NCBI GenBank assembly: GCA_001643675.2
Contig: LSRY02000040.1
Location: forward strand, 248,001-312,000
Source: Monocercomonoides exilis PA203
Taxonomy: Eukaryota > Protista > Preaxostyla
Direction of reading: 5' to 3'
Length of the DNA: 64,000 bases
Below the pieces are notes generated by a model. That model was not told the origin of the DNA. It saw only the letters and a list, made by a program, of their open reading frames with translations, and ran no database searches. The translations under genes and the position numbers were made by a program. Positions 1 to 64,000 of this stretch are shown one piece after another. The number at the start of each line of letters is the position of its first letter. Position 1 is the stretch's first letter.

Positions 1-566
1 TGCCCCGGCCGTCTCCCTGCTGCAAAAGCCGAATCATTTCTCTTGATGATGCAAACAAAAAAAAAAATAAAAAAAAGAAAAGAAATATTAAATTATGTGT
101 CTTTTCACAAAAAAAAAAATCAAAAAAACAAATTGATGAATATTTGATTGTTATGTTGTGCATAATGCTTTTGTGAATGCATGCGCATGGACAAAGCAGC
201 GTTATCTTCAAAATGTTTTGTTTTGCTGCAAGCACTTGATATTTCGAGAAATGTCACACAAAATGACTTTTCTCAACGAGGAATAACAGAGAACAAAGGG
301 ATTTATTGGGGCATTTCTCACCCAAACAATTCACTCCACTCCAAATGTCATTTCACTTCAAAAATCAAAACAATCAAAACACAACATAATCGTTGGACAA
401 AACAATCCCTTTCAAGACATTCCATCACAGAAAACAAAAAGAAAAAAATTCTTATGAATATTCTTCTTCTTCAAAAAAAAAAAAAAGAAATTAAATCAAA
501 AATTTAAAATTGCAAGTTAAAAAATTGATTTTTTTTTTTTTTGAAAAAAATTGAAAACAATTCAAA

Positions 567-2006
567 TTAGCAAAAAGTGAGAAAATTAAAAGGTCTGAAC
601 ATCAAAGAATAATAATCTTTTCCCATTAGCTTGCAATGGCTCAATCTGAACACGCTGTCTTCAAATCCTTCTTCTTCCATCTTTTCAAATGTCTTTCTTT
701 TCAATTCTTTTCGTTTTGTTTTGGTAGTTTCTCCATCCGTCTTTTCTTTTATTCTTTTTGAAATATTCAAAAAGAAAAGCAAGCAATTCTCAATCATTTC
801 ATCTTCCCAAGTTGATTGCTTCATTTCCTCCAAATAGAAATCAATTGCCCCATTTTTTAACAAACATTCAATTTTAACATTTCTATTTATTGCTGTATTT
901 CTAAGTATATCGAAGCATCCATTGCAAATATCTTTGTGATTGTCCCTTGATGCTTGTAATACTTGAACAATGCAATTGATAAGTCCAGCAATTTCTTCGT
1001 TCCACAATTTGCACGAGGTAAAGTAAAAATCAATAACAAAGAACCATCTCTCGATAACAAGCACTTCCTTTGCTTCTTTTCCTCTTTCTTCTTTTCTCTT
1101 CCAATCCACACTCTTTGACAGATCTTCCAATGCTTTTGTTGCTTCTCTTCCAAAATGCAGCTCATTCACAATCATATCTTCCAAATTTCTATCTTTGGTA
1201 AATCTTTTTATCAAAAACTGCCAAGCAGACTGATAGGCGAGTCGTGTCAGATTCTGATGTTCCTGGTGATAATAAACAATCTCTTTGATTTCATTCAAAT
1301 GCAGTTCTCTTTTATTTTCCTATGAAAAAAAGGAGGAAAACACAATTCATCAATATCAAAATGGAAAAATGTTCTCAAACCCGATATCCGATTTTGCCCA
1401 AAGCCAGCAACGCCATTTCCACTTCCTTCTGAGCTTCTTCGGTCTCGTCTTTCTTCAATGCAACTTTCAGAAGGCAAGGAACAGCAATTGAAAGTAATTC
1501 ATATGAACACCTGTAGCTTAGCAAAGCATAACATTCACAAAGATCAAGCAGAAACTTTTCATTTTTTTCTTCTTTCTTCTTCTCATTTTCATCAATGATC
1601 ATCTCTCTCATTCTTTCGCTCAATGATGAATAATTAAAAGAATAAAATGAAATATGTTTCAGCTCTTTGCAATATCCAACATGCTTCAACAGCAAGATTG
1701 CATTTTCCATCGAAATATTCCTTTCTTTAATCATTTTATCTATTTTATTTAATTGTCCTATTGTGAAAATTGATTCAAATTCTTCTTCATCCATTTCATC
1801 AATTAATCCATTCATCTCTTCGATTTTCTGTTTTTGCTTATCTTTTCTGCGACGCTTAAGCTCATAAAACAATTCTGCAAATAGAATTCAAAATACAAAA
1901 AATCTTTAATTACCGTTTAATCCAAATAAATTCACAAACTCGAAAACTGCACTGTTTTGGTCATCATCTGTATTCTGTCTTCAGATATATCATTTGTCAA
2001 ACTCAT
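567..2006 (-). CDS. Uncharacterised helical (ARM-like?) protein of an expanded lineage-specific family, 3 exons, 437 aa
   Basis: Exons 2006-1940, 1874-1381 and 1319-567 are joined by GT-AG introns (1939-1875, 1380-1320) into an uninterrupted 1314-nt frame: MSLTNDISED...FSKLFYELK...KIGYRENKRELHLNEIKE...HQNLTRLAYQSAWQFLI. Paralogue at 5070-6520. Confidence 0.85.
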
Positions 2007-2512
2007 TCTGCATGTTGCAAAAAATATTCAAAAACAAGGCAAAGCTTGACAAATAACAAAATAAAAGATAAATACACACATGGTTGATTATCTTGAAGTC
2101 CTAAAATGATCGCAACACAGACTGTTAAATTTTTGTTTATAAAAAGAAGGGCAAAAGAAAATGTGAAGAAGTTGCAAGGATCGGATGAATTAAACCAGAA
2201 ACAAAAATCTTTTGTTTCTTTTTGATCAAACCAAAAGATATTTCAGATGAAGAAATAGATTTCGTTTTTCTTTTTTCTTTTTGCAAATTGAGTTTGTTTT
2301 TTATTGGAATGAAATTGGGTATGCTTATTACACAGAAATGGAAATATACAGATAAAAATAAGAAGTCAAAAAGCTATCAAATTTCAAAAAAGAAAATTCT
2401 TTTTCGACAATTGACAAACAATATTCAGTTGAAAATAATGATTACAAATCATTGCATTCTCAATGAATTATATTTTCTTATTTTTCAATTTTCAGTTTTC
2501 ATTCAAGATGAC

Positions 2513-4200
2513 TCATCGGATTATTGAAAGGGAAAAAAAGACAAAAAATAAAAAAGGAATTGTTGATTCAATTCCAAAATCAGTCAAACAGCAGAAGAAC
2601 ATTGAAAAATGGTTTTGAAGCGAAATGAACAAATAATGAAAATTCTTGAAGGTCATCTCCAACATCAAGGATGGCAGGACAAATAATTGGTGGAAAAGCA
2701 ACAATGAATGAAAAAGGCATTTTTCTTTTGTTTTCATCAAACGCTTTGAACATCAAATATCCAAATGACTTGGATTGAATGGAGATCAAATGAGAAATGT
2801 CGTGAAGGCAGCTGTGCAATGAGAAGCATTCAGGAAGCACAACAATTCAACAACATCTTTGGTTGTTCATCAAAAACCCAGAAAAAATGAATCAGAGAAT
2901 TCTGCTGCTCAGCCAAAAGAATGAAGAGAGCGGAAGGAAATTCAGATTCATTATACATACTTTTCTCTTCTTTGGAGCAAACCAAAAATTTGTTATTGGA
3001 CTTCAGTGGCTGATGAGAATGAATGGACAACCCTTTTTGAATCTCTCTTTAGCCCTGCCTTTTTCTCTTTTTCCACTGCAAACAGCACACTCAGTGAAAG
3101 AGGAAATACCTGTCTCTTCACTCATTTCTCATCTGACACTCTCAGGATGTTTCATCTTCTCCATTGGCTTCTCTGCAAAGAACATCTCTTGTCAAATCAT
3201 CATCCTCCTTTGTGGTTGCTGAACATGCTGAAAAGGCACGATAAACAACAACAGCTGCTTCAGTGGTGATTGAAGTAAAGTTGAGCATGTTTTGGGTGAA
3301 GCAAAAGAAAGAAATCTTTTTTGATGTGTTTCTTGATTTCTGTTTGTATTGATGGTGATCCAATGAAGGATCTCTCCTCATCATCAACTTCTTTCTTTTT
3401 CTTTTTCTCCTTTCCAGGCAATCTTCCTCATCACTTTCTCTTTCTTCTTTAACATTTCTTGAAACCAATTGGTCACTTTGTTATCAGGATTCTGTTGCCT
3501 TCCTCGCTGGATTCTTCAAAGAAGTTGGAGAAGAAGAAAAAGAAGGAGAAGAAACATTCAAAGCAATTGTTGTTGATGAAGAAGGAGAAAAGAAATATGA
3601 ATTTCATCTGTTTTGAATGAACAGTTTTGAATGAAGGAGAAGAAACAGAAGAGGATTTCCTTTGTCTTTTTTCTTTCTTCTTCAATGTTTCCTTTCAAAC
3701 AGAAGGATATAATTCCATTTAAAGATTTTGGAAAGAACAACACTGCTCCCCTAAATTTCAGAGGAAGAAGATGTTTTGATTGAAATTCTTATGCTTTGTT
3801 TGATGAAGACAGTGATGCAAAAGAAGAGGAAGCAAATGTTGATGTTGAAGCCTGTGTCTATCTGTCTGAATGAAGTGCAAATATGATATTTTTTCCGAAT
3901 AAATTCTTTCATTCAAACACTTCTTCAGTTTATTTCCCCTCTCTCCCAGCTCATTTAGCCTTTCATCTCAGAATTTCTCTCTCAATCTTTCTCTTTGTCC
4001 CATTCAAACAACCATCTCCATTCATTCAATATCTCATTCTTTTCTTTTCTTCAATTCAACCCACTTCATCACCCATCTTATCAACAACATCATCATAGTT
4101 CTATTTCGACAAAGAAGACAACACACAACTCAGATGAATTGGGATTGAGTCACTTTCAGATGATGGATGGAATGGAAGGGAAGGGCAATGAAACAAAAAT
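2513..4200 (-). pseudogene. Degraded gene of unknown function
   Basis: Chain of short minus-strand ORF fragments in shifting frames with coding-like E/K-rich composition. No recognisable domain. Confidence 0.35.
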
Positions 4201-5069
4201 TGGATGAATTTCAAATGAAGATTTCTGAGCAAAAGAGAAAGAGAATGAGAAAAAAGAATTCAATTGAGATTGACTTGTTTCAGTCAAGCAGTTTTTGAAT
4301 AAGATTTTCATTCTTTTTCTTCTTTGTCGTCAGATTTATTTCTGCTTTATTTTGCACAAAAGAAGTTGATAACAGGTTTCTTCAAAAACATTTCATTTCT
4401 TTTATATTCTTCTCCTTCGCCTTTTCTTTTTCATTAAAAATTAAATCAGAAAGAGAACAAGTTAAAGAGTTCAAAGGCTTCAAGAGGAAAAAACTGAACA
4501 ATTGAATACATTGTTATAAATATGAATCTTGTTGAAGAAGGTGGATGGCAATGATCAATTCAACGAAGATTCTTGATGGAACTTATTTAAAAGAAAAGAA
4601 TATCATATTTTTTCATTTTTCAAAAAAGGGAAATAATAACCATATTTTAATTCATTCAATTCTTGTTTTCCTCCCATTTTGTGAAAAATAAAAAAGAAAA
4701 GATAATTCAATTTAAGAGTTTCATTTTTAATTGAAAAGAATTTCTTTAAGCATTCACAAAATAATCAGACAATATATTAAGCAATCTAATGAAAATTATC
4801 AACTGAAAAAGGCTGCAATTAACTGTTTGCGGATTAAAGGAATAATCAAAAAAGAAAAAAAAAGCACAGAGAATATCAAAATGTTTGGAATCTCATTTCT
4901 TCAAAGATTAACTGAACAGTCAGAAGCAGATAACACAGATAAAAATATTTTTGTTTTTGAACAAAAAACTGTTAAAGTTATGTTGGACCACCAATCAATC
5001 AAATCAAAAATAAATAATTTAATAAATAAAAATAATTAAATATTTGAAAACAAAGTGAGTTTCATTTTC

Positions 5070-6520
5070 TCAAATATTCAAAAAATAATCTGTAATTCTC
5101 AATGATATTTTTGGATAGAATTTTTTGTTTAAAAAATCAAACATTTCATGAAAACTCTCAATGCAATCTTCGTATCCTTCTTCCTCCATCTGTTCAAATA
5201 TCTTTCTTTTCAATTCTTTTCGTTTTGTTTCGAACATTTCATCATTCTCCTCCTCTTTCAGTCTTTCCGAAATTGAAAAACAGAATCTCAAACAATGATA
5301 TACCATTTCGTTATTCAATGTTGATGGGTGAATCTCCTCCAGAATAACTTCAACAGCTCTGCTCTTTAATAAGATATCTTCATACTCAACTCCGTTTCTT
5401 GCTGCAATTATTAATGCACCAACACTTTCATTGCGTATGATTTGGCATCTACCCCTTGCTGCTTGAAACACCTGAACAAGGCTGGCTATCAGTCCAGCAA
5501 GTTCTTCGTTCCACAATTCGCACGAGGTTAAGTAATTATCAATATTACAGAGCCATCTCCTGATAATATGCACTTCTATTCTTCCATTTTCTTCTTCTTT
5601 TCTATTCCAACCCACACTCTTTGACAGATCTTCCAGCTCTCTTGCTGCCTCTTTCGAAAAATGTAGTTCATTTGTAATTACTTCCTCAAGACTTTCATCT
5701 TGGAGTAATTGATGAATCAAAAACTGCCAAGCAGACTGATAGGCAAGTCGTGTCAGATTCTGATGTTCCTGATGATATTCGATGATTTCTTTGATTTCAT
5801 GCAGATATGGTTCTTTATCAATGCTCTGTTCAAAAAATTAAAAAAAAGCACAAATATCAAAAATAATGTTTGTTGATCTCATACATAATATCCTGGAATG
5901 TGACTTAATGCAAACAAAGGCATTTCCACTTCCTTTTGAGTCTCCTCGTTTTCCTCTTTCTTCAATGCAACTTTCAGAAGGCGAGTCACAACAATTGAAA
6001 GCAATTTTTTTGGAATGCTTCCTTCAATCAGCAAAGCAAAACATTCACAAAGATCAGTCAGAAACTGTTCATTCTTTTCTTCTTTTTTCTTCTCATTTTC
6101 ATCAATTATCTTTTCCTCAAATCTATCCCTCAACGAACATGTATCAAAACAAAATAAGAAAAAGAATTTTAATGCACTGAAATATCCAATGTGCATCAGT
6201 AATAAAATTGCGTTTCCCCATGATAATGCCTTTTCTTCAATCATTTTATCTATTTTATTTAATTGTTCAATTGTGAAAACAGATTTGAATCCTTTTTCAT
6301 CCATTTCATCAACTAATCCATTCATTTCCTCAATTTTCTGTTTCTGTTCATCTTCTCTGCGATGCTCCAGTTCACAAAACAATTCTGCAAATAGAATTCA
6401 AAAAACAAAAAATCTTAAAGAATTTAAACGATGCAATATTTGCGTACCATTGAAGTTATTTGTGATGCACACATCCTGTATTTTTCGCTCATGTCGTTCA
6501 AAAGACTTCACATTTTTCAT
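5070..6520 (-). CDS. Paralogue of the 567-2006 gene, 3 exons, 442 aa
   Basis: Exons 6520-6448, 6384-5885 and 5825-5070, with the same intron positions and phases as 567-2006. Shared motifs QKQKIEEMNGL, EKKKEEKNE, NLTRLAYQSAWQFLI and MEEEG(F/Y)ED. Confidence 0.85.
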
Positions 6521-7198
6521 CTTTCCACATGAAAAAAGAAAACAAAGCCAAGAAAAATTGATGTAAAATTGAAAAACGAAATAATCAATAAAAAGGTTAT
6601 CAGTGCTCACGCTGTTCTTTTTGAATGATTGCAATGCACAAAAAATTTCAAAAAAAATCTTGAACCTTTTCTAATTGCTATAACGGATGCTTTGATCATA
6701 AACAAATTTTCACACACTTTTTTTCTTATTGAACGATTTGACATCATTTAATGCAGTTCGTTACCTCAAAGTTAATCATCTGAAGAGAACAAAGACAATT
6801 TCAAATTCGCTTTTGAATGAAAAATCGAAATGATTTGTTGATTGAACTTTGGATCATAATCTTTCGAGAAAGATGAAGCAATCAAAGAACTTTTCAACAA
6901 TTTTAAATCTTCATCTTCCAAGCATTTCTTATGTTTAAAACAAGAATTCCTTAAAGTTAATGTATTTCACCTTCATTGTTAATGTTTGATTGATATTTTG
7001 AGAAAATATTTCTGATGAAGTTATTTCACTCATAAAGAATGAAAACACATTTAGAAAAATAAAATTTCACAGACGTCAAAAATTAAAGATAAAGAAAAAT
7101 AATTGCAGTCAGTTAGCAAAATATATTTAATTTAAGATAATTTTTTTGTATTTAAAAGTACAAATGAAATTTCAAATTTTAAAAGAAAATAAAAATTA

Positions 7199-7270
7199 CG
7201 TCCACTCCGGGAATTGAACCCGGGCCATGAGAGTGACAGTCTCATATTCTACCGACTATACTAAGCGGAC
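7199..7270 (-). tRNA. trnD-GUC: tRNA-Asp (anticodon GUC)
   Basis: GTCCGCTTAGTATAGTCGGTAGAATATGAGACTGTCACTCTCATGGCCCGGGTTCAATTCCCGGAGTGGACG. Acceptor stem GTCCGCT/AGTGGAC, anticodon arm TGAGA-CTGTCAC-TCTCA, T-arm CCGGG-TTCAATT-CCCGG, discriminator G, T-runs downstream. Confidence 0.95.
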
Positions 7271-7279
7271 TTGCATATA

Positions 7280-8926
7280 GTCGGGGAGGAAACCCGGGCC
7301 AGGGAGGAAACTCGGGCCTCACCCATAGTTTGATATTTGTGATCTCTAATGAAAAAAACAATTAATTCTGCATCAAGACTTTGCGCAACTGCTGAAATTC
7401 GTGAGTTAAAAGATGCACACTTGAAGGCAATTTACTTACACAACATCCTGAACATTCCAACGAGAGAAATTGCCCGAAGCCAGGTACTTTCTCGCTCTTC
7501 AGTGCAAAGAGCTCTCGCCGCAGAAAAAAAAAGGAATACACCTGGAAAATCTGGAAGACCAACTCTATTTGACAATTCGGACGAACAGTATTTAACAACA
7601 GTGATAATTCATGATGCAGAGCATGGAACGTTTCATTCAAAAATGGAAATTACACAAATGGTTTGTATTTCGCTAATTATTATTTGTTTTATTTTTTTTT
7701 ATAATTCAGGCTAATGATTTGCTAAAAACAAAGAGAAAAGAAGGAGATGAAGTCAAAACGGTTGACAAACATTGGGTGAAGCGATTTTTGAAAAGGCATA
7801 TTGAAATTAGTCTTGCGAAACCAATTGCTTTGCCTTTAGGGAGAGCAGCCCACACTTCGAAATATTCAATCGTCCCCTTCTTTGACGAAGTGAAGAAATT
7901 GTTTGAAAGTGTCAATCCAATTCCACAGCTATTGTTAAACTTAGATGAAACTTCCACTTTTTCATCCAAACAACAACCTGAACTTGTTGCTTCTTCATCC
8001 TCAACGCCTTCTGCAGTTGTTCCTGAAGTTCACTTGCCAACTTCGACTTCAATAATCTTCATGACAAGTGCAGACGGGTGTCGATATTTGACACCCATAT
8101 TAATTCCATTTTCAACGCTTCCAGAAGAATACAAGCTAGGAACAACTTCGCACGAAGTGTTCATTCCTTCTTTATCTGATCATGTGACATCAGCAATTTT
8201 TTTGGACATGTTCAAAAAGTGCGTAATCACAGAAATTAGAAACAAAAGAATTGTAGTGGGAAAGAGAGAAAAGCATGCCGTCCTCATTATGGACGGTGGA
8301 GTGGGACATTTTCAGCCAGAAATTCTTCAATTATGCAAGGATAATTTAATTGATCTTGTAAAACTTCCATCACATACTTCACACATTTTGCAGCCTAATG
8401 ATCAATACATCTTCGCAAGTATGAAAAGGGTGATCGGAAAAGCCAAAAAAAGCGGAACAACAACCTCAGCATCATCAAAGAGAGAAATATTTATTGAAAT
8501 CCTAAGAAATGGACTTGCAGCCGCTTCGTATCCAGAAACTATAAAATCTTCTTGGAAAAGCACAGGGTTATGGCCATTTAACCCAGAGAAGATTTTATCA
8601 AATCTTCCTGATAATCCTCCAGAATGGGCATTACCTGGCGTTGAACCCAAATCTGCACCAATGGGATCTTCATTTGGAGCTGTTTATTATTCTTCTGATG
8701 ATTTATCTGATTTGTTCTGAAGACATTTTATTTTTTATTCCATATCATTGCAGCTTTTTTGGAATGCACAGCTTTTTCATTATAGTTAAATATCTTTATC
8801 TTTACTGTTTTTCTTTGTTTCAGTTCATGAAATGAAATACAAACACAAAAAAAGGAAAAATAAAAAAATTCCCATTTTAATATCTATGGCCCGGGTTTCC
8901 TCCCCGGCCCGGGTTTAGTCCCCCAC
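7280..8926 (+). mobile_element. pogo-like (IS630-Tc1-mariner superfamily) DNA transposon E1, apparently intact and autonomous
   Basis: ~40-bp TIRs (GTCGGGGAGGAAACCCGGGCCAGGGAGGAAACTCGGGCC / GGCCCGGGTTTCCTCCCCGGCCCGGGTTTAGTCCCCCAC), TA on both flanks, enclosing an intact transposase. Confidence 0.93.
7349..8720 (+). CDS. DDE_1 (pogo/CENP-B-like) transposase, DD35D, 440 aa, one 49-nt intron
   Basis: Exon 1 7349-7660, intron 7661-7709 (GT..AG), exon 2 7710-8720 in frame. HTH region (GRPTLF; WVKRFLKRH); catalytic motifs LNLDET, MDGGVGH and LPSHTSHILQPND with 35 residues between D2 and D3; STGLWPFNP. Confidence 0.92.
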
Positions 8927-8930
8927 TATA

Positions 8931-10585
8931 GTTGAGGAGTTAACCCGCTCAGGGGAGTTAACCCGCTCAGATGATCAAAAATCAACCCATTCTTTGTTTG
9001 GGAAAAAATGTCAAAGATTGAGAAAGAGATCCACAGAATTGCAGCATCCAGCGAAGCAAGGCTACTGGAAACTCCTCACGAGAAAGGTCTTCACTTGCAT
9101 CTTGTTTGCGGATTCAAAAAGGCTGAAATTGAACAAGCAAATATTGTTTCCAGACATTTTCTAAAAAGAGCAGAAAAAGCTCAGAAGGAGAATCGCGTTG
9201 TTGGAAAACCCGGGAGACCTTTTCTTTTTTCAAAAACAGACGAACAAAGGTCAATTGTCAGATTGGAAGTCGATGCAGATAAAGGAATTTTCCATTCAAT
9301 GAGAGATATAGCGGAAATGGTTTGTAAGCATTCGAATTATTGTATTTTTAATTTTTTATTATTTGCAGGCAAATGAAATTAGAAGAGGAAAAAGTACTGA
9401 TGAAGAAGAAGTCAAATCTGTAGACTAACACTGGCCAAAGAGATTTATTGAAAGATATCCAAAACTTGCTTTGAAAAAAGCAACAAAGTTACCAATAGGC
9501 CGTGCTGCACATAATTCGAAGCAAACTATAGGTCCCTTTTTTGATAAAATTGCAAAGTTCTTTTCCGAAGTGAAAATTGCACCTCAATTGTTGTTCAATT
9601 TGGATGAAACATCAACTGTATTTTCAAAATCTTCAGAAGATGTCGTGGTTCCGTCTTCTTCTTCAGTTCAGCCAATCATTCCAGAGCCTTCATTGCCAAA
9701 TTCAACATGTATAGTTTTTCTCACAAGCGCAGATGGAGTGAGATATTTAACTCCAATTCTTATTCCATATTCGACAATTCCAAAAGAATATGTTGAAGCT
9801 ACAACAGAAAATGAGGTGTTCATACAATGTTCAACTGGACACATGACAACTGCATGCTTTCTGGATGTATTTCAAAAAGCAATCCTTCCGAGCATAAACA
9901 AAAAGCGAATTGCCATAGGACTACAACGCAATCACGCGGCTTTGGTGATGGATGGAGGAACAGGGCATTTTTCCACAGAGATCGTTAAATTATGCAAAGA
10001 TAATTTAATCGATCTTATCCAACTCCCCTCGCACACCTCTCACTTGCTACAACCCAATGATCAGTACATTTTTGCCAACATGAAAAAATGTTTCAAAAAG
10101 TCAACTGAATGTGGGAAAACAAACACGGCTAGCGAAAGAAGAAAAGAATTTATTTCTGTTTTAAAGGAAGCAATTGCAATGGCTTCGTTTCCATCTACAA
10201 TAAAAGCCAGCTGGAGAGTGACAGGCCTTCATCCATTAAATCCAGATGCTGTTCTTGCTCAACTGCCAGAGAAGCCTCCAGAATGGGCAGAAATTGCTTC
10301 ATCATCGAACAGGGCACCGGAAGGAGCAATGTCTGGGAAAATTTTGCTCAGTTCTGATGATTTGTCTGATATTGGAATATGATAGAGTTTTTCTTTTTTT
10401 TTATCCTCTGTTTATAATTTTTCAACCTTTTTTAGATTTTTTCCACAAATATTCTGCTATAATGTTACAACTAACGATTTTAGTTTGTTTTCGAAGAGAA
10501 AAATGAAAACTGCTGAAGGAAAAATGTTTTAACTTCTGTGATCATCTGAGCGGGTTAACTCCCCTGAGCGGGTTAACTCCTCGAC
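8931..10585 (+). mobile_element. pogo-like DNA transposon E2 (different subfamily), directly abutting E1
   Basis: ~47-bp near-perfect TIRs GT(T/C)GAGGAGTTAACCCGCTCAGGGGAGTTAACCCGCTCAGATGATCA; TA on both flanks. Confidence 0.93.
9008..10382 (+). pseudogene. DD35D pogo-like transposase with a single premature stop
   Basis: Exon 1 9008-9319, 49-nt intron 9320-9368, then exon 2. In-frame TAA at 9426-9428 (VD*HW, versus VDKHW in E1 and E4). FNLDET, MDGGTGH and LQPND are intact. Confidence 0.88.
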
Positions 10586-11494
10586 TACAAGACAGACGTT
10601 AAAATAATTGAACGGGTCAATTCGAATTGATTAAGTCAAAACTTTTTTTTGTTTATTGAAACGGTATTGACTCTGTCAATTCTGTTATATATATATTTTT
10701 GATCACTGTTTTTCTTTTTTTATTATGGAAACATTTTGATCCGATTTTTTAACATGTTTCATGAAACTTAATGTTTAGAACAAATTGAATGAAAAACGTA
10801 ACTGTGTGTGTTTTGTTATTAATTATTTTTTTGATTGTGCATGGTTTTTTTTTTCGATCAAACAATATTATTATGATCCTAATAGTTGGGGAAAAAACCA
10901 ACTTCAGGGAAAAAACCTGTGCACAAGGGTTTAAACAATATTTTTTGGAAAATATATATTTGAAATTTGGTTTATATGTGAAAAAGAAATGTGTATTGAG
11001 GTGATTTTTATTGTTTTCAAAAAAATATTTTCAATAATTGCGAAATTGATCAGTTGTTTAGGCACCTTTTGATAACACATTTTTGAGTATATTTAAAATT
11101 GTATATTCGCAATGCTTTTTAATAATTTTTAAAATCAAAGTGTATTCTCAAGTTTTAAAAAGAAAAATATTTAATGTTCGATTTTTTTTTGAAGTGAAAA
11201 AAAGAGAATATTTTTGTGAAATGTGTGATTAATATTGTCGCAGTCCCTTGAAAACTTAGCAATTGTTACCAACGAAAATAAAAAAATAAGAAATTTTCAG
11301 GAAAAAATAAATGAATGTGAAAATTAAAAAAATCTTTATGATCCTGGATGAAAGCCACAAATAGAAGCAAAAAATGAGTTTGAAAATGTGGAAAACAACA
11401 AATACAAACAATTTTATTCAAGCGGAAACGAAAGTTTTCAGATATCCTATTAAAATGAAATTCATATCCATGAACATAATTAAATATATATTTT

Positions 11495-13900
11495 ATGGTT
11501 CCGAATCCCATTATTATAATCAATATATGTTCAAAACTTTGTAATTCGAAATTTCGAATGCAAAATGCGATGTATGCATTCAGGGAATTTCCTTTTTCTG
11601 GAAGTGTATTATGCGTAAATGCAACATTAGAAATATCGTTTCTTTCCTGCATTTTTGAAAACTGTTTTTCAAATATTTATTTTGCAGAACAATGTTTGAA
11701 AATGTGCTAATAAATTGCTTAGACTTTTATTCCTGTTATTTCCAACGCTATTTAAGTTAACAAAAAAATGCCATTTGTTCAGAAAATGAAAGAAAAGCAT
11801 TCTGTCGTCAAAAACTTTCAGTTCTCTCTTTCTCTCTTCATGCAAATGACCGAAGGCAAATAAATGAGTGGACAATGCAAGAGATGTGAATACTCAAAGA
11901 AGCAAAACAAATAACATAAGCTTATATTAATAACAGAGCAGAAGAATTCACAAACTAAAAAAGTGAAGAAGGACAGATGGCATTGCAGAAAAACAAAATT
12001 ACAAGAAAGGGGTCCACATACAAGTTCTTGAGAAGAATGAGGCAACAAATGGTTTAAATAATTGTGCTGTGTTTAAATAGTGATAAAATTACTTCAACAT
12101 TTCTGTTTGAACGTTTTCAAGCTTCTGAATCAACAAGGACAGAACAAGTAGAAGGATCTTAAGTTGCAACAGTTAAAACAGTTCCCTCTTGATTATTTAA
12201 CTTATTCAACGAGAAAAATATGGATAAGTTGGATTTGACAAGAAAAATGTTTCTTCACTCATATTTTTGGATAATTAGAGCCGAACTGTTTTATCATCAA
12301 TGAATCCACTGGCGAATGAAGAATGAAAGATACTATGTGAGGAACTCACTTGAAAAATGCTTTTATCAGAAAGTCAATGAAGGACAAAAGTTTGAGGGAA
12401 AAGTGCTGCAGAAGACTTGTTTCGATATGATATGGAGCAATGGTTGTGAAAGAAGAATATCTAATATTTCAGCAAAAGAAATCCAAAAAAGAAATCTTAG
12501 AAGCTTCAAAGCATTAAATCCGAGATTCTATCAACAGCAAAAGAAACCGGAAGCGAAGACTCAAGATTCTTTAGACATGATAGCGTGTTTGAAGGAGATG
12601 AAAGCAAGGAAGGGATCGGATAACAAGTGATGATAGTTAAAAGGGGAGAGTGTTCAACAATGAGATCATTAGTGAATGTTTTTCAATTTAATAAAAATTG
12701 CTTTATTGAGCGAAGCGAAAATACAGGAAAGAAACTGTCAACATCTGTCAAATGGAAGGACTGCGTGACGAAAGGAATGATATGCATAATTTGATCAAGA
12801 AATTCAAGTATTTTGAAGAATACAAATCCAACATATGAAAGTGATGAGACATATATGGTACAATCGATTATTACAGACAAATGTGGGGAGACGTTAGTGA
12901 ATTGAAGTAATCTCTGTGGGAAAACAACTGTTTTAGGGATATGGCGGTGTTCAACACGTTTCAGCGAGATCCGGCGAGAGTGAAAAAGTTGAAGGATCAG
13001 TAATGAACGAAGGATTTAGATAAAGAGACCGCAACAGGATGATAAACCAAATGAATCCTGGAAGCTCGGTGAGAATAGTGAAATAAGTGAAAGCGTTATT
13101 TGAAAACTGAAAATCTTTTTTAGCAGCGAAGGAAGAGGAGGATTCAAAGGGGAAGCAGATAAGCTTCCAGACGATTATGTGAAGGTTTTCTAATTTGGAA
13201 ACGTGAGTTTTGAGGGATGCGACGAAAGAAGAAATGTTCCAAATGAATAATAAATAAGTGGAAAAATGACCTAGGTGATCAACTACAAAACTTAACAGTT
13301 AAAAGCCATCACTTGATGAACTGAGTGAGATTGTCGGAAATGAAGGAAGTGCAGCGATATAATGGAGCAATGTTAAAACAAACTTTCGGGGTGGGATGAT
13401 ATGAAACAATGGGCAAACAATAAAAATTGGATCATATAAAGTTGAAAAGTCATTGACTTGAAAGATGGAGAATAAATATATGAAGACTATGCAAGATGGA
13501 GATAGAATTGAATAATGAATAATAACCTCAGCGGAAAACCTGGATTTTGTTTTCAATCGAACAAATGACGAATATTTATTCAAATGAAATGAGGATTGCC
13601 TTGTTCCTTCAAACAATTGCTCGACAATAGAGGAAGAAACAGAGAATGACACATTTTCAGAGACAAAAGTGGAGTCGTTGAAAAAGAGAAGAAATTTGCT
13701 TTCATGGAAGAAGTTTCAATTGAAAAGAGGAAGCGATCATGATGATGAATATTAACCACCAAGTTCGTTATCGTTCAAAGAAACGGAGAAAAACGAAACA
13801 CATGAAAAAATTCCAAAAGACGATTCTCATTCAGGGCCATGATTGTTTTCACATTTATAGCAGATGACACTAACGGTATTTTTTCTTACAGAAAAATGGA
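11495..13900 (+). pseudogene. Heavily decayed cargo ORF(s) of unknown function inside E3
   Basis: Purine-rich coding-like plus strand with ORF fragments (e.g. 12316-12630) broken by many stops. Confidence 0.3.
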
Positions 13901-14753
13901 ATTCAAAATTGAACTTTTGTGTTTAAATGAATCAAATCTGCCAGATGTTTCTATCGAAGCCTTACAGAATCCTGACGATCAAGTGAAAAAATAGATAACA
14001 ATATTCTTGAAAAACAAGTAACTTTAAGACATTTTGATTAATTTGTGGCTTAAAAAAACAATTTCTTCGAGTGGAATAAGTGCATTAATCAATCAATTTG
14101 GCCTTGTTATTTCAGGATCAAGGGAAATGGAGCAAAGAACAATTGAGTCTTTTGTGTTGAATAATTGTTTGTCCCAATTATTGGAACAATTTTTCCAGAC
14201 ATCAGAATAATGAGCTATCATCACTTTCATCAGAAAAACTGTATTCAAAGTCTTCATTTTTTTTCTTAATTTCTTCAACAGATCGTATGGAATAAACCTT
14301 CTCATTTTCACTTGACTGATCAACGGATTCTGTGTTTGTCGGTTCGTTAATTTCGTTGTACTCACTATCACTGTAATGTCTTTTCTTCCATCTTCTTATT
14401 TTCTTTATTCTTCTTTTTTTATTTTTTTTATTTTTTTGCTTTTGATATTTAGTGTTATTATCCGAACTGCTGGAATCTTCTTCATTAAAGAGTATTTCAT
14501 CTTTCTTCTTTGCTTCTTCTTCATTCGTGCAGTCATCCGCATCTTTTTCATTTTAGAATAACGGAATGGTGATTACATAATCCTCACCATCTTGTGAATC
14601 TGTTTCTTCGTCCTCACTGTCAGATTACGTGGAATCACCAATTTCTGTTGTTCAATCAATATTTCCTTTATGAGAAAAATGAGAGGTCTGTTTTATTTCT
14701 TCAATTTTTGTTTCATTCTTTTTCTATGTAACTTTTTTATTTTGTTTTGCCAT

Positions 14754-16700
14754 CTAATTTCTTCCAGTTGTTCTGCAAAAAGACTCGTTCAAAAGCTTTT
14801 TCTCCTCATATAGCTTCCATTCCTCCAAAACATTCGGGGAAGTTACACATTTTCCAGAAATGGACCACCTGTTTGTCTTTTTTATTTGTTTCATGTTTGT
14901 TGGAAGTTCCTTTATTGTTTTTGATAGGACATTATCAATATTTGATGACGTTATTCCAGCCTCAAAAAATCCATGACGGATCACCCGAGGAGCTGGGGCA
15001 GGATAAGAACAATCAGCAATAGATTTTACAAATGAAAAAAAGTCTGTTTGAATTTTTTTTATTGATGGTTCTTTGCACACATGCTTTAATTCTTTTTTTA
15101 AAACTCCATTAGGCCCAAGATCCAAAGGCTGAAGAATATGTGAAGCATGTGAAGGAAGAATAACAACATCGACACCTACTTCTGATAGCTTCTCCCAAAG
15201 TTGTCTATTTCGCCGAGATGAATGCCCGTCTAGAATGAGAAGAGCTGGGAGTCTTGAATCTTTTGAAATCGTAGTATGTTGATTTTTTTGATAATCACTC
15301 TTCAATATTTCATTTTCTTCATCTATATTTTCTTCCATAAACTGACGATCATCACACATATTGATGTTTTTTATAACGAAGCCACCAGTCGTTCAGATCT
15401 TCTTTAATTGCTAATTTCGACAAACTAAGGGATTCTGTTAAAGTGTTCTCACGCTGAGTTACTTCAATGAAATTCATTTTGGTGAAAATGAATCCATTTT
15501 CATCAAATTGCTTTTATTTGTATTCACACTCCTCCTCTTCTCTATTAACTTGATATCACATGCTTTCAATATTATTAAAATTTGATAATAATGAGGCTGA
15601 TTGAAGAGATGAGGATGATGATGATGAGAAAGGAGATGAGGATGATGATGATGAGAAAGGAGATGAGGATGATGATGATGAGAAAGGAGATGAGGATGAT
15701 GATGATGAGTGTGGAGGTTGATTAGAAGTATTATTTGATGCAGTTAATAATAATGAATCGAAATTTTTCGCGTCAAGTTTTTTATTTTTTATTGAACTCG
15801 TGATATTTTAGTTGCATGTAATGTCGGTTATATTTGAATTTCTTTTTGGTTTAATATGTTTAAAAGGAGTTGTTGAAGTCGAAGATTGATGTGTATTAAG
15901 ATGATTATTTATTTTTTCAATTATTCTTTGTTGTGTTGTGATGTATTCCATTTCATTGTTCAGTATAATTTCTTCAAACAATTCTGCTGTCATCCATCCT
16001 TTTGTTGTTGAATGAAGAATAAAATTATCATCGTACCATTGCTGTTTAATTTCATTTTCATATTTTGTAGAAAGGATGAGATGAGTTGGAAGATGCCCTC
16101 CGTCGGCAGTGACGATGAATAAAAGCGTCAAATGCCTAAGTGGAGGGACTTCAAGCACTGGGAGAAATGCACACATTTTCGATACAATTTTTTTCTGTTT
16201 TGTTTTTTCGTCCGTTTGGCAACTTGTTTCGTCAAGTTGCAAAATAAGTTTAGGATGATATTTTTTAGTAAACATTAATCGTCGAAGATTTGTCAAAAAC
16301 TTTTTCATATTCGTTTCCGTTGAAGCCCTTAATCGGGCAATATCCAAATTTGTTTGGTTTATTGTTTTCAGTTGTTTGTGTCGATTGACGAAATTTCTTG
16401 CCCACTTCACACTCGGCATTTCAACAAACTCAACTGTTTCTGATTTCCTTTTCATTCTTATTCTATAAGCCTTGATATTTATTTATTATAAAAAAATAAA
16501 TTAAACAAATAATTTCAAACCAATAAAGGAAATGTTTGGAATGTTGGTTGAGTCGTAATGTCGCTCCAATTAACTATCATTAAAACAAGCTCTTCTTCTT
16601 CTTCTTCAGTTAGATAAAAAGGTCTTCCGTTTTTTCTTTTTTCCAATCCACGCTTTGTCATTTTTTTTGCCCTTAAGTTTTTGAAGCAATCCTTTCTATT
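14754..16700 (-). pseudogene. pogo-like DDE_1 transposase of E3, disrupted, with a long Ser/Asn-rich insertion in the catalytic domain
   Basis: 15808-16455 encodes WARNFVNRH, LQLDET, TADGG and KGWMT. 14754-15359 encodes ALLILDGHSSR and LPSHASHILQPLD. The intervening low-complexity segment contains stops. Confidence 0.85.
15606..15709. repeat. 27-bp tandem repeat, ~3.8 copies (encodes SSSSSSSPF on the minus strand)
   Basis: Unit GAGATGAGGATGATGATGATGAGAAAG repeated. Confidence 0.9.
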
Positions 16701-17116
16701 CTTGTATTTTGCAGAATTCGTTTTCGATTCTAATTTGTCCTTAAAAGATCGGAAAAAAATTCCACAAGGGGATGCAATTGCTTTTTAAGATAAATGTTAT
16801 GGTTCAGAAAACCATAAATTATATTTTTTTTGAAAAAAACTGAAAATATACTAAATAAAGTTCAAATCGAGCAGAAAAAAATGAATATTAGTAATGTGAA
16901 GAATTTTCTCATTATTATGAGACCATGTGCACAAGTTTCGTATTTTGTGCGGGTTTTTTCCCTAACTATAAATTTCTTGTATAAAATGTATTTCAAACCA
17001 TATCTTGAAGCGATCTGCATTGCAAGTGAGATTCGGACGGTCAGAAGTTTCATCACAAAGATGAAGCGATGGTTTATTTTGCGTCCCGATTTCCTTTTCA
17101 CTTTTTTTTTTTTTTT

Positions 17117-17156
<40 letters not shown>

Positions 17157-17885
17157 ATTATTTTTTATTTCATTGACTCAACATTGAAAAAATAGATGAT
17201 CAGCTTTTTTATTTATTTATTTATTTTTTTTTTGAAAATAATTAATAAATCTTTCCTCAATTTGAAAAATAAAATAATTGTTATTTTAAAAAGCTACAGT
17301 TCAATATTTTTGAAAAGTGACTAGAAATTATTGAAAAATTTGTTAAGAATATTAAAAGAAAATAACTTTTGACTTAGCAGCGATTGAAAGGGAATTGAAT
17401 TTGTGTTCTTTTTTGATGATTTTGTTTTTTCTAATATATTAGAAGATGTTCTGCATGAAGTTGAAGATGAGGAAGCTGTTTGAGAAAAAAGAAAATATAT
17501 AGAGTCTGAAGCATTATGACTTTCATTTTGAGAAAGAGGAATTAATGAAGATAATTGATCAAAACATGTTAATGAAGAGACTTTGGAAAAAGATGAAAAG
17601 GAAGATGAAAATGATGAAGATGTGGAAGAAAACGTAGGAAAAGGTTGAGAAGATGTTTGAGAAAATAAATTTGTTGACTTCCATTGATTCGGAAGAAACT
17701 AATCCTGAGAATTGTCAGACATCAGACCTTGTTCATCAGAAATGCATCTTTCTCAAGCGCTTCAATTCTTTTATTATTCTTTTGATCTTGAATTGTCTCA
17801 ATTCCTTTCTCTCTTCGCTGCTTTGCTTTTTCAGCTCATAATGGTTTGTAATCACTATCAAAATCAGATTAAAAAATAATAATAT

Positions 17886-18116
17886 GTCTAATTTTTTTTG
17901 GAAAGTTCCTTTTGTTTTATTCACAAATTGAATTCAAATTACATATTTCGATCAAATTTCTATTTCCACACACAAAATTTTGCTATTATAAAAACAAAAT
18001 CTTGACAAAGATATTATTTCCATTTAAGTTAAGTTTCGTTCGTTGGAACATAAATTTGATCGAAATATGAAGGTTTTTTTATTAAAAATAAAAGGAACTT
18101 TACAAAAAATTTGGAC
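17886..18116. mobile_element. MITE with 4-bp TSD (ATAT)
   Basis: TIRs GTCTAATTTTTTTTGGAAAGTTCCTTTT / AAAAGGAACTTTACAAAAAATTTGGAC; ATAT on both flanks. Confidence 0.75.
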
Positions 18117-18244
18117 ATATGGTTAACAGAAAAAGAAAAAAAATCAATTAAAATTAACAATAATGGTATTAAAATGAAAAATAAGTTTTCTAAATCTGCT
18201 AATAATGAAGTTATTGTGTGTGAAGGTTATTCTGTTGGATTCAG

Positions 18245-19288
18245 TCAATTTTTCATTTTTGATAAGTATCTCTCGTTTGTAATCTTTCTGGCTTCAATTT
18301 TTCTCATGTGACTTGCATAAAGCTCCTCCAAAAACAATGAATTTGTTTCTGCATCTTTCTTTGTGAGTGGATTGTGCAAGATATAAAAGTCTGTGAGGCA
18401 GCAAGCCACTGAAAAATAGACTGCAACACACTCCATTTTATAAATCCATGAATGATGGAAGATAATGAAGAGTGTTTTGAGTCTTCCGAAAAATCTTTCC
18501 ACGATAACGCGATGTGTGGCCAATTCTGGAGTTCCAACTGGCTTTGTGATGATGGCTTCAAGCTCTGGTTTTGCTCCAATGAAAGCAGAATCAGCTAAAA
18601 TCTTTGTTCCTCCCAGCCTGTGCTCGAATGTCGTGTAGTGCTCGTTGAAAATAGTGAAATCATTTGTCAAACCAGTGAAGATGGAGCTGATTGTGCTTGC
18701 TGTCCCCACCTTGTGGTTCACTCCCACCTCCACTTTGACGTTGCAGATGTGGCATATTCCTGTGTAATATTTTTTACAATATTCCAGCTTTCCTCCGGGT
18801 CTGTTTGTCGGAATGACAGAACAATCAACAACAATTCTCACATCTTTCGACTCCTCCAAAACTTCAGGATAAAATATCAAAAACAAATCTGCCAATGGAG
18901 CTCTGAAATGAGAAACAATACTGTGAAGAAGTCGGACAATAGCGTTTTGAGTTTCATAGAAAGGTGATGATAATATGAGTGTGAGTGTTGTTGAACCGTG
19001 ATGAAGAAAAGTGAGCAGCAAGAATAATTGTTCATCAAAATTGTTGATTTCTTTCAGTTTCACTTTACGATGAGGAACTTCCATTTGAAGAATGTGTGTG
19101 AAAAAAACAAATTCTTCTTTTGAGAATCCAGTGATTCGAAAAAAAGAAGAAACAGGATCATCAAAATAATCACAAGCTTTTTTGATGATGGAAAATTTTT
19201 CAACTTTTTGAATTGATTCATTCCGTTGTGGAATAATATTTCTCCTCTCCACACTCTTCAAAACGTCCAAAAAATTTTAATGTGACAT
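18245..19288 (-). pseudogene. IS5/PIF-Harbinger-like (DDE_Tnp_4) transposase, near-intact
   Basis: Motifs RITGFSKEEF, IVVDCSVIP, NVKVEVGVN, TNDFTIF, KILADSAF and HRVIVERFFGRLK. The ATG at 19288 is followed by TAA at codon 4 (MSH*NFLDV versus MSQSTFLDI in the 63788 copy). Confidence 0.85.
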
Positions 19289-19487
19289 CTGAAAAAAAAG
19301 AACAGATTTCGTTTGATCACAACAAAATATTGAAATTCAGTTATAAACGATTACGAAACCTACATTTGTGAATATGAATTTTATTGAATAAAATCAAATA
19401 AGATTGATTCTTTTCAGTTTTTTATTTGAATTATTGAATGTTAATATATCTTTCGTGAATGCATCAAATAAAATACGATAGGTTCTT

Positions 19488-21161
19488 GAGATGGAGGAAA
19501 CCCCAACTGGGGAGGAAATCCGGATCAATGATCAGAACAAAAATTCAGAATATTAGTTAATGATTAATCTCAAAAACAAGATTTTCCAGTTTATTCAATT
19601 CAAAAAATATGGATTAAACATATTGAAAATTATATTGAATAATTAATATCAAAAGTTTTGAAAAATTATCGACAGGAAATGAAAGAAATAATTGAATAAT
19701 CAATTGCGAAACACAAAAGATAGCATTTTGCAAAAAGTGAAGAGTCGGAATCAGAAGCCTTATAAATCGCTCCGAAATTATTTTTTTCAAGTGCTTTTGT
19801 TAGCTCCACAGAATTCTCGGACCAAGATGGTGGATTTTCCTGTAAATGCTTGAGAACAACTGATTTATCTAAGGGCAAGAGCCCAGAAACTTTCCACGAT
19901 GAGATAATTGTGCTGGGATAGCTGGCCGTTGTAAACCCATCTCTAAGTGTTGTTGTGAAAACTTCTCTTTCCTGTGAGGATGTCTTTGTCTGTCCACTTT
20001 CTGTTGCTCTTGCAAACACTCTTTTCATATTGGCGAAAATAAACTGATCATTTGGTTGAGTGATATGTGATGTGTGAGATGGAAGTTTAATTAGTCCATA
20101 AGATTATCTTTACAAAGTCTTCTTATTTCTTTCGTTAAATGTCCAACGCCGCTTTCCTTAATCAACGCTGCATGCTTGTATTTCTCGCCTTAGGCTATCC
20201 TTTTTTTAATAATTTCTGGAAGAAAAAAGATTTGGAACAATTTCAAGAACAACGATGATGTGAAATGTCCAGTTGTCGAAGGGAAGAATACTTCTTGTGA
20301 GGTTGTGGCAAACTTGTACTCATCCGGCAAAGTTTTATAAGGAATGACTATGGGAGTTAAATATCTGCAGCCATCTGCGCTGCACATGAAGACGATTGAA
20401 GTTGCAGTTGGAAGAGATGTTTCCAAAGCTATAACTGAATTCCAGGATGAAGATGAAGCGACTAGATCATTTTTTCTTTTATGAAAAAAGGTTGAGGTTT
20501 CATCGATATTAAATAACAATTGAGGAATCGGTTTTTCCTCGTTAAGATACGATTCGTATAAATCGAAAAAAGGTATTGAAACCTTTCGGCAAGAATGAGC
20601 AACCCTTCCGATTGGAAGAGCTTTTGGCTTTGCAAACACAATTTCTGGATGTCTTTGCAAAAACTGTTCCGTCCAGTGCTTGTCCACTGATTTGCATTCT
20701 TCACCTTCATTCCTTTTCTTTTGCAACATTTCATTTGCCTGTCAATGGAAAAAAATTAAATAAATATAAAAACACATCCATAACAAACCGTTTGAGTTAT
20801 GTATTTTTTTATTGGATATTTACCAATTTTTTTTTCGTCAAGAAACAACTGTTTCATTTCCAACTCCTCAGCCTCGTTAAATAATGTGGGCCTACCACAT
20901 TTCCCAATGCTTCTGCCATTGTCCCTTGCTTTGATCGCTCGCTGCAACGAAGATCTTTTTAACAAGCCGCTTTCATCAATTTGTCTTTCAGAATACTTAA
21001 GAATATCGTGAACGTACAAGTCTTTTTATGTGTGGATCTCAAAGTGATCTAATATCACTTGTTGCGTTGACGTGCGTTAAGGAGGGTTTTGTTTTTAACA
21101 TTTTGATCTGAAACTTTTTTAATATTTTTTAATCAAAAATGGCCCGGATTTCCTCCCCGAC
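19488..21161 (-). mobile_element. Decayed pogo-like transposon E4 (same TIR motif as E1)
   Basis: Right end GGCCCGGATTTCCTCCCCGAC|TA; degenerate left end GGAGGAAACCCCAACTGGGGAGGAAATCCGG. The transposase (~21100-19700) has the same intron (20788-20739) and FNIDET, plus stops, frameshifts and loss of the MDG motif. Confidence 0.85.
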
Positions 21162-22213
21162 TATTAGAAATTGATTGATTTGACTGAGTCGCGAAAATGT
21201 GACTCAGTCAAATCAATTTTTGTCTGGTTTATCGAATTTCACTAATTTTAATTGAATTTCCCTCAATCTCACCAAAAGAGAAATTGCGAATTTTTATGAT
21301 CACAAATTGTGATCGAACATTTTTTTGTTTTGTTTTAAATTTCACTATTTAAAGCTCATTTTCGTTGAACTTATAATTTGGGGCGAAATTTTTTAATTTA
21401 TGAAAAATATCATGTTTTGTTCCAAACTTATTCTGTACACATATCACAATGTGTGAAGCATTATTATTCAAAAAAATATTTGCAACGAAATCCATAATAA
21501 TAATTTATTTTTATATTTGAAAACAAGCGTGATATTTAAAGAAATAACAGAAAAAGACATGTGAAAGGTGTGATCATGATTTTTGCCTTTGTATTCAAAT
21601 GCGTTGAATGTGAATAGAAGTTTCATAGTATTGTCAATGCAACGAGCACTGATTTCAAATGAATAGTAAATATTAACGCATAATTATTGTATCTGCTTTC
21701 GGATAACTTATGCATACAAACGGAAAACTCTATGAGGACATTAAAACAAAGAGATTTACAAATACAAAAAATTTTCAGGAGGATTTTTCAGAAGAAGAAA
21801 TATAATAATCTGTTTGGAAATAATCACCTTTATTCCTTCGTCTTCTTCTTTCTCTTCATCATCTTTAACATTTTCATCATCAAAGCCAACACATCACCCA
21901 ATTCATTCCTCCGCCCTCTCCAACTACAACACTTTAGCCACTATCATCGTCTGCAACTTAGCTTTTGTTTCTTCTCTTCTGGCACACTTCTGCGCCCCTA
22001 TCACTTCTCCTATTTCTTCCTGCCTTCCATCGCTCTCTGAGATATCTGCCTTTGCAGAATGCACTTGTTCTTCACATATTTGTTCAGCACTTCCTGCAAA
22101 TGAATTTGTGGAGTATGTCTCGCTCCGTTTAACAGATGAGAAGAATGGCACGACAATAATATAGCTGCTAATCACACTTGCCCATTCAACACAATGAAAC
22201 ATCCTTGTGCTGT

Positions 22214-25200
22214 TTACAATGGGGAAGATGGTGTTATGAAAGAAGAAGAAAGAGGAGAAAGAGGAAAAGGAGGAGGAGAAGAAGGTGATGATGATGAATA
22301 TGCTTGTGTAACTGTGCATGTCACAACAGATAAATACGCCTCCATCTTCTTTTCATTCTTCTCTCTAATTTGTGTGCACAACAACTCTTCTGGCTTGAGA
22401 AGCAGCCAGCTAACCCCAATCTGTGTCAAATGCTTCTCCAAAAGCGAAAGACATAACTTATGCTCAGCAACATCGGGACGAATGGAATAAAAACAGGACA
22501 AAGCGAGAGTACAAAGGGAAGCAACGTGGCTGGGTGCTTTTGTAGAATAAAGAAGAACATTACAAAATGACTGCGAAATGATCGAATAAAATGCATCTTC
22601 TTGTGAAATTGGTATAGATGGAAGCGAAATTGAGGAAAAGGATGAATCCGAAGCAAAAAGAGAAGTCGGCTTCGTTCCTTTCAAAATCATAAGAATGGAG
22701 AGAGAAGCAGGCGCAGACGGAGAAGGGGCATCATACAGATGAGAAATAAGAGAGATCAACAACACCATTGCAGATTCACGTGGAAACGGATGCAGCTCAT
22801 CCTGACAAGCACTGTTACTATCCAAAGTTGCAAGAGAATACAGCGACCTCACTGCATTTGTCCACTTTCCCGACTGTATTGACAGAGAAGGAGAAAGAAA
22901 GTCCTGGCAGCGCTGAGGGTAATTGGAGAGGAGGAGCAGCCAAGAGCAAACAGGAGACAGAAAGCAGGCAGCGCACAGGAAGGGGAACAGAGGGACGAAT
23001 TGGATGGTTTTCTTCTGCTTGGCAGGCAGAAGATCGAGCAGCGATGTGAAGAAGAAGAAGAGCTGCTGGAGCAGAATGGAGAGGTGCTGCTGTTTCAGAG
23101 ATGCATCTGTTTTGGATAAATACACTGAGACTGACTTCAGAACAGCAGAAAGGACGCAGAGGAGCGCGCGGAAAAAACACAGACGCAGCTGAGTGTCTTC
23201 GCAGCGGAAGAGAAATACCTTCGCAATCGAAGGCGCACCTGCAATGTATTCAGATTCCAGCTTGTTCAGCTCCACAGCAGTCATTGCATTCACTGCGGTG
23301 GATGCAGTTGAACTCTTATGGTTTCACTTTCTGGCAAGGCAGGCATCCCTCTCTTTTGCTTCTCCACTGAGGAACTCAGTTGTGATGTGCTTGATAAGTT
23401 TGAACGACAAGTCTGGCGAGCGGACAAGAATCTGCTCCAACTCCATGTTCAACTGCATAAACACAGCATTGTGCACAGAATGAGAGAACGAATAATGAAA
23501 AAAATGCACCCAGAAATTCATGAAGTCGCGAGAAAATGTCGGATCTGCCTTTGGCACATTCGGCACACGCAAAGTCAGAGAAGCTGAGGCAGATAAGGAT
23601 GAAGATGATGAGCTTTTGCCAGCAAGTTTCGTTTCAATCAAAGATGAAACAGATGTTGCAGATGAAGCACCAGTTGAAGATAATCTGGGATTAGTGACTG
23701 TTGTTGCTGCTTCCTCCTCTTCAGCATATTGTTCGCATCCAAACTGCTCAAACAACCTTCTCACAAACGCAAAGAATGTGTTTGAGAAGATTTGTCTGTC
23801 TCTCACGATGCCCAACTGTCTCACCAACACTCTCTCATCCACACTGCTCATCCCATCTGAAGACGATTTCATTGGCGAATGCTCTGTCAAGGCAGAATCT
23901 GCGAACACATCGTCATTAAAAGGAGAACGCATCTTCAGCGTAGACGGGTGGGGTGATGGAGGATGCATTGCGAAAAGAGGAAAAGAGCCAATTGCTTGCG
24001 ATACAGTGAAAGGCAGATGGCTCCCTCTTGTTATTTCTTTCAGCTTTGCCTGTGGAATCTGGCGGAGCAGCTGGCGCTCGAGGCTCCAGTCGTCAACAGG
24101 CTACTTCCGCTCGTAGATGAGGATGTATGCCGAGTACGGTTTGACTGTGTCTGCCTCGCTCAGCAGGCTCAGGCGCTTGTTCTTGAGGATCTCGTGATCG
24201 ATCAGCGAAGTGTCGTCCAGGAAGCTCCCTCCAAAGGCCTCTGCTTTTGGTGTCTCCACAGCAGGAGAAGGGAACAGCCTAACTCTGTCGTTGTTGAACT
24301 CGTACCACTAGTGCGGAGCATCTTTTTCCATCTCAAATGAGATGCAGTGTCCAGCATTGGCTGTCCCCGAGTGGTTGATGATGCCCTGCAGACGGTATTT
24401 GGAGTAGCTCTCCGGACGCAGCTTGTCTTTGCTTTCGCCGTTATGCGGCACCTGCAGATTCTTCAGATTCTCTTTGCGTCCAATCTTTTCCAACATGATT
24501 GTTGTATCAGCTTTGGAAAACCGCTTCAAACTGCTTTGTTTTTCTTCCCTCACCTGAATCGCCTCCCACGTTAATGGCTCGAGATCCAAGTCCTCCTCAA
24601 TGGGGAACTCAAACTTGTCGTTGATCTTCACTCTGTTCCCTGTCAGCGGCTGGTAGTCAAAGCGCCTGAGGAGAATAATGAGTGTATTCGGCAGGTCTCT
24701 CAGAACTGTCCGGTTGAACACATCAACCGTGTGATGCTTGCCACACTCTTCGCATTCGTAATCCTCTATCTTCGACCCAACCACCATCTACGCCAACGAT
24801 TCCACCAGACTCTTCTTCCTTTTCACTTCCACATCGAGCGCATGGAAGCCATCGGAATGCCATCGCTCGTGCCCGCATCTGCAGACATGCAGGTTCATCG
24901 TGCAGCCCTTCAGAAAGTGCCGGACAAAGTTCGAAGCTGCAACTGCATCCAAGTGCATCTCCAGCTTGTCCACAAAGACACATGAAGAACTCGTGGATGT
25001 CACAATGCACACCATTCACAACTTGCTTCCTGTCCTGGTCGAGATACACCTCCAGAAACTGCTCAGCATCAACGAACTCCTTCCTGTTTAGGTTGTCCTG
25101 CAGATCTCAGAAGAGATAACTAACAGCTTTCCACACAGCACTGTTCTGCACTTTCTCCTCCTCTGTCACGCTGCGCAGCCTCATCCCTGCCATCTTCGCC

Positions 25201-26421
25201 TCCAGCTCGTCTGGTGGGTGTGTGCTTGTTTCTTTGCTCTTCTGCCACTCACTCAGACATCTGCTTGTGATGGTCTTGCCAGCTTCTCCAGGACGCTTCC
25301 TTGAAACTGCTCGCCTTCCCGCAGAAGAAGCGTGGAGCACAGCTGCGTGTGTATAAATAGCATAACAAATAAGTTGTTTATGTTGCACTATGCTCCAGGG
25401 TAAATTATCTCCTTCATTTTGACACATCATTTTTATCCACTTTCTTCTCCTTCTTGTGCGACTTTGCAATCTGCTCGGCGGGTGTGAAATGGAAAGACCT
25501 GTATGAGTTCTTGTCGTTCATCGTCTGCGTCTCATTCAAAAGATAAAGCAGACGCTCTGTGTTTGCCTCATTCCCGCTGCACAGCGCAGCAATCAGACTC
25601 AAAATGGCCTTCCTGCTCTCTTCGTCTACCACAAAAAGGCTCTGAATGAGTTCCACTTCAGAGTTGCTACGTAAATGCGACGAGGTCTGCTTCCTCCGCG
25701 AATCGCACCGTGCAATGTTTGAGGGCAAATATGAAGAAGAAAAAGAAGAAGAAATAGGCAGCGTAACAATGGCATTTAGAAAAGCAGAAGTGGAAAGTGG
25801 CTGAATGATATCAGCTGCATCTGCAACAGCGCAGAAGAAGAGAAGGAGAAATGTCTGGAAGGCGCTTAAAAGCAGAAGAAGAAGGACAGAAGAGGAGAAA
25901 GAGCGGATCATTACGATGAGCAAAGCAAACAGTTGCTGAAGGGTTTCTTCGTCGCTTTCTGAGTTAGATGGAAGAGTTTTAGTTGAAACAGAGTTGGGCT
26001 GCTGAGAGGAATGGCCGAAGGAGGAGGAGGATGATGATGATGAGACAGAATGTGAAGATGAGTCATTTGAAGAGAAGCTGACAAGAACTCTGGCTATATC
26101 CAGATAAGATTCAATGAGTGCTGTTGATGAAACATCTGGTCTCTTCACCAAAGAATAACCAGGAGCAGATGAAGAAGAAGAAGAAGGAGAAGAAGAAGGA
26201 AATAGCAGAAGATCGAAAGTTTCCTCGAAAGGAGAGAGAAGCATACAGAGCAGAGCGAAAAGCGCGCGAAAGAGAGAAAAAGAAGATGGAACTTGTGATG
26301 GACAGCGACGATACACTTGGAAAAGAGGCACAGATGACAGAGATGGCAGAGAACCCGCTTCTTGCCCGCATTCTGATGCAGCTGGTGAATCAATACGAAA
26401 TAATCTGGATGATATACCCAA
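22214..26421 (-). pseudogene. Large ubiquitin-specific protease (USP/C19 family, USP9/24/34-like), disrupted
   Basis: Degenerate Cys box (PGA*CNINNL, ~25390); CDIHEFF; LPNTLIILLRRFDY...KINDKFEFP; His box GIINHSGTANAGH...*WYEFNND; AYILIYERK (~24130). Several in-frame stops and frameshifts. Confidence 0.8.
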
Positions 26422-26950
26422 AGAAGAAGTAGCGTGTGGCCAGAGAGTAAAGCGAAGGGACTATTTCGTTTGAGACGGAAAAGAAAAGCAGGCTATCTCG
26501 AACATAAAGCGGATCAATGCATTCGATTTTGTCTGCCTCTCGTTCATTTGGTTCTCCAACTTCTTCAATTCCCAGGCAGCCTTCATCATCTTCTGCGCAA
26601 ATGTCGATATATTTTTCTCCTTCTTCATTATTATCTCCTTTTTCTTCTTCTTCTCATTCTCCTTTGCCTTTTTCTGCTTCTTCACCTTCTCCTCTATAAT
26701 CATTTTAACATTTTTCCTCGTCTTCTCCACTTCTTGCTTCTTTATTTCTTTCAACTGCTTCAACTCCTTCCTCTTCATCCCCGACATCACCTTCAGATGG
26801 AATATCTCCAACTTCTCAGGATTTTGCATCTCCACCCCGAGACAAAATACACCAATTATTTTTCAAACTCAGTCGGCGCCTCGTTCGAGTTCTTCATCCA
26901 AATGCCATGGATTTTCTTATTCGTCAGGAGGAGCAAATGCTCATTCATCA

Positions 26951-27634
26951 TTGGACTACTCGACTTCATTCACGATGCCTTATCTTCTTTTCCCACCGAC
27001 TGGGCCACTTCCAATTTCCCAGCAGATCCCATCAAATCGATACAATCGAAATCCACAAGGATCATCTTCACAGAGCGTGTCTGTTGGGAATGTTGTGCCT
27101 CTGGGTGTCTCTTCTGCTTCATTTGTTTCGTCTGCTAATGTGGCTGAGAAGATTCCGTCTGTGATGCCCATTGAAGGAATTTCTGGAAAACCTCCGCTGA
27201 CAGACTTCACCATTCTTCTAACACAAATGACGCAAGCTTTCCTGCCTCCTCCATATCCCCCTCAAATAGCATCATTCTTTTCGCCTTCTGAGCTATTCCA
27301 CCACACAAATCGCCCATCACGCTCGACCTCTTCTGATCTTTCATCATATTCCTCCACTTCATCATCTCATCCACCAAATGGAGGCAATTTTCTTTCGAGT
27401 TCTCAGAAAACATCTCATCCAGCTGGCGATCAAACTGATAAGAACATCCAAAAATCATCTGCTTTCTGTTGTTTGTCATCATCTGCAGCATCTGAATATG
27501 AAAGTATAAATAATAATTACAATAATAACTGTTATAACAACAACATTAGAAGCAAGCAGACTTCATCAACTAAAATGAGCAAAGGAAAGGAAACAGAAGC
27601 TGATGGTAACGCGAAACTCAAATCATCAGCATAA
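26951..27634 (+). CDS. Possible Ser/Pro-rich hypothetical protein fragment
   Basis: 227-codon low-complexity open frame with a non-ATG start in the track; no domain. Confidence 0.3.
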   Translation: MDYSTSFTMPYLLFPPTGPLPISQQIPSNRYNRNPQGSSSQSVSVGNVVPLGVSSASFVSSANVAEKIPSVMPIEGISGKPPLTDFTILLTQMTQAFLPPPYPPQIASFFSPSELFHHTNRPSRSTSSDLSSYSSTSSSHPPNGGNFLSSSQKTSHPAGDQTDKNIQKSSAFCCLSSSAASEYESINNNYNNNCYNNNIRSKQTSSTKMSKGKETEADGNAKLKSSA

Positions 27635-27679
27635 ACACAGCACTATCATCTCATGATATGTGATCCACTTCACAAGAAT

Positions 27680-27790
27680 CTTCTTCTTCTTCTCCTTCTT
27701 TTCCTTCTTCTCCTTCTTCTCCTTCTTTTCCTTCTTCTCCTTCTTTTCCTTCTTCTCCTTCTTCTCCTTCTTCTCCTCCTTTTCCACCTC
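27680..27790. repeat. Pyrimidine 9-bp minisatellite (TTCTCCTTC/TTTTCCTTC)n
   Basis: Direct tandem repeat; reads EKE on the minus strand. Confidence 0.85.
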
Positions 27791-29192
27791 CTTCTATTCT
27801 TTCTCTTCCACACTCACTAAAAAATTTCTCCTCTTCATTAAAGATGCATGTTTCGAAGTGTCTCTCACATTTCGCACATGTTCTGTTGGCTTATTTTTCG
27901 AGGCGATGAAGGAAGCAATACAAAAAGGGAGAAACAGAATATGAGTTCCAAAAATAATTATTTCACCACCAAGAGAAAAATAGACAAAAGGATATAAGAA
28001 AACTCAGATAATAATCCTGCTTCATTCATCATCTCATTTTCCTTTTCAGCAACATCTATTGAAGCAAATTGCAGGATAAGCCTTCAGAAAGAAGTCTAAG
28101 ATGAAAGTGATAGAAGAGAGGAGACAAAACAGAACAGCAAAATATTGAACTTAGGCAGCTTGGCATTTCATGCGAATGTTATCGAAACAATTTGTATTCC
28201 GCAATTTTTTCTGCTTTCCCTGATTGTTTTCTCAATTTCTCATCTTTGACATCATCCTTCTCCACGTTCTCCTCTTTTTCTTTTTCTTTTTCTGTTATTT
28301 TTTTCATTAAATATCTCCTTCGGACACTCCTTTCGGGTGCACATCTCCGTTTTCACATCCTGTGTTATTCAAGTCAATGCTCATGTTCATTGATTCCCTT
28401 TCACAACATTTCTAGCTCCCGGGAATGTGACCTTTTTCATCTATCTCCTATTTCTCTCCAACGCTTTCCATCAACAAGTTATTCCCTCTCTCCTTGAATC
28501 ACGGCCCTTCTCTTTCTGCAATGGTATTGGATGCACCGATGACAGTTCAGGTTGAACTGGATGATCTGTACATGAAATTGCTTTAAATGTCTCCTGCTTC
28601 TGTATTGTCTGCTGCATGTAGATATGCTATTTCGAATATGGATTACGTGAAGAAAAGTCATAACGCATCAGTCCTGTCGAATGTGACAAACCACCAGCAG
28701 AATTTGTATATGCAGTTCATCTTCACGTGTTCAAAACAAAAGCGAAGAGAACAACAAAAAAACAACATAACAAACATCTATTTTAGTCGATCCAACAAAT
28801 GGAGAAGTTAAAAGTTCCAGTAGATATCGATTATGCAGTCACTAGCTTTCCACACAGTTGCCTCTCAAATACATACTTCTTTCTCCGATGCTGGTTCTGA
28901 TACTGTTTGCACGTATTTCTTCCTTTCCATCTTTTCTCTCTTCTTCAGTATTGGAACAAGAAGAAACTGCTTTTTCTGTTCCGACTTTGATGAAAATTAA
29001 CATGAATCAACACTCATTTGCGGATCTCACCAAAGCGTCGCTTTCTGTTTCTCCGTCTTCATTCTCCTGATTTTTTATCTAATTTCAATTCAAATTCATT
29101 TCCTTTTTTATGAATTCCTCTCCACACTTATACAATAAAATGTCTTTCCTCTTCTCTTCTATCTTCATTTCATTTTGAAACATGGGTTTATA

Positions 29193-31688
29193 CCATTGGT
29201 GCAAAAACCGAGACCTTTTGCGTAACGCGGAACTTTTTATGAAACTGAACATAGATAATATTTTTCATTTTATGAAATTTTTTTATGAAATTCTCCTTTA
29301 TTTATCAATAAATTTAAAAAATCATTTCATGTTTGTTATCAAACGGTTTCAAAACCGATGAAATGATAGAAAAACCATTCAACGATATTGAAAACCAGAA
29401 TAACATGTTTCTTTGCACATGTTAAACACTTCTGAATTACAATTAAGATATAGTCAATAGCTAATTGAACAAATGATTAATCGATTTCAATTTCATTATT
29501 CATATTTTTCTTCTAGCATTTTCTTTTTCAAGAAGTAGTTTTCTCCAGCCTCCTTTTCTTTTTGAGAGATTATTGGAGATATGCATCTTGTCATCACGCC
29601 AACATGTCTCACTCTTGAAGCTGTCATACGTTTTGCCTTCCCCTTTGTTTTGGTGATTGATTCTTTTAATTCTTCTTCTTCAAATGTCCCCTTTTTTTCG
29701 GAATATCCAGTATTCTTCTTTTTTCTGATTTCTTCATGTCAGAAATTGAATTTTCTTCATTCACAATTGTCACTTTCACTTTTTTCATAACGTTCAAGTT
29801 TTCATCCTCATCTTCCTTTGAATCTGTTGCATCTTCCAATTGCTTCTTTATTTGTGCAACACGGTTGCATAAAACATCCAGCTCTCTTTGTAAGTCCTCT
29901 GCGTCTTTAAGGCAACTTGGTTGTGTTATTGCAGATTTTTCATCAAAATTCGTTTTTTTATCCTTTTTCTTTGTCTGTGAAAATTGTCCAAACAATTCCG
30001 ATTGAAAATCCGTGGATGACTTGAAAACTTTCTTCTCTCCTGAGATTTGCTTTAAAGATCCACAAACTCGTGATAAAACTTCAGTTGATGCAATAGGACA
30101 AACGCCTGTTTTCAAAAAAACAGTTCTGATTGTGGAAAGCTGAACTGTTGTGCTGTTATATCTCATGGAAATCGAAAAAAGGAAAACCTGTATGTTCGCA
30201 ATTGAAATGGATATGGTCTATGAAGCAAGTTGATTTGCACAAATTAAACCATGGAAGAAATGCAACTGTTAAAAGGTTGTGGAAATGAGTAATATTCTGA
30301 GGGAAATACTTAATAATTACATGGGAATTTCTTGTAGCTGTGATAACTTCAGATCAGAAATACGAAACATGATAATCCATCAGAAATAATTCTCTCCGTT
30401 AGCAAGTTGGCTTCACCTTCTCTTTTGTTTGAAATAACAAATCATTGATAATAATAGTAATGAATTAATCATTTGTGATTTATCTGGAGCTGGCGTTGAG
30501 ATGTTTGATGGAAAATGAAGGAAAATTCGAAAACTCTGCAGGGATCGTCCTGTTTGGTCACAGCAAATAATGATTCAAACAAGAGCCATCAGAACACACT
30601 CAAAAACAAATAGTTGCATTCGAGACCTTTTGTGGAGTTGGAGGAAAAGGAGGAAGTTGATCCTTTGGGCAAACAACAAGTTTTGACGCTTCTTGTCCAC
30701 ATCGAACAGAAGTTTCGTCAAAATTGAAAATGGCTGATCCAATGATATCATACTTTTTAACCAAGTCAGCCAAATCAGCAAACCATGTTCTTATAAATTC
30801 TTGTGATTGTGCAATAATCTTTACAGCTTCCAACGGTTTCGCAATAGCAGTGTGAATGATTTCGCTTCTTTTCAACAATTTGAAAGCATATTTCTTATCA
30901 AAAGTTACCTCTTTGTTTGCAATCTCCTTTCTTTTTTGCTTCAACTCAACACACTGAAATAGAAAAAAAATCAATAGGATTTCACGCAAGATAACAGAAA
31001 AGCTATTGATTGAACATCTGAAACTCTCACAATTTCATGTTCAGATAATTATGAAAATACCTGATTCTCAATTATTTCCAATTCTGAATCTGAAATCGCA
31101 AGTTCCGGACCAATCCTTCCAACTTCTCGCCCTTCCTTTTCTGCTATTTTTGCACTGTACCAAGATGATTTATAAATCTATAGATCTTTTGGAGCTTCTC
31201 TGCATGTATTTTGAATTTCTGACTTTGCTTCAAAAAGTTTTTGCGATCTGAATTTATTTTTTCAATAGCAAGATTTTGCAATAACTTTTTGCAACTTGCA
31301 AATGTTTGTTTGAGTTTTTTCCATCACGCATGATGGAATTGATCGAAGCAATTAAAAATCCGTTTTGAAAAAACACAAAGTGAAATCAAGAAAAATCATA
31401 TGTAATATTATTTCTTTTTTGTTTTATCAATGTGTATATTTGTTTCGTCATAAATTTCTTTGATATTTCTCTAATATCAGAAAATTTATTAATGTTTTTC
31501 ATGTGAAAAACTATATCAACACAAGAAAATAGTGCGCATAAAATTTTTATTTTCCTTCGAGTTTCTAATATTTTAAATTGTCTTTTGTTTGTTTGAAAAA
31601 GAAATAAGCATTGCCAACAACAGCAATTTATTTCTGGATTGCGAATAGTACCTGGTTTCGCGAAAGGTCTCGGTTTTGGCGCCAATGG
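29193..31688 (-). mobile_element. pogo-like transposon E6 with decayed DDE_1 transposase
   Basis: ~42-bp TIRs: CCATTGGTGCAAAAACCGAGACCTTTTGCG, and reverse complement of the right end CCATTGGCGCCAAAACCGAGACCTTTCGCG. TA TSD at 29191-2 and 31689-90. Minus-strand fragments with IFNFDETS and KTGVCPI. Confidence 0.88.
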
Positions 31689-32680
31689 TACGTTGTTTTA
31701 TCAATTTTTTTTTGTTTGAAAATATACATGCCAAATGAACGTCAAATCCTTTCTTTCAGTTTTTTAAAGTTTGCATTTTCTTCATCTCATCTTTTTTCTA
31801 ACAACGCATTTTCAAGTCCTTCAATTCTCAATGAAGTATTATAAAAACAATTTTCACATCAAATTTATGGTTTATTCAAGAAGTTCATATCTAACTTCTG
31901 TTTTTGAGAACTTTTCATTTAATCAGTTTTCCATTTATCAGTTGAATGAATTATAAGGAAGATAATTTTTTATATTTTTCCAGTTCCCGTGTTACGAAGA
32001 GTCGGTATGGAACCAAAATTTCTGAATTTTTGAATTCGTTATCACCAGAAAACCCGGAATGGTGTTTAATGCACTTCCTGTTGCATTACAATAAATGAAA
32101 ACAATTACGGGAAGCTGTTGAAGTCTTCATTCAAAGTATTTTTTAAATTTGTTTTTAATTTGAATTTTTTTCTATTATTTATAATATTAATATTTATGCA
32201 TATTTAAATGAAATGATTTTCAATAAAGAGAAAATCCAATACACTCTAAGAAAGCAAGCTGTGCTGTTCAACTCTTTGAATTGCAAATAGAAAATCAGCT
32301 TAATGGGATCACTTTCTTTGGATTTTTCTTTTGGTGAACTGACAAGCCATAGCTTAGTCCTGACTTGTGGGGAGTATTATTCCTCTCGCGAGAAAAGCAA
32401 ACAACAAAACTGGCCTGAAATCCAACAAAACCGTAAGGAAAGCTTCAGCAAAAAAGGCATGTGAAGTTTTTTATTTGACAAAAGATGATTTGAAACAAAC
32501 GTTTGATTTTGAAAATGTTTCTCTTCAAAAAGCAGATAACCAACATGAAAGGATTGAAAGTTGGCTCTTGTGCCACAGTTCATCGAGTTGCAAGAACGGA
32601 AGAGGAAGGAATAAACGTATTTAGTTTTTTATCATTATGCATAGTTGTTAATTACGTTGTTATAATATTCAATAAAATAT

Positions 32681-32935
32681 GGGTGATTATTTTTGAAATC
32701 ATATTTTTTCAAACAAAATTTTCTGTTCAGGATTTTCTCTCGAATATCAATTGAAAAAAATTGAAATATGGAAAGGCTTATTGTAAACATTTGAATCTTT
32801 GATTCGGAAAAATAGTATGTTTTTAAAACAGTTGTGGTAATTGAAGCATTTGATTACAAAATTTAATCCGAATGATCAACCATCTTTGAAAAAACAACAC
32901 ACAGAAAAAAGTGATGATTTCAAAAATAATCACCC
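32681..32935. mobile_element. MITE with GGGTGATT termini and 4-bp TSD ATAT (Sola2-like)
   Basis: ATAT|GGGTGATTATTTTTGAAATCAT ... ATGATTTCAAAAATAATCACCC|ATAT. Confidence 0.85.
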
Positions 32936-33549
32936 ATATATATTAACATATGTTGAATAATTTTCACTTTTAAAATGAAATATTCTAAGCTGATAGAGCA
33001 AAAGCACAGACAACTTCCATCGATCCTCAGACTTCATTCAATCATTTGGCAGAAAGCCCTGCTTGTGTTGATTGTGCAGTTGATGAAGATCTCACATGCT
33101 TGATAACTTAACTTATGCCAAACATCACTCACAACCACAACAATTAAAATGTTGAAGAAATTTACACATCACATGAAACAGGCCAACAATCAAATTCTTC
33201 TTCTATAAGTGAAACTAATTATTTGTCAAAAAAAAAGAGATTAAAGAAAAAATATCCAACAAAAATAAAGATAAAATTGAAAATAATAACACTATTCATC
33301 AAATCATCAGTTATCATCAAAAAAATCGTCTTGAAAATGACGAAAAAACTTGCAAAAAAGAATTGAAAGGATGTGAAAAAGAAAAAGCAGTTTTCAGAAA
33401 ATGAAAAAAAATAATTGAAAAAACGAAAAAGCAACTTTATGATGATATGAAAAAAGAAATAGATGCAAAAAATATCATATTCTTCATTTTGAAGGAAAAC
33501 GAGAAATTTTCAAAAAGCAAAGAAAAGAACAGATTTTTGCGACGTATGC

Positions 33550-34450
33550 ATGAAAGGAGAATATTTAGAAAATAAAGAGAGAGAATTTTTGAGAAATGGG
33601 AAAAAATTGAGTGAGAAAGAAAAGGAAGAAATGCAGTTGACAAATGAACAAAAGAAAATGGCAACTGCCCATAGAGAGTTTTTTTATAATATGAAAAATA
33701 AATTGAAAGAAAACGAAGCAATAATCCTTATGGATTTTAAGGAAAACTGGTCGCTACCCATTTCAAATAATGAAACTGGGAGGAGCTTTTTTTCCCAAGA
33801 AACAAATTTCTCATTTGTGTTTTGTTGTTTTTTAAGTTGATAATTTTGGAATTTTAAAAGAATGTTGTTTTTGTATTTTTTTTGAAATATTATCTCACGA
33901 TTATCGTTTTGTTTGTGAATGTATTTTTAAATTAAAAAAAATTTGATATTTTTATAAATGTTGATTCCTTTCATTTTTTTTTCTTTTTTTTTGCGACAAT
34001 GTGCCGCATTTTAGAAATTCAAGAATTTTATATTTATTATTTTCTGATAATTCTTTTCTTTTTAAAAATAAACACTGCTCGCTGTCGTTTTTTGCTGAAC
34101 ACCATGGAAAAAACGACTGCGACAGTGAATTTGGTTTTTTGATGAATTTTATAAATAATAATTTGGAAAATAAAATATAAAACAATATTTTTGATTTGAA
34201 TGTTTTTTTTGTGCTTTGATTGTAATTGATATTTATTTAATGTTAATAATAATTCCACAATTTATATTTCAAATTATATCTTATCTTAATCAGCATCTGC
34301 ATCTTCTTATTCTATGTCATCTGCTTCGACAGAATAATTGAATACGAAAAAAGCACAAACAAAACATTATTTTTTTACAGAGTGTATTAAAAATGAAATT
34401 CATTATATTCATTCATCTTTCTTTATTTATTCATTTCTCTCATTATTTAT
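33550..34450 (+). pseudogene. Sola-like (probably Sola2-type) DDD transposase remnant
   Basis: Motifs IILMDFKENW, LSHDYRFV, FCDNVPHFRN and FFAEHHGKNDCDSEFG across frameshifts. The family assignment is from motif recall. Confidence 0.6.
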
Positions 34451-36353
34451 TTCTCTTTTTATTTCTCTCTCTTTCTTTCTCTTTTATTTTCTCTATTTTT
34501 TTTTCTTCATTTCTCTATTTATGAATTGGTGAATGTTTCCATTCATCAGGCATCAAGAGTTTTTGGAAAGTTACTGAAGTGAGCTTGTTGAAAAAAACAT
34601 GAAAAGTTTTTTATTCTTCAGGAAAAATAATGGAAAATTGACGCAATAACCATTAAGCATCTATTTGAATACAGGCATAATTGACATGACTTTCAAAAAA
34701 TAAATATGAGAAAAGACAATAAAAAAAATATTTGACGAAAACAGAAATAAAGACAAAGAAACAGAAGACACAAAAAAAGAAAGCTTTGGAAAAAATGTGC
34801 GAAAAGAAATTGAAAATTCGTTGAAAATATAGAATTTAAAAACAATGAAAAAACTTGTTTTGACAATGATAATACCGATAATGACAGTTGTGTGAACCAA
34901 ATAAATGCATATGAAAAATGTTCAGGTATGTCAAAGGTATGTTTCTTAAATTCGAATTTTTGTAATTCTTTTTGTGAAAATTCTTTATCATATAATTTTC
35001 AAAGTAATGTTAATCAGGAAAATAGTTTTTCAATGACGCTTGATAACAGTTTTTCTTTTAATGGCATCAATGATGAAATAACGGATATGGAAAATGAACG
35101 TGTGCTGAAGCTTTTTATGTGCAAAGCATAAAAAAATTGTTTCACCAATAACATTATTAAACTTTACCAGATTTCAAAATAATTTTGATTTTCATAACTG
35201 AAAACAAACATCATGGTTGTAATCGCAAAATGTTTAGTGACTTCACATGTATTTCAAAAAACAAACCCATTTTTTTCAAAATTTTTAATCACAAAAAGAT
35301 CATCTAAGGTGTAAAATTTTTCAATGAAAATGCCTGAAGTCAAATATTTTGTCCCAAATGGGAAATGAAGGAATGCTGAATTCGATGTCAATGAAAGAAG
35401 AATTTTAAATGAATTATGTTTCAATTAAAAAACAATAAAGAATAATAAATAAATTGTTGCTTTTGCTTATCCAATGAGTTATTTAATTATTAAGAACGAG
35501 GACAAGACTAAACCCGTCCTGTTTTTTTGTTGAAAAACGCAAAAAAACTTGAAGGCCTTGGATCCAAGTATTGTTTCCCAGGAAAGCTTGCAAATTATTT
35601 TTTGTGAATAATAAATATGTGGAATTTAATGAAAAAGGGGAAAAAATTGGATAAAGGGTAATAGTTTTATTTGAAATATAGATTATAGGTATTTTAAATG
35701 TGTGGAACAAAAGTCGGAAACAAAATATTTTGTTCCATATGTTGTTATTTTTTATTTGTATATTTTGTTTTTATCTATGTTTTTGTTGTTTTCTCATTTT
35801 GATTCGGATTTTTTGAAACTCTTAAATTTCGTAATTGTGACTCAGCTGTTAACTTTCACTGTTGAAATCGAGCCAACTTTGTTTATGTTTTGAACAATTA
35901 ACATTTTCATATTCATTTTTTTTGAAGAATTTCTATATTTATAAAAAAAAACATTTTTGTGTTTTCTTAACTGATATGTGTTGATTATTCAATCATTTTT
36001 CAATATTTTTGCATATTGAATAAAAAATAAAAAGAAAATGTGATTTTATTGATTCTTTTTTGTGTTTTTTCTTTTTTAAGAAAATATTAATGAAATGAAA
36101 AATCCAAATGAAACTAGTTTTAAATATTGAATAGATATATGAAAATTACTCTAATCATTATAATAAATCATCAACAATTATTATCAAATAATGTCAAATA
36201 TGAAATTTGCGGTTATGTTAGAACTTCAATAATTTTTCAAAACTTTTATTTTTTGTTTCAAAATATCATGAAAAACAAATAAATAAAAGCATAATGAATT
36301 GAAATTATATGAAAACCAACTATTTTCAAAACAAACAAATAACGAAAATTTTC

Positions 36354-36585
36354 TGATCATCACAACCAGAATGAAAATGATCGGATGTGACTGAGTCACA
36401 TCCAATTTGACTGAGTCTCAATGGCATTAGATCGATCTTATTGGATGTTGACCGATCTAATGCCATTTGACGAAGTCAAATCAATCAAGTTCTTTTGGAA
36501 AATGAGATTTTTTGAATTGAATGCATAATTTTGATTTGACTCAATCAATTTGCATTTAGTCGGTCTTATTTGATATGAATTAGTC
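36354..36585. repeat. 232-bp hairpin-rich repeat; identical inverted copy at 63514-63745
   Basis: Exact reverse-complement match by eye. Internal palindrome GGATGTGACTGAGTCACATCC and stem AATGGCATTAGATCG...CGATCTAATGCCATT. Confidence 0.92.
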
Positions 36586-36875
36586 AAAACTGAATTGAGA
36601 AGATTTTTAAGGTGATCAAAAAATCAAAAATTATGAAACAAATTTATCAGCCTGGATGCCTGATAAATCACTTGAAGTTTCGTCCTTCACAAGAAAACAA
36701 ATAAATAAAAAATAAATAAATAATGAATGAAAAATAAAAAAAAAAATAAAAATAAATAAAAATAAATAAAAAATTAATAAAAATAAATAAATAAAAAATT
36801 AATAAAAATAAATAAAAACAAAAAAAATATAAGTTTTTACAAAGCACTTGCCTCATAAAAGAAAGGAAGATATAT

Positions 36876-38250
36876 GTGCTTTGTTGTACGACCTCCTTTA
36901 TTGGACAGACAAAAAAATCTATTTTTTGTGAATCAATGGTGGGGGTTGTTTCAAAATATTCATATCTTTACGCTAAACAAATGAGACAGATGATTTCGTT
37001 GTGTTTTCTTTATTGCTTGATAATTAAAATTTATTATGATTTTTGTCTGACTCATTTTTCTCTTTTTGAAAGATCAGGGAAATAGATGGATGACATTTAT
37101 ATTTCAAGAATACAGACTTAATTATTTTTCCTCAATTTATCAGAATTGAATTTCATTAACCCTAATTAACTTCCAACTGCAAGGGAAGCACACTCAACAA
37201 AAGATTGACAGACTCAATGGTTTGACAAAGTGAAAACATTTTATGATGAGTTCAGATTAACAACTGAACTCATTTTCAATCTTGATGAAGATTATTTAAT
37301 TGTTTTAGTTGTTAGGTCAGTCAAATTGGAAAGCACTGAAGATACATGGGTGATTCTATTTATAAAGTCACAATTGTTTAATTTTCAAATAAATCAAAAA
37401 TTTCATATTTTGCTTATATTTTTGTTAACATGCACCAAACTTCTTTAATATAAAATCTATTTCTGGATAATACCATTTCAAACATTCTTGAGGAGATTCG
37501 TGAGTGAAAGCAGATATTTGAGCAAAATATGAAATTTTTGATTTATTTGAAAATTAAACATTTGTGACTTTTCAAAAAAAATCACCCACATATGTTCCGT
37601 TTGTTACTTAACCAGTCTCACCTCCATCAATTTTTTCGATCTTTCTTAATTAGGCGGATGGTGTGAGGAATCATATTGTGTTGAAAAAAAAAGTCAAAAA
37701 TATCCAAATTTTACTTCTAAAAGTCAGTGAATCTCAGATGAGATTCAAAGAAGATGAAACTTGCTCAATGACAAAAGATTGTTTTCAAATGGTATTTGAA
37801 AGAGTTGTCATCTTATCCATTCCATACGAAAGAATAATTATCAATTGAAAAGATTTTTACTGTTTGTCTTTATGGATTATCTTGAAGCTGATTTGCAAAC
37901 TCTAACAATACAACAGGAAAAAATTTATATTGTTGTTTTGTGTTTTCCATTATTTCATATGTCATATCATGTCTAGCAATTGTGTCAATGTGTCAAAGCC
38001 TCATTTAAGAATTCAATGAAAACAACTTATAATAAACACATTATCCTTTTGACAGAAAAAAGAATCGCGAATTATCAAATATTGCAATGCTCTTCACACA
38101 GCCTTATAGCCCTTTTTAATTGCAGCTTTAATATAGAAATAAAAGAATATGGATATTCAATACAAACATTTCTAAATTAAAACTGACTTAGAAAAAACCA
38201 GAATTTAAAAAGCATCAGAAAAAATTATAAATTAGATAAAATTTATTTTC
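36876..38250 (+). pseudogene. Decayed pogo-like DDE_1 transposase (paralogue of 58730-59993), interrupted by a MITE
   Basis: LPTAREAHSTK, FYDEFRLTTELIFNLDE, DETCSMTKDCFQMVFERV. Confidence 0.75.
37348..37587. mobile_element. MITE with GGGTGATT termini and 4-bp TSD ACAT
   Basis: ACAT|GGGTGATT...AATCACCC|ACAT with ~65-bp TIRs; splits the 36.9-38.2 kb transposase. Confidence 0.88.
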
Positions 38251-38679
38251 AATAAGAAAAAGCCTAACACATCTCAACAAAATGATCACATTTGTGAACA
38301 TGTTCATTCATTCTTTCTTTATATAACTGATATTCAATGTGATTTTTACAGAAAATATTGCTCCAAAAGTTTTATGAAATCGAAAGTTATAAAAAAGGCT
38401 TTTCATGAAAATATTAAACAATTGTCTGAAAGAAAAGGAAGAAAAGATCTATAAAACACGCATTGTTCTTAAATTAAATAATAAATACACTCAACTCAAA
38501 CTGGTCAAGTCAAATAAAATTTTAAATAATAAAGAAATTGATGTTTATTTTTATTTCTGAAAATGGTTTTTTTTTGATTTATTTATTCATATTTTTTTAA
38601 TATTTGTTTTTTTAATTTTAATTTGAATTAAAATTTATAAACAAAAAAAAATGAATTATTGGATTGATTTTAGTCATTT

Positions 38680-38919
38680 GGGTGATTCTTTTTGAAAAGT
38701 CACAAATGTAAAATTTTCAAATAAATCAAAATTTTCATATTTTGCTCACATTTCTGTTTCCACTCACATATCTTCTCAAGAATGTTAGAAACAGCATAAT
38801 CCTTAAATAGATTCCATATTTGTGAAGTTTGGTGTATGCCAACGAAAACTTAAGCAAAGGATGAAATTTTTATTTTCATCGAAAATAAAACAAAAGGAAC
38901 TTTACTAAAAAATTAAGAC
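38680..38919. mobile_element. MITE related to 37348-37587 (inverted), with a right end like 17886-18116
   Basis: Left end GGGTGATTCTTTTTGAAAAGTCACA, right end AAAGGAACTTTACTAAAAAATTAAGAC, flanks ATTT/ATGT. Homologous empty site near 60374. Confidence 0.75.
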
Positions 38920-39799
38920 ATGTGCGAAAACAAGCATCGTTGAAATCAAAATATAAAGTTTTCCGACATTTCGTGTATGTCAAAAAATGAACACATTTTT
39001 ATTTTGTTTTTTTTATATCAAAAAGTCAATGAAAAGTGCCTAAATTTTTCAATGATAGTGCCTGAAGTGAAATATTTTGTCCCATATTAATAACTTTTAT
39101 CATTTCAAATTAGAAAAGTTGTTTCAATGAGAAAAATTTTTTTATCAACAAAGCTTTTTAAAGTATTTTTTCTTTAAAATTTTTTATGATCTCCGTTTAA
39201 AAAGAGTATTCATTAAAAAAAATAAAACAATTTGAACGAAACCAAGTGTTTTTATTATTATTGATATTGAAGTGAAAAATTCATAATCACTTGTATTATA
39301 ATCTCAGTTAATCATTCTTTTAGTTTACAATAATTGAAGCGAAATCCGAATGTGAGTGTTTTGAGAAGCTGAGATAAAAATGAAAGTGCAAAAGTTGAAG
39401 CTGATAAAAAAGATGAAGAGGAAGTAGGAAAAACTGGATAAGGAACAGAAGAAGATGGAAGGAAATGTTTGTTGATTTTCATTTCCTTTTGAGAAACAAA
39501 TCAAGTGAATGATCACTCTATTATATATCTGGAATTTCTCTTTCTCTTTCTCTTTCCAATAGACAAACCCTTTCTTCTTCTTTATAAACATTCAAGCTGT
39601 TTTCTTTTTTCTTATCTTCTGCCAATGGAATGATCAATGGCAACATAATTCTGTGTTTAACCTTTAAGTTAACAAAAAAAATATGGTTAATGTTTTTATT
39701 CAAAAAATGTTTTATTTGTCAAAAAACAAAGTTACAGTTGATGTTTTGAAAAGAAAACATTCTGTTTTGTTATTTGAGAAGAAATACTTTGTTTGGGAG

Positions 39800-40855
39800 T
39801 ATTTCCTGGATTCAATTAATTTTAAATTTTCGTGCTGAATCTTTCACTTGGAATTCGTTTATCTTCTTTTTTTTCAGTAAATAATCATAAACCAAACTAT
39901 CCAAAAATAGTTGATTTGCTTCGTCTTTGCAGTAAGTTGGTTTTGAAGAATGTGATAATTAGTGAGACAACAAGTAACAAAAAAATCCTCTCCGATTTTT
40001 TCAACATCGAAAGGCCAAGGATGACGAAATACAGAGAATAATGTCTTAAGTTTTCCGAAAAAACGTTCAACAATAACCCTTTTTAACGAAACTTTCTTTG
40101 TTCCAACTGGTTTGCTAATGATCGCCCCCAGCTCGCGTATCTCACACACATAAGCAGAATCTGCGAGTATTTTCGATCCTTCCATTTTGTTCTGGAACTT
40201 TGGATTGTGCTCTTTTTACACGCTGTAATCGTGTGTTGAACCTGTATAAACCTTGCTTGTTGTGCTCGCTGTGCCCGTCCTTGGATTAACTCCCACTTCC
40301 ACTTTAACGCAATTGAAATGATGTTTTCCACTATTGAACTTCTTCCCTTCCTTCAGTTTTCCAACTGGTTTGCAAATAGGAATCACTGTGCAATCCAGCA
40401 CAATTCCAACATCCTTCATTTCTTCCAACCTGTCTTTGCGAAATGTTAGGAATAAATATGCCAACAGGTGTTTGAAAGAAGATGTTATTGAATGAACAAT
40501 CTGTTAGTCGCACTCTGAGAATCGTATAAAGGCGAAGCAATCGAATAGGTTAGTGTTGGAGAACTATGATCCAAAAAATTCAGAAGCAAAAACAAATGCT
40601 CCTCCAAAGCGTTAATTGCTCTGTCTCTTCCATGGTGCTGAGGAGATTCTTTTTGCAGTAGTGACAACAAGAGATAGAATTCATTTCTTGAAAACCATGA
40701 TAATCGAAAAAAAAATGAGATGAATCTTCATGTTTTTCGTAAGTTGTTTCAATGATAGAACTGTGAACATTTTTTGTTTTAATTTGCAGAGTTTTCTGCA
40801 AAACATTACGTTTTTCAACACTTTCCAGAATGCTTTCAATGTTAATTTGAGACAT
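39800..40855 (-). pseudogene. DDE_Tnp_4 (IS5/Harbinger-like) transposase, frameshifted
   Basis: MSQINIESILESVEKRN, IVLDCTVIP, GKHHFNCVKVEVGVNP, KILADSAY, KRVIVERFFGKLK. Confidence 0.85.
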
Positions 40856-42094
40856 TATTTTCACTTCAGAAAAGTTTTATTGACAATAATTCTCATTCAT
40901 TGATGTTTTTTTTGAAAAATCGATTTCCCAACATTTCATTTATTGGTTGTGAGAAATTCAATACGGTATTTTCTGCATCGAATTCGAATTTTTAAAAACT
41001 TTTGTGAAAAAGATTCAACAAATAAAAATTGAATAGAGCAAAACGTCAAAGGTCTTTGAGAACTTTGTTAAAATTATCACTTCCGCACCAAATTGATTGA
41101 AAAAATTCGTTTGTTGTGTGACTTTTTGAATGTTTCTCACTCAAATATGTATTTTCTCAATATTTTTCCTGGCAACTTTAGGATATTCATATTTTTTTTT
41201 CATTTTGTGATCTGTGATATGAAATTTTTTTGTTTCGTAAATTAATTCCCCATTAAATTGAGTAAGGTTTTAACATTTTGTTGGTATGTTTATTATATGT
41301 AATTTAAACTTTTTTTGATAAGTTTTTTGAGTTTTGTTTTATTTTTGAACAGTGCATTTGAATCATGTTTTTATGCAATTTTTACGAGTGTAAATAACTT
41401 TTAACCATTTTTAACTGTATTTTTCATATATTTAGTACAATTTTGAAAGTTCTAATTGTTTTAATAATATTTTTTTTACAAATTCACTCATTTCATATTT
41501 TTATTTTTTGTTTTGAGAATCAATAATGAAATAAAGTTATTCAATAAAAATTTCTTGAATTTTTATTTATGTTTTATATCAATTTATTTTAAAAAAACTT
41601 GTCAATTATTAAATGATATTCTATTTAAAAAAAATGAAAATTAAGTGAATTGAAAAATAAAAAACTATAAAAAAACAAAATGTTTTTGACTCAGCAAGCT
41701 CTGAAAAGGAGTTTTGTTGACTCTTTTTTCATTCGTTGTGGAACTGGGAAAAGAAGCGGAAGTGAACGATGATGTTGATTAAGGTTACTGCAGACGAAGA
41801 GATCTTTATTAATTTGGGATGTGTCAATCTTGTGGACAATCAGCAATTTCTGTTTTTTTTTCCATTTTTGTCTCTCTCATTTATTTTTATTCAATCACTT
41901 CTATCTTTTTCTTCAACAGATTTTTTTTTCGTTTCATTTTCTTCATTTCTTCTTCATTTTCTTCTTTTTCTACTTCATTTTCTGACTGCAGGGAATGAGA
42001 ATCGCCTTATAAACACAGTTATGGCAATATTCAAATGAAACCTAGTGTTCTTAACATCATAAACATTAATATGGGTTGAAAAATAAAATCACTC

Positions 42095-43198
42095 TTATAT
42101 CTTTGCAAGCAAAGATGAAACATTGTGAGTCAGTGGTAAGTCCGGGTTCAGTGTGGTTTTCAGTTTTGCTCTGTATTTTTCATTGGTCACTTTTCTTGCT
42201 CTTTGTCGATTTAAAAAGTGAATGTGCAAGTTATTGACAAACCTTCGATTTGCTTCAGAATCCTTCTCAGTCAGTGGGTTTTTCAGGATGTGAAAATTCG
42301 TCAAACAGCATGCAATTGAAAAATTCTACGCCACTCTTTCCACTTCAAATGCCCATGGATGCCTGAAAACTGAAAAAAGTGTCTTCAACCTCCCAAAAAT
42401 TCACTCGAAAATTACTCTTATGGATGCCAATTCTGGTGTTCCGACAGGTTTTGAGATAATTGCACACAATTCTAGACTTGCTCAAATGCAAGCTGAGTCA
42501 GCAAGAATCTTTGCTCCTCCCAATTGACCCTCAAATTGAGGTAAATGGTCTTTAAAAAGGACAAAATCATGTGTTGACCCTGTTTGAACTGAACTGATGG
42601 TACAAGCAGTACAAATTCGAGGATTAACACCAACTTCCACATTCACACAGTAAATATGATGTTTTCCACTATAAAATATCTTTCCATATTCAAACCTCCC
42701 ACCTGGTCGATTTATTGGAATAACTGTTCAATCCAAAACAAGACCCACCTCCTTCATTCCTTCAAGACGATCTGGTCGAAAAGTGAGAAATAAATAAGTC
42801 AAGGACAATCTGATGTCTGCAGCAATACTGTGAAGAAGACGAATTGTTGCATTTTGAGTATCATAAAAAGAAGTTGAAAATATGAATGTGAGTGTAGTGG
42901 ATCCGTGATTAGGAAAAGTGAGTAATAGAAAAAGTTGATAAGAAAAATTGTTCATTTCCTTTTCTTTTCCTCAGTGAAGAGGAATTTCTTTTTGAAGAAG
43001 AAGAAAAAGAAATAAATCGAACTCAACTCGAGCGAAGCCAGTACATCTTAAAAAATCAGTTGGCATGTTGTTTAAAATATTCAAAGCTCTCTCAATGATT
43101 GATGTGGAATTTTTTGTTTTTTTGACAGCAGGAGAAGCAGGCATTTTATTTCTTTCTTCAATTCTCTCCAAAACATTCAAAAGAGAAGAATTAAACAT
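42095..43198 (-). pseudogene. DDE_Tnp_4 (IS5/Harbinger-like) transposase, disrupted
   Basis: RCTGFARVEFD, GLVLD*TVIP, GKHHIYCVNVEVGVNP, KILADSA, TNFHILKNPLT. Confidence 0.85.
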
Positions 43199-43410
43199 AG
43201 ATAGAAACAGTTAGAAAATGATAACAACAAACACACACTTTAAATTTCAATCTTTTGTGTGATAAAAAAAGTACCAATGATTTCAAACAATGGACGTGAT
43301 GAAATCACATTGGAACTTTGTCGATCTTTTTGGAATGATATCAAACTCATACTAAATAGTTAATGTCGATACGATATAACTGAATAAATATGCACAAGTT
43401 GTTGTTGAAG

Positions 43411-44094
43411 TCTCAAATCTGGCTGGGGAGTTTAGCAGGTCCAGTGATCATTTTTCAAAAAATTTTCATTTTTTTCATTGAAAAATTATGTTCTTAATTT
43501 GAAATAAAATTACGTTATATTGCACGCAAATATGAATGTTTGAGTGGAGTTTCCGTTTCTCATCATTTAATGATTCGGTGATTAAAAAATTATTAATGAT
43601 CAAAAAAATTTTTCAATGAAAAAATTTTTTAATTTTGAAAAAGGATAACTTCCAATTTTCGTCAGCATTTTTGTTGAATGCACACAAGTGCTATTCATTC
43701 ATACGAGTTTCCAAATTTCCTCGATAAATTAACAAATAGAAAAATTATTCAAACGATAAAAATTTTGAATCAATAAAATATCGAGGAAATTTGGAAACTC
43801 GTATGAATGAATAGCACTTGTGTGCATTCAACAAAAATGCTGACGAAAATTGGAAGTTATCCTTTTTCAAAATTAAAAAATTTTTTCATTGAAAAATTTT
43901 TTTGATCATTAATAATTTTTTAATCACCGAATCATTAAATGATGAGAAACGGAAACTCCACTCAAACATTCATATTTGCGTGCAATATAACGTAATTTTA
44001 TTTCAAATTAAGAACATAATTTTTCAATGAAAAAAATGAAAATTTTTTGAAAAATGATCACTGGACCTGCTAAACTCCCCAGCCAGATTTGAGA
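43411..44094. mobile_element. Foldback/MITE: perfect 316-bp inverted repeat with 52-bp spacer
   Basis: 43411-43726 is the reverse complement of 43779-44094. The end motif GGGGAGTTTAGCAGGTCCAGTGATCA resembles the E2 TIR. Confidence 0.9.
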
Positions 44095-44375
44095 TCCTAA
44101 CAATTTTATTGGAACTTAAACGATATGGCCATATCATAAAGTAATGAAAATGTCAAAACATTATAAGATCATTCTTTTATTTTGCGTTTAATTCATAACG
44201 GTTGTTATTTTCTCACGAAGAGTTGTATCACGGATTTATGAAAATGTTGTTTGTTGTTCTATTTTATTTTTTATTTCAATTAAATATGAATAACGTGTCA
44301 AATATATGCAGCATGAAGATATGTTTTGTATTATTGTTTCTTGGATGTTTTTTTGGCATAGATGTAAATTGCACA

Positions 44376-44525
44376 ACTTTCAGTTTGAATTTTTTCCATA
44401 TTTGAATATAATATCGTTAATCCACACAATTTATATAAGCGATTCAAGGAGGGAAATTGCGAAATTCGATCATGAAATTTCACTCGATTTTAATAATTTA
44501 TCATAAATCCCATAATCAATTTTTT
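44376..44525. repeat. 150-bp repeat with an inverted near-identical copy at 56135-56284
   Basis: Reverse-complement match with one mismatch seen. Confidence 0.88.
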
Positions 44526-45485
44526 CATTTGGTTCAAAACTATTTTTTGTATATTAATTTCCGAGTAATTCAAAATATGCAAATTTTTATTAATATTGTT
44601 AGTGGAAACACAAGCTTTGTTGTAATCATTATTTTGATATATATTCATTAAAGCGTATTGTGCTGCTAGGCGGATCTGGATGATAAGAAGAGGATTACAT
44701 GATTTTTATGTTGGCAAACCAAACAAGGCAGAAAGTTATTTTATCTCCAAAAGACGTATATTTTGTCACAATCGCAATTGTCTTTGAAATGGTGGTGGGA
44801 TGATGCTGCATCTGACTGTGGTTCACACGACTTCTCAATAAATTCCGTTGGCTTTTCAGATTGCACTGAAAATTCGAGTGAAAATAATCTGTTTGTGAAT
44901 GGAAGCAATTCTGCAAGCTGGGGAACAACAACGTCAACGTTGAAAAATATACAGAGCATTTCAACATTAAAGGAACTGGTGGGAATTAACCGGAGTGGCT
45001 CATCAATAGGACAATTCCCGCTGAATGTGTTTCTGGACACAATATCCTGAGCTGTGCATGTTGGTAAGGGGAAGGATGGGCTTGGTGGATACGACTCTTG
45101 GTTTTGTGGGTTCGATTATTATCCTTGTACAACCATCACACACACTGCACGAACGCGATTTTCAGAGTGAAATAAAAAAATAGAGTTAGATCCAGAATTC
45201 GTGCTTGCTGAAAAAGTTGCCATGGATGAAGCCTATGTGTGGGAAATTTCATGCACCACAAAAAGGACTGCAATCGAGGTGAACTTTCCAACCACTTTTG
45301 AATCTGAAAACTTCTTGATCGAAATGCTAAACAGATGCCCCATTAAAAAGACAAAATTTCGCATTCCATTTGTTCTATCCAGTGCATCAACGATGTTTTT
45401 GGCACACTCCACATAATTCAATATCACAGACTGCTCGGTTTCTAGTTCGCCAGACAGTATTGTTAGTTAATCGATTCGATACAGC

Positions 45486-48400
45486 GGCATAGGTGTATTT
45501 AAGGTACATTCCCAATACTTGGTTATTCTTAAAACATTATAATAAATAAAAAGAACATTTAATAATTAAACATTTGTATGGACTGAAATTTTGAAATTCT
45601 TTTAGATCCTTGAGAAAAATTTATTTTTAAAAATCACCCATAAATATGAGTATTTTTTCAAAATTTTAATAAAAATTGATAATTTTGAAACAAAAAGCAG
45701 ATGAAATGTTATTAATAATGGTATTGTCCTATTTTAATTATAAAAATTTGAGAAATAAAACATAAAAAAATATAAATTATAAAATTAATAAAAATTTGAT
45801 CAATCCCACAATTAAAATTTTAATATCCAAATAATAAGAATTTGCTTTATATTATCATACATTGAAACCCTGTTAAAGACTTATAAAAAAATTATAAATA
45901 TGTATATTATCTTAAAATATACGTTGGTATTTTATTTTGAATACATTCTATTTTTGGTGTTCATGAATGATTCATTATTTCTTTAAATATAGATATATAT
46001 AATAAGAAATGAAAATATTGTTATATGTTTTATGTCTTATTGAACTTTCATGGTAATATTGCAATGAATATATCGTCTCGTTCTTTGCAATTAGTGAACT
46101 TTATGTTGTTTTTTCTTTTCATTAATCGTTTCGTAATTCGTTAGTTTCATTTTTCAAAAGCAGTGAAAAATAATGTTTGCATTCACTAAATGATATTTTA
46201 TACACGAAGATAATTACATGTTTGTTTTTGATGGTGCAATAAAAATTATATTTGTTTATAACTAAAATCAATCAGCAAAATTTTAATTTATTCAACAAGA
46301 AAAAGAAAAACCAATATTTGTCAAAAAGTTTTTCAATAAATGAGTCGTAAAAAACGATCAATTGCTGTCAGCATAAGAATTTGATATTATTTTCTTTATC
46401 AATTTCTTCACTTCACGTAAAGTGAGTCTGCTATCTGGCTCATCTCCGCACATCCTCTCCATCAGCTCAACTAGATCTTCTCCTTCGATTCCTTCTGTCA
46501 GTGGTCGCACTCCATCCCTCATCATCTTCTGTGCTTCTTCTGCTTCACACTCGCTCAATGGAACTTCTCCTGTTGTCATTTCATGAAGAATCAGACAAAG
46601 TGTAAAAACAACTGCTTTTTCTATTCCCTCATCTCCTGCTCCATCTTCTGGTACCTGCCATCGTTTCATTTCATCCCTCTGCTTCTCATCTTTCAATTCC
46701 TCTGTCAAAACAAATATTCCCCTTCCATTTGCCCCTCCTTTCTCAATAAAAATAGAATACGGACACAGCTGCCTTGCCATCATTTCCACCCTTTCGTCTT
46801 CAACTGAAATCAAATGCTCAATTCTCTCTGCAACTGCCAACACCACCTCCTTTCCATCAATAACATCCATCGCTCTTATTCCCAGAGTGAAATTTCCTTG
46901 AACGGAATGAATCATCGAGTATAATGTTTTGATGTTCTTTTTCTCTTTCTCTCGAAATGGTTTCTTCGCTGATATTACGTTGAATGAATTATTCTGATGA
47001 ACTCCAGAAACAGAATCATTCTCAGAAAATGGTAATGGAGATTCCAAATCTGGAAGATCATTTTCGTTCAGAATTTCATCGTTGCTCATCGAAGGAGGAT
47101 CTGGAAGATCTTCTTCATCGTTGTCAATCAGAAGTGGAATTTGGCTTGTCATCCCTTCCAGCAATGTGGATGGCATGTCGCTCATCTCAAAGCTTCTTCC
47201 ATTGTTTTCCCTTCTTCTCCTCTCAATCTTCCCCATTATCTGCTCATTTTCCAATATTTCTTTCTCAACTTTCTTTTCGGCTTCCCTCAGTTTCTTTCGC
47301 AGAAGCACAAGAACCGCAACAAACAAAGCAACAAAAATCAACAGAACAATAATGCACCCAATAAAGGCAAATAAGCTCCATTCAATTTTTTCCTCTCCTA
47401 TTGATATTCTTTTATCTCATTTTGGTTCAGAATCACTTGCATTCTTCAGAATGAATGAATTTGTTAAAGAAGGATTATCAGTAACTCCGAATAGGATATG
47501 CACACTCACTTCTATTTCATCTACACAACTACCGATTAGATTTTTTACCACACTTCCTTCAGCTTCTCTTTCTGATTAGAATTTATTTGAATCAAAATCA
47601 TAATTTTCAATCTCTGACTATTCTCCCTTTCTCTTCACAACTGAGAATGACAGATTGCACGGAACAAAAAGAAATCCTTTGAATGTCAGCTTCATTCTGT
47701 CTGTCTCTTCTTTTGCTTCCACACTTTCCAGAACTGGAATAAAGAACGATGAATCCCTCTCAGAAATAATCCCTTCAAAACTGTACCCTTCATTCAACAT
47801 CCAAAGTGATGTATTTCTCTCCGATCCATCTCCACCTTTCAAACTCATCACTTTCAATATTCCTGAATCAGAGCAGATGATGTTTCTTCTCAATGACGGA
47901 TATCCTTCAATCGATGGATTATTGTTCTCAAATCTTCCATCATTAACAGTCATTTCCCCTCCACTCATTTTGACTCCACCTTCTGGTGTATTTGATATTG
48001 TTGTATCTTTCACTATCACAGAACTCTTCACAATATCCACAAGAGATCCATCCCATCTGCATATCTCTTCTTTCTCGTTCAAATATTGCTCATTTCTTTC
48101 TTTTGAATTCCCATCGAAAAGGCAACTATCCATTTTTACGTCTAAACAATTCTCCAATTTCAGCAATTTTCCTTTTGTGGTTTTTGAACTGATTTTACTT
48201 ATTGTGCAATTTACTTAATGTGCTGTCCTCATAAAATAAAATGTTTAAATCTAATAATTTCACTGATCAAAGATAATCTGTTGAAGGGATCAAAATAACT
48301 ATCTTCTTTAACATTTTCTCAGAGACTGCAGAATTTCAAATAAAAAAATGCGAAATGTAATCTCAAATTTTCTTCACAGCCAAATATGCTACTCACTTCT

Positions 48401-49117
48401 CCTCTGAAATGAAACAGCAAAAGTATTGGCTTTTATTTCGTTTTCAACGTTCAACATTGATTCTGAAAAATATAAATAAAAAAATAATGCAATTCGTTAA
48501 AATATTCTAAAAATAAGTTAATTAATTGGAATTCAAACTTCGTTGGCCTCACCAGCGTTTCTTTATTCAATGTCATCATGGTTTAATAAGAATATCCTCC
48601 AACTACACAAAAACAATCAGCTTAAAAATCATAATCAAAAATAATAAAGAATTGAATGAAATGTTAATAATCATTCAGCGCAAACTTTAAAACTACATTT
48701 ATATATATGATTTGTTATAGGTTCGCAAGCGGTGGTTCAATTCAAAACGAAAGAAACTTATTTCTTATCTTTTGGATATTAAAATTTTAATTGTGGGATT
48801 GATCAAATTTTTATTAATTTTATAATTTATATTTTTTTATGTTTTATTTCTCAAATTTTTATAATTAAAATAGGACAATACCATTATTAATAACATTTCA
48901 TCTGCTTTTTGTTTCAAAATTATCAATTTTTATTAAAATTTTGAAAAAATACTCATATTTATGGGTGATTTTTAAAAATAAATTTTTCTCAAGGATCTAA
49001 AAGAATTTCAAAATTTCAGTCCATACAAATGTTTAATTATTAAATGTTCTTTTTATTTATTATAATGTTTTAAAGAATAACCAAGTATTGGGAATGTACC
49101 TTAAATACACCTATGCA
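45486..49117. mobile_element. 3.6-kb non-autonomous gene-capturing (Pack-type) DNA transposon with ~346-bp TIRs and 8-bp TSD
   Basis: GATACAGC|GGCATAGGTG...CACCTATGCA|GATACAGC. TIRs at 45486-45831 and 48771-49117 are near-identical. No transposase inside. Confidence 0.93.
46358..48215 (-). pseudogene. Captured 3' fragment of a single-pass receptor: ectodomain repeats, TM helix and kinase C-lobe remnant
   Basis: Ectodomain (47618-48166); TM EWSLFAFIGCIIVLLIFVALFVAVLVLLRKK; kinase subdomain IX-XI-like AVVFTLCLILHEMTTGEVPL...GVRP...DEPDSRLTL. In-frame stops near 47575 and 47618. Confidence 0.75.
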
Positions 49118-52100
49118 GATACAGCTTTGGAAATGCGTTGTCAGGAAAACTGAGAATGGAGTAATTTGAAATCAGAGAAGGTCTGACATTTGAAGGGTTA
49201 TCGATGTTTGAGTTTGTATCAGCAGTGAGTGTTGAGTATTTCAAAGGATGCAACTTGGCAAACGTTAGAAAGATTAATGGAGACGGGGGGCTGATAAAAG
49301 GAGCAGTTGGAACACAGAATGGGGAAGGAGAGGGAAAGGTTGGGATTGTTGTGATTGAAACGTGCACTGTGATAAACTGCAACTGCCAAGGGGCACCACA
49401 AGAGATTGGAAAAGGAGGAGGGATATGCGTGAGCTCAGATGGAGATGGAAGTGTTGTTGTAAATGGGACGAGCACAATCGATGGATGCGAGGCGAGGAAC
49501 AATGGAGGAGGAGCCAAAGGAAGAGGCGGAGGAATGTTGCTGACAATGGCAAGTCCGAAATGCAAGATGGAAATAACAGAAATTGTTGAGTTTTCATCGA
49601 CATCTTCAACGCTTTATGACTCACAATATGGGAAGGGTATGTTTGTTTGTTGTGATTTAACGATATTGCTTGGAATAAAAGTGAGTGCAAACTCTTTTAA
49701 ATATTTTGATAAAAGTGATATTCCATCGGATAAATTGAAGTTTTGTGGGAACGAAGAGGGGAAAGATGAGAAAGTGATACAGCTGTTAGTGTATTTGTGG
49801 AAGAACTGGAGTGGGAATGGGTTTGTTTCGAAAGAGAAAGGAGCAGATTCCAATGGATGAGAGTTATCTGAAGCACTATGTTCATCGATTGATCATTTGA
49901 TATAGATGAGGTGTTCACCACTTGAGACGGAAGAATCGAAGATCTTAATCAGGAAATCCTGTTGCATCAATCACACCATTTCCCTTTTGGCATAACCTTC
50001 AGCTGCTTTTCCAAGACCGAACATGGGGATTGAGGGAGAAGAAAGATGAACAATTGTGACGATTGGTGAAGAGAATGCATAAGCAGCTGAAAGATGGTGG
50101 TTTGCATCGTATGTGATGCTGACGATTGAGAATGTGTCGTTTGTTCTTGTAAATGAGCTAGGAAGGAATAAGTCGCTTGTGAAATCGTTTGCGTAGAGTG
50201 GACGCATGTCAGTTGGGAACCGCTCGTCTGTCTGTGGAAATCCATCTGTTGAAACGAAATCTTGCTTGATGGAAGTTGAAGGCAAAACAGTGCGGGCAGC
50301 GGTATGTTCTCTGTATTTTTTCATCTTGCTGGGAGGGTTCCTGAGATTTGTGGCAGGGGTTGAGGTTGTCAAAGTGGTGAATGTGTCGATTTTGAACACA
50401 AAGGCAGCCAGTTGCAGCTTGATCTCGTTGAGTTAGTCGTTGCATTGTGGCAGAGCAGCTTATGAATCGGATGAAATGAATGAAAACACAAAGACGATGC
50501 TTATAGGAAATTTTTCATCGTTTGCAAACAACACATGTGAAGACAACAGATCAGCTGCAGCGAGTGTGGATTCATTTGCAGTTGGGATTGTGTAAGTGAT
50601 GGAAGTGCGTGTGCTGACGAAGTGCATAGGCAAGAGAAACAAAGAAGGATGAGGAGTGAAGGAGCATTTTAAGAGTGTGGAGTTGGAAGTGAAAGTGAGA
50701 GGATGCTCGTTGGTGATGTGCATGTGCTCAACAGTGGATGGGAGAGGAGGAGGTTTGATGATTGATGCAGTTGATCCGAAAGCTGAATCGGTTGAAAAGG
50801 AAATGCCAGCTCTTGAGGTGAGACTGGAAAACATTCGATTTGTGATGAATGAAGCGTTTGTGGGGAAGGATGTGTTCATCAAGTGATATTCGATTGCAGG
50901 GCAGGTGAATGAAAGACTGTTTGGATTGGACTTCAGCCAGGATGCTTTGAAGTCGAACAGCTCAATTTGTGGGAGGGATGATGTTGACAAGGTTGATGTT
51001 GATCTGATTCCATTGATCACATTCTATTACTCCCCTCAGGTGTTTGTGAGTGTGAATGGAAACGACAGCAGACAGTGTGGAGCACAGGAGAAGCCATGCC
51101 AAAGCATTTGCTGTGGAGTTCGACACATTGAGAGAAGCGTTGCGAATATGATTCTGATTGATGGAGAATGTCTGATTGGTGGAGTGTGTGAGATTGGAGA
51201 TTTGAATGTGAAATCATTGAAGAAAGTGCAGGCAACCATTCATTTGAACGCAATGATTAAAGAAGATGAAATGAATGGAGGAAGTGTGATTGTGTTTGTT
51301 GATGAGTGTGTTGTGGAGAGATGTGGATTTGTGTTTGGGGAGATGTTTTGGTGGGGTGGGGAAAGCATTGTGAAAGAGAAGGATGGGAGATTGGAGATTT
51401 CGGAGTGTTTGTTCAGCTCAGCAACGATGGATCTGGTGATGAAGAGCAGGATTGTGAGTGTTGAGAGTGGAGAGCTGAAGATAACAGAAACAACATTCAG
51501 AGATATTCATTCAAAAGTGTCAGTTCTTTCATTTTGTGAATAATCGAATGTGATTCTTCTTGAAACAAGCATTTCAAATATCAAATGAAGGGGAGATGTT
51601 GTGAATGTTGGAATATAAGAGAAGGTGGTGATGAAGATCATTATGAATGAGAATGCTTATCTGCAATCAGATAGATGTGTTGTTGTGATGGAAGATGATG
51701 AGCAACAGGAAAGATTGCATATGTTATTTGATGAAAACAGACTTTCTTTTCGAAATATTATTGTTGTGATGAATTATAATATAACAGTCTTTATAGATGA
51801 AGAAAATTTTGAAATAAAAAAGAAGAAAGAAATTTCAAATGGATTTTCATGATGTACTTTGATAATTTCTATTTTTTTACATCTTCTTTATAATCGCATT
51901 GCAAGACAGTATATGATGTTATTGAAAAAGTTCAACAATCGATTGATTATTCAGCGTGATGTGATTAATGTTGTTTGATAAGAAAACAATGGAAAAAGAT
52001 AATTACAACATTATCGGTTTTGTTGTTGTGCCAATGCTTTTTGACTTCAGCAAGCTTCGAAGCATTCGCCTTTGAGTCAACTGTCTCAATTGTCTCAATT

Positions 52101-52232
52101 TATTTTTTATTTTTGTTTTACTGTTTTCAATCGTTGCGCAATAAAGAATTCTGTGTTTTCTTTGAACATGTGAATTCCATGAGTCTCAATGTTCGAAAGA
52201 TATAATTGCTTTGTTGAGTATTTTCTTTTTCG

Positions 52233-53560
52233 TTATCTTCTGAGTGAATTATCTTCATCATCATCTTCTTCTTCTTCTTCTTTGTTTTCATCTTCCTCCT
52301 CCTCCTCCTTCTCTTCATCTCTCAACTTTTCATCCTCTTCATCAACTTCTTCCTTTGTTTCATCATCTTCATTATCATCGTCGTCTCCGAAGTTTTCAAG
52401 GAAGTTTGTATTTGTTGGATCAAAACTTGAATCATCATTTATTGTTTCACTTTTTATTTCAATTTCATCAATTCTTTCGAGCATTTGTTTTTTGAATATC
52501 ATTTCGATATCAGTTGCATCAAACAATTTGATTGGTATTTCCTCTTTTTGTGTTATTTCCCTTGTCTTTTCATATAATTCTTTTCCTTTGTCTTTTTCTT
52601 CCTTTCGGAGTTCGGATATTCTGCCTTCACACTTCTCATATGTGTTTATGAACGCCTGTATCTCTTTTGTGTTGATTTTGAAGAAATTGCTTAACATTTT
52701 CTGAAGATCATTAGAAATATTTTTCTACAGACATGTGCTTGTATGTGTTCTTTTTTTAATTGATATGTTCTTCCTCTTCTTGGAATGTGAGCTTTCATAT
52801 TAAACTGCATTCATTCAATTGTTTGTGAGCAAGTTTTTTTGTTTATTTTATTAACAAAGCTTTTTGAATGACTAACGCTCTGGAGTTTGTCATCTTTTTT
52901 TCTAAAATGTTGAAAGCAGACTACATGTTTAAATTAATAGTTGCTGATTTATCGATGATTCTTTCTATTCAATTCAATAGTGACTGTTCATTTCTATTTG
53001 GAAGAAAGTCTTGGGTTTATTTCTGTTTCTGTACTTCTTGTTTTCATTCCATTGCACCCCAAAACCATTGTTGTTCTTTAACTTTTCTAACGTTTTTTTT
53101 TTTGCTTTTTGAAGTTTTGTATAGTTCATTTCCATTGTTTTATTGATGCAAATTTTGTATGAACAATTCAGTTCAAAACAGGCACAAATTCTTCTCATTT
53201 ATTGATTGAATTTTATTATTGTTTTATTTGATAAATTTGTTTCTGTTATCTTTTCATTTATCTCGTCCCGATTCCAGTAATGGAACAAAAAGCACATTGG
53301 AAAAAAATGATGATAATTTTAATCCATTGAAAATTGTTTTATTCTTCCAAAAATATTCCTTTTTGCATCTCGAATATCGAAATGAGTTATTGCTTCAAAC
53401 ATTTCTCCATTTCTTTTGTAATTTGTTGACACCACATTTATGACATTAAATACTTTTGTTAATAATGCCATATTCCTCAAACAGTGAAAAGAGGTACTCA
53501 TAGCTCCCTGATGAATTAATTACAAAAAGTGTGAATGTTGGAAATTTGCACTTTACTGAT
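52233..53560 (-). pseudogene. Unknown protein with acidic C-terminus, fragmented
   Basis: ORF 52233-52697 with a D/E tail, plus upstream fragments. Confidence 0.35.
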
Positions 53561-53599
53561 TCCTCTTGAATGGATTTGATGAGTATTGAACATTTAATA

Positions 53600-56083
53600 G
53601 TTGGGGAAAAAACCCACATCAGGGAAAAAACTCATGCACATGGGCTAAATAAATTCTTCATTAATTATGTTTGTTAAAATTTGAGTTCACTTGAGAAGAA
53701 ACATTGTGCATTGAAGTGATTTTTCTGTTTTTGAAACAAAACATTCTACAAAAGGGAAATTTGATCCAAATTCACTCCGCTTTTCACTAATTCCAAATTA
53801 TCAAGTTTTTTGTCATTCAACTGACTTTTCTTGACTTATTTCATTTATATTCAATGAAAAAAAATGAAAGTTTTTTGTCTGAATATACTTGTTTGAATGG
53901 GAAAAAATATGAAGTGTACAAAGAGCATAAAAAAGTGAGATCTGAAATGAAAAACACATTTAGATTTATGTGATTAAAGTGTTTCGATATTCCTATAAAA
54001 AAAATATATCTGAAACAGAATAAAAATGATTGGTTTTTTAAAAATCCCAAAGATCTTTAATCATAACAATTCAAAGAGATTGAAGGTCAACGATAATAAT
54101 TTGAAAATCATAAATACAAACCATTTATTGATAGAAAAATATCAACGATATGATTTTTCTGTTCAAATACAAAAACATTCATCAATGAGTTTGACACATC
54201 AAAATAATGGGTATGCAACACATCATTTATTTCCAATTGAATTCATAAAAAGAAACTTAAATTTTTTTGTAATTGTGAATGAGATAAATTGTAGATAGTA
54301 TATTTAACAAATGATTCATTAGTTGCATCCTGAACAGGGGAACATACAAGTTTGATTTGTCATTCGTTGTTCAATTCGATACTTAGAATATTATCTGTTC
54401 ATTTTGAAAAAATTATTTGCTTTCAGAGAAAACGAAAGAAATTAAAGATATAAAGAGAGAATTTTAAATTTTTGATCCTTCCATCTATTTAGTTCTTCGG
54501 AAAGACGAGAATAACATCAAATGGCAGAGCTTGTTGTGATTTATAAACGTTTTTGGGAGATCTATCCAACGTGTTGATATATCCATATTTTTGTTCATTT
54601 TGTCTGTGAGAAAGCAGTCACTGAGTATTTGAAAGTGCTCTTTTATGAATTTTTCAGCTGGAAAACAAAGAAGCAAGGGAAATGGAGCTCAAAATCATTT
54701 TTTCAAAGAAAGGTTTATGGAGAAAGGTTTCCTCGAAAACGGAGATCATAATACAAATAGGGCTGTTTCTATGCAACTTGGTGCACAAACATGGTACTGT
54801 TGAATACTTGCAACAATTACATCTCAAATTGAAAGCGAAAGATGAAGGAGTTTGATTTTTTTGACGTGAGTTTTGACAACACTACACATTAGAAAATTTT
54901 TAACCATTGTTCAGGAAATGTTGTTTTGAAGAATTAGAATTTCAAATTGATGTTTATTAAAAAGATATGCACTCCAATCCAGACAGCAAGTGTGAATGAA
55001 AGAATTTTAAGAGAAAAAATCAGCAAAATGCAATTTTTTGACTATGTTTTCCCATCAATAATCATCAAAAACATGAAGCAAATGTCAAATTTTGCTGAAA
55101 GTTGAGATGTGAGGAGAAAGAATATACACTGAAGAGATGGAGTGAAAAAATAAAGAAACTGTTTGCATGTGCATTTATTGAACATATTCAGTGAGGAGGA
55201 AAGACTAGAATTAAAAACCACTTCACAAAAAGGAACTTCTGTGGTGAACTGAAAGAGGATAAATTGGGAGCGATTGCTTTTGATTCGAACATCATTAAAA
55301 ATTCTGTGATCTGCAAAACATAAAAATATGAAATGAATGCTTCATAAAGCGTATATGGTAAGAAACAACTTCAAGTGAGTGCATACGAGCATTTAGATAA
55401 AGTTTTATCATTGGATAAAAGATTGCTTGCATTTGAACAAGAAAATAATGTTTAATGTTTCGTAATTTTTTTTTTATTTTAAAAAAAATTTTTTATACTG
55501 TGAATCTTTATGGAGATAATATTTAAAATATAAATTATTATTTATTTTTAATCGAATACCTTTTAAATATTTCGATAAAACTGTTAAAAATAAAAAATGA
55601 CTATCAACATTTTTATTGATTTATATTCGATGTGAAATCAAAAAATTATATCAAACAGTCATTTCTAATGAATTGAAGATCGTCAAAAAGTGAAATTTTA
55701 TGATTAAAATCAAAAGAAGCAATTATAATTATTAAATTGTATTTCTGGAGCAGAAAAAAGAACTATTCATCAAGAATTCAATTTTTTCAAAAATGAAAAT
55801 AAGATTTCACACAATTTATCTTCTTTGCTTCATTTTTTGACAGAAAGAATTGCACTGTTTCATATGATAATTGAAGGAAAATTGTGATCGTTTATTTAAT
55901 CTTGTTTTGTAAGTTTCAAGGAAATAATTATCAATTCAACAAATGACAACAAAACACAAAAAATATACTTAACGGAATAAGAATTATTCCGTTTTATTGG
56001 TGTTTTGATTATGCTTATGGTAATTTTGAAAATTTGAGACAATGTGTTCAAGTTTCGTATTTTGTGTGGGTTTTTTCCCTGAC
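53600..56083. mobile_element. Non-autonomous relative (E5) of pogo-like E3, 2.5 kb
   Basis: Ends GTTGGGGAAAAAACCCACATCAGGGAAAAAACTCATGCACA and AAGTTTCGTATTTTGTGTGGGTTTTTTCCCTGAC match the E3 left and right ends respectively. TA flanks; no transposase motifs seen. Confidence 0.87.
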
Positions 56084-56134
56084 TATAAAAAAATTTTTAA
56101 TTTGATTATTCAATAATGGTTTTGAACAAAAATT

Positions 56135-56284
56135 AAAAAATTGATTATGGGATTTATGATAAATTATTAAAATCGAGTGAAATTTCATGATCGAATTTCG
56201 CAATTTCCCTCCTTGAATCGCTTATATAAATTGTGTGGATTAACGATATTATATTCAAATATTGAAAAAATTCAAACTGAAAGT
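56135..56284. repeat. Inverted copy of 44376-44525
   Basis: See partner. Confidence 0.88.
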
Positions 56285-56611
56285 GGTGAAATTTCCACCT
56301 GCACAGTTTATTTATGATCATTAAACTCAACTTTTTTTTGAACAACATGCGATTTAATAACAATATCATATTTTTTTCTTATAAAAGAAGAGAACATAAC
56401 GCACATCAAAAGTTAAAAGTGATTTTGCTTTTTTTGAAAGTTATATTTGTTTGCAAATAATTGAATGTGAGACTTTCACAAACAATTTGAAGACCTGAAA
56501 ATTTTTTCACATTTAACTTTTAATCATGTTCATTTTTTGTTTTGAACTGACATGAAAGTGTAATTTTTCGAATGAAAAACAAACAAACACATTGCAAATC
56601 ATGTTTTTTTC

Positions 56612-56745
<134 letters not shown>

Positions 56746-58729
56746 ATTATTTTTTGAACAAAGTGTAATTGTGAATGCATAAAAGAAAAAAGAAGTTTAA
56801 ACAAGAAATGAGGTTTTTAAGAAAAAAAAAAGGAATTAGAAAAATTTGAAAGACAGAAACAAGAAATTGATGAACGTTAATTTTGAACTGTTTGAGTTCA
56901 AAAAAAACTCCATTGTGATTTTGTTGTGTTTGCGTTAAGCAGTTCGGAATTCTTTTGGATTCTTTTCCAATTTTGTTGATCGCTGAATGACACATCACAA
57001 CACTTGTCCAGTATTTGCTGCTTTTCCGCTTGAGTGGATGAAATCGATGGAGTTTTATTTAAAGAATGAAGGAGGGAGATTTTATTCGTAACATAAGGTT
57101 GTTTTTTGCTTGAAGAGTTACCAATCGCTGAAGATTCAAATAATTTTTGTTTTTCCTGTGTTGAAAGAGAAGAATTGGAGATAGGAGCAATTTCTTGAGT
57201 TGGCAACATTGCTGAAAGTGTAATTGGAAAATGTTGTGAAGAAGAAAAAAGTGATGAATTATAAGAAATTGTTTAATCCCACATATTTGATTTTGTGGAA
57301 AATTGGAAGGATGAAGATGAAGTCGGAATTGTGCGATTTGATATGATGATTGATGTTTTATGCTGTGGAAAATTTTTGATGATCGATTGTTCTGTTGCTG
57401 AATAGAGTGACACAAGTCCGTGAAATGTGGGACAAATTTTTTTTTCATAATGTTTTAATGATCGTAAAATGTGTAATTAAACATATTGGGGGAAAAAAAG
57501 GAGAAAACTTCTCACTTGTGAAAATATAATCCTGTTAGTCTTTTGAAAGCGAGATGAAATCGGTTTGTTGTTGCTCTTATAGCAATATTCAAATGATATG
57601 ATTTTCTGTTTTTTGAATTTCCTTAATCTTATGTTGCATAAATTTTTGACATTAAATGGAAGCTTTTATGTCAAACACAATAGATGAACGGGTTTTTTCG
57701 AAATTTAAACGAGCGATAAAAAATGTTGAAACATGAAACTGGTTGAAATTTATTTAGAAATAATGTTATTTATTTGATTACTAATTTTTCTAATTTATAA
57801 ACAGACAAATAATTTGCATGAGTTATTAATATAAATAACAAGTTATATATAAAAGTTTGGATGTTTCATATAATAAAACTGCGAAAAAAAAACATTAATT
57901 GTTTCAAATTTTTATTTTTTTTTGCATTTGATAAACCATTTGTTTCACAAAAAAGTTTAGTCAGAATATTCGGGATAATTTATTTTTCTTTTTTATTGTC
58001 GAACATCTTGACAATTATTTAAATTGAAAGATAATTAAATAGACAAACTTTGAACAACAACAACAAAAAAAAAAAAAGAAAGAAAGAAAAATATGCATTG
58101 TGCAAAAGTGTATGTATTCAAAGTTTCCAAACAAACTTGTTTGTCATTAAGTTCTTCTCTTGTATAATTCAAATTTTTTTGAATATTTCATAAATGGAAT
58201 GTCAAAAGAAAAATAGCAATCAGACAAAAAAAGAACAAGAAATGTTTGAAACCTTTTCTGTAGATATATCTGTTTGTTTTTTGAAAGAATTATTATATTT
58301 TTTTATCATTTATTGTCAATTTTGATTACCTATCAAGCATTGGTTTAATTTTTAAAAAAAGAGTCAAATTTTTTCATTGTAGTATTGTATTGATTAATCA
58401 CTTTATTTTCACTTCTCCTTTCTTATTCATTTTATGATATATGCAGACTTATACCGATCTCAATGACTTTGTGAAAATATCATCTTTATTTAGTGAGAAT
58501 GAATCAAAAGCTATTATTGCAACAAATAGATAATCCCCAAATGCCAAATAAATATGAGAAACGAAAAAATGGATGAAGATGAATTGACTTTTAAAAAAAA
58601 TGATCAAGAAATGAATGATGAAAAGGAAATGAAATACATATACATTGATGTGATAACAATCAGACTTGAAGAATGTGTGTGCAATAGAGAGGGAATAATA
58701 AAGATAGCAATTGATCTTGTCGAAAAAAG

Positions 58730-59993
58730 AGTAATAACAAAAAAGAATCATTCAAATCAGGAATTATTCAAAAAAGCTGTTTTTTCAGAGCATTTGCAAT
58801 CAAGTCAAAAGGAAGAGATATATGTTCTGCTGAAAGACCGCCTTTGTTGAATAAACCAAACAAATCAATTGCGAAAGAATCAATAAATGAGGAAGAAATG
58901 CAACGTGTATATCCTTGCGCAAAGCAAGTTAAAGAGATGGAATATTGTTATATTTTTTATTGTTTTGTTATTTTTTCTTTCACTGTATTTTCAAGCTCAA
59001 CTGACAATATCTGAAAGTTCAGGGAAACATGTTGATGATGTTTATATTTCGAGAACATAGCCCTATCGATTCTTTAATTATCAATCAGATTAGTTTTTCA
59101 TACACCCAATTCAACTACCAGCTGCTAGAGCAGCACACTCAACAAAAGAGTGTCTTGCTTCATGGTTCGAAATAGTTAAATCATTACATGATGAGTTCAG
59201 ATAATTGCTCGAACATATTTTTTATCTTGATGAAGTTTATTAATCTGTGTCAGATGTCAGACCTGAAAAAGTGGTGAATACTGTGGATTCCCATGCTCTA
59301 TTTGAACCAGAATCAATATTACAACCTTCAATTTCTTCACTGTTAATCATGTCTGCAGATGATGTGATACATCCTGTTGTTACAAAAATCAAAGCCAAAA
59401 TACTCCTCATCGATTTTCAAAAAGCAAACTATCCCCTGTTGAGATTTGTTACTGATGAAACATGCGCAATGACGAAAGAAAGTTTTCAGATGGTATTTGA
59501 CAGAGTCATTATACACTTTATTATTCACAGAAGGATTATCATTAATGAAAAGAACACGCACAGTTTTCTGTTAATGGATTCTCATGAAGCACATCTGTCC
59601 CCTCATATAATTCAGAATAAAAAAGTTCATAATATGGATTTGTGGTTTCCGCCATTTCACACTTTGTATCTTGTTCAGCCATTGGATCTGAATGACAATG
59701 CTGTATTTAAGAATTTGTTGAGATCAATTAATTATGAAACACCAGATCCTTCTGCTAGTGAAAAAAGAAAATAATTTATCAACAAGTTTATCAATTCATT
59801 ACACCTGGCATTTAATCCTTTAACAATTGAAGTAACATTCAAAGATTCAGAAATATGGTCATTTAATCCAGAGATTGTGTTATCGAAAGTGCCTCAGAGA
59901 AAGCTAGTATGGGAAAATGTTTTGGAAAATATAACAGATCCGACAAAACCTCATTTCAATGGGAAAATGTTTATTTCCTATCCACCAAGTTAA
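58730..59993 (+). pseudogene. pogo-like DDE_1 transposase, disrupted
   Basis: QLPAARAAHSTK, IFYLDE, IMSAD, LLMDSHEAH, PPFHTLYLVQPLD, IWSFNP; in-frame stops. Confidence 0.85.
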
Positions 59994-61768
59994 AGCGTTG
60001 ATAAAAATGTTAACCCTTATTTTTCTGAAAAAATTTCTTAAACTGTTTGCATTCTAACTTTAAATTTTGCTTTATATTAAAAATAACACACAATATAAAC
60101 CAAAAAGCTTCATTTTTTCAAATATAATTTGTTTTATGAACAAAAAGATCATAAAAGCTAAAAATAAAACATTGTCTCGGATTTGTGAATACAAAAACTC
60201 TCTCAAATGAACATTTTCTGAGATTTGTTTTTAGTATTCTTATTTTTTTATTTTCACTCAAAATAATATGGTGGAAAACATGAACATTCAAGTTTTTTTT
60301 GTGCAAAACACAAAAAAAAGCTTCACTGATCACATTTTTCGCTTTCTCAGACTTCAAAATTAATTTGATTTTCATATGCGTAAACAGGCATCGTTGAAAT
60401 CAAAATATAAAGTTTTCTAACATTTCACGAATGTCAAAAAATGGACTAATTTATTTGTGTTTTTTGACCTCAAAAAGTCAATGAAAAGCGCATAATTTTT
60501 CAATAAAAATGTGAGAAGTCAAATATTTTGTCCCAATAAATCAATTTTATCCATCAAAAACAACTTTATCCAAATATAAGCAGTTTTAAATAGATTGGAA
60601 AGAACATTTGAACATCAAAAACCGTTGTTTAAGAGAAATACGTCTGTCACTAAGAATTATTTTAGCCAAAAATCTTTATCAAAATTCATTAAGGAAAGAA
60701 TGAAATATTTATAATAATTCTTTTCATCCTCTATTATTTAATTCAAACATAATATTTTTTTAACAGTCAAAAACAGATGTTAATTGTATAAAGAGAAAAA
60801 GCTAGTTCATATTTTTTGGAAAATGTAAATATAAATGTGGGATTGATTTAATTATTTTGAATTATTTATTTGCTTTTTGAAAATTTTTTTATGATTCAAA
60901 TATTCTCTTGTTTAATAAGAAATAATAGTAATTAATGACCTTTTATCAACTTTTTATCCAAAAATTATCATTTTTTAATTATATGTTAAAATATTCGGGT
61001 TAACGGTTCGTTTTCAAAAAAATGGTTTTATCACAAGAAACAAAAAGTTTCAAAATGAATCGTCCAATTCAAAAATTTTGAAATAATTTTTGCATTTCAA
61101 ACATTTCAAAAGTTATGTTAAAAACAAGAAATGCAGAAGGGAAACAGCCATATTCATGCAACAGTAATTAATGAAAATTTGATATTTGCGTTTTTTTTGA
61201 GAATTTGGCAAATAAAAGTTTATTAAAAAATTAACCTTTTGCAACACAAATTTTCTTGACGAATTTTTCGCAAAAATATTTAATATCTGAATTAACAACT
61301 CTTATGTTTCTTTATTTATTATTTATATCAAAATAATGACAAGATGATTACTGATTTCACTAAAGTGATTTTCAACTATTGTGTTTTTTAAAACGTTATT
61401 CGCAACGCATTTATGAAAAATATCCAGATATTCAAGTATTATTTTGATATTAAACATATTTTTAATTTTTCTGTGAGTTTTATTATTAATAATATATAAA
61501 TTCAAACACTCTTAAAAATGAAGAAACAATACAAGAAAAGCTGTTTTTTCATGCAATAATTGAGTTTTCATTTGTCAATGCAATGGCAAGACATGAAGAT
61601 ATGGGAACGTCCGGGAAAAACAAATTTCAATTTGTGTATGAAAAATTGAAAATTTTTGTTCTATCATTTTTTTCGAAAAGTTTGAGAAAAGCTGTCAGAA
61701 TTTCAACTTTTATTTCTTGAAAAAAGATCATTTTCAAGTATTAATAAGTTTGATCAAACATTCATCAA

Positions 61769-62600
61769 ATGTCATTGTCACAAAGAATGTTCACAAAAAC
61801 ACCTATTTGTGAACTCAACGATATATTTTCGGATGAAATGAGTGCATGGAAATTGTATTTCGAAAATGTGCTGGAAGGAGAAGCTCCAAAATGCAGACAT
61901 GATAAATGCAAAATGATATTCACATCTGGAGGGAAATATTACAAATATTGGAGATGCGGAAAATGTGGCAAAAAATAGTCAGTTTTAAAAAACACTTTTT
62001 TGGAAAATTCGAAAATACCACTGAGAAAAATCTTGATGATTGTTTTATATTATTTCATTGGTATATCAGCCGCACACATTGGTGAACTGCTTGAATAAGA
62101 AAAATCACAATTCATAATTGGACGAATGTTATTCGAGTCAGATGCACATCAATATGGAACGAAAATCAAGCCATCATAGGATGGCTGGGAAGAATTGTGG
62201 AGATTAATGAAGTTGTTTGGATGTGCAGAAAGTTTGGGCAAAGGATAAAGAAGAGTTAAATTTGTATATTTGGAACTGTGGAAAGGAAACCAGAGGGATG
62301 AGCAAGAAAGAATTTTGTAATAATCTTGCCAAATAGGAAGGCAGAGACATTTGTTCCAATAATACGAGCCAAAATTCTTCCTGAAACTTGGATGATGAGC
62401 GATGAATGGAAGGCTTATGCTGGATTGAAGGATTATTGTTTCGCTCATGATACTGTCTGTCACAAGCGAGAATTCAAAAAGTGAAATTAAACATGCCTGC
62501 ACAAACACAGTCGAAGTTTTGTGGATTAATTTACGGAAAATTTTTCAAAGTTTTGGATGAAGAAAAAAGTATCTTGGTGACTATTTATCTATGTGGCTGG
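61769..62600 (+). pseudogene. Merlin/ISXO2-like (IS1595 family) transposase remnant
   Basis: Zn-ribbon CRHDKC...WRCGKC; SVLKNTFLENSKIPLRKIL; RIVEINE; PNRKAETFVPIIRAKILPETWMMSDEWKAY; HDTVCHKREF; CTNTVEVLW. Confidence 0.85.
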
Positions 62601-63513
62601 TCAGAAGAAACTTACAAATACAATAAGAGGATCTGATAAAGGAAATCGTCTTCGATAAAACAGAAAAAGAAAACGAATTGAATGAATCTGAAAGTGAAGA
62701 AAGTGACTCGACAGAATCAGTGCCAGAATCTGATATATTAGATAAAAATGAAATTCTTCAAATGACAGAATTTTAAGAATCAGATTCACTTGGAGCTGGG
62801 GACAGTGCAAGTGCATCAGAATTTGACCCCATGGAAGTTGATTAATTAATTATAATTAAAATTTTTCATTTTTGAAAATTCGTTCACCCATTTTTTCCTC
62901 AATTTTTCAATTTTTTATTTTTGACTTTTCTGTCAACTTCAGCACATCTCTGATGCATGAAAACATGATGTCTGTTATTAACATTACTCTTATATTTATT
63001 TCACAAAAAATAGACTATTCCCAATATTATTTTGTCTTGTAAGAAAAAATTTCTGGATGAAAAAACCAACTCGCATTCAAAATGTTGAAACCTAATATAA
63101 AATAACAGTGACAGAAATAAATAAACATAAATAGAAAATTTCACAAATCTAAATATAAAGTAATAAAAATAAAAAATTAAAAAAAAAAAACAAAAACAAA
63201 AAAATTTAAACTTATTTCTAAAAAACTATTGAATAAATGAAGCTGAAAACAAACGTTTGAACAACAAGAATGATTAGCAAAACATTGAAAATCCAAAAAA
63301 CAAAAAACAAAAATATCATTTGAAATGTTAAAGAACTCAAAATATCATAATATCAACAAGAAAAAACTCTTCGAATGATGAACATATTTAAAATTTCAAT
63401 AAAGCAAACTGATATTTGATAGAATATTGCATGAACAAACAATAATCATAATCAAACTTATCACATAATTTTTGACTTTTTGACCTAAAAATAGATCTTA
63501 TCAACTCAGTTTC

Positions 63514-63745
63514 GACTAATTCATATCAAATAAGACCGACTAAATGCAAATTGATTGAGTCAAATCAAAATTATGCATTCAATTCAAAAAATCTCATTTT
63601 CCAAAAGAACTTGATTGATTTGACTTCGTCAAATGGCATTAGATCGGTCAACATCCAATAAGATCGATCTAATGCCATTGAGACTCAGTCAAATTGGATG
63701 TGACTCAGTCACATCCGATCATTTTCATTCTGGTTGTGATGATCA
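63514..63745. repeat. Inverted copy of the 36354-36585 hairpin-rich repeat
   Basis: See partner; lies 42 bp upstream of the transposase ATG at 63788. Confidence 0.92.
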
Positions 63746-63787
63746 CTTAAAAAATAAATGTCTTATTTGTGTCATTTCACTTGCTTG

Positions 63788-64000
63788 TTTCTATTTTTTT
63801 TTCAAAATGTCTCAATCAACTTTTTTAGACATATTTGAGAGAGTGGAAAAGAGAAATGCTATCACTGCACCAGTGCACATCACTCCTTCACCTGCAAAAA
63901 AATCTCTCATCGAATCTGCTTGCAAATATATGAAAGTTGATAAAACTCATGCATTTTTCCGACTCACCGGATTTGCTCGTTTTGAATTTGATTTGCTGTA
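63788..64000 (+). CDS. N-terminus of a DDE_Tnp_4 (IS5/Harbinger-like) transposase, truncated by the window end
   Basis: MSQSTFLDIFERVEKRNAI...FFRLTGFARFEFDLL is homologous to the N-termini at 19288, 40855 and 43198. Confidence 0.8.

Follow-up and report, generated by a model that had tools for sequence, protein, structure and literature searches.

The locus upstream of tRNA-Asp in Monocercomonoides exilis PA203 raises the question of how two DNA transposons, E1 and E2, came to lie one behind the other directly upstream of a gene that both leave intact. The window, meaning the whole stretch of DNA that was analysed (64,000 nucleotides), had been read in an initial annotation as a candidate case of pogo transposons targeting tRNA genes; at the scale of the genome this is borne out for the clade to which E1 and E2 belong, and no such link is seen for the pogo subfamilies C and D.

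The tRNA-Asp gene and its upstream junctions

Starting from the tRNA and moving outward, the first features of the locus are:
7199..7270, minus strand: tRNA-Asp(GTC), the intact target gene, with +1 at 7270 (ARAGORN; the A-box-to-B-box string is identical in other tRNA-Asp copies)
7271..7279: remnant of the tRNA leader, TTGCA (7271-7275), then TA (7276-7277), then the TA duplication (TSD) of E1 (7278-7279) (sequence; bridged by short-read contigs)
7280..8926, plus strand: E1, pogo subfamily A1, flanked by TA at 7278-7279 and 8927-8928 (sequence, TIRs; genome copies at 91-98% identity)
7349..7660, plus strand: exon 1 of the E1 transposase, 104 codons, N-terminal HTH region (reading frame, splice signals)
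7710..8720, plus strand: exon 2 of the E1 transposase, 336 codons and a stop, containing the last part of the Tc5 HTH, then the DDE_1 core and the C-terminal tail (Pfam)
8931..10585, plus strand: E2, pogo subfamily B, oriented as E1 and flanked by TA at 8929-8930 and 10586-10587 (TIRs; genome copies at 93-96% identity)
9008..10382, plus strand: E2 transposase, with exon 1 at 9008-9319, the intron at 9320-9368 and exon 2 at 9369-10382 (sequence, ORF list, BLASTP)
10588..10700, strand not assigned: terminus of an older and unrelated repeat, abutted by E2, with which the stack continues (local alignment)

The tRNA-Asp(GTC) gene is the only tRNA called by ARAGORN in the window, and the TSD of E1 corresponds to positions -9/-8 of this gene. 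The coordinates agree with the earlier statement that E1 starts 9 nt upstream of the 5' end of the tRNA (+1 at 7270, E1 body from 7280), and that E1 and E2 are parted by TATA alone can be read directly from the sequence (8927-8930): the E1 body (7280-8926) is followed by TA (8927-8928), a second TA (8929-8930), the E2 body (8931-10585), TA (10586-10587) and CAAG. The tRNA/E1 junction is no assembly artefact, because contigs from the 2016 and 2022 short-read runs of the same sample span it with 0 differences.

As for the empty site that had been reconstructed by removing both elements, the tRNA is indeed left intact, but the sequence beyond E2 is the terminus of another repeat and not unique DNA: the segment 10588-10700 aligns to sequences adjoining the pogo ends at C12:435786 and C11:1020161 with scores of 110 and 98, versus a shuffle maximum of 47. 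The supposed empty site is thus a prior junction of the tRNA with an older transposon. The genome holds seven tRNA-Asp genes, four with their native leader and three occupied by transposons; no empty-site paralogue occurs among them, and the expected uninserted copy with the reconstructed upstream site failed to appear (0/7).

Anatomy of E1 and E2

E1 and E2 are cut-and-paste transposons of the pogo superfamily with DD35D spacing, and they form one clade (subfamilies A and B). The TIR of E1 is 43 nt long with arms matching at 88% (7276-7318 and 8888-8930), each arm with two 18-nt subrepeats (GGGAGGAAACCCGGGCC); that of E2 is 49 nt long and 98% matching (8929-8977 and 10539-10587), again with two subrepeats of 18 nt each (GGAGTTAACCCGCTCAG). 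A TA duplication was present at 65/65 pogo ends examined.

Regarding the E1 transposase, its two exons are separated by a GT..AG intron at 7661-7709, and the 312-nt exon 1 is also intact in the copies at C8, C7 and C56. The exons were searched one by one, unjoined: exon 2 matched Pfam DDE_1 (PF03184) with E=3.7e-10 (40.1 bits vs a cut-off of 22) and, at its start, HTH_Tnp_Tc5, marginally, with E=8.3e-5 (22.9 bits vs a cut-off of 22.2); exon 1 by itself gave only a sub-threshold HTH match. The second and third Asp of the DDD triad are exon-2 residues D195 and D231, and the spacing of 35 may be set beside the DD29-42D range that Gao et al. reportedly gave for pogo in 2020. The E2 transposase is interrupted by one in-frame TAA (9426-9428), and its exon 2 has 54% identity to that of E1 (BLASTP, the comparison covering the part of E2 that follows the stop). 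The assembled contigs of the single sample contain no splice or excision joints, and are uninformative on expression or activity.

Exon 2 was intact in 11/11 copies checked, from five subfamilies, and all kept the C-terminal tail motif, which reads ..APxG..G.(V/I)(Y/W)..SD...(L/I)(F/G); the conservation of this tail does not exceed the protein average (7/20 positions invariant). Identity between subfamilies is 35-44% for the HTH exon vs 55-62% for exon 2; the divergence of the HTH exon parallels that of the TIRs, while targeting is unchanged.

These traits (DDE_1, DDD triad, Tc5/CENP-B-type HTH, TA duplication and TIRs) are shared with the pogo superfamily (pogo, Tigger, Tc5, Fot1; IS630-Tc1-mariner). 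The termini of the elements described here consist of TA followed by GT(C/T/G)(G/A)GGG; the usual pogo terminus is of the CAGT type.

Pogo ends and tRNA genes across the genome

The earlier proposal to map ends of the E1/E2 type against tRNA genes gave a clear outcome: in the whole genome, the pattern of a pogo end, 8-18 nt and an A box had 15 matches, corresponding to 14 distinct ends, and the reversed control had 0. Eleven of these ends adjoin tRNAs confirmed by ARAGORN or Rfam and representing nine anticodon types (Asp, Leu, two Val-CAC, Val-AAC, Glu, two Thr, Pro, Ile and one at C56); one further target, at L039, is tRNA-like and multi-copy, combines A and B boxes with a T-run, and had no credible match in Rfam. 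The TA lies 2-8 nt from the tRNA +1, and no flanking sequence is common to the insertions. Even with all 3339 raw tRNA candidates taken as real, no more than 0.03 adjacent ends would be expected (P=3e-34).

For the distance measurements, the tRNA list consisted of a strict A-box..B-box pattern (168 matches vs 2 in the control) and 8 Rfam hits, the pattern being used in place of a whole-genome Rfam search, in which 63/3339 candidates were scored. Among the 29 A/B elements on C1-C26, the number found upstream of a tRNA is 8 for distances of up to 10 nt, 19 for up to 6 kb and 22 for up to 15 kb; none of the 29 lies within 15 kb downstream (sign test 5e-7). About a quarter have no listed tRNA within 15 kb (C12:435100, C12:436784, C22:1129890, C22:1141361, C7:447613, C1:740033 and C5:1410626); the tRNA list is incomplete because it is based on the strict pattern and 8 Rfam hits.

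The behaviour is specific to the clade: with the same end pattern, 0/29 C/D ends are adjacent to a tRNA vs 14/67 for A/B (Fisher 0.004), and 1/13 C/D elements vs 19/29 A/B elements fall within 6 kb upstream of one (Fisher 5e-4). Two D-type elements do occur in tRNA stacks (window 10883-16968 and C25:1076872), though subfamily D is not linked to tRNAs genome-wide. Orientation relative to the tRNA is not fixed (7 divergent and 2 tandem; 6:2 before the C8 copy, P=0.29), and no other Pol III gene (5S, U6, 7SL) was found by Rfam at 20 loci with pogo ends away from tRNAs. Targeting of tRNA starts by the A/B clade is, on these counts, strongly supported.

The stack beyond E2

Beyond the older repeat terminus, the window continues with:
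10883..16968, minus strand: element of pogo subfamily D, probably interrupted, with ends TAGTTGGGGAAAAAACC.. and ..GGGTTTTTTCCCTAACTA (DDE_1 ORF pieces at 14754-16455; 25% identity to E1)
18245..19270, minus strand: PIF/Harbinger-type transposase ORF within the stack (Pfam DDE_Tnp_4, 7.7e-12)
19490..21163, minus strand: E4, the outermost pogo of the stack, of A type and decayed, with three or more stops (nearest copy 89.6% identical)
21166..21380, strand not assigned: end of a TIR family named TE3 (85-91% matches to TE3 ends at C5:1258852, C8, C12, C23 and C7)

The left TIR of E4 is degenerate, and its right end reads ..GGATTTCCTCCCCGAC followed by TA. E4 had been put forward as a counter-example, with no tRNA beside it; it belongs to this stack, at a distance of about 12 kb on the upstream side of the same tRNA-Asp. 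From the tRNA outward, E1 has intact frames and a nearest copy at 98%, E2 has one stop and a nearest copy at 96%, older elements follow, and E4 has at least three stops and a nearest copy at about 90%.

TE3 has its own association with tRNAs, with a terminus 10 nt upstream of tRNA-Gln at loci L069 and L070 and other copies directly upstream of tRNAs elsewhere; the pogo copies C24:752825-754483 and C5:1256185-1257880 are each parted from a tRNA by one 977-bp TE3. In this survey, 20 of the 57 designated tRNA-centred loci were viewed in sequence, and stack contents beyond 1.5 kb were taken from coordinates alone.

Proposed mechanism and alternatives

The explanation favoured here, and held with considerable confidence, is that the A/B clade integrates at a TA 2-8 nt upstream of the +1 of tRNA and tRNA-like genes and is most likely positioned there by the Pol III complex. 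The insertion window would roughly coincide with the presumed Pol III start. The gene stays intact, and repeated insertion at one spot would push older copies outward and build up a stack. The site would be set by position relative to the Pol III gene and not by homology between TIR and tRNA, with the targeting determinant probably within the A/B transposase. Most likely the assembled initiation complex of Pol III (TFIIIB/TFIIIC/Pol III) positions this protein, much as TFIIIB does the Ty3 integrase, either via contact with a subunit or via recognition of DNA distorted by the complex; a candidate for such a contact is the conserved tail at the C terminus.

In its fuller form, the explanation has one pogo clade acquiring a Ty3-like tether to the initiation complex of Pol III, perhaps via the tail, with Harbinger and a third TIR family of the same genome doing so in parallel; this version has about an even chance of being right. 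The use of one narrow site by three unrelated superfamilies could point to a cue in DNA structure rather than to separate protein tethers.

Targeting might also dispense with a protein partner, if the A/B transposase used the A box as a ruler or preferred DNA bent or melted by the Pol III initiation complex. This would fit the finding that the A and B boxes, with their fixed distance to the insertion window, are the only features common to all targets (TA to T8, 9-15 nt), and that the same few bases are used by unrelated transposon families; however, the C/D pogo elements of the same genome make no use of the site, so that a structural preference shared by pogo transposases in general would not be enough, and this route is considered unlikely.

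Still less probable is a second role for the TIR-binding HTH, in which it would recognise a TIR-like stretch within tRNA genes (T or D arm) and so set the cut at a nearby TA. The likeness that suggested it is real: the 12-mer ATGGCCCGGGTT and the 16/20 match of the E1 TIR to the T arm of tRNA-Asp were reached by none of 2000 TIR shuffles, and the inverted 9-mer is present as described (TATAGTCGG at 7276-7284, CCGACTATA at 7253-7261). Moreover, the A box of the Asp and Glu tRNAs ends in the same letters as the terminus (TA followed by GTCGG), and both E1 and its 98% relative C8:1064102 lie upstream of tRNA-Asp, which accounts for 7 of roughly at least 170 tRNA genes; this double occurrence is a weak hint, with an estimated, uncorrected P of about 0.02. 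However, the long match is confined to tRNA-Asp; tRNA-Pro and tRNA-Glu have just CCCGGGTT in common with the TIR, and the targeted Val, Thr, Leu and Ile tRNAs at most 5-7 nt, the background level. The matching positions also vary among the targeting subfamilies (GGCCCGGG, GGCTCGGG, GGATCGGG, TGAGCGGG), the GGGTT core and the TAGT(C/T/G)(G/A)GGG terminus occur in the non-targeting subfamilies C and D as well, and the targeted tRNA-like gene has a different T stem. Being limited to tRNA-Asp, and missing from most targeted tRNAs and from the other targeting subfamilies, the match does not explain targeting.

Two further ideas about the motif were discarded. The motif is subfamily-wide and is carried even by E1-type copies with no tRNA-Asp beside them, so that local copying from the adjacent tRNA was rejected; the proposed origin of the TIR from tRNA sequence is not supported. 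Mimicry of the B box, whose consensus in tRNA promoters is GGTTCGANTCC, was rejected on consensus positions, the TIR missing the bases C56 and A58.

Finally, random insertion at TA, with only harmless copies beside tRNAs and old transposons surviving selection, would suit a gene-dense genome (62.6% coding on complete chromosomes, PMC8767320) with transposon-rich stacks that tolerate insertions, but it is hardly credible: 12 or more independent insertions share a window of 7 nt, always 5' of the gene, 0/29 A/B elements lie within 15 kb downstream of a tRNA, C/D copies persist far from tRNAs, and intergenic DNA far exceeds these windows (P<1e-33).

Comparison with known systems

The closest parallel to the proposed positioning by the Pol III complex is Ty3, a Metaviridae LTR retrotransposon of S. 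cerevisiae, which integrates a few bases from the Pol III start at tRNA genes of every isotype and at other Pol III genes, spares the gene itself, and requires promoter-bound TFIIIB/TFIIIC (PMC5911963, PMC7175516). E1 and E2 resemble it in position class, target range and use of a non-tRNA gene of Pol III type: insertions a few bases from the starts of varied Pol III genes are found at 14 ends, with nine anticodon types and the tRNA-like gene. Ty3 differs in being a retroelement, which uses an integrase and duplicates 5 bp, whereas E1 and E2 are pogo elements of the cut-and-paste kind, with DD35D spacing and a TA duplication; the coding capacity of E1 is a DDE_1 transposase only, with neither the reverse transcriptase nor the integrase of Metaviridae and TRE elements. 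Dependence on TFIIIB has been demonstrated for Ty3, and for E1 and E2 it would follow by analogy.

In Dictyostelium, TRE5-A/TRE3 and DGLT-A likewise combine a gene-dense protist genome with position-specific targeting of tRNA flanks, and TRE5-A ORF1 binds TFIIIB subunits (PMC5911963). All of these are, unlike E1 and E2, retroelements, and TRE5 inserts about 44-54 bp upstream in fixed orientation; the E1/E2 clade inserts at 2-8 nt with free orientation.

As for Dada, these DNA transposons form a superfamily of their own, and the genes into which they insert are specific small-RNA genes present in multiple copies (Kojima and Jurka 2013, PMC3706591; PMC8869645). The likeness lies in DNA transposons tied to tRNA or snRNA genes, with multicopy genes seen as safe sites; the E1/E2 clade differs in lying upstream of many tRNAs with no common target sequence, and in its pogo transposase and TA duplication. 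Dada elements recognize a sequence and produce a 6-7 bp duplication. At E1 and E2 the tRNA is intact and not entered, the upstream spacers vary, and the transposase is DDE_1 and not of Dada type. A search of the accessible literature returned no report of Pol III/tRNA start-site targeting by any pogo or Tc1/mariner element.

Implications

Pol III start-site targeting, the textbook example of how a mobile element can settle where it does no harm, is described in the reviews consulted for retroelements only (PMC5911963). If its use by a pogo transposase of about 440 aa is true, the strategy arose independently in cut-and-paste elements, and the clade would offer a compact model for guided DNA transposition; the targeting A/B and non-targeting C/D elements of one genome form a natural contrast for mapping the determinant. 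If the tether reading is also true, this would be the first natural DNA transposase whose landing site is guided by a host factor and spares the gene, with integration 2-8 nt upstream of any A/B-box gene. For M. exilis itself, whose assembly contains about 35% unclassified repeat (PMC8767320), tRNA-targeting pogo elements account for part of the repeat fraction and explain the kilobase-scale stacks that flank its tRNA genes.

Pogo Elements at the tRNA-Asp Gene

E1 and E2 are two pogo elements stacked directly upstream of the tRNA-Asp(GTC) gene of the window; the locus had been described in these terms by the initial annotation, with a 12-mer and an inverted 9-mer common to E1 and the tRNA, and ARAGORN, the sequence and bridging contigs agree that the description is correct.

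Arrangement of the tRNA-Asp locus (tRNA by ARAGORN, other rows from the sequence)
7199-7270, minus strand, tRNA-Asp(GTC), the sole tRNA found in the 64-kb window
7271-7275, plus-strand reading, TTGCA
7276-7277, plus-strand reading, TA
7278-7279, plus-strand reading, TA
7280-8926, plus-strand reading, E1 body
8927-8928, plus-strand reading, TA
8929-8930, plus-strand reading, TA
8931-10585, plus-strand reading, E2 body
10586-10587, plus-strand reading, TA
10588 onward, plus-strand reading, CAAG...

The tRNA/E1 junction is bridged without difference by short-read contigs assembled from 2016 and 2022 runs of one sample. The TIRs measure 43 nt in E1 (88% arm match) and 49 nt in E2 (98%), and each contains two 18-nt subrepeats.

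E1 transposase gene
7349-7660, exon 1
7661-7709, intron, GT..AG
7710-8720, exon 2

Each exon was searched singly, unjoined; for exon 2 this gave Pfam DDE_1 (E=3.7e-10) together with the final part of HTH_Tnp_Tc5 (E=8.3e-5). A spacing of 35 residues between the second and third catalytic Asp of exon 2 makes E1 a pogo element of the DD35D type. The gene of E2 is built in the same way, with 54% identity to E1 across exon 2 and a single in-frame TAA (9426-9428). In their domains, TA duplications and TIRs, the elements are typical of the pogo superfamily. Across five subfamilies of the E1/E2 clade (A/B), all 11 copies checked have an open exon 2, and the C-terminal tail motif LP..PP.WA...AP.G...G....SD is kept.

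A third, distant pogo lineage (L003:3440-4450; C7:1369378-1370367, minus strand), 28% identical to E1 exon 2 and free of stops, sits between A and B elements in a stack upstream of the tRNA at C7:1374985; its C terminus (..SGRIYLSSD..) is similar to the A/B tail.

Insertion beside tRNA Genes across the Genome

The assembly (82,301,135 bases, 101 contigs) has about 40 sites with E1-like TIRs, and the flanks of these copies revealed five further elements that terminate 2-7 nt before the 5' end of a tRNA, namely Thr, Glu, Leu, Val-CAC and Val-AAC; E2-family copies adjoin tRNA-Val, tRNA-Pro and an intron-bearing tRNA-Ile. When the whole genome was searched for a generic pogo end (GGNTTNNNNCCYYNACTA) followed by the A box of a tRNA, with 8-18 unspecified bases in between, 15 hits were obtained, corresponding to 14 distinct ends, against none for the reversed-pattern control. 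For eleven of these ends, ARAGORN or Rfam confirmed the adjoining tRNA; one adjoins a tRNA-like gene present in multiple copies, which has both A and B boxes and a T-run, and the remaining two, which bound one MITE on contig C44, face putative targets. The TA lies 2-8 nt from the first tRNA position (+1), on the 5' side in every case, and no common sequence was found among the spacers. For the 67 ends of the clade, the expected number of adjacent ends is 0.03 even when 3339 tRNA candidates are counted (P=3e-34); the proposal that pogo targets tRNA genes, made from the single locus, is thus borne out genome-wide for the E1/E2 clade.

As for the tRNA-like gene, the copy at L039:2690-2775 (C8:100997-101082) combines A and B boxes with a T-run terminator, and others lie at C1:479208, C1:757502, C1:2181968, C17:443175 and C17:742239; the gene goes unrecognized as a tRNA in both ARAGORN and Rfam, and one copy has a pogo element 2-3 nt upstream. 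The C44 MITE (C44:650681-651373, 0.7 kb) carries the same 24-nt A-box-bearing sequence, inverted, on both outer flanks, which could be a head-to-head tRNA-like gene pair or a palindromic duplication. Unoccupied tRNA genes (upstream flanks of L051-L066) have a common leader, ..TTTT(C)CAACAA or CAAGAA, immediately before +1, and its last bases survive pogo insertion, e.g., TA followed by TCAACAA before tRNA-Glu at C16.

Restriction to One Clade and to the Upstream Side

Four subfamilies were told apart by their end pattern.

Pogo subfamilies and ends next to tRNA genes
A (E1-like), end GGGTTTCC(T/A)CCCCGAC, about 1.65 kb plus 0.7-kb MITEs, 41 ends listed, 10 tRNA-adjacent
B (E2-like), end GGGTTAACTCCCCGAC, about 1.65 kb, 26 ends listed, 4 tRNA-adjacent
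C, end GGGTTTTGTCCCTGAC, 2.2 kb, 13 ends listed, 0 tRNA-adjacent
D, end GGGTTTTTTCCCTAAC, 2.4-2.8 kb, 16 ends listed, 0 tRNA-adjacent

Adjacent ends amount to 14/67 in A/B versus 0/29 in C/D (Fisher 0.004). For the distances per element, a tRNA map was built with an A-box..B-box pattern (168 sites versus 2 in the control), which is pattern-based and incomplete; together with eight Rfam hits, it gave 103 tRNA positions on contigs C1-C26.

Position of 29 A/B elements relative to the nearest tRNA (C1-C26)
Up to 10 nt upstream, 8/29
Up to 6 kb upstream, 19/29
Up to 15 kb upstream, 22/29
Up to 15 kb downstream, 0/29

The upstream excess is marked (sign test, 5e-7), and only 1 of 13 C/D elements lies within 6 kb upstream of a tRNA (Fisher 5e-4 versus A/B). 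Because adjacency is limited to A/B, and the D-type transposase is just 25% identical to that of E1, the habit belongs to one clade, which points to a targeting determinant in the A/B transposase. Two D-subfamily elements occur in the window: one (53598-56085), 46 kb away from the tRNA, has decayed completely, and the other (10883-16968, 6 kb, probably interrupted) is within the tRNA-Asp stack.

A/B elements that are not adjacent to a tRNA usually touch the terminus of another transposon, exactly at their own TA; one 977-bp copy of TE3, a separate TIR family, stands between pogo and tRNA at C24:754483 to 755461, and another at C5:1257880 to 1258858. The window is nearly all transposon from 7271 to at least 21380: E1 comes first, then E2, the terminus of a further repeat, a pogo of type D, an ORF for a Harbinger transposase, E4 (a decayed A-type pogo) and a TE3 end. 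Decay grows with distance from the tRNA: E1 is intact (nearest genome copy 98%), E2 has one stop (96%), and E4 has at least 3 (about 90%). This gradient is consistent with a model in which newcomers would land at the tRNA-proximal TA, shoving older copies outward. No fixed orientation relative to the tRNA was found, with seven copies divergent and two tandem.

TE3 has the terminus GAACTTGATTGATTTGACTG(C/A)GTC and occurs as ~977-bp and ~60-bp mini copies (window 21166-21380; L069 and L070, upstream of tRNA-Gln; L033, L017, L002, L015, L029 and L019); it lies ~10 nt upstream of tRNAs, and its end is touched exactly at TA by six pogo elements of different subfamilies. Another recurrent transposon terminus, GGGAATTATTCCCGGGTAT.., lies ~12 nt upstream of tRNA-Lys(CTT) (L063, L064) and is likewise found directly against pogo ends at C12:1387299 and C22:1131587 (L045:940-1000; L048:2700-2760). 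Telomere-like TTAGGG runs occur 30-45 nt beyond the distal end of three pogo copies, at C8:99308, C38:95350 and C41:743077 (L039:960-1000, L004:1460-1500 and L026:960-1000).

Proposed Positioning of the Transposase

Ty3 integrase is positioned by TFIIIB (PMC5911963), and the behavior of A/B pogo closely matches that of Ty3. By analogy, we infer that promoter-bound Pol III machinery would position the A/B transposase, with the conserved C-terminal tail as candidate contact; alternatively, the transposase may read the A box directly or recognize distorted DNA.

A different basis was suggested by the initial annotation, namely the likeness between the E1 TIR and the tRNA T-arm. The match is present: E1 TIR and tRNA-Asp have ATGGCCCGGGTT and 16/20 positions in common, neither value was reached by any of 2000 TIR shuffles, and a chance match between random sequences is therefore unlikely. 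E1 and its 98% relative at C8:1064102 are both upstream of tRNA-Asp genes, of which the genome has just seven, a weak hint in favor of this model. However, the likeness does not explain the targeting, since most hit tRNAs lack the match and the subfamilies vary at the matching bases (GGCCCGGG, GGCTCGGG, GGATCGGG, TGAGCGGG). tRNA-Pro and tRNA-Glu have just CCCGGGTT in common with the TIR, and the targeted Val, Thr, Leu and Ile tRNAs 5-7 nt, equaled by the unhit Lys, Cys and Gln; the GGGTT core and the terminus TA followed by GT.(G/A)GGG are present also in the non-targeting C and D. Between subfamilies, identity is 35-44% in the HTH exon versus 55-62% in the catalytic exon; this HTH divergence parallels the TIR changes, whereas the target is constant. 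Finally, C56 and A58, B-box positions of tRNA promoters, are absent from the TIR.

Copies throughout the subfamily carry the motif, even those distant from tRNA-Asp, so it was not copied from the neighboring gene. Four of the seven tRNA-Asp genes keep the native leader (..TTTTCAACAA followed by G), and three are occupied by a transposon directly upstream; the empty site that had been reconstructed for E1 and E2 was looked for among all seven and found in none.

Survival bias alone cannot account for the pattern, the 7-nt one-sided window being beyond its reach.

Comparison with Other Transposons

A/B pogo differ from TRE5 in distance and orientation, and from Dada, which inserts into specific small-RNA genes and constitutes its own superfamily (PMC3706591). 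The literature searched contained no report of tRNA-start targeting by pogo, Tc1/mariner or any M. exilis transposon; the paper on the ONT assembly of M. exilis PA203 assigns 35% of the assembly to unclassified repeat and leaves tRNA unmentioned (PMC8767320). In this genome, one pogo clade shows position-specific, upstream-only, gene-sparing integration at varied Pol III genes.
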